From: an uncultured virus (IMG/VR IMGVR_UViG_3300032268_000966)
Taxonomy: Duplodnaviria > Heunggongvirae > Uroviricota > Caudoviricetes
Virus record (IMG/VR): IMGVR_UViG_3300032268_000966
Length of the DNA stretch: 64,000 bases
Direction: 5' to 3' (one strand)
The notes under the pieces are model-generated. The model saw only the letters and a program-made list of their open reading frames with translations, made no database searches and was not told the DNA's origin. Each line of letters opens with the position of its first letter. Within the stretch, counting starts at the first letter, position 1. Positions 1-64,000 of this stretch are shown here, one piece after another. The position numbers and the translations under genes were made by a program.

Positions 1-309
1 GATAATTGGTTTTGATGATGTTCCTTCAGCTAAGATTTGAGCGCCTCTTTCGATACATAAAGCACCTTTTTCACTGATATCAGAAATGATTGTTGTGCCT
101 GGTTGGATAATAAGTTTTGCTCCATCGGTCACATACACATACCCTTTTAATGTCCAAACTTTGTCCGAAGTTAAAGTTGTAGTTGTATTAATGTTTCCTG
201 AAAGAGTGGTTGATGTTGGTATGTTAATTGGTCCGTCTTCGCCACCTCCTAAATTTTTTTCGCATCCAAATAATGATAATGCTAAAATAAGTCCTAATAA
301 TTTTTTCAT
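1..309 (-). CDS. Bacteroidota-type lipoprotein partner of the TonB-dependent receptor (3' end runs off the window)
   Basis: Manual translation from ATG at 309: MKKLLGLILALSLFGCEKNLGGGEDGPINIPTSTTLSGNINTTTTLTSDKVWTLKGYVYVTDGAKLIIQPGTTII... It has a lipobox (LFG-C16) and an ATGA overlap with the receptor stop. Absent from the ORF track because there is no stop in the window. Confidence 0.8.
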   Translation of the reverse strand, partial: MKKLLGLILALSLFGCEKNLGGGEDGPINIPTSTTLSGNINTTTTLTSDKVWTLKGYVYVTDGAKLIIQPGTTIISDISEKGALCIERGAQILAEGTSSKPII

Positions 310-2783
310 AAATTTAAATTTAATGTTAATGAAATTGTTTGCTCGTTATTTGTTTTTATTAGATTTCTGTTTTGTACTTTTTGGTAAAAGATGGATGACT
401 GAGCAAAGACATCACCTATTGCCAATTTTAATTCTCCTTTCGGAAGTTTATGTAAAAAAGTTACATCTAACACATCTCTACTATTTTCGAATATGTCAGG
501 ATAACCTTGAAATCCCACTGCGGATATTCTATCTCCAACTCTGTTATATGTTATATTGAGTGTTTCATTCTTTTTATGAATATTCACACCACTATTTAAC
601 ACGTAGTTTGATTGTCCTTGTAATTGTCTTTTCATACCGTTCACATTTACCTCAGAGTTCATAAGAGAAACGTTTGTGTAAATGTCAAACCAATTGGTTA
701 TTTTTTTACGAACCTCCATTTCAATACCATATAAAATTGCAGAATTTGGGTTAGTGTATGTTAACAGTAAGTTTGATGGTACTGAACCATCGGCAACAAT
801 TTGTTCTATTGGTTTAATAAAGTTTTTCCCAAATAAGGAAACCGATATGTTTTCACCTGACTCTGGATACCATTCGTATTTTAAATCCAAATTATATATG
901 TCAGTTTTTTCTAATTTTGAATTACCTAAAATTTGTGCGTTTCTAACAAAATCGTAATATGCAAAATTTGCAACTTCTCTAAATTCAGGTCTTGATAATG
1001 TCTTACTTATTGAAAATCTATATTTTGTTTTATCCTCATTATATGAAAGATTAAGTGACGGCAAGAAATCCAAATACTGTCTGTTCACATTCACTTTTTG
1101 ACCACTAAAATCTGCGGTTTGAACTTCAAAAATATTATATTCACCCCTAATACCTGTGTTAATTTTCCATTTACCAAATTCGCTTTCATACATTGAATAT
1201 AAAGACCCTAAATCAAAATCGGCGGTATATCTATCGGTATTGTTTGTAATCTCGTCTAACATATCTGTTGATTGATAACGAAATATTCTAGCATTAAATC
1301 CTCTAAATCGTTTTAAATAACCACCACCGACTTTTATTTTACCAATCTCTTTATTAACGTTACCGTTAAAAGAATTTTCATCCATTATACTCCAAAAACG
1401 ATATGTGTCTCTCCAGGCGGTTTGATAAGGTTCGTTAACTCCTAATGATTTTGTAATCGGATTTATTCTATAATCAGGTTGTTCCCTGAACATATAATTG
1501 TATCCAACATTGAAATTAAATGTTTCTATTTTACCGTCTAATTGAGAATTAACAACAATATTATTAATATTGTTTGATGCTGTACTACGAACATTTTGTA
1601 CGTTATCAAAGTTGTCACCGTTACGAGTTAAATATGAATTTTCTGATTGGTAATTAATCAAGGTTTTCCAACTATATCGGTTTTTTCCCAAATATGTTAA
1701 ATTAAGTAATCCATTGGTGGATACTCTTTTTGTAAATAATGTATCTCTATATGAGTAAGCTAATTCTGTTGATGACTGATAATCTTTTCTGTCAATATAA
1801 TTTAAAGTATATGTATTTCGTACAGTAGAACTAAATAAAGAATTAAATTTACCTTTAGTATACCCAAATGAAAGACCCCCATTTAAATTTGGGATTGATT
1901 GAAATGAAGATTCTGATGGTGTATTAATTAATTTAGTAAACGCTCTTTTATCACCATTACTACTAATTCGGTATCGATATGTTGAAGGGAAAGAGGAAGG
2001 GAATTTAGTAGGTTGAACTAACTTAAATTTTTCAAAAGTTGATACTAAACCCCAACCACTCCCCAATGAGATATTAAAAAAATTATCAGATACTTCTTTT
2101 GTTGTTACTTGAATTAATCCTCCACTCCAATCTCCAGGTAAATTTGCAGATGACGATTTTGAGACAATAATATTATCAATTAGAGATGTTGGAATTATGT
2201 CAAAAGAAAATGCTCTTCTGTCTGGTTCAGTTGATGGTAAGGGAGTTTTATTTAAAAATGCTAAATTATACCTATCAGCTAAACCTCTAACCAAAACAAA
2301 TCTATCATTTTGAATTGTTACACCACTAACTCTTTTGAGAGCATCTCCTAAATTTCTATCAGGAGTTTTTTTAATAAATTCGATTGAAATACCATCAGAT
2401 ACTACATTACTGTTTCGTATTGACCTAACAATTGCAATTTCAGTTATTTTTTGTGCTGTTGACCTTACAATGACTTCAGATAATTGAGTATCACTCTCTT
2501 CAAGTATAATGTCTAAAGTTAAATCCGATGTTATGTTAATTTCTTTTAAAAAATTAGAATAACCCATGTACGACGCAGTTATCTTGTATAAACCAGGTTT
2601 AACAGTTACTTTATATTCGGATTTTTCGTTTGAAATAGAGGAGTATGATGTCCCGTCTATGTGTTTGAATATTATGTGAGAAAAATATATGTTTTCGGTT
2701 TTAGATTTTGTAAGACCACTTACATTTATTTGTCCAACAGCTAAGATTGGGATTAATAGTAAAAATAGAAAAAATGATTTCAT
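306..2783 (-). CDS. TonB-dependent outer-membrane receptor
   Basis: 825 aa with signal peptide, N-terminal carboxypeptidase-regulatory-like domain, plug motifs (DALKRVSGV, VLVRGLADRY) and barrel motifs (LPSLNLSY, SRPEFREV, GNSKL, NLDLKYEWY). Confidence 0.92.
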   Translation of the reverse strand: MKSFFLFLLLIPILAVGQINVSGLTKSKTENIYFSHIIFKHIDGTSYSSISNEKSEYKVTVKPGLYKITASYMGYSNFLKEINITSDLTLDIILEESDTQLSEVIVRSTAQKITEIAIVRSIRNSNVVSDGISIEFIKKTPDRNLGDALKRVSGVTIQNDRFVLVRGLADRYNLAFLNKTPLPSTEPDRRAFSFDIIPTSLIDNIIVSKSSSANLPGDWSGGLIQVTTKEVSDNFFNISLGSGWGLVSTFEKFKLVQPTKFPSSFPSTYRYRISSNGDKRAFTKLINTPSESSFQSIPNLNGGLSFGYTKGKFNSLFSSTVRNTYTLNYIDRKDYQSSTELAYSYRDTLFTKRVSTNGLLNLTYLGKNRYSWKTLINYQSENSYLTRNGDNFDNVQNVRSTASNNINNIVVNSQLDGKIETFNFNVGYNYMFREQPDYRINPITKSLGVNEPYQTAWRDTYRFWSIMDENSFNGNVNKEIGKIKVGGGYLKRFRGFNARIFRYQSTDMLDEITNNTDRYTADFDLGSLYSMYESEFGKWKINTGIRGEYNIFEVQTADFSGQKVNVNRQYLDFLPSLNLSYNEDKTKYRFSISKTLSRPEFREVANFAYYDFVRNAQILGNSKLEKTDIYNLDLKYEWYPESGENISVSLFGKNFIKPIEQIVADGSVPSNLLLTYTNPNSAILYGIEMEVRKKITNWFDIYTNVSLMNSEVNVNGMKRQLQGQSNYVLNSGVNIHKKNETLNITYNRVGDRISAVGFQGYPDIFENSRDVLDVTFLHKLPKGELKLAIGDVFAQSSIFYQKVQNRNLIKTNNEQTISLTLNLNL

Positions 2784-2871
2784 AAAGTTATTTAAATTAG
2801 TTCCCTAATAACTATGATACCGTTTCTATAAGTGAATTAACATTATATTATGAAATCATTAAATTAATAAT

Positions 2872-2901
2872 AAAAAAAAAGGTTCACATATCTGTGAACC
2901 T
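2872..2901 (-). terminator. Intrinsic terminator downstream of tmRNA
   Basis: AGGTTCAC-N6-GTGAACCT hairpin followed by a U-tract on the minus strand. Confidence 0.8.
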
Positions 2902-2902
2902 A

Positions 2903-3316
2903 TGGTGGAGGTGGCGGGAATCGAACCCGCGTCTTACAATATTAACATAAACAGACTACACGTTTATTCAGTTAGTTCTCAACTGACAAATAAATGGTTC
3001 CTATTTTGACATCGTAACCAATAACTGTGTCGGGTTCACTTGTGTTGGAGTAGACCCCTGAACGAGACTCCTAATACATCTTCTGGTGGTATTACACCTT
3101 GAGTACTTCTGTTCCTAGGTTATATGTACATCGACCCGAACGTTGTTCTGTACTAATTAAGCACCAACAACAACAGCTTCTCTAGTTAAACCTAAAGCAG
3201 CCATTTTAGCAAAAGTATTGCCGTTTGAATTTTTTCACCGTAGATTTAAGTCATAGATGAATTCTGACTACGTGCCTGCTTACCCTAAGTACTGCAATCA
3301 ATACCTGGACACCCCC
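2903..3316 (-). ncRNA. ssrA: tmRNA (transfer-messenger RNA)
   Basis: 5' GGGGGUG pairs with 3' CACCUCC-ACCA and includes the G3.U alanine determinant. T-arm GCGGG-UUCGAUU-CCCGC; encoded CCA; 414 nt; internal tag ORF at 3222-3157 reads GNTFAKMAALGLTREAVVVGA*. Confidence 0.93.
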
Positions 3317-3336
3317 ATAATTTCAATGAACTGATA

Positions 3337-3354
3337 CAAAGATAAGAATAAATA
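3337..3354 (-). promoter_or_regulatory. Host-type TAnnTTTG element (3337-3344) plus phage TATTTATT motif (3347-3354) upstream of tmRNA
   Basis: Minus strand reads TATTTATTCTTATCTTTG about 20 nt upstream of the tmRNA 5' end. Confidence 0.55.
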
Positions 3355-3390
3355 TCGTAAAACCAAACTGAAAGTGTATTTATTAACAAT

Positions 3391-4431
3391 ATGGCATCAT
3401 TTGAGACATTTATGGCTTTGAGGGATTACGTTAAGGACAAAATCCAAAAATGGGAATTAGAGGATTCTGACCCTGACATTTATCATGTTAGAGAAGATAG
3501 GTCTAACCGTGGGCAAAGCGTTATTAAAATAGGTTTTAATGACGATAAATTTTGGAAAAACGCAGGTTTAGGAGAAGATGATATTTGGTTTATGAAAATG
3601 ATTAACTCACCTTATTCAGATTATGAGTTCATGGATTCGTATAGTGTTACTGATGATTTTAGAAATGGGTATACCATTTTTGGGGAATTAAATGAGGATA
3701 ACATTGAAAAGTTAAAACAAATATCAAGATACATTTTCCCTAAAAAATTTGATTTGGAAAATGAAGAGTTCAGGTCAGACTTTGCAGATAAATTATTAAC
3801 TTCATTCAAAAGTGACACCCAAGATATTATTGACGACTACCAAAACGAAAAAAATAGGGAAATGACGCAAACCGCACAAGAAAGGATTAATAAAGAACTG
3901 GTTGAATATTTTGATGAGTATGGGTTTAACTACATAGCCGATGACGAATTTACAACAACTGTTGCAAATCTTATAATGTTGTATATTAAAGAAAATGCAA
4001 TACATGAACCACTTGCAAAATTTCTACCTAAAATTTTCAGTTCAAATAATAATTCAATAGGTGGATGGCAAGAGAATAGTTATGAATATCAAGATTCTAA
4101 AAATTTTGATAGTGATTCATTCAACAATTATGTCGAACGTAAATTAGATGGAATAATTGAAAAGATTGAAGAGGGATATGACGGAGACTTTAAAATTCAA
4201 GATTATGTCGATATGGTAGATAGAATTAGTAAAAAGTTTGAGGTCGGCAGATGGCATAACTTACCAAAAAAGAAAGACGTTAGATTTTATATTGAAAATT
4301 TTGAAATGAATCCAAATAAGGTTATCGTTAAACTTTCCAGAGCATTACAACAAAGAGAGTTAAAATTAACTGAAGAGAATTTTTATCATCTACTTTATCA
4401 GCCAACATTATTTAATTTGGAAGAAATCTAA
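3391..4431 (+). CDS. hypothetical acidic protein
   Basis: 346-aa ORF preceded by TATTTATT (3377-3384); no recognisable motif. Confidence 0.7.
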   Translation: MASFETFMALRDYVKDKIQKWELEDSDPDIYHVREDRSNRGQSVIKIGFNDDKFWKNAGLGEDDIWFMKMINSPYSDYEFMDSYSVTDDFRNGYTIFGELNEDNIEKLKQISRYIFPKKFDLENEEFRSDFADKLLTSFKSDTQDIIDDYQNEKNREMTQTAQERINKELVEYFDEYGFNYIADDEFTTTVANLIMLYIKENAIHEPLAKFLPKIFSSNNNSIGGWQENSYEYQDSKNFDSDSFNNYVERKLDGIIEKIEEGYDGDFKIQDYVDMVDRISKKFEVGRWHNLPKKKDVRFYIENFEMNPNKVIVKLSRALQQRELKLTEENFYHLLYQPTLFNLEEI

Positions 4432-4439
4432 TTTTTTCT

Positions 4440-4447
4440 TATCTTTG
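4440..4447 (+). promoter_or_regulatory. Bacteroidota sigma70 -7 element TATCTTTG
   Basis: Matches TAnnTTTG, 4 nt before the peptidase ATG. Confidence 0.55.
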
Positions 4448-4451
4448 TGGT

Positions 4452-5294
4452 ATGACACAAAATATAGACTTACTAAAGGAAGTTCTTAGCGTTCCTAGTA
4501 AAACATACAAAGAAGACCTTATGGTCGAATTCTTGGTTAATTGGTTGACTGAGAATAACATTGAACACTACGTAGATAAACATAAAAATGTTTATGCAAC
4601 AAAAAAAGAAAATTCTGAATTACCAGAAAATTTCCATTTCCCATGTGTGATTGCCCATACAGATACAGTTCATGAGTTAGACACCATTCTTATTCGTGAG
4701 GAACAATTATATAATGCTCAAGGTCAGATTAAAGACTCCCTGAAAGCATATAATGAACACGGATTACCAACAGGTATTGGTGGAGACGACAAATGTGGTG
4801 TATTCGCTTGTTTAACATTACTTAAAGAATTACCGTACTTAAAGGCATCATTTTTTGTTTCTGAAGAAACAGGATGTCATGGTTCAAAAAAAGCAGATGA
4901 ATCTTTCTTTGAAAATGTTGGTTACGGAATTCAATTTGACGCACCAGAAAACTGGATGATTACAGAAAAATGTTTTGGTCAAGTATTGTTTGACAGAGAT
5001 AGTGAATTCTTTGAAAAGATTGATAAAGTTTTAACTGAAGGTATGGTTAATGAAGACATGCAATACATGGTTCACCCATATACCGATGTATATGCTTTGA
5101 GAAATAAATTTAGTTTCTCATGTATTAATTTTTCAATTGGATATTACAATTATCACACTAAAAATGAATACGTTGTAATTGAAGATGTTTTTAATGGAAT
5201 AGAAATGGGTAGAAAAATGATTTCTGAATTAGGTTATAAATTACACTACAAAGAATTAGTAAAATATGACCCAATGCAAAGATATGTTATATAA
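4452..5294 (+). CDS. M20/M28/M42-type zinc peptidase
   Basis: Metal-ligand motifs AHTDTV, GGDDKCG, SEETG and C-terminal YHT..E. Confidence 0.85.
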   Translation: MTQNIDLLKEVLSVPSKTYKEDLMVEFLVNWLTENNIEHYVDKHKNVYATKKENSELPENFHFPCVIAHTDTVHELDTILIREEQLYNAQGQIKDSLKAYNEHGLPTGIGGDDKCGVFACLTLLKELPYLKASFFVSEETGCHGSKKADESFFENVGYGIQFDAPENWMITEKCFGQVLFDRDSEFFEKIDKVLTEGMVNEDMQYMVHPYTDVYALRNKFSFSCINFSIGYYNYHTKNEYVVIEDVFNGIEMGRKMISELGYKLHYKELVKYDPMQRYVI

Positions 5295-5955
5295 AATTTT
5301 CTAACTTATCAATGTGACGTTTAACCATCGGGTGGTCTTGAATATCCTCATATTCGGCCCCCGATTTTTTTATTTCTTTAATACCGTTAACAATTTGAGA
5401 TAAATGTCCTCTAACCATTCTTGACGCAGATGGGTAATTCTGAATGTAGTGGGATAGTGAAAATAATCTTGATGCAACATCAATTGGTATACCTAATTTA
5501 ATTACAATTTTGGCAACCATATTTTTGGCAAATTGGTCGGCGTCTAACTCCATTTCCCAGTATTGGTCTGCGAGTGACTCAAAATCTTCCAAATCAAATT
5601 CCGTTAATGGGTTTGGCATTTTAATGTCACGAATCTGATGTTCGTGTCTAATTTCGTGAAATACGGTGTACAGGAAATCACCTATGGTTGACATTTGAGC
5701 TGGCGCACAAATTATTATTTGGTCTTTAGTTCTAACCCCTGAAAATCCAGCAAAACAAGAGTTAAGGAATTTAATATTGAGGTTGTTCTTTTTGATATAG
5801 TCAGAAACAAATTTACCAATTACTGGTAATTTCTCCATTAATTCTTTTGGAAATTGATATTTGAATTGGTCCATCAATCTATCAAGATTTGATTGCAACT
5901 GAGGTGCATCATCTTCAAGGGACTCTTTTATTATCTTTCTAATCAAATCTTTCAT
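5287..5955 (-). CDS. HEXXH zincin-like metalloprotein, possibly head-packaged
   Basis: HEIRHEHQ followed by ELDAD; N-terminal MKDLIRKIIKES motif; TATTTATA at 5960-5967 (minus strand). Confidence 0.65.
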   Translation of the reverse strand: MKDLIRKIIKESLEDDAPQLQSNLDRLMDQFKYQFPKELMEKLPVIGKFVSDYIKKNNLNIKFLNSCFAGFSGVRTKDQIIICAPAQMSTIGDFLYTVFHEIRHEHQIRDIKMPNPLTEFDLEDFESLADQYWEMELDADQFAKNMVAKIVIKLGIPIDVASRLFSLSHYIQNYPSASRMVRGHLSQIVNGIKEIKKSGAEYEDIQDHPMVKRHIDKLENFI

Positions 5956-5968
5956 TAGTTATAAATAC

Positions 5969-5997
5969 AAAAAAAAGGGAGAATAAATCTCCCTTTT
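5969..5997 (-). terminator. Intrinsic terminator after clpC
   Basis: AAAAGGGAGA-N5-TCTCCCTTTT hairpin with a long minus-strand U-tract. Confidence 0.75.
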
Positions 5998-5999
5998 AA

Positions 6000-8012
6000 T
6001 TATCGTCCTTTTTTAACAACCTTAACCTCGTCGTTCTCAACTTTGATGTTGTAAGTTTTACCCTCAATCATCTTACCTGTTAGAACTTCTTCAGATAACA
6101 AATCCTCAACTTTGTCTTGGATTGCTCTCTTAAGTGGTCTCGCTCCGTACATCTCGTCAAATCCAATCTTAGCCAAATAATCAACTAAAGTGTCATCAAA
6201 GTTTAAAGTGTACTTCATGTCCTTAAGACGTTTACCTAATTTCGACAATTCAATCACAGTGATTTTCTTGATGTCCTCAGGAGTTAATGAGTTGAATACA
6301 ATTGTATCATCGATACGATTGATGAATTCAGGAGAAAAGAATTTCTTCATTTCTTTCATTAACACTTCTTTTTTGGCCTCCTCGTTAGCATAAGGACTAT
6401 TTGAGAAACCGATACCTGTACCAAAGTCTTGTAACTTCTTTACACCTAAGTTTGAAGTTAAGATGATTAAGGTATTCTTGAAATTAATCTTTCTACCTAA
6501 ACTATCTGTAACGTGACCGTCATCCAAGATTTGAAGTAAGATGGTAAACACATCTTTGTGAGCTTTCTCCACCTCGTCAAACAAGATAACTGAATATGGT
6601 TTGTTCTTAACTTTTTCAGTCAATAAACCACCTTCTTCGTATCCAACATAACCTGGAGGAGCTCCAACCAATTTAGAGACACTGTGTTTCTCTTGGTACT
6701 CAGACATATCCACACGGATAAGTGAATCTTCAGAACCAAACATCTCTTTCGCCAATTGCTTAGCTAAGTGAGTTTTACCAACACCAGTTGAACCTAAGAA
6801 CACAAATGAACCAATCGGACGGTTCGGGTCCTTAATACCCAAACGGTTTCTCTTGATAGATTTTGCAATCTTAACAACCGCAGCATCCTGACCAATTACT
6901 TTACCGATTAACTCCTTATCCAAGTTTAATAATGCCTTAGTGTCATCAACACTCATCTTATTTACAGGGATTTTAACCATGTTTGAAACAACTTCATAAA
7001 CATTATCCAATGAGATGATTTGTTTATTTTCCGACATAGATTCTTCAAACTTACGTTTTTCAACGTCTAATTTGTCTAACACTTTTTTCTCCTTGTCTCT
7101 TAACTGAGCGGCCTGTTCGTAGTTTTGTTTTTTAACTACGTCCATCTTTTGTTGTCTGATGTCTGCAGCGGTTTTCTTCAAAAGTTCAATAGATTCAGGA
7201 ACTTTAAGTTCGGTTTGCATACGAGCTCCAACCTCATCCAAGATATCAAATGCCTTATCAGGAAACTCACGGTCTGTGATGTAACGGTCAGCTAATTTAA
7301 CACAAGCCTCAATTACTTCATCACTATAAGTTACCTTGTGATAAGACTCATACTTATCACGGATATTTTTAAGGATTTGGATTGTCTCATCAACAGTCGA
7401 TGCGTCAACAACCACTTTTTGGAATCTACGCTCTAACGCTCCGTCCTTCTCGATATTTTTACGGAACTCATCAAGAGTTGTTGCTCCAATGATTTGAATC
7501 TCACCACGAGATAATGCTGGTTTAAAAATGTTAGAACCGTCCATTGAACCTGAAGAATTACCCGACCCAACCAAAGTGTGGACCTCATCAATAAACACAA
7601 TGATATGTGGATTTGCGGTAAGTTCTTCAATGATAACTTTCATTCTTTCTTCAAATTGTCCACGGTATTTTGTTCCTGCGACAACTGAAGTTAAGTCAAG
7701 ATTGACTAATCTTTTGTCCACTAAATTACGAGGACAATCTCCATTAACAATCTTCATTGCTAATCCTTCAACAATTGCGGTCTTACCACAACCAGGTTCA
7801 CCAATGATAATTGGATTGTTTTTCTTTCTACGAGATAAAATCTGAGCAATTCTTAAAATCTCTTTGTCACGACCAATAACAGGGTCTAACTTACCTTCTT
7901 CTGCAAGTTTATTTAAGTCTCGACTAAAGTTGTCTAAAACAGGAGTACTACTATCAGATTGCTTTTGTTTTTTACTCATCATTTTTTCATCGTCGTCCAT
8001 CAAGTCATTCAT
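6000..8012 (-). CDS. clpC: ClpC-type Hsp100 AAA+ ATPase lacking the N-terminal Clp-repeat domain
   Basis: Walker A motifs GEPGCGKT and GSTGVGKT; pore loops KYRG and GYVG; UVR-type M-domain (QNYEQAAQLRD); ClpP-docking IGF loop; only ~25 aa precede LDNFSRDL. Confidence 0.9.
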   Translation of the reverse strand: MNDLMDDDEKMMSKKQKQSDSSTPVLDNFSRDLNKLAEEGKLDPVIGRDKEILRIAQILSRRKKNNPIIIGEPGCGKTAIVEGLAMKIVNGDCPRNLVDKRLVNLDLTSVVAGTKYRGQFEERMKVIIEELTANPHIIVFIDEVHTLVGSGNSSGSMDGSNIFKPALSRGEIQIIGATTLDEFRKNIEKDGALERRFQKVVVDASTVDETIQILKNIRDKYESYHKVTYSDEVIEACVKLADRYITDREFPDKAFDILDEVGARMQTELKVPESIELLKKTAADIRQQKMDVVKKQNYEQAAQLRDKEKKVLDKLDVEKRKFEESMSENKQIISLDNVYEVVSNMVKIPVNKMSVDDTKALLNLDKELIGKVIGQDAAVVKIAKSIKRNRLGIKDPNRPIGSFVFLGSTGVGKTHLAKQLAKEMFGSEDSLIRVDMSEYQEKHSVSKLVGAPPGYVGYEEGGLLTEKVKNKPYSVILFDEVEKAHKDVFTILLQILDDGHVTDSLGRKINFKNTLIILTSNLGVKKLQDFGTGIGFSNSPYANEEAKKEVLMKEMKKFFSPEFINRIDDTIVFNSLTPEDIKKITVIELSKLGKRLKDMKYTLNFDDTLVDYLAKIGFDEMYGARPLKRAIQDKVEDLLSEEVLTGKMIEGKTYNIKVENDEVKVVKKGR

Positions 8013-8069
8013 ATGTTTCTATATTTATTTTACAAAGTAATATCAAATATGGGACTTCTCCAAATATTT

Positions 8070-8140
8070 TGACAAATTGTCAGGTTATAATTATTTCACC
8101 TGACATATTGACATTAAGATTCGGTTGGTATATTATTTGA
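8070..8140 (+). promoter_or_regulatory. Putative sigma54-type -24/-12 promoter with two upstream TGACA-N3-TG(T/A)CA boxes
   Basis: TGACAAATTGTCA (8070-8082), TGACATATTGACA (8101-8113) and TTGGTATATTATTTGA (8125-8140; GG-N10-GA). Confidence 0.5.
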
Positions 8141-8146
8141 ATACAA

Positions 8147-8154
8147 CAAAGATA
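8147..8154 (-). promoter_or_regulatory. TATCTTTG host-type element oriented toward clpC
   Basis: TAnnTTTG match in the divergent intergenic region. Confidence 0.4.
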
Positions 8155-8185
8155 ACAAATAAATCTTAATTAAAAAAATAAAATT

Positions 8186-8566
8186 ATGTTTGGAAACAGA
8201 AGAAATTACAACGACATCTTTAGAGCATTCGATGAAATGTTTGCTCAATTCGATTTAACTCAAGGTGAGTGGAAATCAAAAACTAGAGTATCTGATGATG
8301 GTACTATGAAAGTAACAACTTATTATAGAGGAGGAGACTCTTCAAAATCAGAAGAAGGAATCGACAGATTAAAATATCAACTTAACATGGCGATTGAAAA
8401 TGAAGATTTTGAAACTGCAGTTAAACTTAGAGACCAAATCAAAAATTTTGAGTCAAACCAAAAAGATATTGATAAACTTGAATTGGAGTTAAAAAAATCA
8501 ATTGAAGAACAAGACTTTGAAAAATCAATTGAAATTAGAGACCAATTGAAAAAATTGAAAATGTAA
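8186..8566 (+). CDS. Double UVR (UvrB/C motif) protein, putative ClpC adaptor
   Basis: Two UVR motifs, AIENEDFETAVKLRDQI and SIEEQDFEKSIEIRDQL; divergent from clpC. Confidence 0.8.
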   Translation: MFGNRRNYNDIFRAFDEMFAQFDLTQGEWKSKTRVSDDGTMKVTTYYRGGDSSKSEEGIDRLKYQLNMAIENEDFETAVKLRDQIKNFESNQKDIDKLELELKKSIEEQDFEKSIEIRDQLKKLKM

Positions 8567-8568
8567 TT

Positions 8569-8600
8569 AAAGACCCTCATCATTTTGGTGGGGGTTTTTT
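8569..8600 (+). terminator. Intrinsic terminator
   Basis: GACCCTCATCA-TTT-TGGTGGGGGTT hairpin (with G.U pairs) plus T-tract. Confidence 0.7.
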
Positions 8601-8627
8601 AATAAAAATTAAGGTATATTTATTAGT

Positions 8628-8960
8628 ATGAAACCGTTTGAAAAATTTTTAGAAACCAGTGTCACTCTGAGAGAATTACTTGACACTTACCTTGAACTAA
8701 GGCAACATCTACAGGAGAGTGGGTTTAGTCAAGAACAATTGAGTAGGTTTATGCAACCTACATATAAGATGATGACATTACGTGAAAGGTTTACGAACAA
8801 AAAAAATGCTTTATTTAGACAAATTAAAGATTATGGTTTTGAAATACAAATGGATGATTTAAATGAGTACATCATGCCGTTATTAAATAAAATAGATGAA
8901 TTAACACCATTAAGCCATGGCAATAACGAAAGAGGAAATCAAGGGGACGAAGATTATTAA
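8628..8960 (+). CDS. hypothetical protein
   Basis: 110-aa ORF; TATTTATT 3 nt before ATG. Confidence 0.65.
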   Translation: MKPFEKFLETSVTLRELLDTYLELRQHLQESGFSQEQLSRFMQPTYKMMTLRERFTNKKNALFRQIKDYGFEIQMDDLNEYIMPLLNKIDELTPLSHGNNERGNQGDEDY

Positions 8961-9159
8961 TGAAATAAAATCGTCAAACATTAAGAAAACTGAATACGAT
9001 ACCGAAACAAGTAAGTTAATCGTTGAGTTTAATAACGGATTAAAATATGAATACGAGGGAGTACCTCATCAGTCGTACACTGCCTTCAGAAAATCCGAAT
9101 CACAGGGAAAGTATTTTACCACAGACATTTCAAAAAAATATAAGTATAAAAAACTATAG
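8917..9159 (+). CDS. KTSC domain protein
   Basis: SSNIKKTEYD..TSKLIVEFNNGLKYEYEGVP..Y..F..SESQGKYF fits the KTSC pattern. Confidence 0.88.
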   Translation: MAITKEEIKGTKIINEIKSSNIKKTEYDTETSKLIVEFNNGLKYEYEGVPHQSYTAFRKSESQGKYFTTDISKKYKYKKL

Positions 9160-9180
9160 TTATCCTACTATTTATTTAGG

Positions 9181-9933
9181 ATGAGCAACTTCGAAAAAAT
9201 TTTACATAGTTTTTCTATTAAAGAGACTTTAAATCCAAAAGTTTGGGAAAATTCGGAAGACCCTAAAAAGGCTATGATGATTCCTAAAGTTAGAAAGGCT
9301 CTTGAACGCATTGCTGTTGAATTTATTGATGACTTAGGCGAGGATGTTTTTGTTGAAGACGTTTATCTAATGGGGTCATTGGCAAATTTTAACTGGTCTG
9401 AATATTCCGACTTTGATTTACATGTTATTGTTAATTTTGAAAAATACGAAAATCAAGAAGATTTATATAAAGAACTTTTTGATTTAAAAAAGAAACTTTT
9501 TAACGACAAACACAATATTAAAATTTTTGGATATGATGTAGAAGTTTATGCTCAAGGAGTTTCGGATGAATCTCATAGTGATGGTGTTTATTCCGTAATG
9601 AATAATGAATGGGTTCACAAACCTAAAAGAACGAGTAAAGATTTAGATATGTCAGTGTTAAAAACCAAAATTAAAAGTTGGACAGATAAGATTGATGATG
9701 CGATTGAAGATGCAAAATCTGAAGGAAATGTTGAAGTATTAAAAAAATTAAAAGACAAACTAAAAGACTATAGACAGTCAGGGTTAGACAAAGATGGAGA
9801 ATTTTCTTATGAGAACTTGGTTTTCAAATATTTAAGAAGGTCTGGGCATATTGGTAAACTTTTTGACGAAAAGACTAAAATCAAGGATAAAGAGTTGTCC
9901 ATAGAAGGACAAATTCAAGAAATCCGTAAATAA
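9181..9933 (+). CDS. Pol-beta superfamily nucleotidyltransferase
   Basis: hGS-x9-DxD motif (LMGSLANFNWSEYSDFDLHV) and a third acidic strand (DVEVY). Confidence 0.8.
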   Translation: MSNFEKILHSFSIKETLNPKVWENSEDPKKAMMIPKVRKALERIAVEFIDDLGEDVFVEDVYLMGSLANFNWSEYSDFDLHVIVNFEKYENQEDLYKELFDLKKKLFNDKHNIKIFGYDVEVYAQGVSDESHSDGVYSVMNNEWVHKPKRTSKDLDMSVLKTKIKSWTDKIDDAIEDAKSEGNVEVLKKLKDKLKDYRQSGLDKDGEFSYENLVFKYLRRSGHIGKLFDEKTKIKDKELSIEGQIQEIRK

Positions 9934-9970
9934 TTAGTATTAGTCATATATTTATAAAGAAAAAAATTAG

Positions 9971-11353
9971 ATGGCATTAGTAACATATCTTATAGGTCCT
10001 TGTGCTGGCGGAGCTTCAATATTAGTTGATTTTGATAGTTCATCACTGCCTGCGGTTAATGGAAATTATTATTTAACATTTACTGGCGGGACAACTCAGG
10101 GATGTTATGACATTATTGATAATGCAGAACCATCGACTGGAATTGACAAAGTACTAACTATGTCAATAGATTATACTGATTGTGCTACTTGCCAAGCTAT
10201 TGTAACTCCAACACCAACAGTAACAACAACTCCAACCAAAACACCAACACCAACAGGAACTGCAAGTGTAACATCTACACCAACACCAACTAATACCACA
10301 ACTAATACTGCAACGCCAACTAATACTATAACTAATACTCCAACAAATACTTTAACACCAACTAATACTCCAACAAATACTTTAACACCAACTAATACTG
10401 TAACCAAAACTCAAACATCAACACCAACAGGAACTGCAAGTGTAACATCTACCCCAACACCAACTAATACATCAACTCCAACTAATACACCAACTATATC
10501 TGTTACACCAAGTAATACTCCTAATGTTTGTAAAACATATGAATTATACGGTGGAACTGATGGTACAACATTTGTTGGTAAAAACTGTGATGGATTTACA
10601 TTTACTATACCAGTTCAACCATACAATACAACAATTGTATGTGCTACAGAAGTATTTGTAGTTCAAGGAAACGGATATTATGTTTCAATAGGTTCGTGTC
10701 CATTACCAACACCTACGCCATCAGTAACTTCAAGTGTGACTCCGACAAATACATCAACACCAACTAATACTCCGACAAATACTACAACAAATACATCAAC
10801 GCCAACTAATACTGCGACCAAAACCGCTACACCAACTCCAACTAATACTGCAACACCAACAAATACTGCGACCAAAACCGCTACACCAACTCCAACTAAT
10901 ACTGCAACACCAACAAATACAACAACTAATACACCTTCAGTTACACCTACAAATACAACAACACCTACGGTTACACCTACAAATACAACAACACCTACGG
11001 TTACACCTACAAATACAACAACACCTACGGTTACACCAACTCAAACAGGTACAGCAGCAGCTACTCCAACTCAAACAGGTACACCAGCGGTTACACCAAC
11101 AAAAACATCTACTCCAACTCCAACAGGTACACCAGCTGTTACACCGACTCCATCACAAACACCAGGATTTACAGGATTTACTGCTGACCAACAATACGCT
11201 TACACTCTTGAGATTTTAGGAAGTTTCAGTGGTGGAAGTGCTGATTTTAGTGGAGCTTACGCACCTCACCCCGTATTTACAAATGAATTGGGTGAAGCAG
11301 TACAACAATTAAACGGAATCGCAATAGGTGGATTTAACGGATTAAATAATTAA
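9971..11353 (+). CDS. Thr/Pro-rich mucin-like protein with Cys-containing globular segments (probable virion protein)
   Basis: Two long TPT(N)T repeat tracts separated by a Cys-bounded domain; TATTTATA upstream (9949-9956). Confidence 0.75.
   Translation: MALVTYLIGPCAGGASILVDFDSSSLPAVNGNYYLTFTGGTTQGCYDIIDNAEPSTGIDKVLTMSIDYTDCATCQAIVTPTPTVTTTPTKTPTPTGTASVTSTPTPTNTTTNTATPTNTITNTPTNTLTPTNTPTNTLTPTNTVTKTQTSTPTGTASVTSTPTPTNTSTPTNTPTISVTPSNTPNVCKTYELYGGTDGTTFVGKNCDGFTFTIPVQPYNTTIVCATEVFVVQGNGYYVSIGSCPLPTPTPSVTSSVTPTNTSTPTNTPTNTTTNTSTPTNTATKTATPTPTNTATPTNTATKTATPTPTNTATPTNTTTNTPSVTPTNTTTPTVTPTNTTTPTVTPTNTTTPTVTPTQTGTAAATPTQTGTPAVTPTKTSTPTPTGTPAVTPTPSQTPGFTGFTADQQYAYTLEILGSFSGGSADFSGAYAPHPVFTNELGEAVQQLNGIAIGGFNGLNN
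10200..11165 (+). repeat. Coding tandem repeats encoding TPTNT/TPTPT
   Basis: For example a 54-nt duplication near 10803-10915 and 30-nt ACAAATACAACAACACCTACGGTTACACCT units near 10950-11040. Confidence 0.85.
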
Positions 11354-11371
11354 AAATAAATAAATCATAAT

Positions 11372-12592
11372 ATGGGAGATTTAAAACCAATTGGCAGTGA
11401 GAAACTTCAAGGTCAAGATAAAATAAAAAGAATAATGGAAATCGCTCGTTTTAACGAAACGACTCCATCGAGTATAAATGAAACTTCAAAATCAGAGTAT
11501 TCAAGAACTTTGTCTGATGGAAGTAACTACGAAATCGTAAAAGAAAGACAAGGTTACATCATTAAGAAAACTATTTCTGAATCTGAAACTGATTATATTG
11601 AGCCAATGAAAAATAGAAAATACTATTCTTCATATTCTCAGGCATTAAAAAGATTAAATTTAGTTGCAGGTGAGTTGAATAGACTTAACGAAAACGAAGA
11701 AGGTACTTCAATGTTTGGAGAACAAAAAAGATATACTTTAAAAACTCCTAAACCAGAACCTGTACCAGCACCAGCACCAATGGAAGCTGCGGTTCCACCT
11801 ATGGCACCTCCAGCAGTACCTTCACCTGAATTACCGCCATCACCAATTGGAGATGAGGGTATGGGTGTAGATTCATTAGATATTGATGCAGAAATGGGAC
11901 CTGAAGGTGACGTTGAAATGGATGCGGATGTAGACATGGAAATGGACGGAGGAGATGACGAACAAGTAACATTTAAAACAATCCAAAAACTAACAGGTAA
12001 ATTAACTCAAAAAATTAGAACTTTAGATACTGAAGAAGGAATGACTTCTGAAGATATAAAATATGTAATTAACATGGTTATTTCATCTTTAGATTTGAAA
12101 TCGTTAAGTGAAGAAGATAAAGATGATATCATGGATAAGTTTGATGAAGATTCTGAAGACATGGGTGGAGACGATATGGGAGGTGAAGATTTTACTGACG
12201 ATACTGAGGTTGAAGATATCCAAGCTGATATGGACATTCCTGTTGAAAGTGAAATGGAAGAAGACTTTGGAAATGGTGCAATTTTAGACCATATTTTTGG
12301 TGAGTCAAAAATTGATAAGGTAATCTCAAAGTATTTTGAAATTACTAAAAAAGAAATCATGGAAAGTAGAGAAAAAGTTGCTAAGAAAAAAGTGGCTAAA
12401 ATTTCTGAAGTTAGAAAACAAATGGGAGCGGTTGTTAAGTTAACTGAAACAATTGAACAAGAATTAGCATCTCAACAATTCTTAACTAAAAATTCTTCAG
12501 CTAAGATTATTGGAAAAACCAATAAGAAAAACTTGGTATTTGAAAACAAAGGCAAACAAGTTAGAATAACACCTGAAGGACAAATTTTGTAA
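11372..12592 (+). CDS. hypothetical acidic, Pro-rich protein (possible prohead core/internal protein)
   Basis: 406 aa, D/E-rich, in the head gene cluster. Confidence 0.6.
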   Translation: MGDLKPIGSEKLQGQDKIKRIMEIARFNETTPSSINETSKSEYSRTLSDGSNYEIVKERQGYIIKKTISESETDYIEPMKNRKYYSSYSQALKRLNLVAGELNRLNENEEGTSMFGEQKRYTLKTPKPEPVPAPAPMEAAVPPMAPPAVPSPELPPSPIGDEGMGVDSLDIDAEMGPEGDVEMDADVDMEMDGGDDEQVTFKTIQKLTGKLTQKIRTLDTEEGMTSEDIKYVINMVISSLDLKSLSEEDKDDIMDKFDEDSEDMGGDDMGGEDFTDDTEVEDIQADMDIPVESEMEEDFGNGAILDHIFGESKIDKVISKYFEITKKEIMESREKVAKKKVAKISEVRKQMGAVVKLTETIEQELASQQFLTKNSSAKIIGKTNKKNLVFENKGKQVRITPEGQIL

Positions 12593-12593
12593 T

Positions 12594-12989
12594 ATGAGTA
12601 ATTTGATATACGTAAATGGTTTAGGACCCAACTATAAGGGAGACAATCTTTACGAATTCATATTCTCTGAAAGTTTGGATGTGTGGGGGGAATCTTGGGA
12701 AAGTAAACCATCAAATGGTTATCCTAGTCCTCCTGAGTTACAATATATTAAAAAAGTGGGAGTTCTGAGAAATACTGATATAAAATTGGAATTGATTCAG
12801 AACTCCGATTTTTTTTGTATGATAGATGCGATTGACGATGTTGTCGCATTAGCCTGGGAACATGATGAAGAAAACGGACAGAAACGTATGGTTTTTAGAT
12901 TCGGAATGACAGAACAAGAAATAAAAGATAAACTCTATGAAAGAGATTTGATTTTAGAATTTGAAAAGAAAGTAGTATATGAAAATTAA
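12594..12989 (+). CDS. hypothetical protein
   Basis: 131-aa ORF, tightly coupled to its neighbours. Confidence 0.7.
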   Translation: MSNLIYVNGLGPNYKGDNLYEFIFSESLDVWGESWESKPSNGYPSPPELQYIKKVGVLRNTDIKLELIQNSDFFCMIDAIDDVVALAWEHDEENGQKRMVFRFGMTEQEIKDKLYERDLILEFEKKVVYEN

Positions 12990-13983
12990 TAAAAAAGCAT
13001 TAGAACTAATTGAAAAAGGATTATCATCAACAACTGTTAGTAAGTTAGATGAATCTCAAATTAATGTTCTACATAAGAGATTATTTTTAGGGGAACAAGT
13101 TGAAGAAATACCTACTAAAAAAAGTTATAAAGTTGGGCAAGACGGAGGAAATTTACCCGCGGCACCAAAAGGATATAATGTAAAGAAAACCGCAACAGGT
13201 GATGTTGTTGCAACTCCAAATGAATCTGAATTAGAGGAAGATGTTGAGGTAACTACCGACCCAAATAAAGAAACTGAGACTCAAGACCCACAACAAGTAG
13301 GACCATCATCAGATGACGGATTTGGTGATGAAAATGACGGTATGGGTATGTTTGAAAGTGAATCCGACCTTAAGCCAGGACAACCAAATCCATGGGCAAT
13401 ATGCCATGCACAAGTTGGTCCTAAAAGAACAAGAAAATTTGAAAGATGTGTACAATCTGTAAAAGACCAATTGAAAGAAGGAAAAAATCCTGTATCTTTG
13501 TTCATCGAAAATCAAATTATGAAAATAGTAGAAAAGAATTTACCACCAAGAATCACTAAAGGTGATTTAATTAGACATCTGTCCGAAGGTGAAAATTTTG
13601 CAACAAAACACTTGCAATCATTTGGTAAAAGTTCTAATACTGAAACTGCACCAGCAAAACCAAAAACATCACCAACAACAAAACCAGGAACACCTGATAA
13701 AAAACCAAGACCTGCGCATCCTGGTAAGAATCCAAACCCTGGTGAAAAAGAAGCTCCAAAGGCAAAAGCAAACAAAGAAGTAGCGGAACAAAATCCTGCA
13801 GTTGCACCAACAAAACCAAAAACAAGTCCAACAACAAAACCTGGTACAAAACCTCAAAGACCTGCACATCCTGGTAAGAATCCAAACCCTGGTGAAAAAG
13901 AGTCCCCAAAGGCAAAAAACCCTTCTCCTGAAGAAACAAAAGATAAAGTAATTGACGTAATATTAAACCTCCTACAAAAGTAA
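12979..13983 (+). CDS. hypothetical protein with a duplicated Lys/Pro-rich segment
   Basis: KPKTSPTTKPGT...RPAHPGKNPNPGEKExPKAK occurs twice. Confidence 0.7.
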   Translation: MKINKKALELIEKGLSSTTVSKLDESQINVLHKRLFLGEQVEEIPTKKSYKVGQDGGNLPAAPKGYNVKKTATGDVVATPNESELEEDVEVTTDPNKETETQDPQQVGPSSDDGFGDENDGMGMFESESDLKPGQPNPWAICHAQVGPKRTRKFERCVQSVKDQLKEGKNPVSLFIENQIMKIVEKNLPPRITKGDLIRHLSEGENFATKHLQSFGKSSNTETAPAKPKTSPTTKPGTPDKKPRPAHPGKNPNPGEKEAPKAKANKEVAEQNPAVAPTKPKTSPTTKPGTKPQRPAHPGKNPNPGEKESPKAKNPSPEETKDKVIDVILNLLQK

Positions 13984-13984
13984 A

Positions 13985-15325
13985 ATGGCAAAAAAGATTA
14001 AAGAACAAATAGATTACGGAAATACTCCCGAAAGAATGGACCCAAGTTTAGTAAAAAAATTAGGTAGTCCTGAAAGTTTGTATGCACAAAATCCCGCAAT
14101 GAAAAAGGGACCTGCTGATGTTCAAAGATTAGTCAGCCAAAGATTTCAAAAAGTTGCCGATAAATTAAGACAAGTAACGGGAATCCAAGATTTAAGTTCA
14201 AAACAAATTCAAGGGATGGTTTACAATGAAATGATGAGGAAAATTCCTAATATCATGAGAATTGAGGCATCACATAAAGATGAACTTATACAATTGGCTA
14301 TTGACGCTTGTTTAGATGAAGGTGAAGTACCTAAAGAATGGTATCAAATTGAAGCTCATTTAGGAGAACAACCAGATACATCAGATTTCAGATATCAGCC
14401 AGAAGAGCCTAAAGATGATGATGAAGAAGAAGAAAAAGAAAAATTAGAAATTCCATCTTTTAATGTTGAAGATTTAACAGATGAAGAAGAATTAGAATTA
14501 GAAAAACATAAAAGGAATATTATAAATGCCATCATTCAAGGGGCCGCAAAAAGAGGACATTACCTTTTTCAAAAACCAGAGGTTAAGGCAAGATTAGATG
14601 CAATTGACCCATCTTTATATAGAGATTATTTAGGTATCATGGCAATTAATGATTTCATGTATTTTACCATGGAACAAATGATTGAGATGATGAGTCAAAC
14701 AGGTCAAGGTGTTGCAGGTAAAGTATCATTAGACGACGCAGACGATGAAGGAGAAGAAGAAGGTGGAGAAGAAGGGGAAGGTGAAGAGCAACCTGATACA
14801 AAAATTGTTGCAGTAGGTTTAATTTTCCCAATTTTATGTCATGAAATTATTAAAGGATTAGAAGAGGCTAAAGGTAGATATGGTCATTCTAAAAATCCTG
14901 AAATTCGTCAAAAAGTTAGAGGTGCTGTTGATGTATTATCTAACGAACCAATGCAATTGAGAATAGGACCTGAAATTGTAGAAAAACTTAGAAACGCCCT
15001 ACCAGATTCAATATTTGATGAATCAAATAAGGGCCTAATAAACTGGTTTCATACGTTATTATACCAAATACCAGCACAAGAATTCTTAGAACTTATTGGA
15101 CTTGCCATATCAGAAGATGTATCAAAAGTGAAAAAAGCTACCGCAAAATTCGAGGAGATAATAAAAGAAGCGCAAAAATTAAAAAGTGACTTTGAAGATT
15201 ATCAAGAAGAAGAAGGGGTCGGTTCCGATTCAAATGATGATGATGACGATGATTTTGGTGGTGACGATGATGATGACAATTTAGACGACTTCTTTGCTAG
15301 CTTAGGAATATCGAGACCTAAATAA
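13985..15325 (+). CDS. hypothetical protein upstream of terminase
   Basis: 446 aa with acidic tracts; no family recognised. Confidence 0.7.
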   Translation: MAKKIKEQIDYGNTPERMDPSLVKKLGSPESLYAQNPAMKKGPADVQRLVSQRFQKVADKLRQVTGIQDLSSKQIQGMVYNEMMRKIPNIMRIEASHKDELIQLAIDACLDEGEVPKEWYQIEAHLGEQPDTSDFRYQPEEPKDDDEEEEKEKLEIPSFNVEDLTDEEELELEKHKRNIINAIIQGAAKRGHYLFQKPEVKARLDAIDPSLYRDYLGIMAINDFMYFTMEQMIEMMSQTGQGVAGKVSLDDADDEGEEEGGEEGEGEEQPDTKIVAVGLIFPILCHEIIKGLEEAKGRYGHSKNPEIRQKVRGAVDVLSNEPMQLRIGPEIVEKLRNALPDSIFDESNKGLINWFHTLLYQIPAQEFLELIGLAISEDVSKVKKATAKFEEIIKEAQKLKSDFEDYQEEEGVGSDSNDDDDDDFGGDDDDDNLDDFFASLGISRPK

Positions 15326-15333
15326 CTCATTTA

Positions 15334-17088
15334 GTGAATAGAGAACAATTAATTATTGAAGTAACGAAGTGTATGAGGAATACTCCTTATGCACTTCGTA
15401 CTTATTTACAGACCTACGATAACACCGTATCCAAATACGTTCCGTTAGATTTATTTCCAGACCAAATAAAATTAATCGAAGATTACGATAACTACAATGA
15501 AAACGTTGCCCTGAAATACAGACAGGCAGGAGTTTCAACAGTTACCGCTGCATGGGCATCAAAAAGATTAGTTTTTGCCAAAAAGAATAAACCTGAAAAA
15601 ATCCTAATCATTGCCAACAAATTAGATACGGCAGTGGAGATGGCAAATAAGGTTAGAGGGTTCACAGAACAGTGGCCTTCGTGGGTTGGAGTAACTTTCT
15701 CCAATGAAAAGAACGCACAAAGACATTTCAAATTAACTAATGGTTGTGAGATTAAAGCCGTTGCCACATCACGAGATGCGTTGAGAGGTTATACCCCTAC
15801 CATATTGATATTTGATGAGGCAGCTTATATTGAAGCCGACGGAGATTTTTGGGCTGCCTGTATGGCCTCACTATCTACGGGTGGTAAGGTTATTGTTGTA
15901 TCTACACCAAACGGATATGACCCAATCTATTATGAAATCTACGACCAATCTTTGAGAGGTATGAATGATTTCAAAATAACTGAAATGTTTTGGTACCGTG
16001 ACCCAAGATATACAAAAGACTTGTATATGGTTAAAACCAACGATTTAGTTCATTTCCTTTTAAATAGAGAAGAATACAATCTTGATGAAATCATTATTAA
16101 TTTGTCTATGGACAATCCATATGACAGAGACCACTCCATAGTTACAGACTACATTGAACAAGGATATAAACCATGTTCTTCTTGGTTTGAAGGTATGGTT
16201 AAGAAATTAAAATACGATAGACGTAAAGTAGCTCAGGAGTTGGAATGTAATTTCTTAGGTTCAGGTGACAACGTATTTGATTCTGATATGATGACAGATA
16301 TTTCTAAAAACCAAGTCAAAGAACCTCAGGCAAAAATGATGGGAGGAGGACTTTGGATTTTTAAAGAACCTGTTAATGGACATAAGTATGTTATGGGTGT
16401 CGACGTATCAAGAGGAGATTCTGAAGACTTTAGTTGTATTCAAATAATTGACTTTGATACAAGAGAACAAGTCCTTGAATATGTTGGTAAAGTCCCACCA
16501 GACATCACTGCAGAGATTGCATATAAGTGGGGTACAATGTATAACGCCTATTGTGTTATTGACTTAACAGGGGGTATGGGAGTTGCAACAGCAAGAAAAA
16601 TGCAAGAGATGGGATACCAATCAGGAATGTATGTTGATAATGTTGATACAACAAACAAATGGAAGTTTGACCCTAAATTGAATGAAAAAATACCTGGTAT
16701 TAATTTTAATAATAAAAGGGTTCAAATTATTGCGTCATTCGAAGAGTCTATGAGACATAAGTTTAGAATTTATTCAAGTAGGCTATACAATGAAATGAAT
16801 ACGTTTATTTATGTTAATGGTAGACCCGACCACCAAAAAGGGCATCATGATGACTGTATCATGAGTATCGCTATGGCAATTTACGTTGCAGAAAAATCAT
16901 TCCAATCTTTAGAAAAAGTTGTAAACCATACTAAAGCTATGTTAAACTCTTGGTCTACAGCTATTAGTGAGAATAAAAATACTTCAGAATATTTTAATCC
17001 TATGGTTCCTCAAATGGGAAGACAACACCCCATAAACCAAGGAGCCTCTCGTGCCGACTATGAAAAATACTCTTGGTTATTTCGTTAA
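15334..17088 (+). CDS. Terminase large subunit (T4 gp17-like)
   Basis: Walker A-like KYRQAGVST, Walker B ILIFDEAA, motif III VSTPNG, nuclease motifs GVDVSRG..DFS and HDDCIMS. Confidence 0.93.
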   Translation: MNREQLIIEVTKCMRNTPYALRTYLQTYDNTVSKYVPLDLFPDQIKLIEDYDNYNENVALKYRQAGVSTVTAAWASKRLVFAKKNKPEKILIIANKLDTAVEMANKVRGFTEQWPSWVGVTFSNEKNAQRHFKLTNGCEIKAVATSRDALRGYTPTILIFDEAAYIEADGDFWAACMASLSTGGKVIVVSTPNGYDPIYYEIYDQSLRGMNDFKITEMFWYRDPRYTKDLYMVKTNDLVHFLLNREEYNLDEIIINLSMDNPYDRDHSIVTDYIEQGYKPCSSWFEGMVKKLKYDRRKVAQELECNFLGSGDNVFDSDMMTDISKNQVKEPQAKMMGGGLWIFKEPVNGHKYVMGVDVSRGDSEDFSCIQIIDFDTREQVLEYVGKVPPDITAEIAYKWGTMYNAYCVIDLTGGMGVATARKMQEMGYQSGMYVDNVDTTNKWKFDPKLNEKIPGINFNNKRVQIIASFEESMRHKFRIYSSRLYNEMNTFIYVNGRPDHQKGHHDDCIMSIAMAIYVAEKSFQSLEKVVNHTKAMLNSWSTAISENKNTSEYFNPMVPQMGRQHPINQGASRADYEKYSWLFR

Positions 17089-17131
17089 CGATAAGTATTT
17101 ATATTATCAAGGTAACAAGTAAATTTACATT

Positions 17132-18982
17132 ATGGCAGAACAAAATATGACGGTTTGGCAACGACTGTCGCAAACATTTGGTCCGAATTCCTTACTACAA
17201 CAAGATTATCCAACTTTTAAGTTTGATAAGAAGGAATTATTACGTACCAAAAGCAGAGAGGAATACGAAAGAGAAAAATTACAAGCACAACAAACTTTTT
17301 ACCTAACAAATCAATGGGCTAAGGTTGAAAACAATCTTTATTCTCAAGCGATTTATTATGAACCAACAAGATTATCTTCTCAGTACGATTATGAATCGAT
17401 GGAATATACTCCAGAAATTTCAGCAGCCCTTGATATCTATGCTGAAGAATCTACAACAACAAACGAAGATGGATTCATTCTTCAGATTTATTCTGAATCA
17501 AAAAGAATAAAAGGTGTATTAGCCGACTTGTTCAACAACAATTTAGATATTAATACCAACTTACCTATGTGGACAAGAAACACTTGTAAGTATGGTGATA
17601 ACTTTGTTTACTTAAAATTAGACCCTGAGAAAGGTGTGGTTGGTGTACAACAGTTACCAACTATTGAAATTGAAAGACATGAGGTTGGGGTTACTGCAAA
17701 AATATCTGTGGATATTACACAAGAGTTGGACAAAGACAAAAAAGCCCTTCACTTTACTTGGAAGAATAAAAACATGGAATTCCAATCATGGGAAATTGCT
17801 CACTTTAGATTATTAGGTGACGATAGAAAACTTCCTTATGGTACTTCTATGTTAGAAAAAGCCAGAAGAATTTGGAAACAATTATTATTATCAGAAGATG
17901 CGATGTTGATTTATCGTACATCAAGAGCACCTGAAAGAAGAATGTTTAAAGTATTCGTAGGTAATATGAACGATGATGATGTTGAAGCATACGTAAACCG
18001 TGTTGCCAACAAATTCAAAAGAGAACAAATTGTTGACAAGAATACAGGTAACGTGGATATGAGATTCAATCAAATGGCGGTTGACCAAGATTATTTTATT
18101 CCTGTAAGAGACCCAGCGGCACCAGACCCAATTACAACATTACCAGGAGCAACTAACTTATCAGAGATTGCGGATATTGAATATATTCAAAAGAAATTAT
18201 TAACGGCACTTCGTGTTCCTAAAGCGTTTTTAGGGTTTGAAGAAGTTGTTGGTGATGGTAAGAACTTGGCATTACAAGACATTAGATTTGCTCGTACAAT
18301 CAACAGAATTCAAAAGAGTATGTTGGCCGAGTTAAATAAAATTGCGATTGTTCACTTATTCTTATTAGGATTTGAAGATGAACTTTCAAACTTTACTATA
18401 GGTCTTACAAATCCATCAACTCAGGCAGATTTATTAAAGATTGATGTTTGGAAAGAAAAAGTATTATTGTATAAAGATTTAGTATCTGACCCAGGAAATG
18501 GTATTCAAGCGACATCATCTACATGGGCTAAGAAGCATATCTTTGGTTGGTCTGACGAAGAAGTTCGTTTGGATTTACAACAACAAAGAGTTGAGAGAGC
18601 TGTTGGAGAAGAACTTAAAGCAACTCCTACAGTTATCACTAAAACAGGATTATTTGACAACATAGATAAATTATACGGAAGTGCGACAGGCTCAACACCT
18701 GCGGCAGGAGCGGCGACTACACCAGGAGGTACTGAAGAATTGGGAGCTCCACCATCGTTTAGTTCTCCATCTGAACCACCACCTGCAGAGGCTCCACCAG
18801 CTGGAGGAGAAGTTCCACCACCATCAGGTGAACCAGAATTAGCTCCCGAGTCTAAGAAAAAAGACATGAACATTTTAATTGAAAATAACTTAATTGAAGG
18901 GTCTAGAATGATTGATTTAGGTCAGGCACAAGATTCTTTAGGAGAAATTTCAAAAGAATTGGATAAGTTACTAAATTCATAG
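17132..18982 (+). CDS. Portal protein (T4 gp20-like)
   Basis: EDAMLIYRTSRAPERRMFKVFVGNM, DYFIP, TTLPGATNL..IADIEY..KKL..ALRVP. Confidence 0.95.
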   Translation: MAEQNMTVWQRLSQTFGPNSLLQQDYPTFKFDKKELLRTKSREEYEREKLQAQQTFYLTNQWAKVENNLYSQAIYYEPTRLSSQYDYESMEYTPEISAALDIYAEESTTTNEDGFILQIYSESKRIKGVLADLFNNNLDINTNLPMWTRNTCKYGDNFVYLKLDPEKGVVGVQQLPTIEIERHEVGVTAKISVDITQELDKDKKALHFTWKNKNMEFQSWEIAHFRLLGDDRKLPYGTSMLEKARRIWKQLLLSEDAMLIYRTSRAPERRMFKVFVGNMNDDDVEAYVNRVANKFKREQIVDKNTGNVDMRFNQMAVDQDYFIPVRDPAAPDPITTLPGATNLSEIADIEYIQKKLLTALRVPKAFLGFEEVVGDGKNLALQDIRFARTINRIQKSMLAELNKIAIVHLFLLGFEDELSNFTIGLTNPSTQADLLKIDVWKEKVLLYKDLVSDPGNGIQATSSTWAKKHIFGWSDEEVRLDLQQQRVERAVGEELKATPTVITKTGLFDNIDKLYGSATGSTPAAGAATTPGGTEELGAPPSFSSPSEPPPAEAPPAGGEVPPPSGEPELAPESKKKDMNILIENNLIEGSRMIDLGQAQDSLGEISKELDKLLNS

Positions 18983-19004
18983 TATTTATTTGAAAATAAG
19001 CAAA

Positions 19005-19703
19005 ATGACCTTCGGAACCATAAAATCCATAATTGAGAATAATCTACTAGAATCCTACAAGAACGAAAAGGAATTCAAGAAGACATTGAGAGAGTTCAAG
19101 CATAATGTATTGAACAATAAATCTATGTCAAAGGCATATACTTTATATGACCAATTGAGTACTCCTCAAGGGTTAAATAATGATGATGCTAAAGAATTTT
19201 TAGAAGAAGGTATATTATTGTTACAAAGAGTTTTGCCAAGTATAAAATTACCAAGAACAATATCTGAATCAGTTAAAAATGGTTATACTGATATTGATAC
19301 GTTAGTTTATACTCAAAAAGTGAGTTTATCGGAAAGAATTAAATCTAAGAAAAATATTGTTAAAATTCTTACATCAAAGCCTCAAAACGTTAAAGAATCT
19401 ATAAACATCCCTGTTAAATCAATGGTGAATATTGCAAATCAAACATTGAGAAATTATCTTGATACTTTAGATGAGAATTCTAAAAAAGAGTTTATTCAAA
19501 TTGTTTCTGAAGATACTAAAATTCTTGAACAAAAATTTGAAGTTATCCGTGAAAAAGCAATTAATAAATTGGAGACTATTATGGAGAATGAAAACGAATT
19601 GGAAATTAAATCAAGAATCTCTGAAACTATTACTAAATTAAAAGACGAAAAATTTGACCAAATGAATTTCTTAAGATTGAAAAATCTTGAAGAATCAATT
19701 TAA
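19005..19703 (+). CDS. hypothetical head-module protein
   Basis: ORF after portal; start moved to ATG 19005, downstream of TATTTATT (18983-18990). Confidence 0.7.
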   Translation: MTFGTIKSIIENNLLESYKNEKEFKKTLREFKHNVLNNKSMSKAYTLYDQLSTPQGLNNDDAKEFLEEGILLLQRVLPSIKLPRTISESVKNGYTDIDTLVYTQKVSLSERIKSKKNIVKILTSKPQNVKESINIPVKSMVNIANQTLRNYLDTLDENSKKEFIQIVSEDTKILEQKFEVIREKAINKLETIMENENELEIKSRISETITKLKDEKFDQMNFLRLKNLEESI

Positions 19704-19885
19704 TTGTTATTTTTACTTTGAATATATTTTGCCTTTAAAATCTGTGCTCTTCTGACCACAGATTTTTTTATATATTCTTTTTTCTCGTTTAATTTTTGAT
19801 TTTGTTTAGTCTTTATTACCTTAGACTTTAATGTTTTTAGAGCTCTCTCTAAATTGTCCCCATTTTTAATGTTTATGATTATCAT
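19700..19885 (-). CDS. rpsU: Ribosomal protein bS21 (phage-encoded, Bacteroidota-type)
   Basis: MIIINIKNGDNLERALKTLKSK...EYIKKSVVRRAQILKAKYIQ aligns by eye with Bacteroidota bS21, including Tyr54. Confidence 0.88.
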   Translation of the reverse strand: MIIINIKNGDNLERALKTLKSKVIKTKQNQKLNEKKEYIKKSVVRRAQILKAKYIQSKNNN

Positions 19886-19984
19886 ATATTATAAAATATC
19901 TTGTAGTTTGAGAAAATTTTTGACTATTGGTGATATATGACTTATTCTTTTACAGAACATAAACATATATAATCATGAAAATTA

Positions 19985-20425
19985 ATGAAAAAAGGAAAAA
20001 GTGTAAAGTTAAATTTATACAATCCAATTAAATCCGTGTATGGTACTGTAGACTCAAAAAATTTAAAATCAGTATACATTAACATCCAATCATGGGTAAC
20101 TCCAAAAAAAGAATACGATAACTGGAATCGAGTAGTTTCTAGTTTAGGTAGAGAAATAAAACATTCTGTTTTCGAATCAATTAATACTAAACTATTTCAA
20201 GAAAAAAGTATTGTTGATTTAGACCTTAGAACAAGTGGAATCTCACACGGGAAAAAATCATTTTTCAATTTAGAGATTAACTTATACACCAATTCTGAAT
20301 TAGATTTTAAATCAATAGAAATTAAAGATTCAGTTAAATGTATAGTGAAATCAATCTTTAGAAATAACATTCAACCAAACAAATACTTTGAATTTTCAAC
20401 TTCAAAAAAGACCGATGACCAATAA
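19985..20425 (+). CDS. hypothetical protein
   Basis: 146-aa ORF divergent from bS21. Confidence 0.7.
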   Translation: MKKGKSVKLNLYNPIKSVYGTVDSKNLKSVYINIQSWVTPKKEYDNWNRVVSSLGREIKHSVFESINTKLFQEKSIVDLDLRTSGISHGKKSFFNLEINLYTNSELDFKSIEIKDSVKCIVKSIFRNNIQPNKYFEFSTSKKTDDQ

Positions 20426-20461
20426 ACTATTAATAACGGTATATTTATCATAAAAGATTAG

Positions 20462-21178
20462 ATGAAAAATTTAAGAATATTAGAGGCAAGCGAATTTGGT
20501 CACGGTATTTTAGTCGAGGCTGACGCAGGTTTTGTATCACCTAAAGATGCTCGTAATGAAAAGGTTCTAAGAGAAGCCAAAGAAATGGATTTTAGAAACC
20601 CATTTGAGTTTTATGCTGTTTTACAAAAATACGATACACCAAATAGAAACGGTAGAACCTATCCTGAAAGAATTCTTAAAAGAGAAGCTGAGAATTATAA
20701 AAAGGCAATTGACAAAGGATTATCGACTTCAGAGTTAAATCACCCTGAATCTTCTTTAATCGATTTAGATAGAGTGGCCCATTTAATTACAGAGATTTGG
20801 TGGGAAGGAAATATCTTAATGGGTAAGTTAAAATTATTAACATCTCCAGGATTCCACGAAAGAGGAATTGTATCAACTAAAGGTGACCAAGCAGCAAACT
20901 TAATGAGACAAGGTGTTACTATGGGGGTTTCTTCAAGAGGTGTAGGTTCACTTAAAAAAGTTGGAGAAAGAAATGAGGTTCAAGATGATTTTGAATTAAT
21001 ATGTTTTGACTTAGTTTCTTCGCCATCCACACCTGGAGCTTATTTATTTTCAAACCCTGAAGATAGAACAAAGTATGAAGAAAATTTAGATGAAGAAAAA
21101 AAACATAACCAAACTAATGAATATGTTGAAAAGTCAGTTGACTTAATGAAGAAATTAAACGATTTTTTAGGAAAATAA
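20462..21178 (+). CDS. Prohead core protease (T4 gp21-like)
   Basis: NRNGRTYP, ELNHP (His), GVSSRGVGS (Ser), DLVSSPS..GA. Confidence 0.95.
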   Translation: MKNLRILEASEFGHGILVEADAGFVSPKDARNEKVLREAKEMDFRNPFEFYAVLQKYDTPNRNGRTYPERILKREAENYKKAIDKGLSTSELNHPESSLIDLDRVAHLITEIWWEGNILMGKLKLLTSPGFHERGIVSTKGDQAANLMRQGVTMGVSSRGVGSLKKVGERNEVQDDFELICFDLVSSPSTPGAYLFSNPEDRTKYEENLDEEKKHNQTNEYVEKSVDLMKKLNDFLGK

Positions 21179-21190
21179 AAAAACACAAAC

Positions 21191-21403
21191 ATGGAAGAAA
21201 AGTATTTTGTTGCAAAAATTCAGTACGATTTACCTGACGAGAATTCAGGAAAGATTAAAAAAATTAGAGAAGAAAAATTAGTTAAAGGTTACTCAGTAAC
21301 AGACGTTGAGGCGAAAGTCACAAAGAAATATGAAGGGTTCACCCATGATTGGAGAATCACATCAGTTTCTGAAAGTAAAATCGATGAGGTTATTGAAAGT
21401 TAA
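21191..21403 (+). CDS. small protein, DUF4494-like
   Basis: YFVAKIQY...KKIREEKLVKGYSVTDVEAKV resembles the Bacteroidota DUF4494 repeat. Confidence 0.55.
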   Translation: MEEKYFVAKIQYDLPDENSGKIKKIREEKLVKGYSVTDVEAKVTKKYEGFTHDWRITSVSESKIDEVIES

Positions 21404-21423
21404 TTTATTAATTTAAAAAGTAT

Positions 21424-21450
21424 AAAAGTGGTCTTATGACCACTTTTTTT
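21424..21450 (+). terminator. Intrinsic (bidirectional) terminator
   Basis: AAAAGTGGTC-TTAT-GACCACTTTT plus T-tract. Confidence 0.8.
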
Positions 21451-21479
21451 ATTTAGTGGATATTTATAAATAAAGAAAT

Positions 21480-21590
21480 ATGAATTTCCAAGTAACATTT
21501 GAAGGAGCTTGGATTGGTTGCCAAGAAAATATTAAGACAAATAATATTCAATTTACAAATAAACTTTACGTAACGATGTATACAAAATGA
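21480..21590 (+). CDS. putative 36-aa small protein
   Basis: MNFQVTFEGAWIGCQENIKTNNIQFTNKLYVTMYTK*, directly after TATTTATA (21461-21468). Confidence 0.35.
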   Translation: MNFQVTFEGAWIGCQENIKTNNIQFTNKLYVTMYTK

Positions 21591-21639
21591 TTTTTTTTCA
21601 TTTTGATACTATTTATTAGTTAAAATAACCAATTTTTTC

Positions 21640-23274
21640 ATGCAAGAAAATAAAAATTTAGTACAAGAGGCACTCATTCAAATGAAAAACGTTGAAGAGG
21701 CTATTGCCGAAAATGCAAAGGGAATACTTGCTTCAACTATGAAGGAAGAAATCAATCAATTAGTAAAAGAATCTCTATCAGAACAAGACGATGAAGAAGA
21801 GGTTGACGTAGATGTAGACATGGATGACGACACAGAAGATGTGGACGTTGATATGGATGCTGATAATGCGGATGATATGGACATGGACTTAGATTTAGAC
21901 ATGGACATGGATTCTGAAGAAAGTCCAATAGATTTAACTGACGCTTCTGACGAAGAAATTCTTAAGGTGTTTAAGGCAATGGGTGAAGAAGACGGAATCA
22001 TCGTTAAAAAAGATGGTGACGATATTCACTTAACTGACAGTAACGCTGACCAAGAATATCTTGTTAAGCTTGGTGAGTCTGAAGAAGACACAAATTATGA
22101 TGACACTATGAATTTAGATGAAATCGATGAAATGGACGTTGACACAGAAGATGTGATTAACGCAATTTTTTCAAAAGACGGTGACGCTTCAGATATCGAA
22201 GTAGACCAAGACGAAGACGAAGTTATGTACGAAATTGAATTCGAAGAATCAGATGATGATGACATGATGGAAGAAGATGACGACGAAATGATGGAATCAG
22301 ATGATGATGACATGATGGAAGAAGATGACGACGAAATGATGGAATCAGATGATGATGACATGATGGAATCAGATGATGATGACATGATGGAATCAGATGA
22401 TGATGACGAAGATTTGGACGAATCTTACAACCAAAGAAGAACTGTTAGAGAAGGAAAGTCTACAGTAAAACCTAAAGGTGTTGGAATTGGCTCAGGCCCT
22501 AAATTTACTTACAAGACAAAATCTGTAGGTGGATTTAAAGAGGACAAAAAAGAAGGTCCTAAATCAGTGGGTACTGGTAAAGCAAAATTCGAATACAAGA
22601 AAGGTGCAAATATGGAAGGAAAATCCAAAGTTGTTAAGGCAGAAACAAAAGAAGGTGATTACGGAATGAACAAGGGTGATAAATCTAAAACTTTTAAAGG
22701 TGATAAAGATTACACTACTAAAAAAGGTGACACGTTAAAAAGAAAAGCTTTCGAAAAGGAAGAAACTAAAGAAGCTGCTAGAACTTATGGAATGGGTTCC
22801 AAAGAAGGTAGAGGTCTAAGAAAAGGCATCACAAATAACAGAAACTATGTTTATGGTAAAGGTGGTGTTAAAGTAGAATCTACTCAAGAAGAAGTTAATA
22901 TGTTGAGAGAAAAGAATGAAGAGTATAGAAAAGCGTTAAATGTTTTCAGAGAAAAACTTAACGAAGTTGCTATCTTCAACTCAAACTTGGCATATGCTAC
23001 AAGATTGTTCACTGAACATTCGACTACTAAGAAAGAGAAAATTAATATCTTAAGAAGATTTGACGATGTTGAAACTTTAAAAGAATCTAAAAATCTTTAT
23101 CAGTCAATCAAAGGTGAATTATCTAAAGGTGAAACTAAATCAATGAATGAATCAGTTGAAACGAAATTAACTAAACAAGTTACTTCAGGTTCATCAACTA
23201 CCTTAATTGAATCAAAAACTTATGAGAATCCTCAATTCATGAGAATGAAGGATTTGATGAGTAAGTTAGGGTAA
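21640..23274 (+). CDS. Prohead scaffold/core protein (gp22-like position)
   Basis: Highly acidic N-half, Lys/Gly-rich middle and coiled-coil C-terminus; lies between protease and MCP. Confidence 0.75.
   Translation: MQENKNLVQEALIQMKNVEEAIAENAKGILASTMKEEINQLVKESLSEQDDEEEVDVDVDMDDDTEDVDVDMDADNADDMDMDLDLDMDMDSEESPIDLTDASDEEILKVFKAMGEEDGIIVKKDGDDIHLTDSNADQEYLVKLGESEEDTNYDDTMNLDEIDEMDVDTEDVINAIFSKDGDASDIEVDQDEDEVMYEIEFEESDDDDMMEEDDDEMMESDDDDMMEEDDDEMMESDDDDMMESDDDDMMESDDDDEDLDESYNQRRTVREGKSTVKPKGVGIGSGPKFTYKTKSVGGFKEDKKEGPKSVGTGKAKFEYKKGANMEGKSKVVKAETKEGDYGMNKGDKSKTFKGDKDYTTKKGDTLKRKAFEKEETKEAARTYGMGSKEGRGLRKGITNNRNYVYGKGGVKVESTQEEVNMLREKNEEYRKALNVFREKLNEVAIFNSNLAYATRLFTEHSTTKKEKINILRRFDDVETLKESKNLYQSIKGELSKGETKSMNESVETKLTKQVTSGSSTTLIESKTYENPQFMRMKDLMSKLG
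22243..22408 (+). repeat. 24-nt coding tandem repeat (ESDDDDMM/EEDDDEMM)
   Basis: GAATCAGATGATGATGACATGATG and GAAGAAGATGACGACGAAATGATG units, about 7 copies. Confidence 0.9.
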
Positions 23275-23311
23275 AAAATAAAATAAATAAAACAAAAACA
23301 AATATTTTAAA

Positions 23312-25120
23312 ATGGGAGCATTATTAGAATCAGGTCTTGTTGGTAACATCGGTCTTAAGCACCTTAAAGTTATCAAAGAAGATACAATCAACAAATGGGA
23401 CAAATTAGGCTTTTTAGAAGGTCTTAAAGGTCACATGAGAGAAAACGTAGCTCAATTATACGAAAACCAAGCATCATTTTTAATTAATGAAGCATCATCT
23501 ACATCTGATACAGGTGCATTTGAAACTGTGGTTTTCCCAATTGTTAGACGTGTATTCTCTAAATTATTAGCAAACGACATCGTTTCAGTACAAGCAATGA
23601 ACTTACCAATTGGTAAATTATTCTACTTCGTACCTAACATTCAGGCGTACACTGACCCTGCAAACTTGGCGAACACAGGTATTCACTACCCTCCTTATGG
23701 TTCACCAAACGCAGCTGCGGACCAAACTCCAAACAGCGGTTACGACTACAACAACACTAAAGACCTTTACGATAGATTCTATGAAGGTAACGAACCAGCA
23801 TTAGACCCACCAGGTTTATTTGACTATTCTAAAGGACAATATTCTGCAATCACTGCAAACGTAACAACAGTTTCATGGTTAGCTGACCAATTAGTTCCTT
23901 CTGCATATACTCTTTCTGATTACAGAAAAGTATTAATAGTTATGTCAGGTTTCGCATCTGATGGAGCTGGTAAATTAATCGGTCCAGACGGTCAACCAAT
24001 GGATAATGAAGCTTTCTTATCTGATTTGACTATCTATGGTGTTGCTGGAAACGCAACAACTTCTGCTAACACAAATAACCCTTACTTATTCAGAGTTGTA
24101 ACTCAAAGATATGGTAAAGGTATCGTACAATACGGTAACAACAATTCAACTTTAGTATTCCCTAACAGTAAAACTGATGGTGGTCAATATGACAACTTAT
24201 GTGATGCTGAAGGAAAAATCTATTTAGAAGTTGATTTACAGGTACCAGTATGTATCACTTGTGGTGGTTCAATGGACGGTTACACAGGTTCTACATTTGA
24301 GTCTACAATCACAACTAACTCTCAAGCATTCTCTGCAAAATATAGAATCTATAAGAACTTAGAATTTGAAGATAGAATTGGTGAGGTTTCATTTGACTTA
24401 ATGTCAGTAACAGTTTCTGTAACTGAAAGAAAATTAAGAGCACAATGGTCTCCTGAAATGGCTCAAGACGTTGCGGCATTCCACAACATTGACGCTGAAG
24501 CTGAATTAACAGCATTATTATCTGAGCAAGTTGCAGCAGAAATCGATAGAGAAATCTTGAGAGATTTGAGAAAAGGTGCAGCTTGGAACTTAAGATGGGA
24601 TTACAATGGTTGGAAGAGACTGGGTTCAAGTGCAGTTCCATACACTCAAAAAGATTGGAACCAAACTTTAATCACAGCAATCAACCAAATTTCAGCTCAA
24701 ATCCACAAATCTACATTAAGAGGTGGAGCAAACTGGATTGTTGTTTCTTCTGAAATCAGTGCTATTTTTGATGACTTGGAATATTTCCACGTTTCAAATG
24801 CAGCTCCTGAGCAAGACCAATACAACATGGGTATTGAAAGAGTAGGTACATTAGCAGGTCGTTACCAAGTTTACAGAGACCCTTACTTCCCACCTAACCA
24901 AGTGTTAATGGGTCACAAAGGAACTTCTTTGTTAGATACAGGTTACATCTACGCACCGTACGTACCTCTACAATTAACTCCAACAATGTACAATCCATTC
25001 AACTTCACTCCAATCAAAGGTATCATGACTAGATACGCTAAGAAAATGGTGAACAACCGTTTCTACGGTAGAATCACAGTTGATGGTGTAAGAACATTTG
25101 ACTTGAGAGAATTAAGATAA
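23312..25120 (+). CDS. Major capsid protein (T4 gp23-like)
   Basis: PIVRRVF..L.ANDIVSVQAM, RKLRAQWSPEMAQDV.AFH.IDAEAEL..LLS, YAPYVPL, FTPIKGIMTRYA. Confidence 0.96.
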   Translation: MGALLESGLVGNIGLKHLKVIKEDTINKWDKLGFLEGLKGHMRENVAQLYENQASFLINEASSTSDTGAFETVVFPIVRRVFSKLLANDIVSVQAMNLPIGKLFYFVPNIQAYTDPANLANTGIHYPPYGSPNAAADQTPNSGYDYNNTKDLYDRFYEGNEPALDPPGLFDYSKGQYSAITANVTTVSWLADQLVPSAYTLSDYRKVLIVMSGFASDGAGKLIGPDGQPMDNEAFLSDLTIYGVAGNATTSANTNNPYLFRVVTQRYGKGIVQYGNNNSTLVFPNSKTDGGQYDNLCDAEGKIYLEVDLQVPVCITCGGSMDGYTGSTFESTITTNSQAFSAKYRIYKNLEFEDRIGEVSFDLMSVTVSVTERKLRAQWSPEMAQDVAAFHNIDAEAELTALLSEQVAAEIDREILRDLRKGAAWNLRWDYNGWKRLGSSAVPYTQKDWNQTLITAINQISAQIHKSTLRGGANWIVVSSEISAIFDDLEYFHVSNAAPEQDQYNMGIERVGTLAGRYQVYRDPYFPPNQVLMGHKGTSLLDTGYIYAPYVPLQLTPTMYNPFNFTPIKGIMTRYAKKMVNNRFYGRITVDGVRTFDLRELR

Positions 25121-25140
25121 TCATTATCTTATATTATACT

Positions 25141-25171
25141 AAAAAGGGTTCCCAATGGGGACCCTTTTTTT
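25141..25171 (+). terminator. Intrinsic terminator after MCP
   Basis: AAAAAGGGTTCCC-AAT-GGGGACCCTTTTT hairpin. Confidence 0.85.
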
Positions 25172-25191
25172 ATTTTATGATATTTATTAAA

Positions 25192-26433
25192 ATGATTAAG
25201 CAAAGTTGGAATATCGACACAGAAGAGGTTAAAAGAATATTAATGATGCATGAGAATGCAACAAAAAATTTATATCTTTTAAATGAACAAGATTCTTTAA
25301 AAAAAACAATTACAACAACTGCACAACCTAAAAAAATACCATTAGGTTCTCAAACATTTCCAAGCGGGCAATTTGATTTAAGGTTTCTTAATACAAATGT
25401 GATAAATGCAATTAAACCTCAAATTGATGAGTATTTTAAACAATTTCCTGAGAACCAATCAATAAATGTTCAAGTATCTGCCTCAGAATCAAAAGTTCCA
25501 AATCAAAAAGGATTTAATGTTGGAGATTTATCTCAAAGAAGAGGTGATACAATAACAAATTATTTAAAAACAATTTTACCTAAAAATGCTAATTATTTAC
25601 AGGTAAATAATTTAGGAGCAATTGGGCCTGAATGGAATCCAAGTTTAACTAAAGATTTTTCAGGATATACAAATAGCCAGTCAATAACAATTGATTTAAG
25701 TATTCAAGGTCAAAAATCTGAAACAATAGATTGTTTAGTTGATTTAAAAATTGCGTTAGATTATAAAAGAGAATGGTGTTTTTCTACACCTGCAGATTCG
25801 ATAAATAGTACTTTGTGGAAAGATGAAAGTAAATGTCATCAATGTAGTAATGCGATTTTTATTTTATATGCTAATGGAATTGCTTTAAATCCTCCAATAA
25901 ATTTAGATAATGGAAATGACGGGGGTTCAAGAGGTGGTGTTGCCACGATAACAAAAGAGCAAGCCTTAATAATTTTAAAGGGAAAAAATGAAATAGTTTT
26001 GTCTATGGGATGCTATTACGATGATTGTCATGCAGACCCCGCACATTTAACAATATCCAACAATAAGGGACAAGAGCTATTTAAAGGATTTGTTTCTCAT
26101 GGTGGAAAAAGACTTAGTAAGGAACCTAAATATTTAATGACTTTAAATAAATGTGGTGAAGTTATTGATAAGAAAAATGTAATTGATTGGGCTCAACCGA
26201 CTATACCAGGAAGAACTGTGGTAAATAAACAAGCTTTATGGAGATTTGATGGAAAAAATCCAATTGCATCTTATGCTAAAATTTATCGTGCGGTTGATAA
26301 TAAGGGTGTAATTATTGGCCCACAATTTGGAGAATATAATGGCCAAAAATGGAAAGAATTTGCCAACTATTTTAATTTAACAAAAGAAGATATTGTACAA
26401 ATTAAACAATATATTCAGCAAAATCCTCAATAA
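25192..26433 (+). CDS. hypothetical protein with an OmpA-like segment and Cys-rich C-half
   Basis: INVQVSASES...LSQRRGDTITNYL resembles the OmpA C-terminal motif; start moved to ATG 25192, after TATTTATT. Confidence 0.55.
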   Translation: MIKQSWNIDTEEVKRILMMHENATKNLYLLNEQDSLKKTITTTAQPKKIPLGSQTFPSGQFDLRFLNTNVINAIKPQIDEYFKQFPENQSINVQVSASESKVPNQKGFNVGDLSQRRGDTITNYLKTILPKNANYLQVNNLGAIGPEWNPSLTKDFSGYTNSQSITIDLSIQGQKSETIDCLVDLKIALDYKREWCFSTPADSINSTLWKDESKCHQCSNAIFILYANGIALNPPINLDNGNDGGSRGGVATITKEQALIILKGKNEIVLSMGCYYDDCHADPAHLTISNNKGQELFKGFVSHGGKRLSKEPKYLMTLNKCGEVIDKKNVIDWAQPTIPGRTVVNKQALWRFDGKNPIASYAKIYRAVDNKGVIIGPQFGEYNGQKWKEFANYFNLTKEDIVQIKQYIQQNPQ

Positions 26434-26654
26434 TTATTGTAAGTTTTAATTAAAGAATCTTTAACTGCTTCAGTTATTTTTAATGTTTTAATAATGGATT
26501 TATCAACGTCATTCATATGTTCCATAACATATTTGAATCTTCTTTCTTTCATTCTATTATATGTTTTTTTTGAAATTTGTCTTCCATTTTCAGAATAAAA
26601 TTTTTGAGTGGCACAAGATGAAAGTATTACAATTAAAAATATTAATTTTCTCAT
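26427..26654 (-). CDS. small lipoprotein
   Basis: MRKLIFLIVILSS-C lipobox; TATCTTTG at 26660-26667 just upstream. Confidence 0.7.
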   Translation of the reverse strand: MRKLIFLIVILSSCATQKFYSENGRQISKKTYNRMKERRFKYVMEHMNDVDKSIIKTLKITEAVKDSLIKTYNNY

Positions 26655-26816
26655 AGATACAAAGATATATAATTTTTTGTTTTCATCAAAAAAAATTTTA
26701 TTATATTTATCGTTAGATTTTAAGTTATCAGTCCCCAGCCATAATAAGCTGTTGAGTATTCACGGACACAAAGGTATTGGTAACGTAGTCATTAAACTAT
26801 TGTAAAATTTAACAAA

Positions 26817-27638
26817 ATGAATTACGCAACACAAGTGGGCAAACCGACTGCGCACATCACAAAGAAAAAGTCACGTCTAAAGGTCTATAACGGCCATCTT
26901 GTCTTTTTAAATGATAAAGACAACTTTGAATTCGAACTTCATAATCCAAAACAAAAATCAGTCCTTGTAAAGGTCAAATTGAATGGTGAATACATTTCTA
27001 CGAGTGGTATTGTATTAAAACCAGGTCAGAGGGTCTTTTTAGAACGTTTCCTTGACTCTAATAACAAGTTTGAGTTCAGTACCTATAAAGTTAAAGACAC
27101 GTCTGAAAACAGGTCTGCAATCGATTTAAACGGAGATGTTAGAATTGAGTTCTATGACGAACAAACGTCAAGGAATAATTTTGCAATATCATCAGGAACT
27201 ATCTATGGAAATGGTTTAGTATATGGAAGTCGTAGTAATGATTATATTCCACATTTTGGTACTACCATTAGTACTACAGGAGGAGTAGGATATTCAACAA
27301 CTACGTCAACTTATAATACATCAAATGCAACTTTTACAAGTTCTGATTTGAGAAGCAAATTTGATACGTCAAAAACGTTGTTGAACGGTAAACCCCGAAG
27401 TAAGAAAAGTAAGTCAATTGAAACGGGTATAGTCGAAAAAGGAAATGAATCAAATCAGTCATTTACCAATTCATATCAAGAATTTAATTATTATACATCG
27501 CATGAAGTTAATTTTAAGATTCAACCATCAAGTACAAAAAACAAAACCACAGAAGACATTAGACAATATTGTACTGAGTGTGGAACCAAGACAAAAACAA
27601 ACTTTAAGTTCTGTCCGTCTTGTGGAAATAAGTTATAA
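26817..27638 (+). CDS. hypothetical protein with C-terminal zinc ribbon
   Basis: YCTECG...FCPSCG. Confidence 0.75.
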   Translation: MNYATQVGKPTAHITKKKSRLKVYNGHLVFLNDKDNFEFELHNPKQKSVLVKVKLNGEYISTSGIVLKPGQRVFLERFLDSNNKFEFSTYKVKDTSENRSAIDLNGDVRIEFYDEQTSRNNFAISSGTIYGNGLVYGSRSNDYIPHFGTTISTTGGVGYSTTTSTYNTSNATFTSSDLRSKFDTSKTLLNGKPRSKKSKSIETGIVEKGNESNQSFTNSYQEFNYYTSHEVNFKIQPSSTKNKTTEDIRQYCTECGTKTKTNFKFCPSCGNKL

Positions 27639-27641
27639 ATG

Positions 27642-27669
27642 AAAAAGGGTCCCGTGAGACCCTTTTTTT
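27642..27669 (+). terminator. Intrinsic terminator
   Basis: AAAAAGGGTC-N6-GACCCTTTTT. Confidence 0.8.
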
Positions 27670-27695
27670 GTTTGTTAAACTATTTATAGAAACAC

Positions 27696-28379
27696 ATGGG
27701 ATTAAATAAGAAACATATTAAAGAAGCTACAGGTTCGGGAAGCTCGGGTCATTACAAAGTCCCTATTGTCCTTGCACCACAAGATTGGACTAAGGACCAA
27801 CTTGGCCCGTTTAATATTCCTGTTTACAAATACGATAATGCAGAATTGGCTTATGAAGAGGCTGATGGTGATTTTAAAGAAACTCCTAAAATGAGAAAAA
27901 AGATTGAAAATAGAACAGATAAATTGTCTCGTATTGATGCATATCTTAAGAGTTTCTATACAGGTCAGAACGATGAAGAAGGGTCAGCAATAAACCCAAC
28001 AATGAGTGGAGACCCATTAAAAGAGTCTTTTTTAAATGAGGACTTAGCCGTTTGGTTTGGAAAAAAGAAAGCTCCAAAAGGTAGTTCACAACCAAAAGGA
28101 CCATGGGTTAATATTTGTCGTAAAAAAGAAGGTGGTGGACATCCACCATGTGGTAGACCTGAGGCAAGTGATAAAGGATATCCTAAGTGTCGTGCCGCGG
28201 GTGTTGCCAGTAAAATGACCGATTCACAAAAAAGGTCAGCATGTCAACAAAAAAGAACGGCTGAAAAAACTCACTCTAAATCGGGTACAGGGAACAAACC
28301 TAAGATGACACATTACAAACCAAAAAATGAGTCAATAACTGAAACAATAAAAAGAGTTCTAAGGGAACATCTTAGTTAA
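27696..28379 (+). CDS. hypothetical protein with a basic Cys-rich C-terminal domain
   Basis: LAVWF...WVNIC...PCGR...YPKCR; C-terminal TIKRVLRE; TATTTATA upstream. Confidence 0.7.
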   Translation: MGLNKKHIKEATGSGSSGHYKVPIVLAPQDWTKDQLGPFNIPVYKYDNAELAYEEADGDFKETPKMRKKIENRTDKLSRIDAYLKSFYTGQNDEEGSAINPTMSGDPLKESFLNEDLAVWFGKKKAPKGSSQPKGPWVNICRKKEGGGHPPCGRPEASDKGYPKCRAAGVASKMTDSQKRSACQQKRTAEKTHSKSGTGNKPKMTHYKPKNESITETIKRVLREHLS

Positions 28380-28791
28380 GACCATTCAAAATACATTGTA
28401 ATGAATGTTTAATATTACGTCTTATTTCTTCTTGAATATTTTGTCTTTCTTCTTCTAATAGTGTGTCAAATCTCTTAACTACTTTTGTATATGAGGAAGA
28501 TTCTTGTACATATACGGTGTAAGAATAAACGTGATTAGTAATGTTGATTGTGTGATTGTTAATCACAACGAACATTTGTTTATCTTCATTTACTATAAAT
28601 CTAGTTGAAGATACAGGAGCGAATGTTAATTTAGATGATGAATTCTCTAATAGTTTTAAGCAAATTTGTACGCAATATTTTTCTTCATCCGTAATTTTTG
28701 GACTTTGGTCGAATTTATCTTTCAGTTTAAGATAAAATCTGAATAATAATCTTGTGAAGTACCCCACAGTTCTTTTGTCTTCTTTTTCCAT
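28372..28791 (-). CDS. hypothetical protein
   Basis: 139 aa; TAAATTTG (TAnnTTTG) at 28808-28815. Confidence 0.65.
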   Translation of the reverse strand: MEKEDKRTVGYFTRLLFRFYLKLKDKFDQSPKITDEEKYCVQICLKLLENSSSKLTFAPVSSTRFIVNEDKQMFVVINNHTINITNHVYSYTVYVQESSSYTKVVKRFDTLLEEERQNIQEEIRRNIKHSLQCILNGLN

Positions 28792-28875
28792 ATTAATATT
28801 TGAATAACAAATTTAAGAAACTTTTTCAAGTTTCCAAGTCATTTTCATTTTTATCTATGTTTACAGAATGAAAAG

Positions 28876-29352
28876 TTAACAATATGCACCTGAACAATGT
28901 CTTTTACCGTCTAATCCTTTTATTTTACCTTTACATACTTGAACGGCATACCCGTTTGCGTAAGCACTTGGATATACTTTAAATTTTGATTTTGCGGCTG
29001 ATTTGCCTCTTGAACAAAGTGGAGTTCCTGTTTTTTTTCTACCTTCATTAATGTCTTCATAATCCACATATTCAGATTCTTCTGACATTTTATTTTTGAA
29101 AAAATCAAATACTTGGTCAATATTGGTCTTGGCTTCAGATATATGGTCATCCGCCCAATCATGACCATTTTGAATTATGTCGTCAATTTTATTTGGGTCC
29201 ATATCCATCATCATCTCACATTGTCTTTTTATTTGTTCTAAGTTACTGAAGAACATATAATTAGCCAATTCTTGTTCTTGTTCTTGTTCTTTAAGAACTT
29301 TCATTACAAGATGGTTCAAATCTTTTTCTGTTAATTTCACTATTTTACTCAT
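28876..29352 (-). CDS. hypothetical protein with a basic Cys-rich C-terminal domain
   Basis: N-terminal KLTEKDL...KVLKEQ; C-terminal CSRGKSAAKSKFKVYPSAYANGYAVQVC. Confidence 0.7.
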   Translation of the reverse strand: MSKIVKLTEKDLNHLVMKVLKEQEQEQELANYMFFSNLEQIKRQCEMMMDMDPNKIDDIIQNGHDWADDHISEAKTNIDQVFDFFKNKMSEESEYVDYEDINEGRKKTGTPLCSRGKSAAKSKFKVYPSAYANGYAVQVCKGKIKGLDGKRHCSGAYC

Positions 29353-30857
29353 GATTGTTTTGTATTTACAATATTAAAGGTTAATTGTTTCTTATAAGTA
29401 TCTTTTTCTCCTGAAGTATTCACTTGAATGTCTACATAATATTGATTAGGTATTTTATCTCTCATATCAAATATAAAATAAAATTCGTTTGGAGTTCTAT
29501 TGATAGGAGTCCAATCTTGGACTTGAACTTCCGTAGTACCTTCTTTTACGTATACTCTATAAAATGAAGAAACGTTCTCTAATAATTGTTGGCCAGTATA
29601 AGCCTTTTTAATTGTCACACCAACTTTTCTGATATCAGTATTTAATATTTGTTCATTTTGTAATATACCGTAAAAACTAAATCCAAATTTAGATGGTTCT
29701 TTAGACAAAGGTCCAATTTGGATTCCCGCATTATATTGTTGTAATGTAAATTGATTTGTTACGTTTGGAATACCTTGACCATTAATTGTTAAACCTGACC
29801 ATACATCGTAAAATTGACAAGGTGTTGGATATGCTGTAAATCCATTAGGAACTACAACTTCATAAACACCTTTAGTTCTTAAACAAGTAGATAAAGATGC
29901 CATTCCTGTCACCGCGTCACCATTTCGGTCTTCAATTCTAACAAACGGGTCTGCATCTAAATTAACTAAATCACCATTCTGATAAATGTATAAAAACAAT
30001 TTGTTCTCTTGGCTCTTCAAAAATAAATTCCTGTCATCTTGAATTAAGTCATCATAATTAGTTAAAAGGTATGGTTGATAAAAAGTTTGAGTATGTCTTG
30101 AAAAGAATGCAACACTGTAACTATCGGTTAATCCAGTGATGTTTTCAATTTGAGGAAGATAAGCAACTCCCCAACCCGTGACACCTGTGATAGAACCGTT
30201 TAAGATACCATTTATCTCATTAGTCATATTCATGTTAAGGTCTTCATTACCTAACTCAAAATGTTGTCTTGCAACGATTGTAAGACCTGAATAGTTAACT
30301 GTACCATTATTAGTGTTACTGTAGACTCCTGGTTGAGACCAATCATCAATTGTTGTTGTTTGGTACCAATTAGATGGTCTTGTTGAGAATGCTCTACTAT
30401 CGACGTAAGTTAATGGAGAAATTCCACCTTGTGAGCTTCCTTGAGCGATATTAAAATCTGTATAATCGTATCCAACACCTTCATCCCAATATTGTGGATT
30501 TCCTGTATTACCTGATACGTTGGGGATTCTGAATAAAATTAAATCAAATGATGTTGCTCTTCTTCTTTCGTTTGACATGAACGTATTAAGTAGTTCGTTA
30601 TCAAATGATGAAGTGTTTGTCATCTTTAATGTGTGAGTCATTGCTGATGTACATCCTGTTGATATAACACCTGTTGCAATATTTTCTTCTAACAAAGATA
30701 AATCTAAGTTGAATAGTAATCTTGAGTATCCGTAATTAGGAACTATGTAATCCGAAGCACCAAAATTTAGTTCAATAACAGGATTTCTTCCTGTATTAAC
30801 ATATGAGTTTGATACGATGGTATTATTTTTATCTATGTAAGACCTTAGAATTGACAT
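29349..30857 (-). CDS. putative virion structural protein
   Basis: Beta-rich, 502 aa, next to the gp5-like gene; TATTTATA upstream (30870-30877). Confidence 0.55.
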   Translation of the reverse strand: MSILRSYIDKNNTIVSNSYVNTGRNPVIELNFGASDYIVPNYGYSRLLFNLDLSLLEENIATGVISTGCTSAMTHTLKMTNTSSFDNELLNTFMSNERRRATSFDLILFRIPNVSGNTGNPQYWDEGVGYDYTDFNIAQGSSQGGISPLTYVDSRAFSTRPSNWYQTTTIDDWSQPGVYSNTNNGTVNYSGLTIVARQHFELGNEDLNMNMTNEINGILNGSITGVTGWGVAYLPQIENITGLTDSYSVAFFSRHTQTFYQPYLLTNYDDLIQDDRNLFLKSQENKLFLYIYQNGDLVNLDADPFVRIEDRNGDAVTGMASLSTCLRTKGVYEVVVPNGFTAYPTPCQFYDVWSGLTINGQGIPNVTNQFTLQQYNAGIQIGPLSKEPSKFGFSFYGILQNEQILNTDIRKVGVTIKKAYTGQQLLENVSSFYRVYVKEGTTEVQVQDWTPINRTPNEFYFIFDMRDKIPNQYYVDIQVNTSGEKDTYKKQLTFNIVNTKQS

Positions 30858-30877
30858 TTATCTTTTTACTATAAATA

Positions 30878-32413
30878 TCAATTAAGTCGAATATTACTAC
30901 TAAGTATTTTTTCAACTGAATTATTTAACTCTGTAAGTATCTTTGCGGTGCTTGAACCGTCTTGTGTTACGGGTATTGGAGGTAGTCCAGGAAATGCGTG
31001 AGTATGTGTAATTAGGAATCTAACAATCATATCTATTAATTCTAATAACTCTTCTCCTCTAACCATACTTGAAGTATTTGGCATAATATCATCCGCAAAT
31101 TTTTCAGGACTAATACCATATAAAGTATCGTCAAAATTAATTTTTGATTTACCAGGAATTTGAGAATTATGAGATAATAAAAATAATTTATCACTACCTA
31201 ATGCGCCATATGTTGATTCTGAAGTAACATAGTTAGACTGAGGAACTACTTTTTTAATAGGAGTTTTAGGGATACCTACTTTACCTTTAGCATATATTAA
31301 TCCGTATCCACCTTTAATCGCTGGTGTTAATTTAATTGCCCTGTATATATCAGTAATATTTTTAACTTCAATATTACCAGCACCTGCCCCTGAATTAGTT
31401 GACGGATTAAGTTTTGAATACATCAATGAATTAGGTCTATAAAAAATTGGAAATTTAGTACTAGCGTTATTATCGGAAAATAATTTAACTCCACTTGCGG
31501 TCACATTAGTTGTGTTACAAGTTTTAATAAAATCATTTATAAACTTGATTACTTCTGTTTTTGACAATAACGTAAATGGTTCACTTGCGACTAATTTTTT
31601 AAGATTTTCAGAAACTTCACTTGTTAATGTTAAATTTTTTGAATTGGTTGAAGAATCTGGTTTAAGCTGATAAAGGTATACCGCTCCTGAGAATTTGTCT
31701 TGGGTATTCTCAGGATTTGTTACAACCCATTCGATTAAGTACTTAGTTAAAAGTACATCTTCTTTAAGTTCATAATATACTTTAGGTTCTAAACTTTGTT
31801 TGGTTTGTTGAAATTTACTAAGTTGTAAGAATCCTCTTTGTTGATTTGCAACAGGGATTACATTTGGCTTTAAGTATTGTCCTTTAAATTTACCAGCACG
31901 AATTAGTATCTCATCTTCTTTGACAATCATATCCGCACTACCTCTACCCATAATCGCATTATCACCAGGTTGAGGAAAAACACCTTTATGGATTGATTGG
32001 TCTGTATATGACCCATCTTGGTTCTTTAAAGGTTTTGGATTTTTAATTTGCATACCAGTACCCGTAAACTTATTACCTCCATAATAATATTCTTTAAAAG
32101 TCGTTGTTGGACTTGAAAATGTATTTTGAACGTAATATTGGTTTTGGTATTTGAAATCCTTATTCATGTAAATAACTTGAATAAGTTCATCCACCTTAGG
32201 TGTCGAATAAATGAAATAAGGTAATAATGGATTAAAAATAAGAGGGTCTCTTGAAGTCCAAATATCTTTCTCTTCATTCCATGGTGGGTCAGAAATACTT
32301 TTTAATATATCTTCGTAGTTATCAATTAATCTAACTCCTCTGATTCTACCCAACATCATTGGGTCTTCTATATTTAAAACTCTACATTGAAAAAATATTG
32401 AATTATCTTCCAT
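30878..32413 (-). CDS. Baseplate hub/central spike (gp5/VgrG-like)
   Basis: N-terminal OB-fold motif VLNIEDPMMLGRIR and C-terminal HTH metal-binding apex motif (LITHTHAFPG). Confidence 0.7.
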   Translation of the reverse strand: MEDNSIFFQCRVLNIEDPMMLGRIRGVRLIDNYEDILKSISDPPWNEEKDIWTSRDPLIFNPLLPYFIYSTPKVDELIQVIYMNKDFKYQNQYYVQNTFSSPTTTFKEYYYGGNKFTGTGMQIKNPKPLKNQDGSYTDQSIHKGVFPQPGDNAIMGRGSADMIVKEDEILIRAGKFKGQYLKPNVIPVANQQRGFLQLSKFQQTKQSLEPKVYYELKEDVLLTKYLIEWVVTNPENTQDKFSGAVYLYQLKPDSSTNSKNLTLTSEVSENLKKLVASEPFTLLSKTEVIKFINDFIKTCNTTNVTASGVKLFSDNNASTKFPIFYRPNSLMYSKLNPSTNSGAGAGNIEVKNITDIYRAIKLTPAIKGGYGLIYAKGKVGIPKTPIKKVVPQSNYVTSESTYGALGSDKLFLLSHNSQIPGKSKINFDDTLYGISPEKFADDIMPNTSSMVRGEELLELIDMIVRFLITHTHAFPGLPPIPVTQDGSSTAKILTELNNSVEKILSSNIRLN

Positions 32414-32615
32414 TATTTCTGTCTTGATATACGTTTAGGGTGTTATTATACAACTCTTCAATTTTATCTAAATAAATTGTTGAGGTAATAATTGACTGTT
32501 TTGTTAATTCAAAATCAGAAGATAATAAATCCATAAACTCAACTAACTTAGTATTAGGTAAGTCTTTTAAATTTTTTTGTTCTTCTAAAATATTTTGAAA
32601 TTCTTCGTTTTTCAT
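32403..32615 (-). CDS. hypothetical protein
   Basis: 70-aa coupled ORF. Confidence 0.6.
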   Translation of the reverse strand: MKNEEFQNILEEQKNLKDLPNTKLVEFMDLLSSDFELTKQSIITSTIYLDKIEELYNNTLNVYQDRNNGR

Positions 32616-32616
32616 T

Positions 32617-34713
32617 TTATATTAATTTACCTGTTATTGGACCTGAGATACCTATACCTTCAACTTTACCTTCTTCAGTAATATTAGATACAATTCCTTT
32701 ATTTGATGCTAAATTAAATTGTAACATAAGATTAGGTGAACCGTCAGGAAGCGCACCTGTTGGAACTCCTATAGATTGAAGGATTTGAATTGTGTTTATG
32801 GTCATTTGTTCTGCTGAAATACCTGGTAAAGCACCTGATAATGCTAATAACGGTAATGGTATTGTTTGGCCTCCTCCTACAGCTTGACCAATTAAACTAA
32901 GCAATAATAAAATATTATCTAATAAATTTTTACATTTTCTATAATCGCTTATTAATTGTGCGACTATTAACGCAATTTGAATCAACCTTAAAATCATCGC
33001 ATATTTTTTGGTTAAGTGAGATTTAGAAACGTCCGAAATAATACTACCAACTAAATTAACAATATCTTTTTTTAATATTTCAAATAAAACTCTAAGAAAT
33101 TCGGCATTAACTTTAGAAATGACTTGTATTGAAAATGTTTTATATACCTTTAAAAAATCTGCTCCATTAGTAACAATATTACTTCCAGCTTGTCCAATAT
33201 TTGCACCTGCGTTTCCAATGTTATCGATTGTCGTATTTACACTATTTGTGGCTGTATTCGCACTTGTTACTGCTTGATTGTAAGTATATGTTGCACCTGA
33301 TTGAACTACCGATAATAAGGTGTAAAGCGGTAATAAAACTTTTGGACTTAATACACTTGCCGCAACCGCCAAAGGTATTTTTTTAATAACATTTGTATTA
33401 ATCGAAACACTGGCATTAAAATTATTAGGTATTGTTGCTCTCCAATCTGGATTTTGTGATATTGAATCAACAATAGTTTCCAAAGTAGCAACTTGTTGTT
33501 CCACTGTTTGACCTGTTAGAGTATCTCTAAAATCAATTAATTGACTTATAAGAACTTCAGTATCTACAGGAACTTTAACATTGTCACAATCTATAAATTC
33601 CATAACACCGTTTTGGATGTTATTAATTTTAACTTCGATATTTCTTAAATCTATTTCAGTTAATTCATAAAAACTATCATCAACACCGTCAAGTTCCGCA
33701 ACTTTGGAGACACCACTTACATCAATTTCTTTTCTTGAATCAAAACATAACCCTAAAATTCTTTGTATTAATAAGTCAAATTTTGATTGTTCATCAAGTT
33801 GCCCATAACCAACTTGCAGATTCATACTTACCGCACCCGAAATGATGTTAACTATTTGAGCTCCAATATCTACACTATCAACTAACTTAATTGTACTATA
33901 ATAATCTGAAATAAATTCACCAACATTATTACTAATATTACCTGAACCATCTTCTCGATTTATTAATACAATACGATAATAGTCTCCAGTAACCCCAAAA
34001 CTATTTACGTTTGAATATTGAACATCAAATAAATCCTGACCTGATTTACCTAAATAATTTTTACCATTAATTTGATTAAACGACCTACCAGTGTTACTAG
34101 ATTCCATTAACTGATAAAGTTGTTTGTTCATTGGAAATGGAACATCTCCACCATAAGGTCTAAATTTTTGGTCTCCAGAAGGTGATTGAGCTTCATAGAA
34201 AATTTTTCCAAAATTTGTTTCAGGTGATTGTTTTAAATTAGAAAATAAATCAATAGAACTAACAGGTATGTAAATCCCTTCTTGTTGAGGTAGTAACGGT
34301 AAAGGTTGCGATTCAAGAACTGAAGGGGATATACCATTATACGTTTGTTCAATTGAACAACCTAAGGCTTTGATTGTTTCCTCTTTAATAATAACTGATA
34401 ACTTTGGTTCAATTAACGCAGCGGCTTCCAACATTTTTTTTCTAATATATGTTGAAGTACCTGAACCAGTTCCTTGAGTTTGACCTAGGAACCCTAACAA
34501 TTGGTCCATTGAATTAGGTGGTTCTCTAAAAAATCTTTTTTGTAGATTTTTAATTTTGTCTAACTGAGATGTAATTTGTGATGACGATTTAGTGGCAGAA
34601 TCACCCGCATTTTTTAAACTTTTGGCAGCGCCAGAAACATCAATATAAGTTTTAAATGATTTAATCTTACCTTGTATCGAATCTTGTGCTGAAGTTATAT
34701 CTAATGCTTGCAT
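32617..34713 (-). CDS. hypothetical protein (probable tail/baseplate)
   Basis: 698 aa with hydrophobic C-terminal helices, in the late operon with the gp5-like gene. Confidence 0.6.
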   Translation of the reverse strand: MQALDITSAQDSIQGKIKSFKTYIDVSGAAKSLKNAGDSATKSSSQITSQLDKIKNLQKRFFREPPNSMDQLLGFLGQTQGTGSGTSTYIRKKMLEAAALIEPKLSVIIKEETIKALGCSIEQTYNGISPSVLESQPLPLLPQQEGIYIPVSSIDLFSNLKQSPETNFGKIFYEAQSPSGDQKFRPYGGDVPFPMNKQLYQLMESSNTGRSFNQINGKNYLGKSGQDLFDVQYSNVNSFGVTGDYYRIVLINREDGSGNISNNVGEFISDYYSTIKLVDSVDIGAQIVNIISGAVSMNLQVGYGQLDEQSKFDLLIQRILGLCFDSRKEIDVSGVSKVAELDGVDDSFYELTEIDLRNIEVKINNIQNGVMEFIDCDNVKVPVDTEVLISQLIDFRDTLTGQTVEQQVATLETIVDSISQNPDWRATIPNNFNASVSINTNVIKKIPLAVAASVLSPKVLLPLYTLLSVVQSGATYTYNQAVTSANTATNSVNTTIDNIGNAGANIGQAGSNIVTNGADFLKVYKTFSIQVISKVNAEFLRVLFEILKKDIVNLVGSIISDVSKSHLTKKYAMILRLIQIALIVAQLISDYRKCKNLLDNILLLLSLIGQAVGGGQTIPLPLLALSGALPGISAEQMTINTIQILQSIGVPTGALPDGSPNLMLQFNLASNKGIVSNITEEGKVEGIGISGPITGKLI

Positions 34714-34716
34714 CTC

Positions 34717-35082
34717 TTATTTCATTTTATACGTTTCTTCATCATTAGAAACATCTTTTTCTATAAGATTTTGTATTAAATCGTCATCTAAATCTGCAAG
34801 AGAAAATGATTCTGTATTGTTATTAGATTTTTCCCAAATACCAGATTGTAATTTTGATAAACTAATTTTCTTTTCAACACAATCGTTGACTATTTTTTGT
34901 TGTTTTTCAATTACAGGCCCAATAGTTGTCATATCAGCAGGGTCTTTTAACATTGCTAACATTTTATTTTGTATTCTGATTGCAGTTTGTCTTTGTTCTA
35001 CAAGTTCGTTGTAAATCTCTTGCATTAAAGACAAGATTGAATCTTTCGTGAAATTAATTTCTTTTCTTTGTGGTCTTGGCAT
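34717..35082 (-). CDS. hypothetical coiled-coil protein
   Basis: 121 aa; TATTTATA 3 nt before ATG (35086-35093). Confidence 0.65.
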   Translation of the reverse strand: MPRPQRKEINFTKDSILSLMQEIYNELVEQRQTAIRIQNKMLAMLKDPADMTTIGPVIEKQQKIVNDCVEKKISLSKLQSGIWEKSNNNTESFSLADLDDDLIQNLIEKDVSNDEETYKMK

Positions 35083-35102
35083 ACCTATAAATACTTTTTT
35101 AA

Positions 35103-35849
35103 TTAGTTTTTCATTTTAATCTGAATAACTGTATATAATTTTTTAAACCTTTTAATTGAACTTCTAATCTCTTTAGTACTTAAGTTAGTCATTTCTCTTA
35201 GTGAAAGCAAGATTACATTTTTGTTGAATTTGTTATTATCTGCTCCTGAGAAGATACTTTCATAGTTATCAAACAAATCAATAAGGGCGTACCCCAATTT
35301 TTTTTCATTATCGTTTAAATTTTCATTATCGATAAATTCTTTTAATTCTTTCAAGTATTCAACAATAATGATATCAGTTTCAACAATATCATCATCAATT
35401 CTATAACTCATATCTACTCTTTCTTCTAAACTTGAAGATATGTCTTCATATGATATTTTTCTATTTGTTTCTTTTTGGTCTTTAATTATTTGACCCATTA
35501 AGTAATTTTTACAAATTGTACCAAAATAAGAATAAGCTTTCTTATTCTTATCTGGTTTAAACTTGTCAACTTTAGTCATTAAAAACGAATGAGTGTCTGT
35601 ATGAATTTCGTTAAAATCCATGTCCTTACGATATAATTTATATCGTCGTATGATAGATGAAATCATCTTATCAAGAGGGCCTCTTAAAAATTCATTATAT
35701 ATTTTATTTTTTTCGTGTGAGTCCTCTGTGATTAAAAACTTTCTAACCGCATCTTCTTCTCTTACATCAAAATAATTTAAATTAACAGCTTTTCTTCCTC
35801 TCTTTTTAGATAAAACATCTTCTGTTGTTGCAGATAGAGTTTCTTGCAT
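35103..35849 (-). CDS. Phage sigma factor (T4 gp55-like late sigma)
   Basis: Sigma region-2-like KFKPDKNKKAYSYFGTICKNYL and N-terminal NYF motif; possible C-terminal HTH. Confidence 0.65.
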   Translation of the reverse strand: MQETLSATTEDVLSKKRGRKAVNLNYFDVREEDAVRKFLITEDSHEKNKIYNEFLRGPLDKMISSIIRRYKLYRKDMDFNEIHTDTHSFLMTKVDKFKPDKNKKAYSYFGTICKNYLMGQIIKDQKETNRKISYEDISSSLEERVDMSYRIDDDIVETDIIIVEYLKELKEFIDNENLNDNEKKLGYALIDLFDNYESIFSGADNNKFNKNVILLSLREMTNLSTKEIRSSIKRFKKLYTVIQIKMKN

Positions 35850-36655
35850 TATGCATTTTCAGATTGATATTTTATGACTCTGTCGTCAGGAAAGAAATAT
35901 TCTTTTTTTGCGGTTTGAATCCAAAACTTAACTTCGTCTTCAATCATTTTGTCCTCACCATTTTTGTAATTCCAAAAAATTGAACCTTCTCTGAGATTAA
36001 CGTGTTTGTAACCAAGTCTTGGTATTGTCATAATTTGAACCGAATTATATGTAAGTCTTAATAAGAACTCATATATAAATGTTAGTTTAATTGAAGATTT
36101 AAAACCTCCAAAATCCTCAATAATTTCTTTTTTAAATACAGAACCTGCTGTTTGAAAATTTTGATACTCTTGTAATGTTTCATTTGTTAAGAATCCCATT
36201 TCTTGAGTAAAGTTTGCGGCAAAAGTGGCCTCATTTGTAAATCCTGCAAAAAGACCTTTTTCGTCCGTCTCAACGACTACAGGTAAAAACATTTGAACTT
36301 CAGGATATGAAGTGATATATTTGTCAACATTTTTAAACCAAATAGACGAGTACTCGTCATCAAATTCAAAAAGAGAAACCCATGTTCCTTTTGCGTTTTT
36401 AATCCCATAATTTACTTGGTCACAATAGTTTGCTTCTTTATCCCAAAGTAATTTATTTACAGTAAGATTTCCAAAGTCATATCCGTTAAGTAACGTAACT
36501 AATTGTTCTTCGCTAGTGTGTATGATTACAACCTCCTCAAACTCAATTTGTTGATTTTTAAGTGATGTAATTGCTTTTTCAAAATATTCATCAAAATTCT
36601 TAGCCTTTGATGATTTGATTGGTAGTATAACTGAAAGTGATAATTTATTGCTCAT
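35849..36655 (-). CDS. Glycosyltransferase family 2-like
   Basis: LSVILP, NYGIKNAKG.WV..FEFDDEY. Confidence 0.75.
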   Translation of the reverse strand: MSNKLSLSVILPIKSSKAKNFDEYFEKAITSLKNQQIEFEEVVIIHTSEEQLVTLLNGYDFGNLTVNKLLWDKEANYCDQVNYGIKNAKGTWVSLFEFDDEYSSIWFKNVDKYITSYPEVQMFLPVVVETDEKGLFAGFTNEATFAANFTQEMGFLTNETLQEYQNFQTAGSVFKKEIIEDFGGFKSSIKLTFIYEFLLRLTYNSVQIMTIPRLGYKHVNLREGSIFWNYKNGEDKMIEDEVKFWIQTAKKEYFFPDDRVIKYQSENA

Positions 36656-36656
36656 A

Positions 36657-37709
36657 TTATTCTTCTGTTTTTGAAATTTGTTGTTCGAATGAATCTGCTC
36701 TTGTGTTTAAGTAAGTGGTAAATAATGTTACAACACTTGAGTCAAATTTTTGTTTATCTGAAATTAACTCTAAAGTTTTTTTCATTTCTTCTTGGATTTC
36801 AGGATTAATATTATCTTCAAGCCAGTTTTGAATGTAATCGGCGATTACATCAACAAGTAATGTCTTATCTGTAATCCAAATACCGTTTTGTTCAGTCATC
36901 CAATCTGGTGATATATTAGGAACTTTTCCAATAACAGGAACACCTGATTTCATAGATTCTAATGGAAAAGTACCAAAGGCGCTATCATCGTCAATCCATA
37001 CACTTAAAAAACAATCACTTAATGAGTTTGCAAATTCTTTTTCAGACAACCCTCTTAAGTCTCTAAATGTGAACCATCTGTATTGAGGGAATTTTAAATA
37101 GAAAGTTTTAATAATGTTAATCGCATCAGTTTGTTCTTTTGTGTGAATACCAATAATTGGCATTGCTGGTGTTGATTTAGGTTTAAATGAATTAGTAATA
37201 TACGGTTCAATAACATCAAAAGATGATTGTCTCATTACTCTTTCAATATATTCTTTTTGTTTGTTAGATGTTGTAAGACATTTCATAAATCCAAATTGAT
37301 TCCATGATTGACCTGGTTGTAATGTTTCTAACATGTGTGAATATTGTTGTGTTAGAACAATTTTAGCGCAAGGTAACTGTTTTACTTGGTCCATAACGTA
37401 ACCAAATAATTCAGGAATTATTAGGAAATCTTCAGGAGAAATCTCTAAATTTTGACCTTCAATTGCTTTATGTGGTAAAGACATATATTCTTCATCTAAC
37501 CACGCAACAACTCCTGAGTAATCCGCCTTCTCATGTAAAATGGTTGGATTAAACCCGTTGTCTTTTAATGCTTTTGCCATTTGGTAAATGTATCTGACAG
37601 AAGCCTTTGCATTACCTTTAGTGTCTTGTACTAAAAAATAAATTCTTGCCTGCTTGTCTCTCAAAACCTGAATGGACTGTTTTACTTTTTCTTCTATTGT
37701 GTTTTCCAT
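36657..37709 (-). CDS. GT-B (GT4-like) glycosyltransferase
   Basis: IIPE and FGTFPLESMKSGVPVI. Confidence 0.75.
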   Translation of the reverse strand: MENTIEEKVKQSIQVLRDKQARIYFLVQDTKGNAKASVRYIYQMAKALKDNGFNPTILHEKADYSGVVAWLDEEYMSLPHKAIEGQNLEISPEDFLIIPELFGYVMDQVKQLPCAKIVLTQQYSHMLETLQPGQSWNQFGFMKCLTTSNKQKEYIERVMRQSSFDVIEPYITNSFKPKSTPAMPIIGIHTKEQTDAINIIKTFYLKFPQYRWFTFRDLRGLSEKEFANSLSDCFLSVWIDDDSAFGTFPLESMKSGVPVIGKVPNISPDWMTEQNGIWITDKTLLVDVIADYIQNWLEDNINPEIQEEMKKTLELISDKQKFDSSVVTLFTTYLNTRADSFEQQISKTEE

Positions 37710-37710
37710 A

Positions 37711-37992
37711 TTAATAATGATTGATTAGTTTTTTGTTTAAAAGACTGTTAAATGCAATTCTAAAAGGAATACTTGTGTTTGAGCTACTTTTCATTCCTAA
37801 TTTTTCATCAACAACATCTTGTTCTGTTAATACCGTATCCAATAACATTTTTACCATCTCAAATTTGATAATGTTAATTTTCATTTCTGTTGTTCCTGAT
37901 AAATCTTCAGGTGATGCGTCATTAGACATATCAAGATACTGTTCAATTACATCTAAATCAATGTAATAATTTTCGCCTAATACATTTATCAT
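37711..37992 (-). CDS. hypothetical protein
   Basis: 93-aa coupled ORF. Confidence 0.65.
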   Translation of the reverse strand: MINVLGENYYIDLDVIEQYLDMSNDASPEDLSGTTEMKINIIKFEMVKMLLDTVLTEQDVVDEKLGMKSSSNTSIPFRIAFNSLLNKKLINHY

Positions 37993-38579
37993 ACTATTTT
38001 GTCTATTTTTGATTTGAGCTCTTTGATTGTTGAAATCTCATGCTCGGTTTTTATATCTGAATTATAAGAAGTATTATATTTAATTACTATTTTATTTTCA
38101 GGATGGTTTAATAATAGTTTAGGATTTGCAGTAAGTAAAATGTCTATAGAGTCCCAAAGCGAATTAATCGTACTTTCACTATAGAACTTAATAGATTCTA
38201 CTAAACATCCAAATTTAGAGATAAAAAACAATGAAGCTGGTTTTGATTTACCAATTTCATCAGAAACTATGATGATATCATGATTATCCCTAACGTCTAA
38301 ATAAAAATCATTAAAGTCAATCATTCCTGAAGTTTCAACAGAACCAGCATGACCAAAAATTTCCATGGTATGTTCTTTATATAAAAAATCATACAACTCA
38401 TCTTCATTTTTAAATTTAAGATGTTTGGATATTTCTAAACTTGTTAACTTTGTTATAACTTCATATTTAAATTCTTCATCTTCACTAAAAGAATTTTCAA
38501 TATACCATTTCTCATATTCTTGTTGAATCTTTCTGAGTGTATCTCGAAGAACTCCATTTAATTCTATTCCTATTCTCAT
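37989..38579 (-). CDS. HAD-fold 5'(3')-nucleotidase-like protein with degenerate motif I
   Basis: RIGIELNGVLRD in place of the canonical IGIDxDGVLxD. Confidence 0.6.
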   Translation of the reverse strand: MRIGIELNGVLRDTLRKIQQEYEKWYIENSFSEDEEFKYEVITKLTSLEISKHLKFKNEDELYDFLYKEHTMEIFGHAGSVETSGMIDFNDFYLDVRDNHDIIIVSDEIGKSKPASLFFISKFGCLVESIKFYSESTINSLWDSIDILLTANPKLLLNHPENKIVIKYNTSYNSDIKTEHEISTIKELKSKIDKIV

Positions 38580-39313
38580 TCTTCGTATCTTTTTAAAATT
38601 TTTGAAATCAATGGGTTTCTTACAATATCATCTGAACTAAATTCAAATACTCCAATATCATTCATACCTTGAAATTTTTGAAGAGCATCCCATAAACCCG
38701 TCTGAGTTTTATCTTTATGTCTATCAAATTGTTCTAAGTCACCTGAAATAAAAAATTTAGAATTAAATCCAATTCTTGTTAACAGAAGTTTCATTTGACT
38801 TGGAGTTGAGTTTTGAGCTTCTTCAAAGATTAGTATTGAATTATCAATATTCATCCCTCTCATATAAGCTAATGCAAAAACTTCAATTGCTTCAATATCT
38901 TTTAATTTTTCTCTCGATTCTTTACCTATAATTTTATTTAATAAGTAATATGATGGAAAGATGTAAGGGTCTAATTTTTCTTCAACACCTCCTGGTAAAC
39001 TTCCTAATTTTTCTTCTGCTTCAACTGCGGGTCTTACAATAATAATTTTTTCATAAGGAGTTTTTGGGTCAACTAATAAGTCTACAGCCGCCTTCATTGC
39101 GATGTAACTCTTACCAACTCCAGCAGGCCCCGAACATATTGTAATTTGGTTTGTTTCTAGTTTATTGTAATACTCTTTTTGACTTTCAGATAAAAATTTT
39201 TCTTTAGTCTTTCTTTTAACAATTGAACAAATTAATTCTTTTTTCGTTCTTGTTACCATAACTTCACTTGTTGTTGGTGTTGTTGCTGGTGTTCTTTTGG
39301 TGCCTCTTGACAT
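38576..39313 (-). CDS. phoH: PhoH-family ATPase
   Basis: GPAGVGKS, RPAVEA.EKLG.LPG, AYMRG, EEAQN, LLTRIG, GDLEQ.D, VRNPL. Confidence 0.95.
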   Translation of the reverse strand: MSRGTKRTPATTPTTSEVMVTRTKKELICSIVKRKTKEKFLSESQKEYYNKLETNQITICSGPAGVGKSYIAMKAAVDLLVDPKTPYEKIIIVRPAVEAEEKLGSLPGGVEEKLDPYIFPSYYLLNKIIGKESREKLKDIEAIEVFALAYMRGMNIDNSILIFEEAQNSTPSQMKLLLTRIGFNSKFFISGDLEQFDRHKDKTQTGLWDALQKFQGMNDIGVFEFSSDDIVRNPLISKILKRYEE

Positions 39314-39319
39314 TATATG

Positions 39320-40414
39320 TTATTTAATTTTATGTCTATCGGAACTTTGAGGTTCTCTTCTATAGACTGTTTTTCCACCGTCAGGACTTTCATAAATCCA
39401 TGGAGTTTCAATTTCTTTTTTGTCAACTTGTGACTTAATCCATTGGTAAGTTTTTTTCAAACCAATAGACAAGGGTTCACTAACTTCCCAACCAACTTTT
39501 TCTCTATAAAGTTTATTGTCAGAATTTCTTCCCTTAACGCCTAAAGGACATTTAAATCCGTACTTGTCAATAAATTCTTGACCATCAATATTTTTGATTT
39601 CAATATTTTTATCTGATATTGCTATTGCCATTCCTGCAAGTTGATTGATTGTAACCATTTCTTCACTACCAATATTAACAGGACCTGTAAAGTCACTTTC
39701 CATTAATCTTAATACTGCCTCAACACATTCATCTACGTATAAGAATGAACGAGTTTGCATTCCATTACCCCAAACTTCGATTACATCTCCGTCTTTAGCC
39801 TCCGCAGCTTTTCTACACATTGCCGCTGGTGATTTTTCTCTACCACCAGTCCAAGTACCTTGTGGTCCAAAGATGTTGTGGAATCTTGCAACTCTAACAT
39901 CTAAACCATAGTTTCTGTTAAATGCCAAGAATAATCTTTCTGAAAATAATTTTTCCCATCCATATTCAGAATCGGGATTTGCGGGGTATGCTGAAGATTC
40001 TTCACAATTTGGATTTAATGAATCTAACTGATTGTGTTCAGGGTACATACATGCTGATGATGAATAAAATACTTTCTTAACCTTTTTCTTAACACATTCA
40101 TGTGCTACGTTAAGATTGATTGTTGCTGAGTTGTACATAACGTTTGCATCATTCTCACCCGTAAAGATGTATAATGCTCCACCCATATCGGCAGCCAACT
40201 GATACACTTCATCAACACCTTCTTCAATAACTAATTCAACAACCTTAGGGTCTGTTAAGTCACCTAAGATAAACTCGTCACAGAATTCATTTTGAAAGAA
40301 ATATTCATGTTTTTTAATATCACATACTCGTACGTGATTTCCTTCTTCTTTTAATCTTTTGGCAAGGTGTCCACCTATGAACCCTCCACCGCCTAATACT
40401 ACTATTTTTTTCAT
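39320..40414 (-). CDS. NAD-dependent epimerase, GDP-mannose 3,5-epimerase-like
   Basis: GGGGFIG, QLAADMGG, SSSACMYP, YGWEKL, GGREKSPAAMCRK. Confidence 0.85.
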   Translation of the reverse strand: MKKIVVLGGGGFIGGHLAKRLKEEGNHVRVCDIKKHEYFFQNEFCDEFILGDLTDPKVVELVIEEGVDEVYQLAADMGGALYIFTGENDANVMYNSATINLNVAHECVKKKVKKVFYSSSACMYPEHNQLDSLNPNCEESSAYPANPDSEYGWEKLFSERLFLAFNRNYGLDVRVARFHNIFGPQGTWTGGREKSPAAMCRKAAEAKDGDVIEVWGNGMQTRSFLYVDECVEAVLRLMESDFTGPVNIGSEEMVTINQLAGMAIAISDKNIEIKNIDGQEFIDKYGFKCPLGVKGRNSDNKLYREKVGWEVSEPLSIGLKKTYQWIKSQVDKKEIETPWIYESPDGGKTVYRREPQSSDRHKIK

Positions 40415-40423
40415 TGTTTAATT

Positions 40424-41326
40424 TTAATTCATTTTATATTCTAAGTATAAATCATTTCCTTGGAAAATAACTCTCTTATTTTGGCATTTGTCAAGATTAC
40501 TGACAAACCATCCTACGTTATGAGTAACCTCAATTTTATTTAAATAGATAATTTCCTTACCACAACATATCTTTAAAGTTAATGGAATTGGATTGTCTGT
40601 AACATTATTGAAATGTACTTCGTCTTCAGTGATATCTGTAATCTTTATTCTTGTTTTAGAAAAATCATTATATCTAATATATTCTAAATCTATCGGGATT
40701 TTTCTCACTAATATATTTTGGTCATCTAAGTAGTTCTTTAGATTAACCTCATTTTGTGTTGTATAAAACTCTTCATCATTTTCAGACATCCAATAAACAA
40801 TACGGTTCAGATATACCTCCATCAAGTTTCTCGGACCTACAGCAAACCTATCATTGTACCCTTCAAAAGTATCGTGTAATGGAGTTAATATTTCATTATC
40901 AGAAAGTTTCCAGTTGAATACACTTTTAATTTCTAAGTCAGGTCTTAATCTAACAACATAATCAAACATCATATTGTTATTTTTTTCATACTCCTTAACT
41001 AAATTAAAAACTGATTGAAATTGTTTTAATTGATGGTAAATTAACTTTGGGTCAGTTTCACTATCTAATTTAAAATCTTTGTATTTGTATTTTAATTTTT
41101 GGTAAGTTAAATCGGGGAGAACAGAATCCTCTTCGATTTTAATTACCGTTGAAATATTAAAAAAATCTGATGGTATACTAATAAGTTTGTTTTCTTCTTT
41201 GGCAAAAGAGGTAAAAAATTTTAGTTCATAGTTTGAATTTGTTAAAATCAAATTGGTAAAAATTGATGGTAAACATTTGTCGAAACTTCTAAACTGTCCT
41301 GAAATACAAACAGCAACTTTTTTCAT
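40424..41326 (-). CDS. putative glycosyltransferase
   Basis: VAVCISGQFR...FDYVVRLRPD...NDRFA pattern of GT-A-like proteins. Confidence 0.6.
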   Translation of the reverse strand: MKKVAVCISGQFRSFDKCLPSIFTNLILTNSNYELKFFTSFAKEENKLISIPSDFFNISTVIKIEEDSVLPDLTYQKLKYKYKDFKLDSETDPKLIYHQLKQFQSVFNLVKEYEKNNNMMFDYVVRLRPDLEIKSVFNWKLSDNEILTPLHDTFEGYNDRFAVGPRNLMEVYLNRIVYWMSENDEEFYTTQNEVNLKNYLDDQNILVRKIPIDLEYIRYNDFSKTRIKITDITEDEVHFNNVTDNPIPLTLKICCGKEIIYLNKIEVTHNVGWFVSNLDKCQNKRVIFQGNDLYLEYKMN

Positions 41327-41328
41327 AA

Positions 41329-41955
41329 TTATTTTTTAACATATACCATACCCCATCTTTCTTTTCTCTCGGGGGTTAATGATTCTATAAAATCAAAATT
41401 TTTATATTCTTTCCAATCTATTTCTTCGTCGAAAAGAATTTTGTCGAATTCTGTATATCCGAACATATTATAGCCTAGTTTATTCAAATAATGTATAGTC
41501 GATTCTATTTTCGACTTTTGTTCTTCCGCCCACTCGAAGGACAATAATGTGTTAGGTAGTAATTTTGTAAACGAAGTTAGTACTTCGAATTCGTGACCCT
41601 CCACATCGATTTTTATGTAGTTTGGTTCTCCATATTCTTCAACAATTGAGTCTAAAGTAACCGTTTCAACTTGAACATGGTTATTCCAATTATAACTTCC
41701 AGTAAATCGTGAGTTAGTAATCCAATCTTCTGATAGAGTTGAGATGGTGTCCGCGTTCGATATTTTGAATGTTTGTATCCCATTTTTGTTGGATACTCCT
41801 CTCTCGTCAACAATTACAGAAGTACCTTCAAACTTACCCCTTAATAAACTCGCTAGTTTTGGATTTGGTTCGAAACAAACAACTTTATCACTTTTACGTA
41901 GGAATTCCGAAACAGTGTCGCCAATATTTGCCCCTATGTCAAAAACTAATTTCAT
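41329..41955 (-). CDS. FkbM-family methyltransferase
   Basis: FDIGANIG, FEPNP, IKIDVEGHE. Confidence 0.9.
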   Translation of the reverse strand: MKLVFDIGANIGDTVSEFLRKSDKVVCFEPNPKLASLLRGKFEGTSVIVDERGVSNKNGIQTFKISNADTISTLSEDWITNSRFTGSYNWNNHVQVETVTLDSIVEEYGEPNYIKIDVEGHEFEVLTSFTKLLPNTLLSFEWAEEQKSKIESTIHYLNKLGYNMFGYTEFDKILFDEEIDWKEYKNFDFIESLTPERKERWGMVYVKK

Positions 41956-41957
41956 TT

Positions 41958-42893
41958 TTAGTTAAAATACTTTTGGTATATATCGAAATATTCGACAGTT
42001 TTAGTGGGAAGTAAATCCCTATAGTCTTTTAGATTATCTAAAAGGTTAAGTGTTCCTCTGTAACCAATTATTTCATTCTCTAAATTTTTAACAAGGTCTT
42101 GCGGGTTTCTTGCCTGATAGACTGACGCTTTTGCAAATATGACAGAGTTTGGAAAATGATGTTGTAAGACATAGGACCCCCAAATGTCATCCATTCTACC
42201 TGTATAAGGAAAGACAGAATAATATTTAAGAACATCTCTATGTATAAATGTATTTTGTGAGTTAAATGGTGTAAGTTGTTTTGTTGTGAACGGGTCAAAT
42301 GAATTAAATTTTACGATTGGTTTTTTACTTAAACGACAAATTGCGTCGATGTCTGGGTCACCATCCCAAAATTCTGCTTGAATCATTGGGGTAATTTTTG
42401 TTTTCCCTTTGTATTCAATATTATTTTTTACTTGTAGATATTCTATTGGAAATCCTCTATGCCACAAGTCTTTATGTTCTGTTGTTGAAATTGCATCGAA
42501 GTAAGGACATGACAAGTTTTCATATTCATCTACTTCAATTTCTTGACCCAGTAATATGTTGTCACCCCAGAATTCATATGGTATGTTATCATCATCAACT
42601 GTTGCAATAATTTCTGCTCCACTTTGATATGCATAAACTAATCCAATATTTCTTCTTTGAATTGTCTTCCATCCAATTATTTCTGACAATTCAGGATATA
42701 AATGTTCTTGTTTAACTGGTGTTAGATAAACTACATTAAGGTAGTTCTTAACAAGGTTTTCATATGATTCATGTGGAGTTTTTGTATCTCCAACAATTAC
42801 AAATGTAAAATCTTTTTTATCTGCAATTTCACAAAATTTAATGGTTGCCTCAGTGGGCTCATTAATTGTTGTTGTTATTATAAATTTTTTCAT
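41958..42893 (-). CDS. STELLO/DUF288-like (GT75-related) protein
   Basis: ITTTINEPT, VGDTKTP, RRNIG..YA, DDDN, DPDIDAI.RL, PFNSQNT, RMDDIW. Confidence 0.75.
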   Translation of the reverse strand: MKKFIITTTINEPTEATIKFCEIADKKDFTFVIVGDTKTPHESYENLVKNYLNVVYLTPVKQEHLYPELSEIIGWKTIQRRNIGLVYAYQSGAEIIATVDDDNIPYEFWGDNILLGQEIEVDEYENLSCPYFDAISTTEHKDLWHRGFPIEYLQVKNNIEYKGKTKITPMIQAEFWDGDPDIDAICRLSKKPIVKFNSFDPFTTKQLTPFNSQNTFIHRDVLKYYSVFPYTGRMDDIWGSYVLQHHFPNSVIFAKASVYQARNPQDLVKNLENEIIGYRGTLNLLDNLKDYRDLLPTKTVEYFDIYQKYFN

Positions 42894-42894
42894 A

Positions 42895-43503
42895 TTAATA
42901 TACTAAGTAAACGTGGTTACCTTCCATTGTGTTTATGATTGTATAATCAGGGTTAATTTTATATAATGCATCTTTAAACTCTTGTAGTGTTGGGAAATTT
43001 CCTTGACCTAAGTCTCTACAATCGTCAATTAACATTACATGGTCAGTACGGTTACTCGCAGCCTTGATAGCTCCTAATTCTTCTTTTAATGGACCATCTA
43101 ACATACTGTGAGCGTCCAATAGGATAAAGAATCTTTCATCAGGTAATTCTTCTAATACAGATTTTAATACATCTCCTGAATTACCTTCTAAGAAAGTAAG
43201 GTTACCGTATTGTTCAGAAAGTTTTTGATATGTTTCTCTATAACTTATTCCATCATAAGGATTACGGTCAGGAAATAATTCTACTGTAAATGCAATATCA
43301 AAATGTTCAGCCAAGAATATTGAAGTTCTTGCGTCGTGAGTTCCAGTTTCAATTGCGAAGTTTATTTCGTTTAAGTTTGGGATTTTGTGTTGGTACTGGT
43401 AAAGTAAACTAACAAATAAGTTAGGCATTGGTAACGATGTCTTATGTATGTCAGACATTTGTTCCCATCTACTATCACCCGTATAATCTAAATTTAATTT
43501 CAT
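42895..43503 (-). CDS. class I SAM-dependent methyltransferase-like protein
   Basis: IETGT, EGNS, LLDAH, LIDD.R. Confidence 0.65.
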   Translation of the reverse strand: MKLNLDYTGDSRWEQMSDIHKTSLPMPNLFVSLLYQYQHKIPNLNEINFAIETGTHDARTSIFLAEHFDIAFTVELFPDRNPYDGISYRETYQKLSEQYGNLTFLEGNSGDVLKSVLEELPDERFFILLDAHSMLDGPLKEELGAIKAASNRTDHVMLIDDCRDLGQGNFPTLQEFKDALYKINPDYTIINTMEGNHVYLVY

Positions 43504-43504
43504 A

Positions 43505-44533
43505 TTAGTTATTTTTTATTATGCATTTTAAGATTTGGTCTTTATAATCAGCAACGGTATCAAACGCTTTTTGAATGTCGTTAAATTCAAATTCATGTGA
43601 AATAATTTTTTCAATCTCATTGTCTCCTGTATAGTTCTTAACACAGTCTTCCAAAGTTTGATTTGACCTTCTAACATTTTTAATTGTCAGTTCTTTAGTC
43701 CTCATTCTATGAGGATTATATGTTACAAAATCTGATTCAGGGATTCCGATTAATGCAACTTTACCATTAACAGCAGCAACATTAATACATCCATCAATAG
43801 ATTCTGTTGTACCTCCTGTGTCAATAGACATTGTAGTTCCCATACCTCCTGTTAATTCTTTGATTTTTTTTGTGTAGTCATCGGCAAGTAAGAATGATTC
43901 TGTTGCTCCGAAGTCTTTTGCAAACTTAACTCTATATGGTAATTTGTCTATCATAAAAACATCTTTAACACCAGCCTTCTTTAATATAGAAAACATACAC
44001 AAACCAATAGGACCCGCCCCAAATATAGTTGCGGATTCAGTAAATTTTGGTTCGATTAAATTTGCGGTGTGTAGACAAACCCCAAGTGGTTCAAGTAAAC
44101 TTGCCAAGTTAAATGACATTGAATCTGGGATTTTAACTAATTGTAATTCTTCAACTATAACATAGTCGGCAAATGCACCTTGTGCATTGGCTCCCATAAA
44201 AGTTCCTTTATCACATAAGTTATGTTTACCCTTTAAAGACCAATAAGAGGTGACACACGGCATTCCAGGTTCAACTGCGACTCTATCACCATCTTTGAAT
44301 AATTTAGACCCGTTAGAGTCAACTATAACCCCTGAAGGTTCGTGACCCATGTACATTGGCAGGGGATTTTTAAAGGAGCCTAGTCCTCCTTCTTTAAAGT
44401 AATGCATGTCGGAACCACATATTCCAACAGATTTCATTGAGACAAGTAATTGACCTTCTTTTAAATTTGGAATTTCTTCCTCAAAAATATCAATCTTTCT
44501 TATCTGAGTTAGTTTTGCTACTCTGTTCTTCAT
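43505..44533 (-). CDS. Zinc-binding (sugar/polyol) dehydrogenase, MDR family
   Basis: GICGSD, GHE, GDRVAVEP, GAGPIG. Confidence 0.88.
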   Translation of the reverse strand: MKNRVAKLTQIRKIDIFEEEIPNLKEGQLLVSMKSVGICGSDMHYFKEGGLGSFKNPLPMYMGHEPSGVIVDSNGSKLFKDGDRVAVEPGMPCVTSYWSLKGKHNLCDKGTFMGANAQGAFADYVIVEELQLVKIPDSMSFNLASLLEPLGVCLHTANLIEPKFTESATIFGAGPIGLCMFSILKKAGVKDVFMIDKLPYRVKFAKDFGATESFLLADDYTKKIKELTGGMGTTMSIDTGGTTESIDGCINVAAVNGKVALIGIPESDFVTYNPHRMRTKELTIKNVRRSNQTLEDCVKNYTGDNEIEKIISHEFEFNDIQKAFDTVADYKDQILKCIIKNN

Positions 44534-45653
44534 AATCGATTAAAGCTTGTTTTAAAACATCACAAATGTAATCGACCTCTTTTATTGATAACTCAGGGTA
44601 TAGAGGAGGGCATACGTGATGTTTAGAATAATAATCAGTATTTGGCAAATTTACAGAGGAAAATTGTTCTTTATATAAAGGTTGTTCATGAACAGGTATT
44701 CTATAGACCTCACCTGTCAACGAGATACCTTTTTCTTTGCAATATTTTTTTAACCATGCTCCGTCCATAGGAGTGATTACAATGGCTTTGTAGTTTGCAC
44801 ATGTACCATTTCCTTTTTGTTTGATGACTTTATATCTGGTTTTGGATAAGTTTTTTCGATATCTCTCTAAGAGGTCAGTTCTTTTTTCAATCCTTGAGTA
44901 AACTCTATCACATTCAATACTACCTAACAATCCAGTAAATTCGTTAATCTTAAAGTTGTTTCCTTCAGAGTTAACAATAATCCCGCTATCATAAATGTGT
45001 CTGCCAAAGTTTTTTAATGATTTCATTTTTTCATAAAGTTCTTTGTTATTTGTTGTAATCATCCCGCCTTCACCTGTTGTCATAACTTTAGTTGGGAAGA
45101 ATGAAAAAGTTCCTACATCACCAATAACACCAGCCCTGTAAGTTCCTTTTAATGAAAAATGAGCGTGAGCGGCATCTTCGACCAATGGGACATTATTTTT
45201 TTTACACACATCAACAATTTTAGAAATGTCGTGTGAAATAATACCACCAATGTGAACAATGACTACAGCTCCAACTTCAGGTGTAATCTTAGTTATTAAA
45301 TCTTTTAATGATATTGAAAACGATTCTGGCTCCATATCTAATAATTCAATAATACCTCCAGCATTTGTGATTGCTACACTTGTTGCAAAAAATGTGTTTG
45401 ACGGCATTAAAACTTTTTTGCCTTTCACATCAAGAGCCTTTAATGATAACTCAATTGCTGTTGTACCATTTGAACATGCTAACGCATATTTTGCGTCACT
45501 CATTTCAGCAAATTTATCCTCAAACTCCTTTACATATTTTGATTCTCCTAGTGGTCTATCAGAAGACAAGATATCCCATGAACCCTTTAAAAACTTAAAC
45601 TTAGATTTAAAATCAAATTTCAATCTAAAAATTGGAATGTTTAATTTTTTCAT
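44490..45653 (-). CDS. DegT/DnrJ/EryC1/StrS sugar aminotransferase
   Basis: SNGTTA, EDAAHA, SFFPTK(PLP)VMTTGEGG. Confidence 0.92.
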   Translation of the reverse strand: MKKLNIPIFRLKFDFKSKFKFLKGSWDILSSDRPLGESKYVKEFEDKFAEMSDAKYALACSNGTTAIELSLKALDVKGKKVLMPSNTFFATSVAITNAGGIIELLDMEPESFSISLKDLITKITPEVGAVVIVHIGGIISHDISKIVDVCKKNNVPLVEDAAHAHFSLKGTYRAGVIGDVGTFSFFPTKVMTTGEGGMITTNNKELYEKMKSLKNFGRHIYDSGIIVNSEGNNFKINEFTGLLGSIECDRVYSRIEKRTDLLERYRKNLSKTRYKVIKQKGNGTCANYKAIVITPMDGAWLKKYCKEKGISLTGEVYRIPVHEQPLYKEQFSSVNLPNTDYYSKHHVCPPLYPELSIKEVDYICDVLKQALIDYEEQSSKTNSDKKD

Positions 45654-46288
45654 AACTTATAAACTTTTTTAACTTTTGATGGTATTCCTGCAACCATAAC
45701 ATTTGGTGGAACGTCGTCAATAACAACAGAACCCGCAGCAACAATTGAATTGTCACCAACTTTAACTTTAGGTATTAGTGTGCTCGCAGCACTTATAAAA
45801 CAATTTTCACCAACTTCAACATAACCACATAAAGTTGCGTTAGGTGATATTTGAGAGAAGTCTCCAATTGAACAATCATGTTCAACTATTGACCCAGTGT
45901 TAATTATTGTACAATTACCAATAAAGGAATCTACATGTACTACAGCGTTTGGGCAAATTAAATTACCATGGCCAAATTTTTTAGTTTCAACAACTGCGGT
46001 TGGATGAATACAATTTATTGGTTCTTTTTTTGTGTACGACTTAATTTGGTCGTAATGTTTTTTTCTCATAAGGTTATCCCCTGTTGCAATAAAATAATCT
46101 ACGTTAGGCCTATTGATGTAGTCCAAAGATTTTTCAACTGTAGGGTATAATCTATTAATTTGTATTTCATCCGCAAAACATTCTACATAATAGAGTACAT
46201 GATGAGGGTGAGTCATTTTAAAAATGTTTGTCGCTATCTTAGCTCCTGCTGAGCCTCCGACAATTAAGATTGATTTTGGTTCACTCAT
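45650..46288 (-). CDS. PglD/NeuD-like sugar acetyltransferase
   Basis: IHPTA, hexapeptide repeats, VEHDC, AGSVV..DVP....AG.P. Confidence 0.88.
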   Translation of the reverse strand: MSEPKSILIVGGSAGAKIATNIFKMTHPHHVLYYVECFADEIQINRLYPTVEKSLDYINRPNVDYFIATGDNLMRKKHYDQIKSYTKKEPINCIHPTAVVETKKFGHGNLICPNAVVHVDSFIGNCTIINTGSIVEHDCSIGDFSQISPNATLCGYVEVGENCFISAASTLIPKVKVGDNSIVAAGSVVIDDVPPNVMVAGIPSKVKKVYKL

Positions 46289-47115
46289 ATTAATTCAATT
46301 GGCAAATTTTCATTATACATACCCCAGTCATCAGGGTTAGATGTATTTGTAAAATCTCGAATAATTTCATTTTGGTCGGACATAGGGGGTACAGATTCGT
46401 CTTCATCTCTATCTCCACTCTTACCGTGATTCAAATGAAATATATAATGGTCTAATACTTGGATGTTAGAATAAAATGAGGCTTTCTTCATTACGTTTGT
46501 ATCAATACCACATCCAAACAATATTGATTCTTCAAAACCTTTCATTTGGTTCCATACGTTTTTGTGACCAATTTGATAGTCACCACAACAATTAATCAGG
46601 GACCATTTATCGGTTTCACTTTCAAGTCTTTCTTTAGTTCTATAACCATTACGGTTATCCCACAATGATTTATATAAACTATTATAGTCGTTAAATGATA
46701 GGTGAAATGATTCATCAACATCTCTTCTTGGAACGGTATAAAATACGTCTTCTTTTAATATAGAATTGTCAAGTGGAGTTGTAACAATATCGATATTAGT
46801 TGAAATAATATAATCGTTAGATACTCGTCTTAGTGCAATGTTTCTACTAATAGATTCTATCATTGAGTAGTTAACAATGTGCGGATATTTCTCAGTTAAA
46901 AATTCTTTTGGGACTTGGATATACTTTAACTTTTTTGTGTGAGGTAAATTATGTTTTATATTAGAAATAACTCCTTCACTGTTTTTGGTTTTCCAATCTA
47001 CAAAAACAACTTCATCATGATGTTCAATTAATGATGTTAATCCCATAGTAGTCCTCTTATGTAGATTACCACCATAATTATCATTTCTTGATGCTAATAT
47101 TACAGATTTTTTCAT
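46285..47115 (-). CDS. GT-A glycosyltransferase-like protein
   Basis: SRNDNYGG, VDW, RNIALRR, TNID, GDYQ, GFEE, HLNH. Confidence 0.65.
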   Translation of the reverse strand: MKKSVILASRNDNYGGNLHKRTTMGLTSLIEHHDEVVFVDWKTKNSEGVISNIKHNLPHTKKLKYIQVPKEFLTEKYPHIVNYSMIESISRNIALRRVSNDYIISTNIDIVTTPLDNSILKEDVFYTVPRRDVDESFHLSFNDYNSLYKSLWDNRNGYRTKERLESETDKWSLINCCGDYQIGHKNVWNQMKGFEESILFGCGIDTNVMKKASFYSNIQVLDHYIFHLNHGKSGDRDEDESVPPMSDQNEIIRDFTNTSNPDDWGMYNENLPIELI

Positions 47116-47978
47116 AATTCAGTTACAGATATTTTATCATTACCTAATAGACCCCAAGAATCATCTTTGACATGTGAATCGCTTACTTGGGTGGACATTC
47201 GGCCAACAACTCCTTCTCTAGAATGGTCTATGTGTATAGATACTGTAGGTAATATAAATTGTTTTAATCCCAACTTAACAAAATCTTTAAGTATTAATCC
47301 GTCAAATAAACCATATGTATAATGTTCAACATATCCCTTAACTTTTTGAAAATTAGATTTACTAACACCTAAAAAATCACCACTAGCACCTTCATGGTTT
47401 ATATCCCAATAAAATCCTTTATCTAATGATAGATAGTCCTTAGGTAATGTTAAATTGTGTGATGGTGTTGAATAAAAATGTAATGGATTTTCGATTAAAG
47501 AACGACCGTCGATTACATCAACGTCAATGTTACCAACATAAGGTAATCTTACATCGTATCGACATAATCTCATAAAAATATTTTCAGATATATTATCTTC
47601 AATATGAGACCATAATTCAGGGAAGAAAAAATTATCAGGATTTGTAAAAATTAAATAATTTCCTGAAGAATGCCTTGCCCCAACATTTTTACCGTAATAC
47701 TCAAATAATTTAAAAAGTTTTGAGCCAACAATATTATTGTGTGTTTCTGATGGTACTGTTATAATTTTTGTATCAATATTTTTAGGAAATAAATATTTAT
47801 ATTGTTCGTAGAAAGGTAATCTATCATTTGGAGGATTCCAATCAACTAAAATTAGTTCATAATTTTGTTTATTTTTTATTTGGTTTAACCCATTAAAAAA
47901 AACTTTAGTTCTTAAATCTTGATATGCACCATATTCGTCATTTCTGGTTACACAAATAATTGAAATCTTATTCATCAT
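47112..47978 (-). CDS. GT-A glycosyltransferase-like protein (paralog of neighbour)
   Basis: TRNDEYG, VDWNP, KNVGAR, TNPD, GDF, HIDH. Confidence 0.65.
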   Translation of the reverse strand: MMNKISIICVTRNDEYGAYQDLRTKVFFNGLNQIKNKQNYELILVDWNPPNDRLPFYEQYKYLFPKNIDTKIITVPSETHNNIVGSKLFKLFEYYGKNVGARHSSGNYLIFTNPDNFFFPELWSHIEDNISENIFMRLCRYDVRLPYVGNIDVDVIDGRSLIENPLHFYSTPSHNLTLPKDYLSLDKGFYWDINHEGASGDFLGVSKSNFQKVKGYVEHYTYGLFDGLILKDFVKLGLKQFILPTVSIHIDHSREGVVGRMSTQVSDSHVKDDSWGLLGNDKISVTEL

Positions 47979-48628
47979 ATTTTTTTATAAAGTTTGTCAC
48001 AAAACATTTTTCCATTTACCGAACTTCTATGGTGTGAACTATCTTTAATAAACTCAAAACCTTTTGATAGAATATGGTCATTAACTTTAGTTTCAAATTC
48101 AGAGCCTAAGTCAGATACTTCAATTATAATATAAGTAAAATTTTTGATTTCGTCACCAATACCTTCAAGTACTTGTAATTCAGCTCCTTCAGTATCAATG
48201 TTTAATAAATCATAGTTATCAAACTTAAAACCTTCTCTTTGGAATAAAGTTTTAATGGTGATAGTTCTGGTTTTAATAACTTCTCCTTTTTGTTCAATTA
48301 GTGAACTTGAATCCTGATTGTTTGGCGGACAATATAAATCCAAATCTAAATCATCAACATTCCACGCTGCAAGATTATAAATTTTTTGGCCAAACTGTTC
48401 AATTTCATTTCTAAATCTTTCATAAGACCTAGGGTTTGCTTCTAAAAATATTGAGTTGTCACCACAGTAGTGAGCATATTGTTTTGACTCCCAAGCATCC
48501 CAAGCACCTATGTGTAAGACTCCTTTCGGAGTCCAATTCAAATTATAAAATAAACCTTTGTTGTTTCCAAAATTATCAGTCCCAACAGGATTAGGGTCTT
48601 TATCCCAAAATGCTCCAAATAAACTCAT
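47975..48628 (-). CDS. FkbM-family methyltransferase
   Basis: LHIGA, EANP, NIDTEGAELQVL. Confidence 0.85.
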   Translation of the reverse strand: MSLFGAFWDKDPNPVGTDNFGNNKGLFYNLNWTPKGVLHIGAWDAWESKQYAHYCGDNSIFLEANPRSYERFRNEIEQFGQKIYNLAAWNVDDLDLDLYCPPNNQDSSSLIEQKGEVIKTRTITIKTLFQREGFKFDNYDLLNIDTEGAELQVLEGIGDEIKNFTYIIIEVSDLGSEFETKVNDHILSKGFEFIKDSSHHRSSVNGKMFCDKLYKKI

Positions 48629-48629
48629 G

Positions 48630-49301
48630 TTATTTTCTTTTTAAAATTATTTCTTCGGTTGCGTGACCAACGTTAGTAATTTGAACAATTTCCCAATCAG
48701 GTGCATTTTCACGTATCCATTTTTCACTTATAAAAACTACTCGAATTATTTCTTTACCATTCCAATTTTCAAAATTCGCCTGAGGGTTTCCGTCATGTTT
48801 ATGTCTATCTTCATCATTTAACATCCCATCATACATAACAAAAATACAACCTGTATTTGCAACCTCAGCTAAATTTTTAAAAACATCTGATTTAAATTCT
48901 AAAGGAATATGAGGAAGAACTGCATTGGTAAACATGAAATCAAATTTAATTGGAAACTTATCTGCAAAACTTTCCGTTAAATCGGATTGAACAAATTTTA
49001 AATTTTCTTTTTCATATTGTTTAGCGTAATTGATTCTATTATTGGATAAATCAATTCCATAAGTTTTTTCAAAAGTTTCACTTAAAACTCTGGTAAAATA
49101 CCCTTGGGCACAACCAACGTCTAAACAATTTTTATTAATATTTTTATCTATTAAATTTTCAATTTTTGGAATTAAATTTTCTTTCATCCAATTAACATTT
49201 CTTTCAGGGTAACCTGTTTCAGAGCCAGGAGTTCCTTGTGGATTAATTAAACTTTCGTCTTCGAAATAGTTTTTTAACGCTTCTTTTATATTATCTATCA
49301 T
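48630..49301 (-). CDS. class I SAM-dependent methyltransferase
   Basis: LDVGCAQG, GIDLS, VLPHI. Confidence 0.85.
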   Translation of the reverse strand: MIDNIKEALKNYFEDESLINPQGTPGSETGYPERNVNWMKENLIPKIENLIDKNINKNCLDVGCAQGYFTRVLSETFEKTYGIDLSNNRINYAKQYEKENLKFVQSDLTESFADKFPIKFDFMFTNAVLPHIPLEFKSDVFKNLAEVANTGCIFVMYDGMLNDEDRHKHDGNPQANFENWNGKEIIRVVFISEKWIRENAPDWEIVQITNVGHATEEIILKRK

Positions 49302-49302
49302 A

Positions 49303-49686
49303 TTATTTATATTTTACATATTCTTTTACTTCTCTAATTTCAGAATCAGTAAATTTATTAATTTCGTTTTTTAATCTAAACCTTTCGTCATTTGTGAAAT
49401 AAACTTTTCTTGCAAAATCGATGAACTCACCCTCAAATCTTTTTTCGGTTTCTAACACTCTTAACCTATCTTCAATATCCCAAAGTTTTGAGTTAATGTC
49501 AACTAATTGATGATATAAAGACTCAATTTCAGGTTGGTCTAAATAACCTGATGATAAATTGTAAAGAAGTTCAAATTCTTTATTTATATATTCTAACTTT
49601 TCCTCGTTAGTGATTTTTGTTTGTTTTACGTGTAAGATGGATAATTTGTCAATTAACTCACCAACACTTACTGGTGATTGAATCAT
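49303..49686 (-). CDS. DUF6165-like protein
   Basis: PVSVGELIDKLSIL.VK...IN.KLWDIED...F...ARKVY.TNDER.RLK..IN. Confidence 0.75.
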   Translation of the reverse strand: MIQSPVSVGELIDKLSILHVKQTKITNEEKLEYINKEFELLYNLSSGYLDQPEIESLYHQLVDINSKLWDIEDRLRVLETEKRFEGEFIDFARKVYFTNDERFRLKNEINKFTDSEIREVKEYVKYK

Positions 49687-50390
49687 AATATGTATGTTAA
49701 GTCTTTGTCGAACATATGTTCAACTTGATGAAAACTTGGTGGGTTATGTCTTGAATAAACCGTAACATTTTTCAAACCAAGTTTTGAGATTATGTAGAGA
49801 ATTGATGTCTCTACGGTATAAATGTGTTTAGCCTTTAATAAAAGTCCAATCCAATCGAATAAATTATCCCAACCAAGATATTCCATCTCGACTGAGTTTT
49901 CATATTTTCCCATATGTGGACATGGTTTTGAATGTGGAGGTGAGCCAAACATTCTGTTAACAAAAACAAATTCTTTATCTTGTACACCATAGTGGTCAAT
50001 AAGTTTTTGTTCTCTTTCTAAATTTCTTTCAAACTCGAAATAATCTAACCAGTCAGATGAGTCTATACTAACCATTTTATATTTTGCCTGCATAACAGAA
50101 ATGTCAGGGAAATGTCTATCAAAATGTTGTATTGGTAGATAAATTGAATCATCAGCAATTTGTACAGGTTTACTGTACCCTTCCAAATAGATGTTTTTGT
50201 GAGGGAAATTTTCATTTTCAGTTACAAATTTCAATCCATCAACTTTAATGTAGTTTTTGATAAATTCAAACTGTTGAATTACTGGCCACCAAACTTCATA
50301 CCCTTTAGATATTAAATCTTTGGCAATTTTTTGAGTGAAAAAAATATCTCCAATTCCCGCAGGCTGTCGTATTAAACAAATTTTAGACAT
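49683..50390 (-). CDS. putative glycosyltransferase/glycan-modifying protein
   Basis: QPAGIGD...KA.HIYTVETS, loosely GT9-like; cluster context. Confidence 0.5.
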   Translation of the reverse strand: MSKICLIRQPAGIGDIFFTQKIAKDLISKGYEVWWPVIQQFEFIKNYIKVDGLKFVTENENFPHKNIYLEGYSKPVQIADDSIYLPIQHFDRHFPDISVMQAKYKMVSIDSSDWLDYFEFERNLEREQKLIDHYGVQDKEFVFVNRMFGSPPHSKPCPHMGKYENSVEMEYLGWDNLFDWIGLLLKAKHIYTVETSILYIISKLGLKNVTVYSRHNPPSFHQVEHMFDKDLTYIL

Positions 50391-51201
50391 AGTCTTTTAA
50401 GTGATTTTCAAAAATCCAATCGTCAAGAACACTGTATTTTTGTACTCTATCATAATTATCTTTAATAGCCTCTATTTTTGAATTATAAAGCTCTTCAGTT
50501 AGTGTTGTAATATCAAAAGTTCCATCAAAAAATATAATCCCATCTGAGTTAAAATATTCTGTAACTTTTGGAGTACCCATGTAAATTGGTATAGTACCAG
50601 TGGCAAAACAATCTAATATTTTTTCTGTGAAATAAGTATCATAGGTGTCATTTTCAACACAGAATGAAAAACGGTAATCAACTAATCCAATTTCTTTGTT
50701 TGGGATTTCTTGGATACCTCTACCAAATACATCAATCTTATCTTGGTTTGCCATTGCAAAATCATGTCTGATTTCATGTTGGCGTGTCCATCTTTTATTT
50801 GATGTAATCATAGATGCCATCTTAGTCTTTGGGTGTATTGCAAAGTCTTTAATGTAGACACCATAAGCGGGAGTCCATTTGAATTTAGGATTTAGTTGGA
50901 GTAGTTCATCATTGTGAGTCCAAATTTGTTCAAAAGTCTCAAGAACCTCATCTAAATGTTTTTTAATATTATCTACCGCACCACCATCAAATCTTCTTGA
51001 TTCAATAATCCAAAGAAATTTTTTCTTAACTCCCCCATCAACTTTATGGTCTTCAATCCCTTTAAATAAATCATTATCTAAATAAACCGAAATAGGGTTA
51101 TCGTAACTATTAAAACACCACTCAATATGGACTGGTGGTTTATTGGCTGTTGAGCCTTTGTCATGAGAAAAATTTCTCGATAGCATATTTAACTTAACCA
51201 T
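50383..51201 (-). CDS. GT10 alpha-1,3-fucosyltransferase-like
   Basis: YRFSFCVEN....YFTEKILDCF..GTIPIY.G; start moved to ATG 51201. Confidence 0.85.
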   Translation of the reverse strand: MVKLNMLSRNFSHDKGSTANKPPVHIEWCFNSYDNPISVYLDNDLFKGIEDHKVDGGVKKKFLWIIESRRFDGGAVDNIKKHLDEVLETFEQIWTHNDELLQLNPKFKWTPAYGVYIKDFAIHPKTKMASMITSNKRWTRQHEIRHDFAMANQDKIDVFGRGIQEIPNKEIGLVDYRFSFCVENDTYDTYFTEKILDCFATGTIPIYMGTPKVTEYFNSDGIIFFDGTFDITTLTEELYNSKIEAIKDNYDRVQKYSVLDDWIFENHLKDYV

Positions 51202-51998
51202 CCGTCTTCGTATTTTACTTCTAATACAATCCAATTAGGTTCGTATATATCTTTATAGTTTCTTGGTCCTCTTGGTCCAAACCAAATTGAAGGAGCCACG
51301 ATTTTCTTATTAGGGTTAGGGTTCAAAAATGTACCCCACCATGAGAATGTAGAATTAACCATGATATGGTTTTTACATAATGACATTAACCACATCTCTC
51401 TATAATCATCATCTTCAACGTAAGTTACGTTTTCAAACTTAAGATTTTCTTTAACCCAATCTTTGTCATCACTAAAAACAAATACATGAGAATATTCTCC
51501 AATTTCTTTAAGTGCTCTTTCAATATATATTTCATTTGCAATTGGATGAATGTCAGGATTCATAAAACAATCACCTCTACGAATGTGAACTGATAAAGTA
51601 TTCTCTTGTTTTAGTTCAGGATGTTTTTCATACATCTCTTGAATAAATTCTTCTGTTGGAGAAAATATTTTTCTTATCTCGTCGTTATAACCAAAAAAGT
51701 TTTTGCTGCTTTGGAAGTACCCGTCAAACACAGTGTCGTGGTCTTTAGCGTAAACATCAATGTATTCCCATGGGCCTTCACTAACTTTTTCAAATCCGTC
51801 AATACTCTCAACAAATTTCATGTTTCTAAAGATATTATTAAGGTAGTTTTCAGTTTGTCTTCCTTGCATTGGTGTCCAAGAACGTGGTACAAAAACAGCC
51901 TCTCTGTTCAATTTCATTGCGTGTGATAATGCGTGTGCTGCTTGGAACATTTGATTTCCCAATCCACCCATTAAATTACATGATATTAAATTACTCAT
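51189..51998 (-). CDS. GT11 alpha-1,2-fucosyltransferase-like
   Basis: GGLGNQMFQ, GYFQS, HIRRGD, FSDD, NSTFSWW. Confidence 0.92.
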   Translation of the reverse strand: MSNLISCNLMGGLGNQMFQAAHALSHAMKLNREAVFVPRSWTPMQGRQTENYLNNIFRNMKFVESIDGFEKVSEGPWEYIDVYAKDHDTVFDGYFQSSKNFFGYNDEIRKIFSPTEEFIQEMYEKHPELKQENTLSVHIRRGDCFMNPDIHPIANEIYIERALKEIGEYSHVFVFSDDKDWVKENLKFENVTYVEDDDYREMWLMSLCKNHIMVNSTFSWWGTFLNPNPNKKIVAPSIWFGPRGPRNYKDIYEPNWIVLEVKYEDGWLS

Positions 51999-52723
51999 CT
52001 AATTAATTTTTTTAATTTGGTTTTATTTCTTATTATGTTTGAACATCTTTCTTGTTCTTGGTGACCTCCACCTGTTGCACTTCCGACCTTATGGTCATTG
52101 TATGGGGAACCCGCGTTATAAACATAATATAGGTTTGGTAAAAATCTATAATTCTCTTTTCCAGCTAATTCTAATAATGAGAATGTATATGCAACATCTG
52201 CTGCTGATTTGAAATAACTTCCGTCATCGTCTCTCAAATAATCTTGAGGAATTGACTTCCATAAAAACGTTTTCCAAGTTCTTAGATGTGAAAATCTAAA
52301 TGCGTCTTTTCTTACAGTATCTGGATTACATTCTGATGAAAACCCTGAATTTCCGTCAGAGTACATAAATGAACCGTTAGTTAACCAAATTGTTTTATCT
52401 GAGTAAACTTTTCTAATATCACTGACAACTTCATTACTAAGTAAAAAATCATCACCGTCAATTTCAATTACAATATCTTCATTATCAAAAGTTGAAATTA
52501 ATTCGTCTAAGTTTTTTAACTTAAACTTTTTTTCTGTATTAATTATAAGTTTAAACCTATCGTCTCCTTTAATTAAATTTTTAACAACCTCAACCGTATT
52601 ATCAGTTGACATGTCGTCAATTAGATAAACTTCAAATTCATTATCTTTTTGGGTTTTTAAAGTCCTAATACAATTTTTAATGTAATTTTCAGCATTCCAA
52701 AAACAACAAACAAATTTTATCAT
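51995..52723 (-). CDS. Glycosyltransferase family 2
   Basis: WNAE.YI..CI, IDDMSTD.T, DGDD. Confidence 0.85.
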   Translation of the reverse strand: MIKFVCCFWNAENYIKNCIRTLKTQKDNEFEVYLIDDMSTDNTVEVVKNLIKGDDRFKLIINTEKKFKLKNLDELISTFDNEDIVIEIDGDDFLLSNEVVSDIRKVYSDKTIWLTNGSFMYSDGNSGFSSECNPDTVRKDAFRFSHLRTWKTFLWKSIPQDYLRDDDGSYFKSAADVAYTFSLLELAGKENYRFLPNLYYVYNAGSPYNDHKVGSATGGGHQEQERCSNIIRNKTKLKKLIR

Positions 52724-53880
52724 TGTAAATTAATAACGTATCCTTCAGGTGTTGTACCTTGTTTATAGAATTTAAGTCTACCATTGTAAGATTCACTTAA
52801 TGAGTGTAAGTTTTTAACTACCTCATCAATTTCGATAACATTAACCAAATAACCTTCATCTAATAAATCTATACATAATTTGAATTGTTGGGATTCTTCT
52901 AAAATATCTGTACCTCTTTTATATGTTATGTAATTCATAACAAATGGATTTTCTTTATTAGGGTTTAATGACATGTAATGGTTTTTTAGGAACAACGCGT
53001 GTTCTGTATTAAAGTCATCCACAGTTAATGGTAAATTTAATTCCATACCTAAATTCTTAGCATAATATCCTAATGCTCGATTATCTCTTGGAAGACAAGG
53101 TCCTCCAAACCCAAACCCGTATTTCATATATTTTTTACCAACTCTTGTATCTCCACCAATAGCACTTAACACTGTGTCAATTTCTAAGTTTAATCCTGAT
53201 TTCATTAGGATATCACCCATCATGTTGGCGTAACTAATTTTAGTTGTTAAAAAACAATTAATTCCAATTTTTGTAATTTCTGCAGCCTTTGGACTCATAA
53301 TATGAGCGTTGACAGAAGTTGTTTGTATTTTTTCGTAAATTTTAATTAGAAGATTTCCTAACTCAGGATAATCAGTTCCAATCAAAACAATATCAGATTG
53401 TTCAAGACCTTTTACAATTTCCCCTTGAGCAATAAACTCTGGATTGTATGCCACTTGAGTATTAAAGACCGCAAGCTTCTTTTGAATTTGTTCGGTGTCA
53501 CCAGGATTAGTAGTACACCCAATTATGAATTTTTTATCGTGAATAGGTAAATTTAATTGGGAAACCGTGAAAAAATCATTAGCTACCTCAAAAACTTTGG
53601 ATGTATCGTAATTACCATCCACGGTTGATGGAGTAGAGACAAATGTGAATATTACATCACATTGTTTAATTATTTCAATGTTATCTGTAGTTGCACTAAA
53701 GTTATGTACATCAAATAACATTTTTTGAATCTCAGGTTCATTAGTTAAACAAACTCCTTGATTTAAATTTTGTACATAATCTTCTCTTTTATCAGACACG
53801 AGTACATTGTATCCCGCCTTCTCACATAATAAAGCGAAAGTTAATCCTAATCTTCCTGCCCCAATAATTCCTATTTTCAT
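52720..53880 (-). CDS. UDP-glucose/GDP-mannose 6-dehydrogenase family
   Basis: GAGRLG, YNPEF, AEITK...N, FGGPCLPRD. Confidence 0.9.
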   Translation of the reverse strand: MKIGIIGAGRLGLTFALLCEKAGYNVLVSDKREDYVQNLNQGVCLTNEPEIQKMLFDVHNFSATTDNIEIIKQCDVIFTFVSTPSTVDGNYDTSKVFEVANDFFTVSQLNLPIHDKKFIIGCTTNPGDTEQIQKKLAVFNTQVAYNPEFIAQGEIVKGLEQSDIVLIGTDYPELGNLLIKIYEKIQTTSVNAHIMSPKAAEITKIGINCFLTTKISYANMMGDILMKSGLNLEIDTVLSAIGGDTRVGKKYMKYGFGFGGPCLPRDNRALGYYAKNLGMELNLPLTVDDFNTEHALFLKNHYMSLNPNKENPFVMNYITYKRGTDILEESQQFKLCIDLLDEGYLVNVIEIDEVVKNLHSLSESYNGRLKFYKQGTTPEGYVINLQ

Positions 53881-54680
53881 ACGATATTATTTTCTTTTAA
53901 ATCAAAAATTGGTATTGAAACCATTTTATGTTTATTTTTTGTGTTGAAGTTTGCGTAAGTTGTAAGTATTGTTTTTTCTTTTTCTGTTAATTCTAATTGT
54001 TCTGACCATTTATTCATACCATATTCCATAGCCCATTCAAGCTCATCATAAGTTGAACCTATTTGTGTTTCGTCAACTCTGTTGTCTTCCCATAGACCAT
54101 CTGTTGGTTCAGCGTTAATTATTTCTTGAGGTACTCCTAATAACTTACCTAACTCTCTAACTTCTGATTTATATAAATCAGCAATAGGGGAAATATCTAC
54201 TCCACCATCACCATACTTAGTATAAAATCCAACACCGAAGTCTTCAACTTTATTTCCTGTACCAATTACAATACCACCAGATGAAGCCGCTATTTGATAA
54301 AGAGACACCATTCGTAATCTTGATTTTGTATTTGCAAATCCAAGTTCAGAGTTAAACCTTTTATCAAATGCTTTATGAGATTTAAATGATTCAAATACGG
54401 GAGATAAATCTATATAGTATCCCTCAACATTATCATATTTCGCACTTAAAAGTGAAATTTGTAAATCAGATAACTTTGTATTTTCAGGACTTGAGTTTAT
54501 TGGCATTCCAACAACAATGGTCGGTATTCCTGTTTCAGCACATAATGTTGACACTACCGCTGAATCTATTCCACCTGAAACACCTACTACTAAAGTAGAT
54601 ATTCCATTTTCGTTTACGTAAGACTTAATCCAATCTTGTATTTTTATGGATAAGTTTTCATAGTCAATAATTCTATTCAT
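53877..54680 (-). CDS. nadE: NH3-dependent NAD+ synthetase
   Basis: GVSGGIDSAV, NTKSRLRM, GTGNKVE, FYTKYGDGG, PTDGLW. Confidence 0.93.
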   Translation of the reverse strand: MNRIIDYENLSIKIQDWIKSYVNENGISTLVVGVSGGIDSAVVSTLCAETGIPTIVVGMPINSSPENTKLSDLQISLLSAKYDNVEGYYIDLSPVFESFKSHKAFDKRFNSELGFANTKSRLRMVSLYQIAASSGGIVIGTGNKVEDFGVGFYTKYGDGGVDISPIADLYKSEVRELGKLLGVPQEIINAEPTDGLWEDNRVDETQIGSTYDELEWAMEYGMNKWSEQLELTEKEKTILTTYANFNTKNKHKMVSIPIFDLKENNIV

Positions 54681-56308
54681 TAAAGGATTTTTTGATACTC
54701 TTCTTTTATTTGTTTTGCGACGTTAGAGGAGAAGTATTTCTCTACGTCTACAGGAGGTTCGAATTTTTCTTTTGATAAAATAAATCCACCTGAATCTACT
54801 TTATAAATCCAACTTGGTTTTCCGCACATCCATCCTTCGATAGTTGTTCGTCCTAATTGAATTCCTGCAGTTTCTTCACATCTATATATGAAATTTTCTA
54901 CAGACCAAGTAGGAGGGAAATATTTTACATGAGGTTCAAATAAAACTTGTTGTAGATAGTTTGATTTGTCTTCTCCCACTAACCAAAGTTCTTTACCCTC
55001 CTCTTTTGTTCTCTCCATTAAATCTAAGATTGTTTCTTTTCTTAGATAATCTATGGTACCAACAAATAATACAGAATTTTCTGTCTTAACTAAAGGTTTT
55101 GGTTTAAATTTATCATTGTCAATTGGATTATAAATAATGTCAATTTGTTCTTCAGGTATTTCAAATTTATCTACAATATGGTCCTTAATTTCGGGTCTAA
55201 TTGCAATATATTTTTTAATTGATTCATGTTTGATAGGGTCTTCTAATTCTATAACTTCAGAATGAATAGAATAAATTTTATCTATCTCAGGATAAAATTG
55301 AATCATTCTTTCGGCAACAGGTTTATGTTGCATATGAATAATATCAAAGTTAACTTCAGAAACACGATACATTACATTTTCAGTTGATACTTTAAATCCT
55401 TCAGGTGTGTTGAATCCCCATTTACCATCACCAAGTTTAAATCCAGGTGCTGCTTCAAATGGTATACATTTAATCCCTAGTTTTTTTGCCATATCAGTTA
55501 ATGGCCCACCTATTTGGGACATAACAGTAACATCACAGTTTTGTTTAATTAAATTCTTTGCAAGTTCAAAAATATATAATTCAGAACCAGTAAAAGTTCT
55601 AAAGAACAAAGATGATATTAAAACTTTAATTCTTCTTTGTGGGTCGTAGTTAAGTTTAACAGGTAAATTTTTTGCGTATTTTGATTCAAACAATTTTCTA
55701 TTCTCTTCCCATTGTTCATTAGTTTGACCAATTGACCTGTGAGTAATTCTAATATTAGTAATAACACCAACTTTAACTCCTTCAATATGGTTTTCAAAAC
55801 AAAAAGGAATATCATAAAAGTGAAACCCTTTAAAGTCTTCGTTAAAATTCTTTTTAATTTTTCTTTTGTCAATTGCAATGAATAGACCGTCAACAACAAC
55901 TGTTTCTATAATTGAGTTACCTAAGGACTCTGAGTATTTTGATTCCCATTTCTTTCCATCACTTTCATGATTAACAATGCCAACCATCTTTCTTCTGTCT
56001 TCCCACCACATTCCACTACTTGGCATTTGAGTTGTTCCTGCCATACCAAGAATACCAAAATCACTTTTTTCAAAATGTTTTAATAATTTGTTATACCAAG
56101 AATTTGTATCAAAATATATATCATCATGACAAAACACAACAATGTCAGTCTTTGATTCTGACAAGACTTCATTATAAACTTGGGCAAGAGACTTCTCACC
56201 GTTGTTAACTTTTTCAATGACCTCAAGTTTTTTAAACCCTGAACTCTTTTTTAGATATTCTGTAAACTCTGGTTTACTCTCTCTTGTTGAGTATGCTATT
56301 GTAATCAT
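54680..56308 (-). CDS. Two-domain glycosyltransferase (GT-A + GT-B)
   Basis: N-terminal YN.....DIVVFCHDD, VDGLF, FHFYD; C-terminal TGSELY..ELA, GRTTIEGWMCG. Confidence 0.8.
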   Translation of the reverse strand: MITIAYSTRESKPEFTEYLKKSSGFKKLEVIEKVNNGEKSLAQVYNEVLSESKTDIVVFCHDDIYFDTNSWYNKLLKHFEKSDFGILGMAGTTQMPSSGMWWEDRRKMVGIVNHESDGKKWESKYSESLGNSIIETVVVDGLFIAIDKRKIKKNFNEDFKGFHFYDIPFCFENHIEGVKVGVITNIRITHRSIGQTNEQWEENRKLFESKYAKNLPVKLNYDPQRRIKVLISSLFFRTFTGSELYIFELAKNLIKQNCDVTVMSQIGGPLTDMAKKLGIKCIPFEAAPGFKLGDGKWGFNTPEGFKVSTENVMYRVSEVNFDIIHMQHKPVAERMIQFYPEIDKIYSIHSEVIELEDPIKHESIKKYIAIRPEIKDHIVDKFEIPEEQIDIIYNPIDNDKFKPKPLVKTENSVLFVGTIDYLRKETILDLMERTKEEGKELWLVGEDKSNYLQQVLFEPHVKYFPPTWSVENFIYRCEETAGIQLGRTTIEGWMCGKPSWIYKVDSGGFILSKEKFEPPVDVEKYFSSNVAKQIKEEYQKIL

Positions 56309-56312
56309 ATAA

Positions 56313-56930
56313 TTAAATTATTCCCGTACTTCCAAATCCGTTATCACCTCTGTCCTTATCTTCAATTTTATCAATCTTTTCTAATTGTACAAAAGTACCA
56401 TTAACAACAGGACATAAGACAGCTTGAGCAATTTTCATTCCTTTGGTTACAATCACTTCATGATTATTTGTATTAAACATAATCACTTTAATTTCTCCAT
56501 TATAACCTGAATCAACAGTTCCTGGTGTGTTTAGTACTGTTAATCCTTGGTTTATTGCTAAACCACTTTTAGGTCTAACTTGTATTTCATATTCATCAGG
56601 TATAGATAACTTAAGACCTGTTGGAATTAATGCTCTTCCGAATGCGGATAGTTTATAATCTATTGTTGAATATAAATCAAACCCTGAATCAGACGGGTAA
56701 GCGTAAGATGGAAATTTCGCATCTTCGTGTATTAATTCAACACCAAGACGTTTAGTTCTAAGAGTTATTTCAGTCTCTCTGTTCATTTCTTCAACTGACA
56801 TTCCCAACATATCTTCTAATTGTTTTATATAATCTAAATCAGGTTCTATTCCTGAATCTGATTTTATCTTTTCAAATTGTTCTAAAACTTGTGACCAAAC
56901 CTCTGGGGTTACTTCATTATCTTGTTTCAT
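56313..56930 (-). CDS. dut: Trimeric dUTPase with N-terminal extension
   Basis: SGFDL, RPKSGL, GTVDSGY.GE, KIAQ, RGDNGFGSTG. Confidence 0.95.
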   Translation of the reverse strand: MKQDNEVTPEVWSQVLEQFEKIKSDSGIEPDLDYIKQLEDMLGMSVEEMNRETEITLRTKRLGVELIHEDAKFPSYAYPSDSGFDLYSTIDYKLSAFGRALIPTGLKLSIPDEYEIQVRPKSGLAINQGLTVLNTPGTVDSGYNGEIKVIMFNTNNHEVIVTKGMKIAQAVLCPVVNGTFVQLEKIDKIEDKDRGDNGFGSTGII

Positions 56931-57631
56931 TATTTTAATTTTAATAGTTTGTTAATTACGTCGATTAAAACTGATACATCCTTTTCACAGTATTCAACAA
57001 TACCTAAGATATCTTTTTTAACCCAAAACGCTTCATGAACTTTATTACCTGTAACTTCCATGTTTTTAGATGATTCAACTCCTAAACAAACACACATTAA
57101 TTCTAACGATGCGATGGAACCATATCCACCGTATTGCCAAAGTTCCTTAGTATCTAAAGCTTTAATTTCCCATGGTTTAGTATCATGACCTGGTAATATT
57201 TTCGGAGGAAGAATACCATTCATCATCATTCTTTTTGCCAACATTGGAATATCAAATCCTTTAACATTGTGACCACATAAAAAGAAGTTTAATTCTCCAA
57301 CTCGTTTAAGCAGTTTTTGAACCTCCTCTAATAGTTTCTTTTCATCAGGGTCACTGAAAGATTGCATTTTGGTTTCACCTTTGTCTGTAACAAAGGCAAC
57401 ACTAACACAGGCAATTCTTGCAAACTCAGGTACTAATGCCGCTCTATTTACAAACATGTCACCAACAGGTTTATCTGCATCTTCAGGAAATCTTTTTTGA
57501 AACCAATCGTGGTAATTTTTAAATTGGTATGCTAGCTCAGGTCTGTTAGACTCAAGAGATTCCCAATCTGATTGAATACCGACAGTTTCGATATCTAAAA
57601 ATAAAATCTTCGTTAAAGGTATGTTTATCAT
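56930..57631 (-). CDS. DnaQ/PolB-type 3'-5' exonuclease (RNase H-like)
   Basis: FLDIET, GHNVKGFDIP, YCEKDV. Confidence 0.85.
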   Translation of the reverse strand: MINIPLTKILFLDIETVGIQSDWESLESNRPELAYQFKNYHDWFQKRFPEDADKPVGDMFVNRAALVPEFARIACVSVAFVTDKGETKMQSFSDPDEKKLLEEVQKLLKRVGELNFFLCGHNVKGFDIPMLAKRMMMNGILPPKILPGHDTKPWEIKALDTKELWQYGGYGSIASLELMCVCLGVESSKNMEVTGNKVHEAFWVKKDILGIVEYCEKDVSVLIDVINKLLKLK

Positions 57632-58842
57632 TATATGATTGATTTATAAAATTCTGCTCTTGTTTTTGTTACAACATTAAGGTCGTACTTGTCCTTTACG
57701 GTCTCATATAACCTTTCTCCCATATCTTTTGCTAAGTTAGGATTTTTTACCAACTTCTCAATAAATTTTGGCCAATCGGCGTGATTTCTATTTTCATTTA
57801 CTAACATAGCATTACCGTCAACAAACTCACCATTTTTCATACAATGTTTTAAATCGATAGTATAAGGACCTAAGTCAGATGCTATTAATGCTTTCTTATA
57901 AAATCCAGCTTCAATAACTTTCAACTGAGATTTCATTCTATTAAACATTGTGTTTTTAATTGGTGATAAGGACACATCAAATTTAGCATAATTTTTTGCA
58001 TATGATGTTACTGGTTTAGTCCAAACTCTCAAATATGGTTCGTCAATATCACCAGTATAACTTTCTTGATTATAGTTAATCAAATGTTTTTTATACTCAT
58101 CGGATACAATTGAATAGTTCTGTGTAAAGATTTTTTCATACTGAGCCCAAACAGTTTCATGAGGAAGAATATTACGTTTAGTTTGTTCTCCTGTTTGTGC
58201 ATTAATTTCAGTTACACTACCTCTAGTGTCAAATCCACATAATACATATTGAAGTTTATCTTTCAAAGAAAAAATCTTACCAAACCCTTGGTCTAATAAT
58301 TGAATATCATGTAAGTGGGAAGAACCTCCTAACCAACCAATTCTAAGTCTATCAGACTCTAATGTTGGTTCTTTAAATTGAGATTCGTTTGGATTAATTG
58401 CGTTAGGAAATACAACAACATTCTTATTTAATTTACTAATTTCATCAGCAAATAAAGATGTTGTGGTTGTAACATACTTTGCAACTTTTAAGTTCGCAGT
58501 AATTTTTTCATTAATCTTGTGAACTTTAATAATATCGTGGATGGGGTGTTCTTTACCAGGCATCCAATAATCATCAATATCACAAACAGTTATAACTCCT
58601 AATGAGTTTAACATTTGAATAAGACGATGAGCCCTTTCAAAATCGGGTCCGATACTTCTATGGAATGAAACTATTTGATATTGAGTCCAATAGTTAACGT
58701 CATCATACGGTGGTTCATAAACGATATCGACGTGAAAATCATCAGGATAGAGATTTTGTAAAAAGATGTGCGGGTCTACTGACCTAAACTTACCAACTCC
58801 TGTTCTATCGGATGGTACAACGAGTACTTTGATTTTTGACAT
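57631..58842 (-). CDS. GT-B glycosyltransferase
   Basis: DIDD, IGWLGG.SH..D, FN.MKSQLKVIEAG, IASD.GPY. Confidence 0.8.
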   Translation of the reverse strand: MSKIKVLVVPSDRTGVGKFRSVDPHIFLQNLYPDDFHVDIVYEPPYDDVNYWTQYQIVSFHRSIGPDFERAHRLIQMLNSLGVITVCDIDDYWMPGKEHPIHDIIKVHKINEKITANLKVAKYVTTTTSLFADEISKLNKNVVVFPNAINPNESQFKEPTLESDRLRIGWLGGSSHLHDIQLLDQGFGKIFSLKDKLQYVLCGFDTRGSVTEINAQTGEQTKRNILPHETVWAQYEKIFTQNYSIVSDEYKKHLINYNQESYTGDIDEPYLRVWTKPVTSYAKNYAKFDVSLSPIKNTMFNRMKSQLKVIEAGFYKKALIASDLGPYTIDLKHCMKNGEFVDGNAMLVNENRNHADWPKFIEKLVKNPNLAKDMGERLYETVKDKYDLNVVTKTRAEFYKSII

Positions 58843-58859
58843 AAATTTTAATATATACT

Positions 58860-58867
58860 CAAAAGTA
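58860..58867 (-). promoter_or_regulatory. TACTTTTG host-type element heading the glycosylation run
   Basis: TAnnTTTG match 17 nt before ATG 58842. Confidence 0.45.
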
Positions 58868-58896
58868 TAACAAAATATGTCAAATAAGAAAAGGTG

Positions 58897-59526
58897 TTAG
58901 GCCAACTTTTTAATTTTGGTAACTTTACCTTCAAACACGTGCTTACCTACTTTAAAGCTAAAAATTTCATTAGATTTTTCAGAACTTTCCATAAGTAATC
59001 CGTTTTCTCTAAGTGCATTACTTACGGCTTCATTAATCATTTTTTGAATTAATTTGTAATTAATACCACTAACACTAGAAGTTTGTTGTGGAGATTCCGA
59101 TTGAGTTTTTGGTTTTGCTGATTCAGGAACATATCCACTATCATTACCTCTCATCAATCTTGACGCTCTTTCAATTAAGTCATTAGATAATGTTGCTTCA
59201 GGTTGTTGTTGTTGCGCAATTGGATGTTCCATCATTAACCTCTTAATATCATCAGGAAGTTTTGAATTTTTAATTGCATCAACGGTTGGATTACCAACTG
59301 GTTTTGTATTCACTCTAGGGAGCTCTGATAAATAAGGTTGTTGAACTTGTGGTTGTTCTTGTAGATATTCTTGAGGAATATTATACTTTGCTTGTGGCAT
59401 ATCAAAATCTTGCAAAGATGTTGGAGGTAATCCTCCACTCATTGTATTATTACTTTTACCAAATTTTGGACTATCCATAATAGCTTTAGATGCCGCTAAT
59501 CTGCTCATTAAATCATTTTCGTTCAT
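58897..59526 (-). CDS. hypothetical protein
   Basis: 209-aa Q/P-rich ORF. Confidence 0.7.
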   Translation of the reverse strand: MNENDLMSRLAASKAIMDSPKFGKSNNTMSGGLPPTSLQDFDMPQAKYNIPQEYLQEQPQVQQPYLSELPRVNTKPVGNPTVDAIKNSKLPDDIKRLMMEHPIAQQQQPEATLSNDLIERASRLMRGNDSGYVPESAKPKTQSESPQQTSSVSGINYKLIQKMINEAVSNALRENGLLMESSEKSNEIFSFKVGKHVFEGKVTKIKKLA

Positions 59527-59532
59527 AATATA

Positions 59533-60006
59533 TTAAGTTTGTGGAGTTGGAGTAGGCGTTGGTGTTTCTTGTGTTGGTATTTCTTGTGTTGGTTGTGGTT
59601 GTTGTGTTTCTTGAGGTTGTTGATTATCAAATTTTGCATTGATAATTACACTGACCATACTTTTATCTCCGTTAAAATTATAATTAGGCTTTGGAGTATT
59701 GTAAACTTCACCTGTTGGTTTAATTGACAATATCTTGTCTAACCTAAAAATTCTCCATCCTGGTAATGGTTGTTCTCCCTTATATGCTGTGTGAGAAGCA
59801 CCTTCATCATCCCAAGCTCTTAAAATCTTGTTGCCCGCTTTACTTGTTCCTAAGCAAACAGGTTCAATTTGTCTAATACCTCTACCACCTGGTTCATCAC
59901 CATCATAATAGATAATCACTATCTGTCTTTTTTTAATGGCGTCAACAACACCATCGATAGAAGCGATTTCACATATTAGACCTTTAAGTGCTTGATTTAA
60001 TTTCAT
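59533..60006 (-). CDS. Stand-alone WYL-like domain protein
   Basis: AIKKRQIV.IYY......RQIEP..LG.......LRAW...WRIFRLDKI. Confidence 0.7.
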   Translation of the reverse strand: MKLNQALKGLICEIASIDGVVDAIKKRQIVIIYYDGDEPGGRGIRQIEPVCLGTSKAGNKILRAWDDEGASHTAYKGEQPLPGWRIFRLDKILSIKPTGEVYNTPKPNYNFNGDKSMVSVIINAKFDNQQPQETQQPQPTQEIPTQETPTPTPTPQT

Positions 60007-60299
60007 TAAAAATTAGGATAAGTTTTTGATGAATTAAATTTGTTAATTTTGATTTCGTTTTTTCTTTCCATAACGTCGTCAATAGTTCCAGCGTTTACGT
60101 TGTAGACATCTAAGAAGGTACCTGTACCTCTACCCATAGAATCTCCGTCGGCAACAGCATCTCTGTTTACTGATGAATATTCATTACCTACAGCGTTATA
60201 GTCGTTTTTTGGTATTAATTTAGCTCTTTCCGCTTCAGCATAGGCTGTAAGTGCGTTTGGTTCGTTTTGAGATAAATCAACAATTAGTTCATTTGCCAT
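60006..60299 (-). CDS. hypothetical protein
   Basis: 97-aa coupled ORF. Confidence 0.65.
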   Translation of the reverse strand: MANELIVDLSQNEPNALTAYAEAERAKLIPKNDYNAVGNEYSSVNRDAVADGDSMGRGTGTFLDVYNVNAGTIDDVMERKNEIKINKFNSSKTYPNF

Positions 60300-60301
60300 G
60301 A

Positions 60302-60778
60302 TTATAATTTTGAAATTAGTTCGTTTATTCTTTTTAGGCTTTCAGTTACCGCAGTATTATATCTATAAACGGTACTGGTATGTTCTTGTGAAGGCCTTAC
60401 ATTATTAAAGTTTTTCTTTTCGTGAGGTTTTAAAAACTGATTTTGCATTCCTGCATTCATTTTATTTGTTTTGGTCATTTTTTCGTAATCTCTCATTTTC
60501 CTCAATTCATTTTCCACCCAATTTTTCATTACAACACCCCCATTTAAAATAAACGGAGCTTCATTATGATTACCACTAAAATTATCAAAAAAGTTTTTAA
60601 TCCTTTTTAATTGTTTGTATTCAATAAAATTTTGACCTTGTAGTTCTTGATTTCTATTAAACCCTTCAATATTTTCATTGGCACCTTTAACCATACGGAA
60701 ACATTTTTTCATGTGTTCCTGTTTGTCTTTAGGAAATTCAATTTCTCCTTTGGCCGAATTATATAGGTCCTTATTCAT
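60302..60778 (-). CDS. hypothetical protein
   Basis: 158 aa; C-terminal VTESLKRINELI. Confidence 0.65.
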   Translation of the reverse strand: MNKDLYNSAKGEIEFPKDKQEHMKKCFRMVKGANENIEGFNRNQELQGQNFIEYKQLKRIKNFFDNFSGNHNEAPFILNGGVVMKNWVENELRKMRDYEKMTKTNKMNAGMQNQFLKPHEKKNFNNVRPSQEHTSTVYRYNTAVTESLKRINELISKL

Positions 60779-60779
60779 A

Positions 60780-61595
60780 TTATTTTTTTAATTCTGTTCT
60801 TAGAAATTTAATCAAGTCATCAATTTGAAGACCTTGACGTTCTGCTTGTTTTTTTAAGTTAGCAATATTTCTTTTTAGAATTTTAAAATCGTCAACATTC
60901 TTTTCATTCACGTCACCATCTTCTGAAGATTTCTTATTTGCCAAAAGGTCCTCAACCATTTTGATTGCCTTTTGTTTTTGAATCTCAGATAATGTTGCTC
61001 TTGTGATAAAGTTTTTATCTTTATAGTATTTTGATTTTTTATCTTTCTTACCTGATGGGTCTTTACCTTGTTGCTTTGTTCTTTCTTTAGCATCATCAGG
61101 TTCCATTCCCATATCTTTAACCAAATATTTGTAAGTGTCTTCACCATCCATGTCTTCAGTTTCCTCATATCCAAACGCTCCTGACATGTCAATTTCTTTC
61201 ATTTCACTTTCACCATAGTAAGTTCTATATCCACGAGAGATTGGGTCGTTTGTAATTCTTGATGCCGCCACAGTTTGGTCCATAGTTTTTCTTGGGTGAA
61301 GCCTAGGGTCTAAAATAGGAATTGCAGAGTTTGACATTGCTCCGTCAGCATTAACCAGTTCTTCCAAATCTTTTTTTAAAGTTTTGGTATCCTTAATTTT
61401 TTTCTCTTTGGCAACTTTTTTTAAATGTTTTTTTACTTTCTCACCCTTACTTTTTTCGAAGTGAATTACCTCGTCTTTTTTGCGAGCTTCAGTTAAATTT
61501 CCTTCCACAGAGAAATATAAGGAATATTTACTCCCCTTGTCTCTTAAGAGAAAATAATATGGCGATGAATAAAATTCGGTATCTGTTGCAATCAT
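60780..61595 (-). CDS. hypothetical protein
   Basis: 271 aa; TATTTATA upstream (61611-61618). Confidence 0.7.
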   Translation of the reverse strand: MIATDTEFYSSPYYFLLRDKGSKYSLYFSVEGNLTEARKKDEVIHFEKSKGEKVKKHLKKVAKEKKIKDTKTLKKDLEELVNADGAMSNSAIPILDPRLHPRKTMDQTVAASRITNDPISRGYRTYYGESEMKEIDMSGAFGYEETEDMDGEDTYKYLVKDMGMEPDDAKERTKQQGKDPSGKKDKKSKYYKDKNFITRATLSEIQKQKAIKMVEDLLANKKSSEDGDVNEKNVDDFKILKRNIANLKKQAERQGLQIDDLIKFLRTELKK

Positions 61596-61647
61596 CTGTT
61601 CTTTTTATCATATAAATACCACGACACAATGTATTTATCATTAGTTT

Positions 61648-64000
61648 ATGGCATATCAAAATATAAATCAATATAATTTTAGACGATGGGGTATTAAACC
61701 TGTCAACGAAGTCACGGACATTTGTCTCGCGTCAGATGAGAAAGACTACGACCAAGAAGTTATTTTTTCACCATTGTTAATTGGTGAGGATAATGGTAAT
61801 AGAATGCCTTTTAAATTTGACTTTAATAGTTCAGGGACTACAAAATGTCAAACAAATTTGTGTACATTTGATGATGATACTATTGTATCTGAAAACTATT
61901 GGAATCCGACTGATACAGACCCTAATTTTTGTCCCATTGTTACTGAGTTATGTGATGTTGGTTTGACAGGTATTGACAATGGACTTGTTAAAAACATGTC
62001 AGGTGAGACTATTGAAATCACAACTGGTCTTTACGAAACAGAGTCAGACAGATTTAGTAGATATAAATATGATAGGAGAATGAAAATGCACCCTATCACT
62101 GGTTTCACAACTTCAGAAAATAGATTGTGGAACGACAACTCTTATACCTATGATATGTATTACGCCACAGATGGTAATCCTGTGGGTTATTTTGCCAGAT
62201 TAAACGGAGGGTTTTTTCAAGGTTTTTATAAGTTACCAGGATACGACTATCAGGTGTTCCCTCAAAGAGTATCGTTAGGGTGGACAGCTGAATTTATGTT
62301 AAGATACAGATGGACAGGAGATACTTCTGTCGGACTTAATTCAAGGTATCCTGATAATAAGGGAACCTTTTTCTACATGGGAGCGAGAGCCGAAAACAAA
62401 TTCTATCACTATGCTGATGGTGAACCAAAACAAGATACAGGGTATACAAGAGTGACCTCAGGGTTAACTTGTATGCATACTTGTGGATGTGCAAGTACTG
62501 CGAATACTTCATCTGAATGTCTACAGGTGTATCAACCATCGGGAGGTACGATAACTCATTGTACTTGTGGTTGCCCTTGTGATTGTGAGTCACATGCCAA
62601 ATATCCTGAAAAGGACCCGTTATATGATGGTGTGTCAAATGCGTTGTCTTTAAGATTAAGTGGAGATACAGGTAGTCCAAGACTATGTGTTAAGACATAT
62701 AGAATAACAGGAGGGTGTGAACATAGTGGAACTTGTCTTACAGGATTGACTTACCACACTGGAACATCTGTAACCGAATGGTGTTCTACGAGAGGAATAT
62801 TTGATGATTGTAGTGGGACTACTTATCCTAACGTTGAACATTGGGTTCAAATAGATGCCGTATTTCAAAGAAAGGAATGGTTTGATACCTGTGACCTATA
62901 TGAAAAAGGAGGACTTGGTTTGTTAGTTGATGATGTATATTTTGCAACATTAGAGAATAGAAGTGTAACATTAGTTGAACCTCCAATAACACATGACCCA
63001 GGATATATTCCACCTTCAACAGAGGTTGTTACGTTTACTGATATGTGGACCGAAGAACAAAAATATAGATTAGGTACTCTTAAGTTTTATGTTAATGGTA
63101 AATTATTTTTGGTGGCTGAAAATTTCGAGGAAATAATTCCAAGACTTCTTAATGTTGAAAAAGAAAAACAAATTGGAGTTGGATATAATATTTCAGTTGG
63201 TGGTGGTACTCAAGGTCTTCACGACAACTTAACATTCTCTGCAGGGTGTCCCGCAGAGTTAAGTGGTATTACATATCAACAAGACCCTGAATGTTTAACA
63301 GATTATGACTTAGAACATACTGAATACTCAGGTCTTACAACTCAAATAAGGTTAGAAGAAATTTTTGGTGGTAGTATGATTGGTGATGTTAGTGCATTTA
63401 GAATGTATACAGAACCATTAAACGCTTCTCAAATTAGACATAACTTTAAATTATTAAAGAATAGATATAATTTATTAGACCCTAATTGTCTTAATTGTAG
63501 AATTTTTATTCCAAACAACGACTTGTTGTATATCTCAGTACCGTGTAATGATTTAGGATATTTGATGGTACCATGTAATGATTTGTTTTCTTCTTTATAC
63601 CCATGTCCAACATCAACCCCTACTAACACTCCAACTACCACATCAACACCAACAAATACATCAACCCCTACTAACACTGAAACTCCAACTTCTACGGCTA
63701 CTGTTGGATTAACACCTACTGCAACAGAAACTCAGACACCTACACCAACAGAGACTCCGACTCAAACTCCAACTAACACCGAAACACCAACTAACACACC
63801 AAGTGAGAGTCCTACACAGACTCCAACACAAACCGCAACTCCATCTACAACTGCAACTATTGGATTAACACCAACTCCAACAGAAACTCAAACACCAACT
63901 CCAACTGAAACACCTACTAATACACCAACTAATACGGAAACTCCAACAAACACTCCAAGTGAAACTGCGACAGAAACTCCTACTAATACTCCAACCAATA
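61648..64000 (+). CDS. Large Cys-rich LamG/ConA-like protein with a Thr/Pro mucin-like tract (runs off the window)
   Basis: Manual translation: [31 protein letters not shown]..., [32 protein letters not shown] (LamG-like), then TPTNT/TPTET repeats from ~63604. Not in the ORF track because there is no stop. Confidence 0.8.
63604..64000 (+). repeat. Thr/Pro/Glu low-complexity coding repeat
   Basis: ACACCAACT/ACTCCAACA-type units encoding TPTNT, TPTET, TPTQT. Confidence 0.85.

Follow-up and report, generated by a model that had tools for sequence, protein, structure and literature searches.

The tmRNA gene and the genes around it

The stretch of DNA analyzed here (the window, 64,000 nucleotides) comprises bases 62001–126000 of a 128,408-base virus record that is 43% complete. 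The window encodes a T4-like terminase, a portal, a prohead protease and a Gp23 capsid protein, the record carries 22 tRNAs, and complete relatives are 309–326 kb in length. A one-piece tmRNA gene (ssrA) of 414 nt lies at 2903..3316 on the minus strand and matches the Rfam covariance model RF00023 over its full length (model positions 1–374), with 95.6 bits against a gathering cut-off of 47. Its acceptor stem, as read from the letters, holds the alanine determinants G3.U70, A73 and an encoded CCA; in 45 relatives collected blind to the tag, G3.U70 and A73 are present in all 45 and CCA is encoded in 33. The gene also contains a conserved tag frame with its resume context and a stop codon. Directly past the CCA end, a hairpin followed by a U run (2876–2901) is likely an intrinsic terminator.

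The program ARAGORN reported no tmRNA in the window and missed this gene in the genome even with a lowered threshold. Among 30 family loci, it found the gene in 22 and missed it in 8, so phage surveys built on ARAGORN likely undercount tmRNAs of this family. The earlier note on this DNA had proposed ARAGORN or Infernal as a check of the tag call; the check succeeded with the full-length Rfam match and with the frame that ARAGORN chose in 22 relatives, and failed with ARAGORN on the window itself. In a complete 326-kb relative, the tmRNA (G002:159506-159882) was missed by the Rfam genome search and found by blastn together with the tag pattern. Two other loci, L374 and L375 (G040:45134-45531 and G029:17336-17733), have a mostly rewritten acceptor stem (GGGCCCG/CGGGUCC) with compensatory changes, in which G3.U70 is still kept. 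As well, a group I intron (RF00028, 67.8 bits) splits the T-loop of a related phage tmRNA just past GGGTT at L124:720-923(+), L157:1-204(-) and L275:1-204(-), which are apparently one sequence. T-loop introns of tmRNA are known from bacteria, and the available text of PMC11915505 makes no mention of phage cases.

Sequence from part of 2700–3500 occurs in 18 RNA runs. In all four runs examined, from four lake studies, contigs cover about 2905–3307 and the adjacent bins are empty; these runs were chosen for containing 2700–3500 sequence, and their contigs are unstranded, have no defined ends and include relatives. Contig depth over the tmRNA ranges from tens to over a thousand, and that over the neighboring genes is at most 13. 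The complete tag frame is covered by one RNA contig that differs from it at two places, and codon 10 is not among the differences listed. The near-identical tmRNA contigs in four lake metatranscriptomes are consistent with transcription of the tmRNA gene. In two RNA runs, loose ends at 3218 come from contigs of tmRNAs that are more distant and read on in frame as G-N-V-Y-N-N-M-E, which suggests that the tag family extends past the sampled clade.

A promoter-like octamer, TATCTTTG, stands 21 nt upstream of the tmRNA at 3337..3344 on the minus strand and is a likely Bacteroidota-type -7 promoter element. The same octamer also precedes the genes for a peptidase (4440) and ClpC (8154), and 12 of its 31 copies are intergenic in a genome of which 8.8% is intergenic. 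In its general form, TAnnTTTG shows no enrichment across the window (114 found, 105 expected), and the skew to intergenic DNA is seen only in the TATCTTTG form. Beside the tmRNA, an intact TonB-dependent receptor gene (306-2783, minus strand) adjoins a lipoprotein-like gene just before the window. All six plasmid records covering at least 80% of the receptor come from Bacteroidota genera; a genome-contig search confirmed no relative of it, and named homologues are uninformative on the host. The phage host probably belongs to Bacteroidota, because of these plasmid matches, the intergenic TATCTTTG octamer and a Gly resume codon as in Bacteroides.

Two conserved neighbors of the tmRNA are a peptidase of the M20/M25/M40 family at 4452..5294 on the plus strand (PF01546, 25.0 bits, cut-off 24.6) and a ClpC-type AAA+ unfoldase at 6000..8012 on the minus strand, 2.7 kb from the tmRNA. 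The latter aligns with Staphylococcus aureus and Bacillus subtilis ClpC from residue ~145 and has a GIGF loop at the ClpP-docking position. It shares with the ClpC–ClpP systems of these bacteria (PDB 3j3s, 6em8) two AAA+ modules, a UVR middle domain and the position of the ClpP-docking loop, but lacks their N-terminal adaptor-binding domain. Of 80 related loci, 77 carry ClpC, the three misses being cut contigs, and in all 70 loci whose ClpC start is readable there is no space for an N-domain; the tag is present in 72, and nearly all of the misses are cut contigs. A protein with the UvrB/C motif (8186..8566, plus strand; PF02151, two stretches) is a candidate ClpC partner. Between the M20 peptidase and clpC, a 222-aa ORF (5287-5955, minus strand) with an HExxH motif (HEIRH) is a possible zinc peptidase and has no match in Pfam. 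ClpP was found in five of five records, so that the tag gene is linked to an unfoldase and a protease; the copy in the present phage (G000:39461-40141, minus strand; PF00574, 195 bits) lies outside the window, about 25 kb from the tmRNA. SmpB was found in one of the five records, the complete 309-kb relative L200 (G003:23555-23968); the four other records tested have no match, including the 43%-complete record that holds the window.

Reading frame and conservation of the tag

The tag reading frame lies at 3157..3222 on the minus strand and encodes GNTFAKMAALGLTREAVVVGA, with 21 codons followed by TAA. The resume codon GGC (3222-3220) is at tmRNA position 95, an Ala-Ala pair occupies 3201-3196, TTA 3195-3193 and the stop codon TAA 3159-3157. 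Codon-by-codon reading gave the same frame, GGC AAT ACT and so on for 21 residues, as the earlier note had written. Upstream of the tag, bases 3223..3227 (minus strand) contain the frame-setting positions, a pyrimidine at -5 and an invariant A at -4, which are the equivalent of E. coli U85/A86. All 56 distinct DNAs from relatives have A at -4 and a pyrimidine at -5. In E. coli, A86, corresponding to A(-4), sets the tmRNA frame, and U85C is tolerated (PMC2481249).

The stop is codon 22 in all 56 distinct DNAs. Over codons 9–21 the third positions have an entropy of 0.94 against 0.61 and 0.63 at the others, and G11, L12 and E15 are maintained via synonymous changes. ARAGORN called the same frame in 22 of 22 family calls, 17 of them from the same Gly and five from a later in-frame Ala, and the resume position, 91–97 in the family, agrees with 96–97 in ten bacterial-type tmRNAs with 9-residue tags. 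The resume codon, which had been proposed by analogy alone, is now backed by the invariant A(-4), the synonymous variation and the ARAGORN calls, and the frame and resume codon of the window tag are supported on these comparisons. Use of another frame deserves hardly any credence: in the window, the +1 frame has a GCA start at 3221, an A at -4 and a stop after nine codons, which would yield a 9-residue tag, but among relatives the +1 ORF can be anything between 6 and 49 codons long and A stands at -5, and it is frame 0 that shows the fixed stop and the synonymous variation. Alternative tag frames were rejected on this scatter in +1 ORF length and on the unanimous ARAGORN choice of frame 0.

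The tag-blind sample consisted of 80 loci chosen by the neighboring peptidase (at least 75% identity), of which 50 records, mostly the longer ones, were searched with RF00023; 45 passed the cut-off, and the tag is also carried by four of the five records below it. All 45 tag-blind tmRNAs have homologous tags, with 21 residues in 38 and 22 residues in seven. A pattern over codons 1–8 only gave 83 viral and 116 metagenome matches, of which 69 and 76 are family members; the remaining 14 viral and 40 metagenome matches are unrelated, apart from one member cut by a contig end, and one of the unrelated matches, set in a non-tmRNA context, stops after ten residues. Of 15 family loci put to Rfam, 13 were confirmed as tmRNA, with one miss interrupted by an intron and one unexplained, and the final family counts combine the tag pattern with Rfam checks. 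The tag pattern had no match in 185,579 prokaryote genomes. Pooling gave 88 distinct DNAs and 49 distinct tags, which are not independent events since the collections share members and include repeated samples.

K6 and G11 are invariant in all 45 tag-blind tags, and the N-terminal half is conserved as F/L4, K6, M/L7 and L10-G11-L12. Among the 49 distinct tags, the C-terminal residue is Ala in 46 and Ile in three and is charged in none, and Val occupies -4 in 41 and -3 in 41. At the second-last position, Val occurs in 14, Gly in 12, Ala in 11, Thr in six, Glu in three and Lys in three. Ala-Ala ends just 11 of the 49; the window tag ends in Gly-Ala. Residues 11–21 are conserved among relatives with synonymous changes, which answers in the affirmative whether the extension is kept at the amino-acid level, an alignment that the earlier note had asked for. 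The 21-residue tag is a conserved trait of the whole jumbo-phage clade. In the phage's own proteins (155 ORFs), no internal or C-terminal match to a tag-like motif was found. An amphipathic helix in residues 2–12 was also considered and found unsupported, as 13–34% of shuffles matched the helical moment in the five tags tested.

Codon 10, hairpins and the origin of the long tag

The Bacteroides-type tmRNA tag has nine encoded residues, GETNYALAA (bioRxiv 10.1101/2025.03.18.644028). The two types are alike in a tRNA-like domain with G3.U70, A73 and CCA, in a Gly resume codon at about position 95 after Y-A-R-N-N, in a stop codon held by a hairpin with the same closing stem, and in a nonpolar C-terminus. 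The phage tag differs from the Bacteroides type in having 21 rather than nine encoded residues, a Gly-Ala rather than an Ala-Ala end, a K6/G11 core, an acidic residue at -7 and likely an extra hairpin, and in being encoded by a phage. The difference from the 9-residue tag, with the Gly start in common, had been stated correctly in the earlier note; the explanation given there was that a TAA-to-TTA change at codon 10 had extended a host-type ...AA tag and buried the host degron.

Codon 10 (3193..3195, minus strand) is TTA for Leu in the window and is an ordinary conserved aliphatic position. Across 88 distinct DNAs it is TTA in 40, CTT in 16, CTC in 13, ATC in five, GTA in five, GTT in four, CTA in three and TTG in two, eight codons that always specify Leu, Ile or Val. 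No stop at codon 10 occurs in 69 viral family loci, 75 complete metagenome family loci or 45 tag-blind Rfam matches, and a metagenome scan requiring TAA or TAG at this codon gave no match, as against 116 without the stop requirement. TTA is indeed one base from TAA, but this nearness is no more than chance, because 60% of the Leu codons in the genome's ORFs are TTA, and a single change would turn 27% of all codons into TAA.

The stop codon itself lies in the loop of a predicted hairpin (3142..3171, minus strand), the equivalent of H5, on the evidence of folds and covariation. At least nine predicted pairs span the stop in 32 of 35 distinct tmRNAs, and a perfect five-pair closing stem occurs in 49 of 88 DNAs, compared with 11% with shuffled flanks. 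The closing stem takes the compensatory forms CUGCU/AGUAG, GUGCU/AGUAC (the window), CUGCG/CGUAG, CUGCC/GGUAG and CUAUC/GAUAG. The form CUGCU/AGUAG is found unchanged in eight of the 88 phage DNAs and closes the stop loop in three of four bacterial-type tmRNAs folded; the 25 bacterial-type tmRNAs came from a pattern that presupposed a short ...AA tag and so show context, not frequency. Because the stem of the stop hairpin matches that of bacterial-type tmRNAs, the tag end is likely homologous to the end of the host tag, and the added residues would have been gained internally, past the resume codon but ahead of the stop hairpin.

A further hairpin is tentatively predicted within the tag frame, over codons 6–17 (3172..3205, minus strand). 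It has a z of -3.3 in the window, and in 65 distinct frames 79.8% of cells are paired, a value reached in none of 500 shuffles, with slid controls at 31–58%. It is kept tentative because RNAalifold on the 66-nt frame alone gave no pairs in the consensus. The RF00023 alignment places its stop hairpin on this internal hairpin, over codons 8–16, with low posterior probability and with the loop on codons 11–13.

A lengthening of a 9-residue tag at codon 10 is very improbable on these grounds. In its favor, the window has Ala-Ala at residues 8–9 followed by TTA, Ala-Ala is the commonest state at these positions (25 of 49 distinct tags), the first nine residues loosely resemble a host-type tag, and Rfam put its stop hairpin over codons 8–16. 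Against this, the family has no stop at codon 10 and uses eight codons for three residues there, TTA is the default Leu codon, and Ala-Ala is found at residues 8–9 in 15 of the 45 tag-blind tags and missing from the other 30, which have SA, AT, AL or SV; moreover, the host-like stop stem encloses codon 22, and the Rfam stop loop falls on codons 11–13, not on codon 10. Since the 21-residue frame is common to the relatives, it is not a recent slip of a stop codon; recent read-through is ruled out, as relatives keep no stop at codon 10 and the supposed added part, residues 11–21, is conserved. The idea of a buried degron is not supported either, as the real stop lies in a covarying bacterial-type hairpin and a nonpolar C-terminus stays free. 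A read-through origin far back, at the root of the clade, is still conceivable, given that the Rfam stop hairpin was aligned with the internal one.

Possible readers of the tag and meaning for the phage

Several phages carry tmRNAs with tags unlike those of their hosts. Mycobacterium phage Bxz1 has a 25-aa tag, phage GenevaB15 a tag of 12–13 aa ending in VGA, and phage G a 13-aa tag ending in VA together with its own ClpP and ClpX (PMC12484599). All three resemble the present case in that the tmRNA is borne by a phage, the tag is lengthened or altered, and its nonpolar end is not Ala-Ala; phage G also pairs the tmRNA with its own Clp genes. They differ in that their tag sequences are unrelated, whereas the present tags, at least 49 in number, form a clade-wide family linked to a ClpC without N-terminal domain; Bxz1 has no Clp genes, with neither a ClpC-type ATPase nor ClpP. 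Other phage tmRNAs have unrelated inferred tags of 43 aa (L013:599-992, minus strand), 41 aa (L407, G053:19367-19778), 38 aa (L018:599-988, minus strand) and 21 aa (L004:599-924, minus strand). The complete 90-kb phage with the 41-aa tag (G053) has neither a ClpC-type ATPase nor ClpP, and the L004 record contains a 649-aa ClpC-like frame. Within the phage collection, the closest ClpC belongs to a 635-kb phage in which no tmRNA scored above the Rfam cut-off.

Previous studies reported tmRNA and SmpB in huge phages, annotated via ARAGORN (PMC7162821), a list of phage tmRNAs (PMC4131195), tmRNA in 402 of 18,146 phage genomes (PMC9004378) and a commonest tag length of 10 aa (PMC11915505). The present tag family was unmatched in the literature searched, including the supplement of PMC11915505; the flat file of the tmRNA database and the huge-phage supplements may hold such genes. 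The phage tmRNA of the window is genuine and its long tag is common to the clade; longer or altered tags are already known from other phages.

The phage tmRNA likely frees stalled ribosomes during infection and adds its long tag to their products, being presumably charged with alanine and acting with host SmpB, a partner suggested by the finding of SmpB in just one of five records. The free nonpolar C-terminus would still direct the product to Clp-type proteolysis, with the last three or four residues (V-V-G-A in the window) likely serving as a terminal degron that is read less strictly than the host Ala-Ala. E. coli ClpX requires the terminal Ala-Ala and a free carboxylate, and KM rises if either Ala is changed (PMC7652416); ssrA tags are targets of ClpXP, ClpAP and Lon, and natural tags have 8–35 aa (PMC8012679). 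By analogy, host ClpXP may read the phage tags poorly, because only 11 of 49 end in Ala-Ala and a change of the second-last Ala raises KM. Host proteases and the phage ClpC with ClpP may both act on the tag, and the degradation pathway is probably not exclusive to phage enzymes. A working, non-exclusive terminal degron for Clp-type proteolysis is the reading we favor, with some reserve. The invariance of K6 and G11 is left unexplained by a plain terminal degron and fits a second reader of the first half of the tag.

Such a reader is central to a narrower alternative, which we regard as possible and still rather unlikely, namely that the tag is tuned to the phage ClpC and ClpP, that host ClpXP reads it poorly, and that the N-terminal half, F/L4, K6, M/L7 and L10-G11-L12, would be the recognition site. 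This would agree with the near-constant company of tag (72/80 loci), ClpC (77/80) and ClpP (5/5 records), with K6 and G11 staying invariant while the second-last residue drifts, with the common octamer TATCTTTG before the tmRNA, peptidase and clpC genes, and with the absence of the tag pattern from the prokaryote genomes. Gene linkage also makes plausible the routing to the phage ClpC that the earlier note had proposed. However, the loci were picked via a neighboring gene at no less than 75% identity, so the linkage of tag and ClpC may be shared ancestry, and part of the tag conservation may be RNA pairing. On a quick, unrooted ClpC tree of 53 distinct tag-bearing rows, tag types are interleaved and do not track the unfoldase lineage; two separate clades of ClpC carry the 22-aa type, and ClpCs that are nearly identical have different tag types. 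Given this exchange of tag types between ClpC lineages and the long tags of phages that lack both ClpC and ClpP, a pathway private to the phage is no more than possible. Rescue without destruction, in which the tag is a weak degron and the products persist or are slowly trimmed by peptidases, seems to us improbable. Of the 49 distinct tags, 38 have a residue other than Ala (Gly, Val, Thr, Lys or Glu) second from the end, the Ala-Ala end is important for ClpXP (PMC7652416), and two peptidase-like genes beside the tmRNA would suit slow trimming; but the end is nonpolar in 49 of 49 tags and Ala in 46, where a charged end would ease escape, and tag length and core are strongly conserved.

A more elaborate proposal, to which we assign a low probability, is that this clade of ~300-kb Bacteroidota phages might run its own quality-control circuit, in which the phage tmRNA would compete with that of the host. 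In the same doubtful vein, the tag would have two parts, with the K6/G11 core read by the adaptor-free ClpC–ClpP, and the fate of stalled products would move from host to phage. The role of phage tmRNAs is largely unexamined in the literature, and the present clade provides a test case, with 49 natural tag variants in which the core is invariant and the second-last residue drifts, and with a linked ClpC without N-terminal domain together with ClpP. The native Bacteroides tag has been reported to be too strong for engineering. If the phage enzymes prove not selective, the tag would be an ordinary extension of known tag diversity. If they read the tag selectively, the phage would run a tag-and-degrade pathway of its own, with a possible tunable degron for Bacteroides engineering, and the circuit, if true, would supply an orthogonal degron–protease pair for Bacteroidota.
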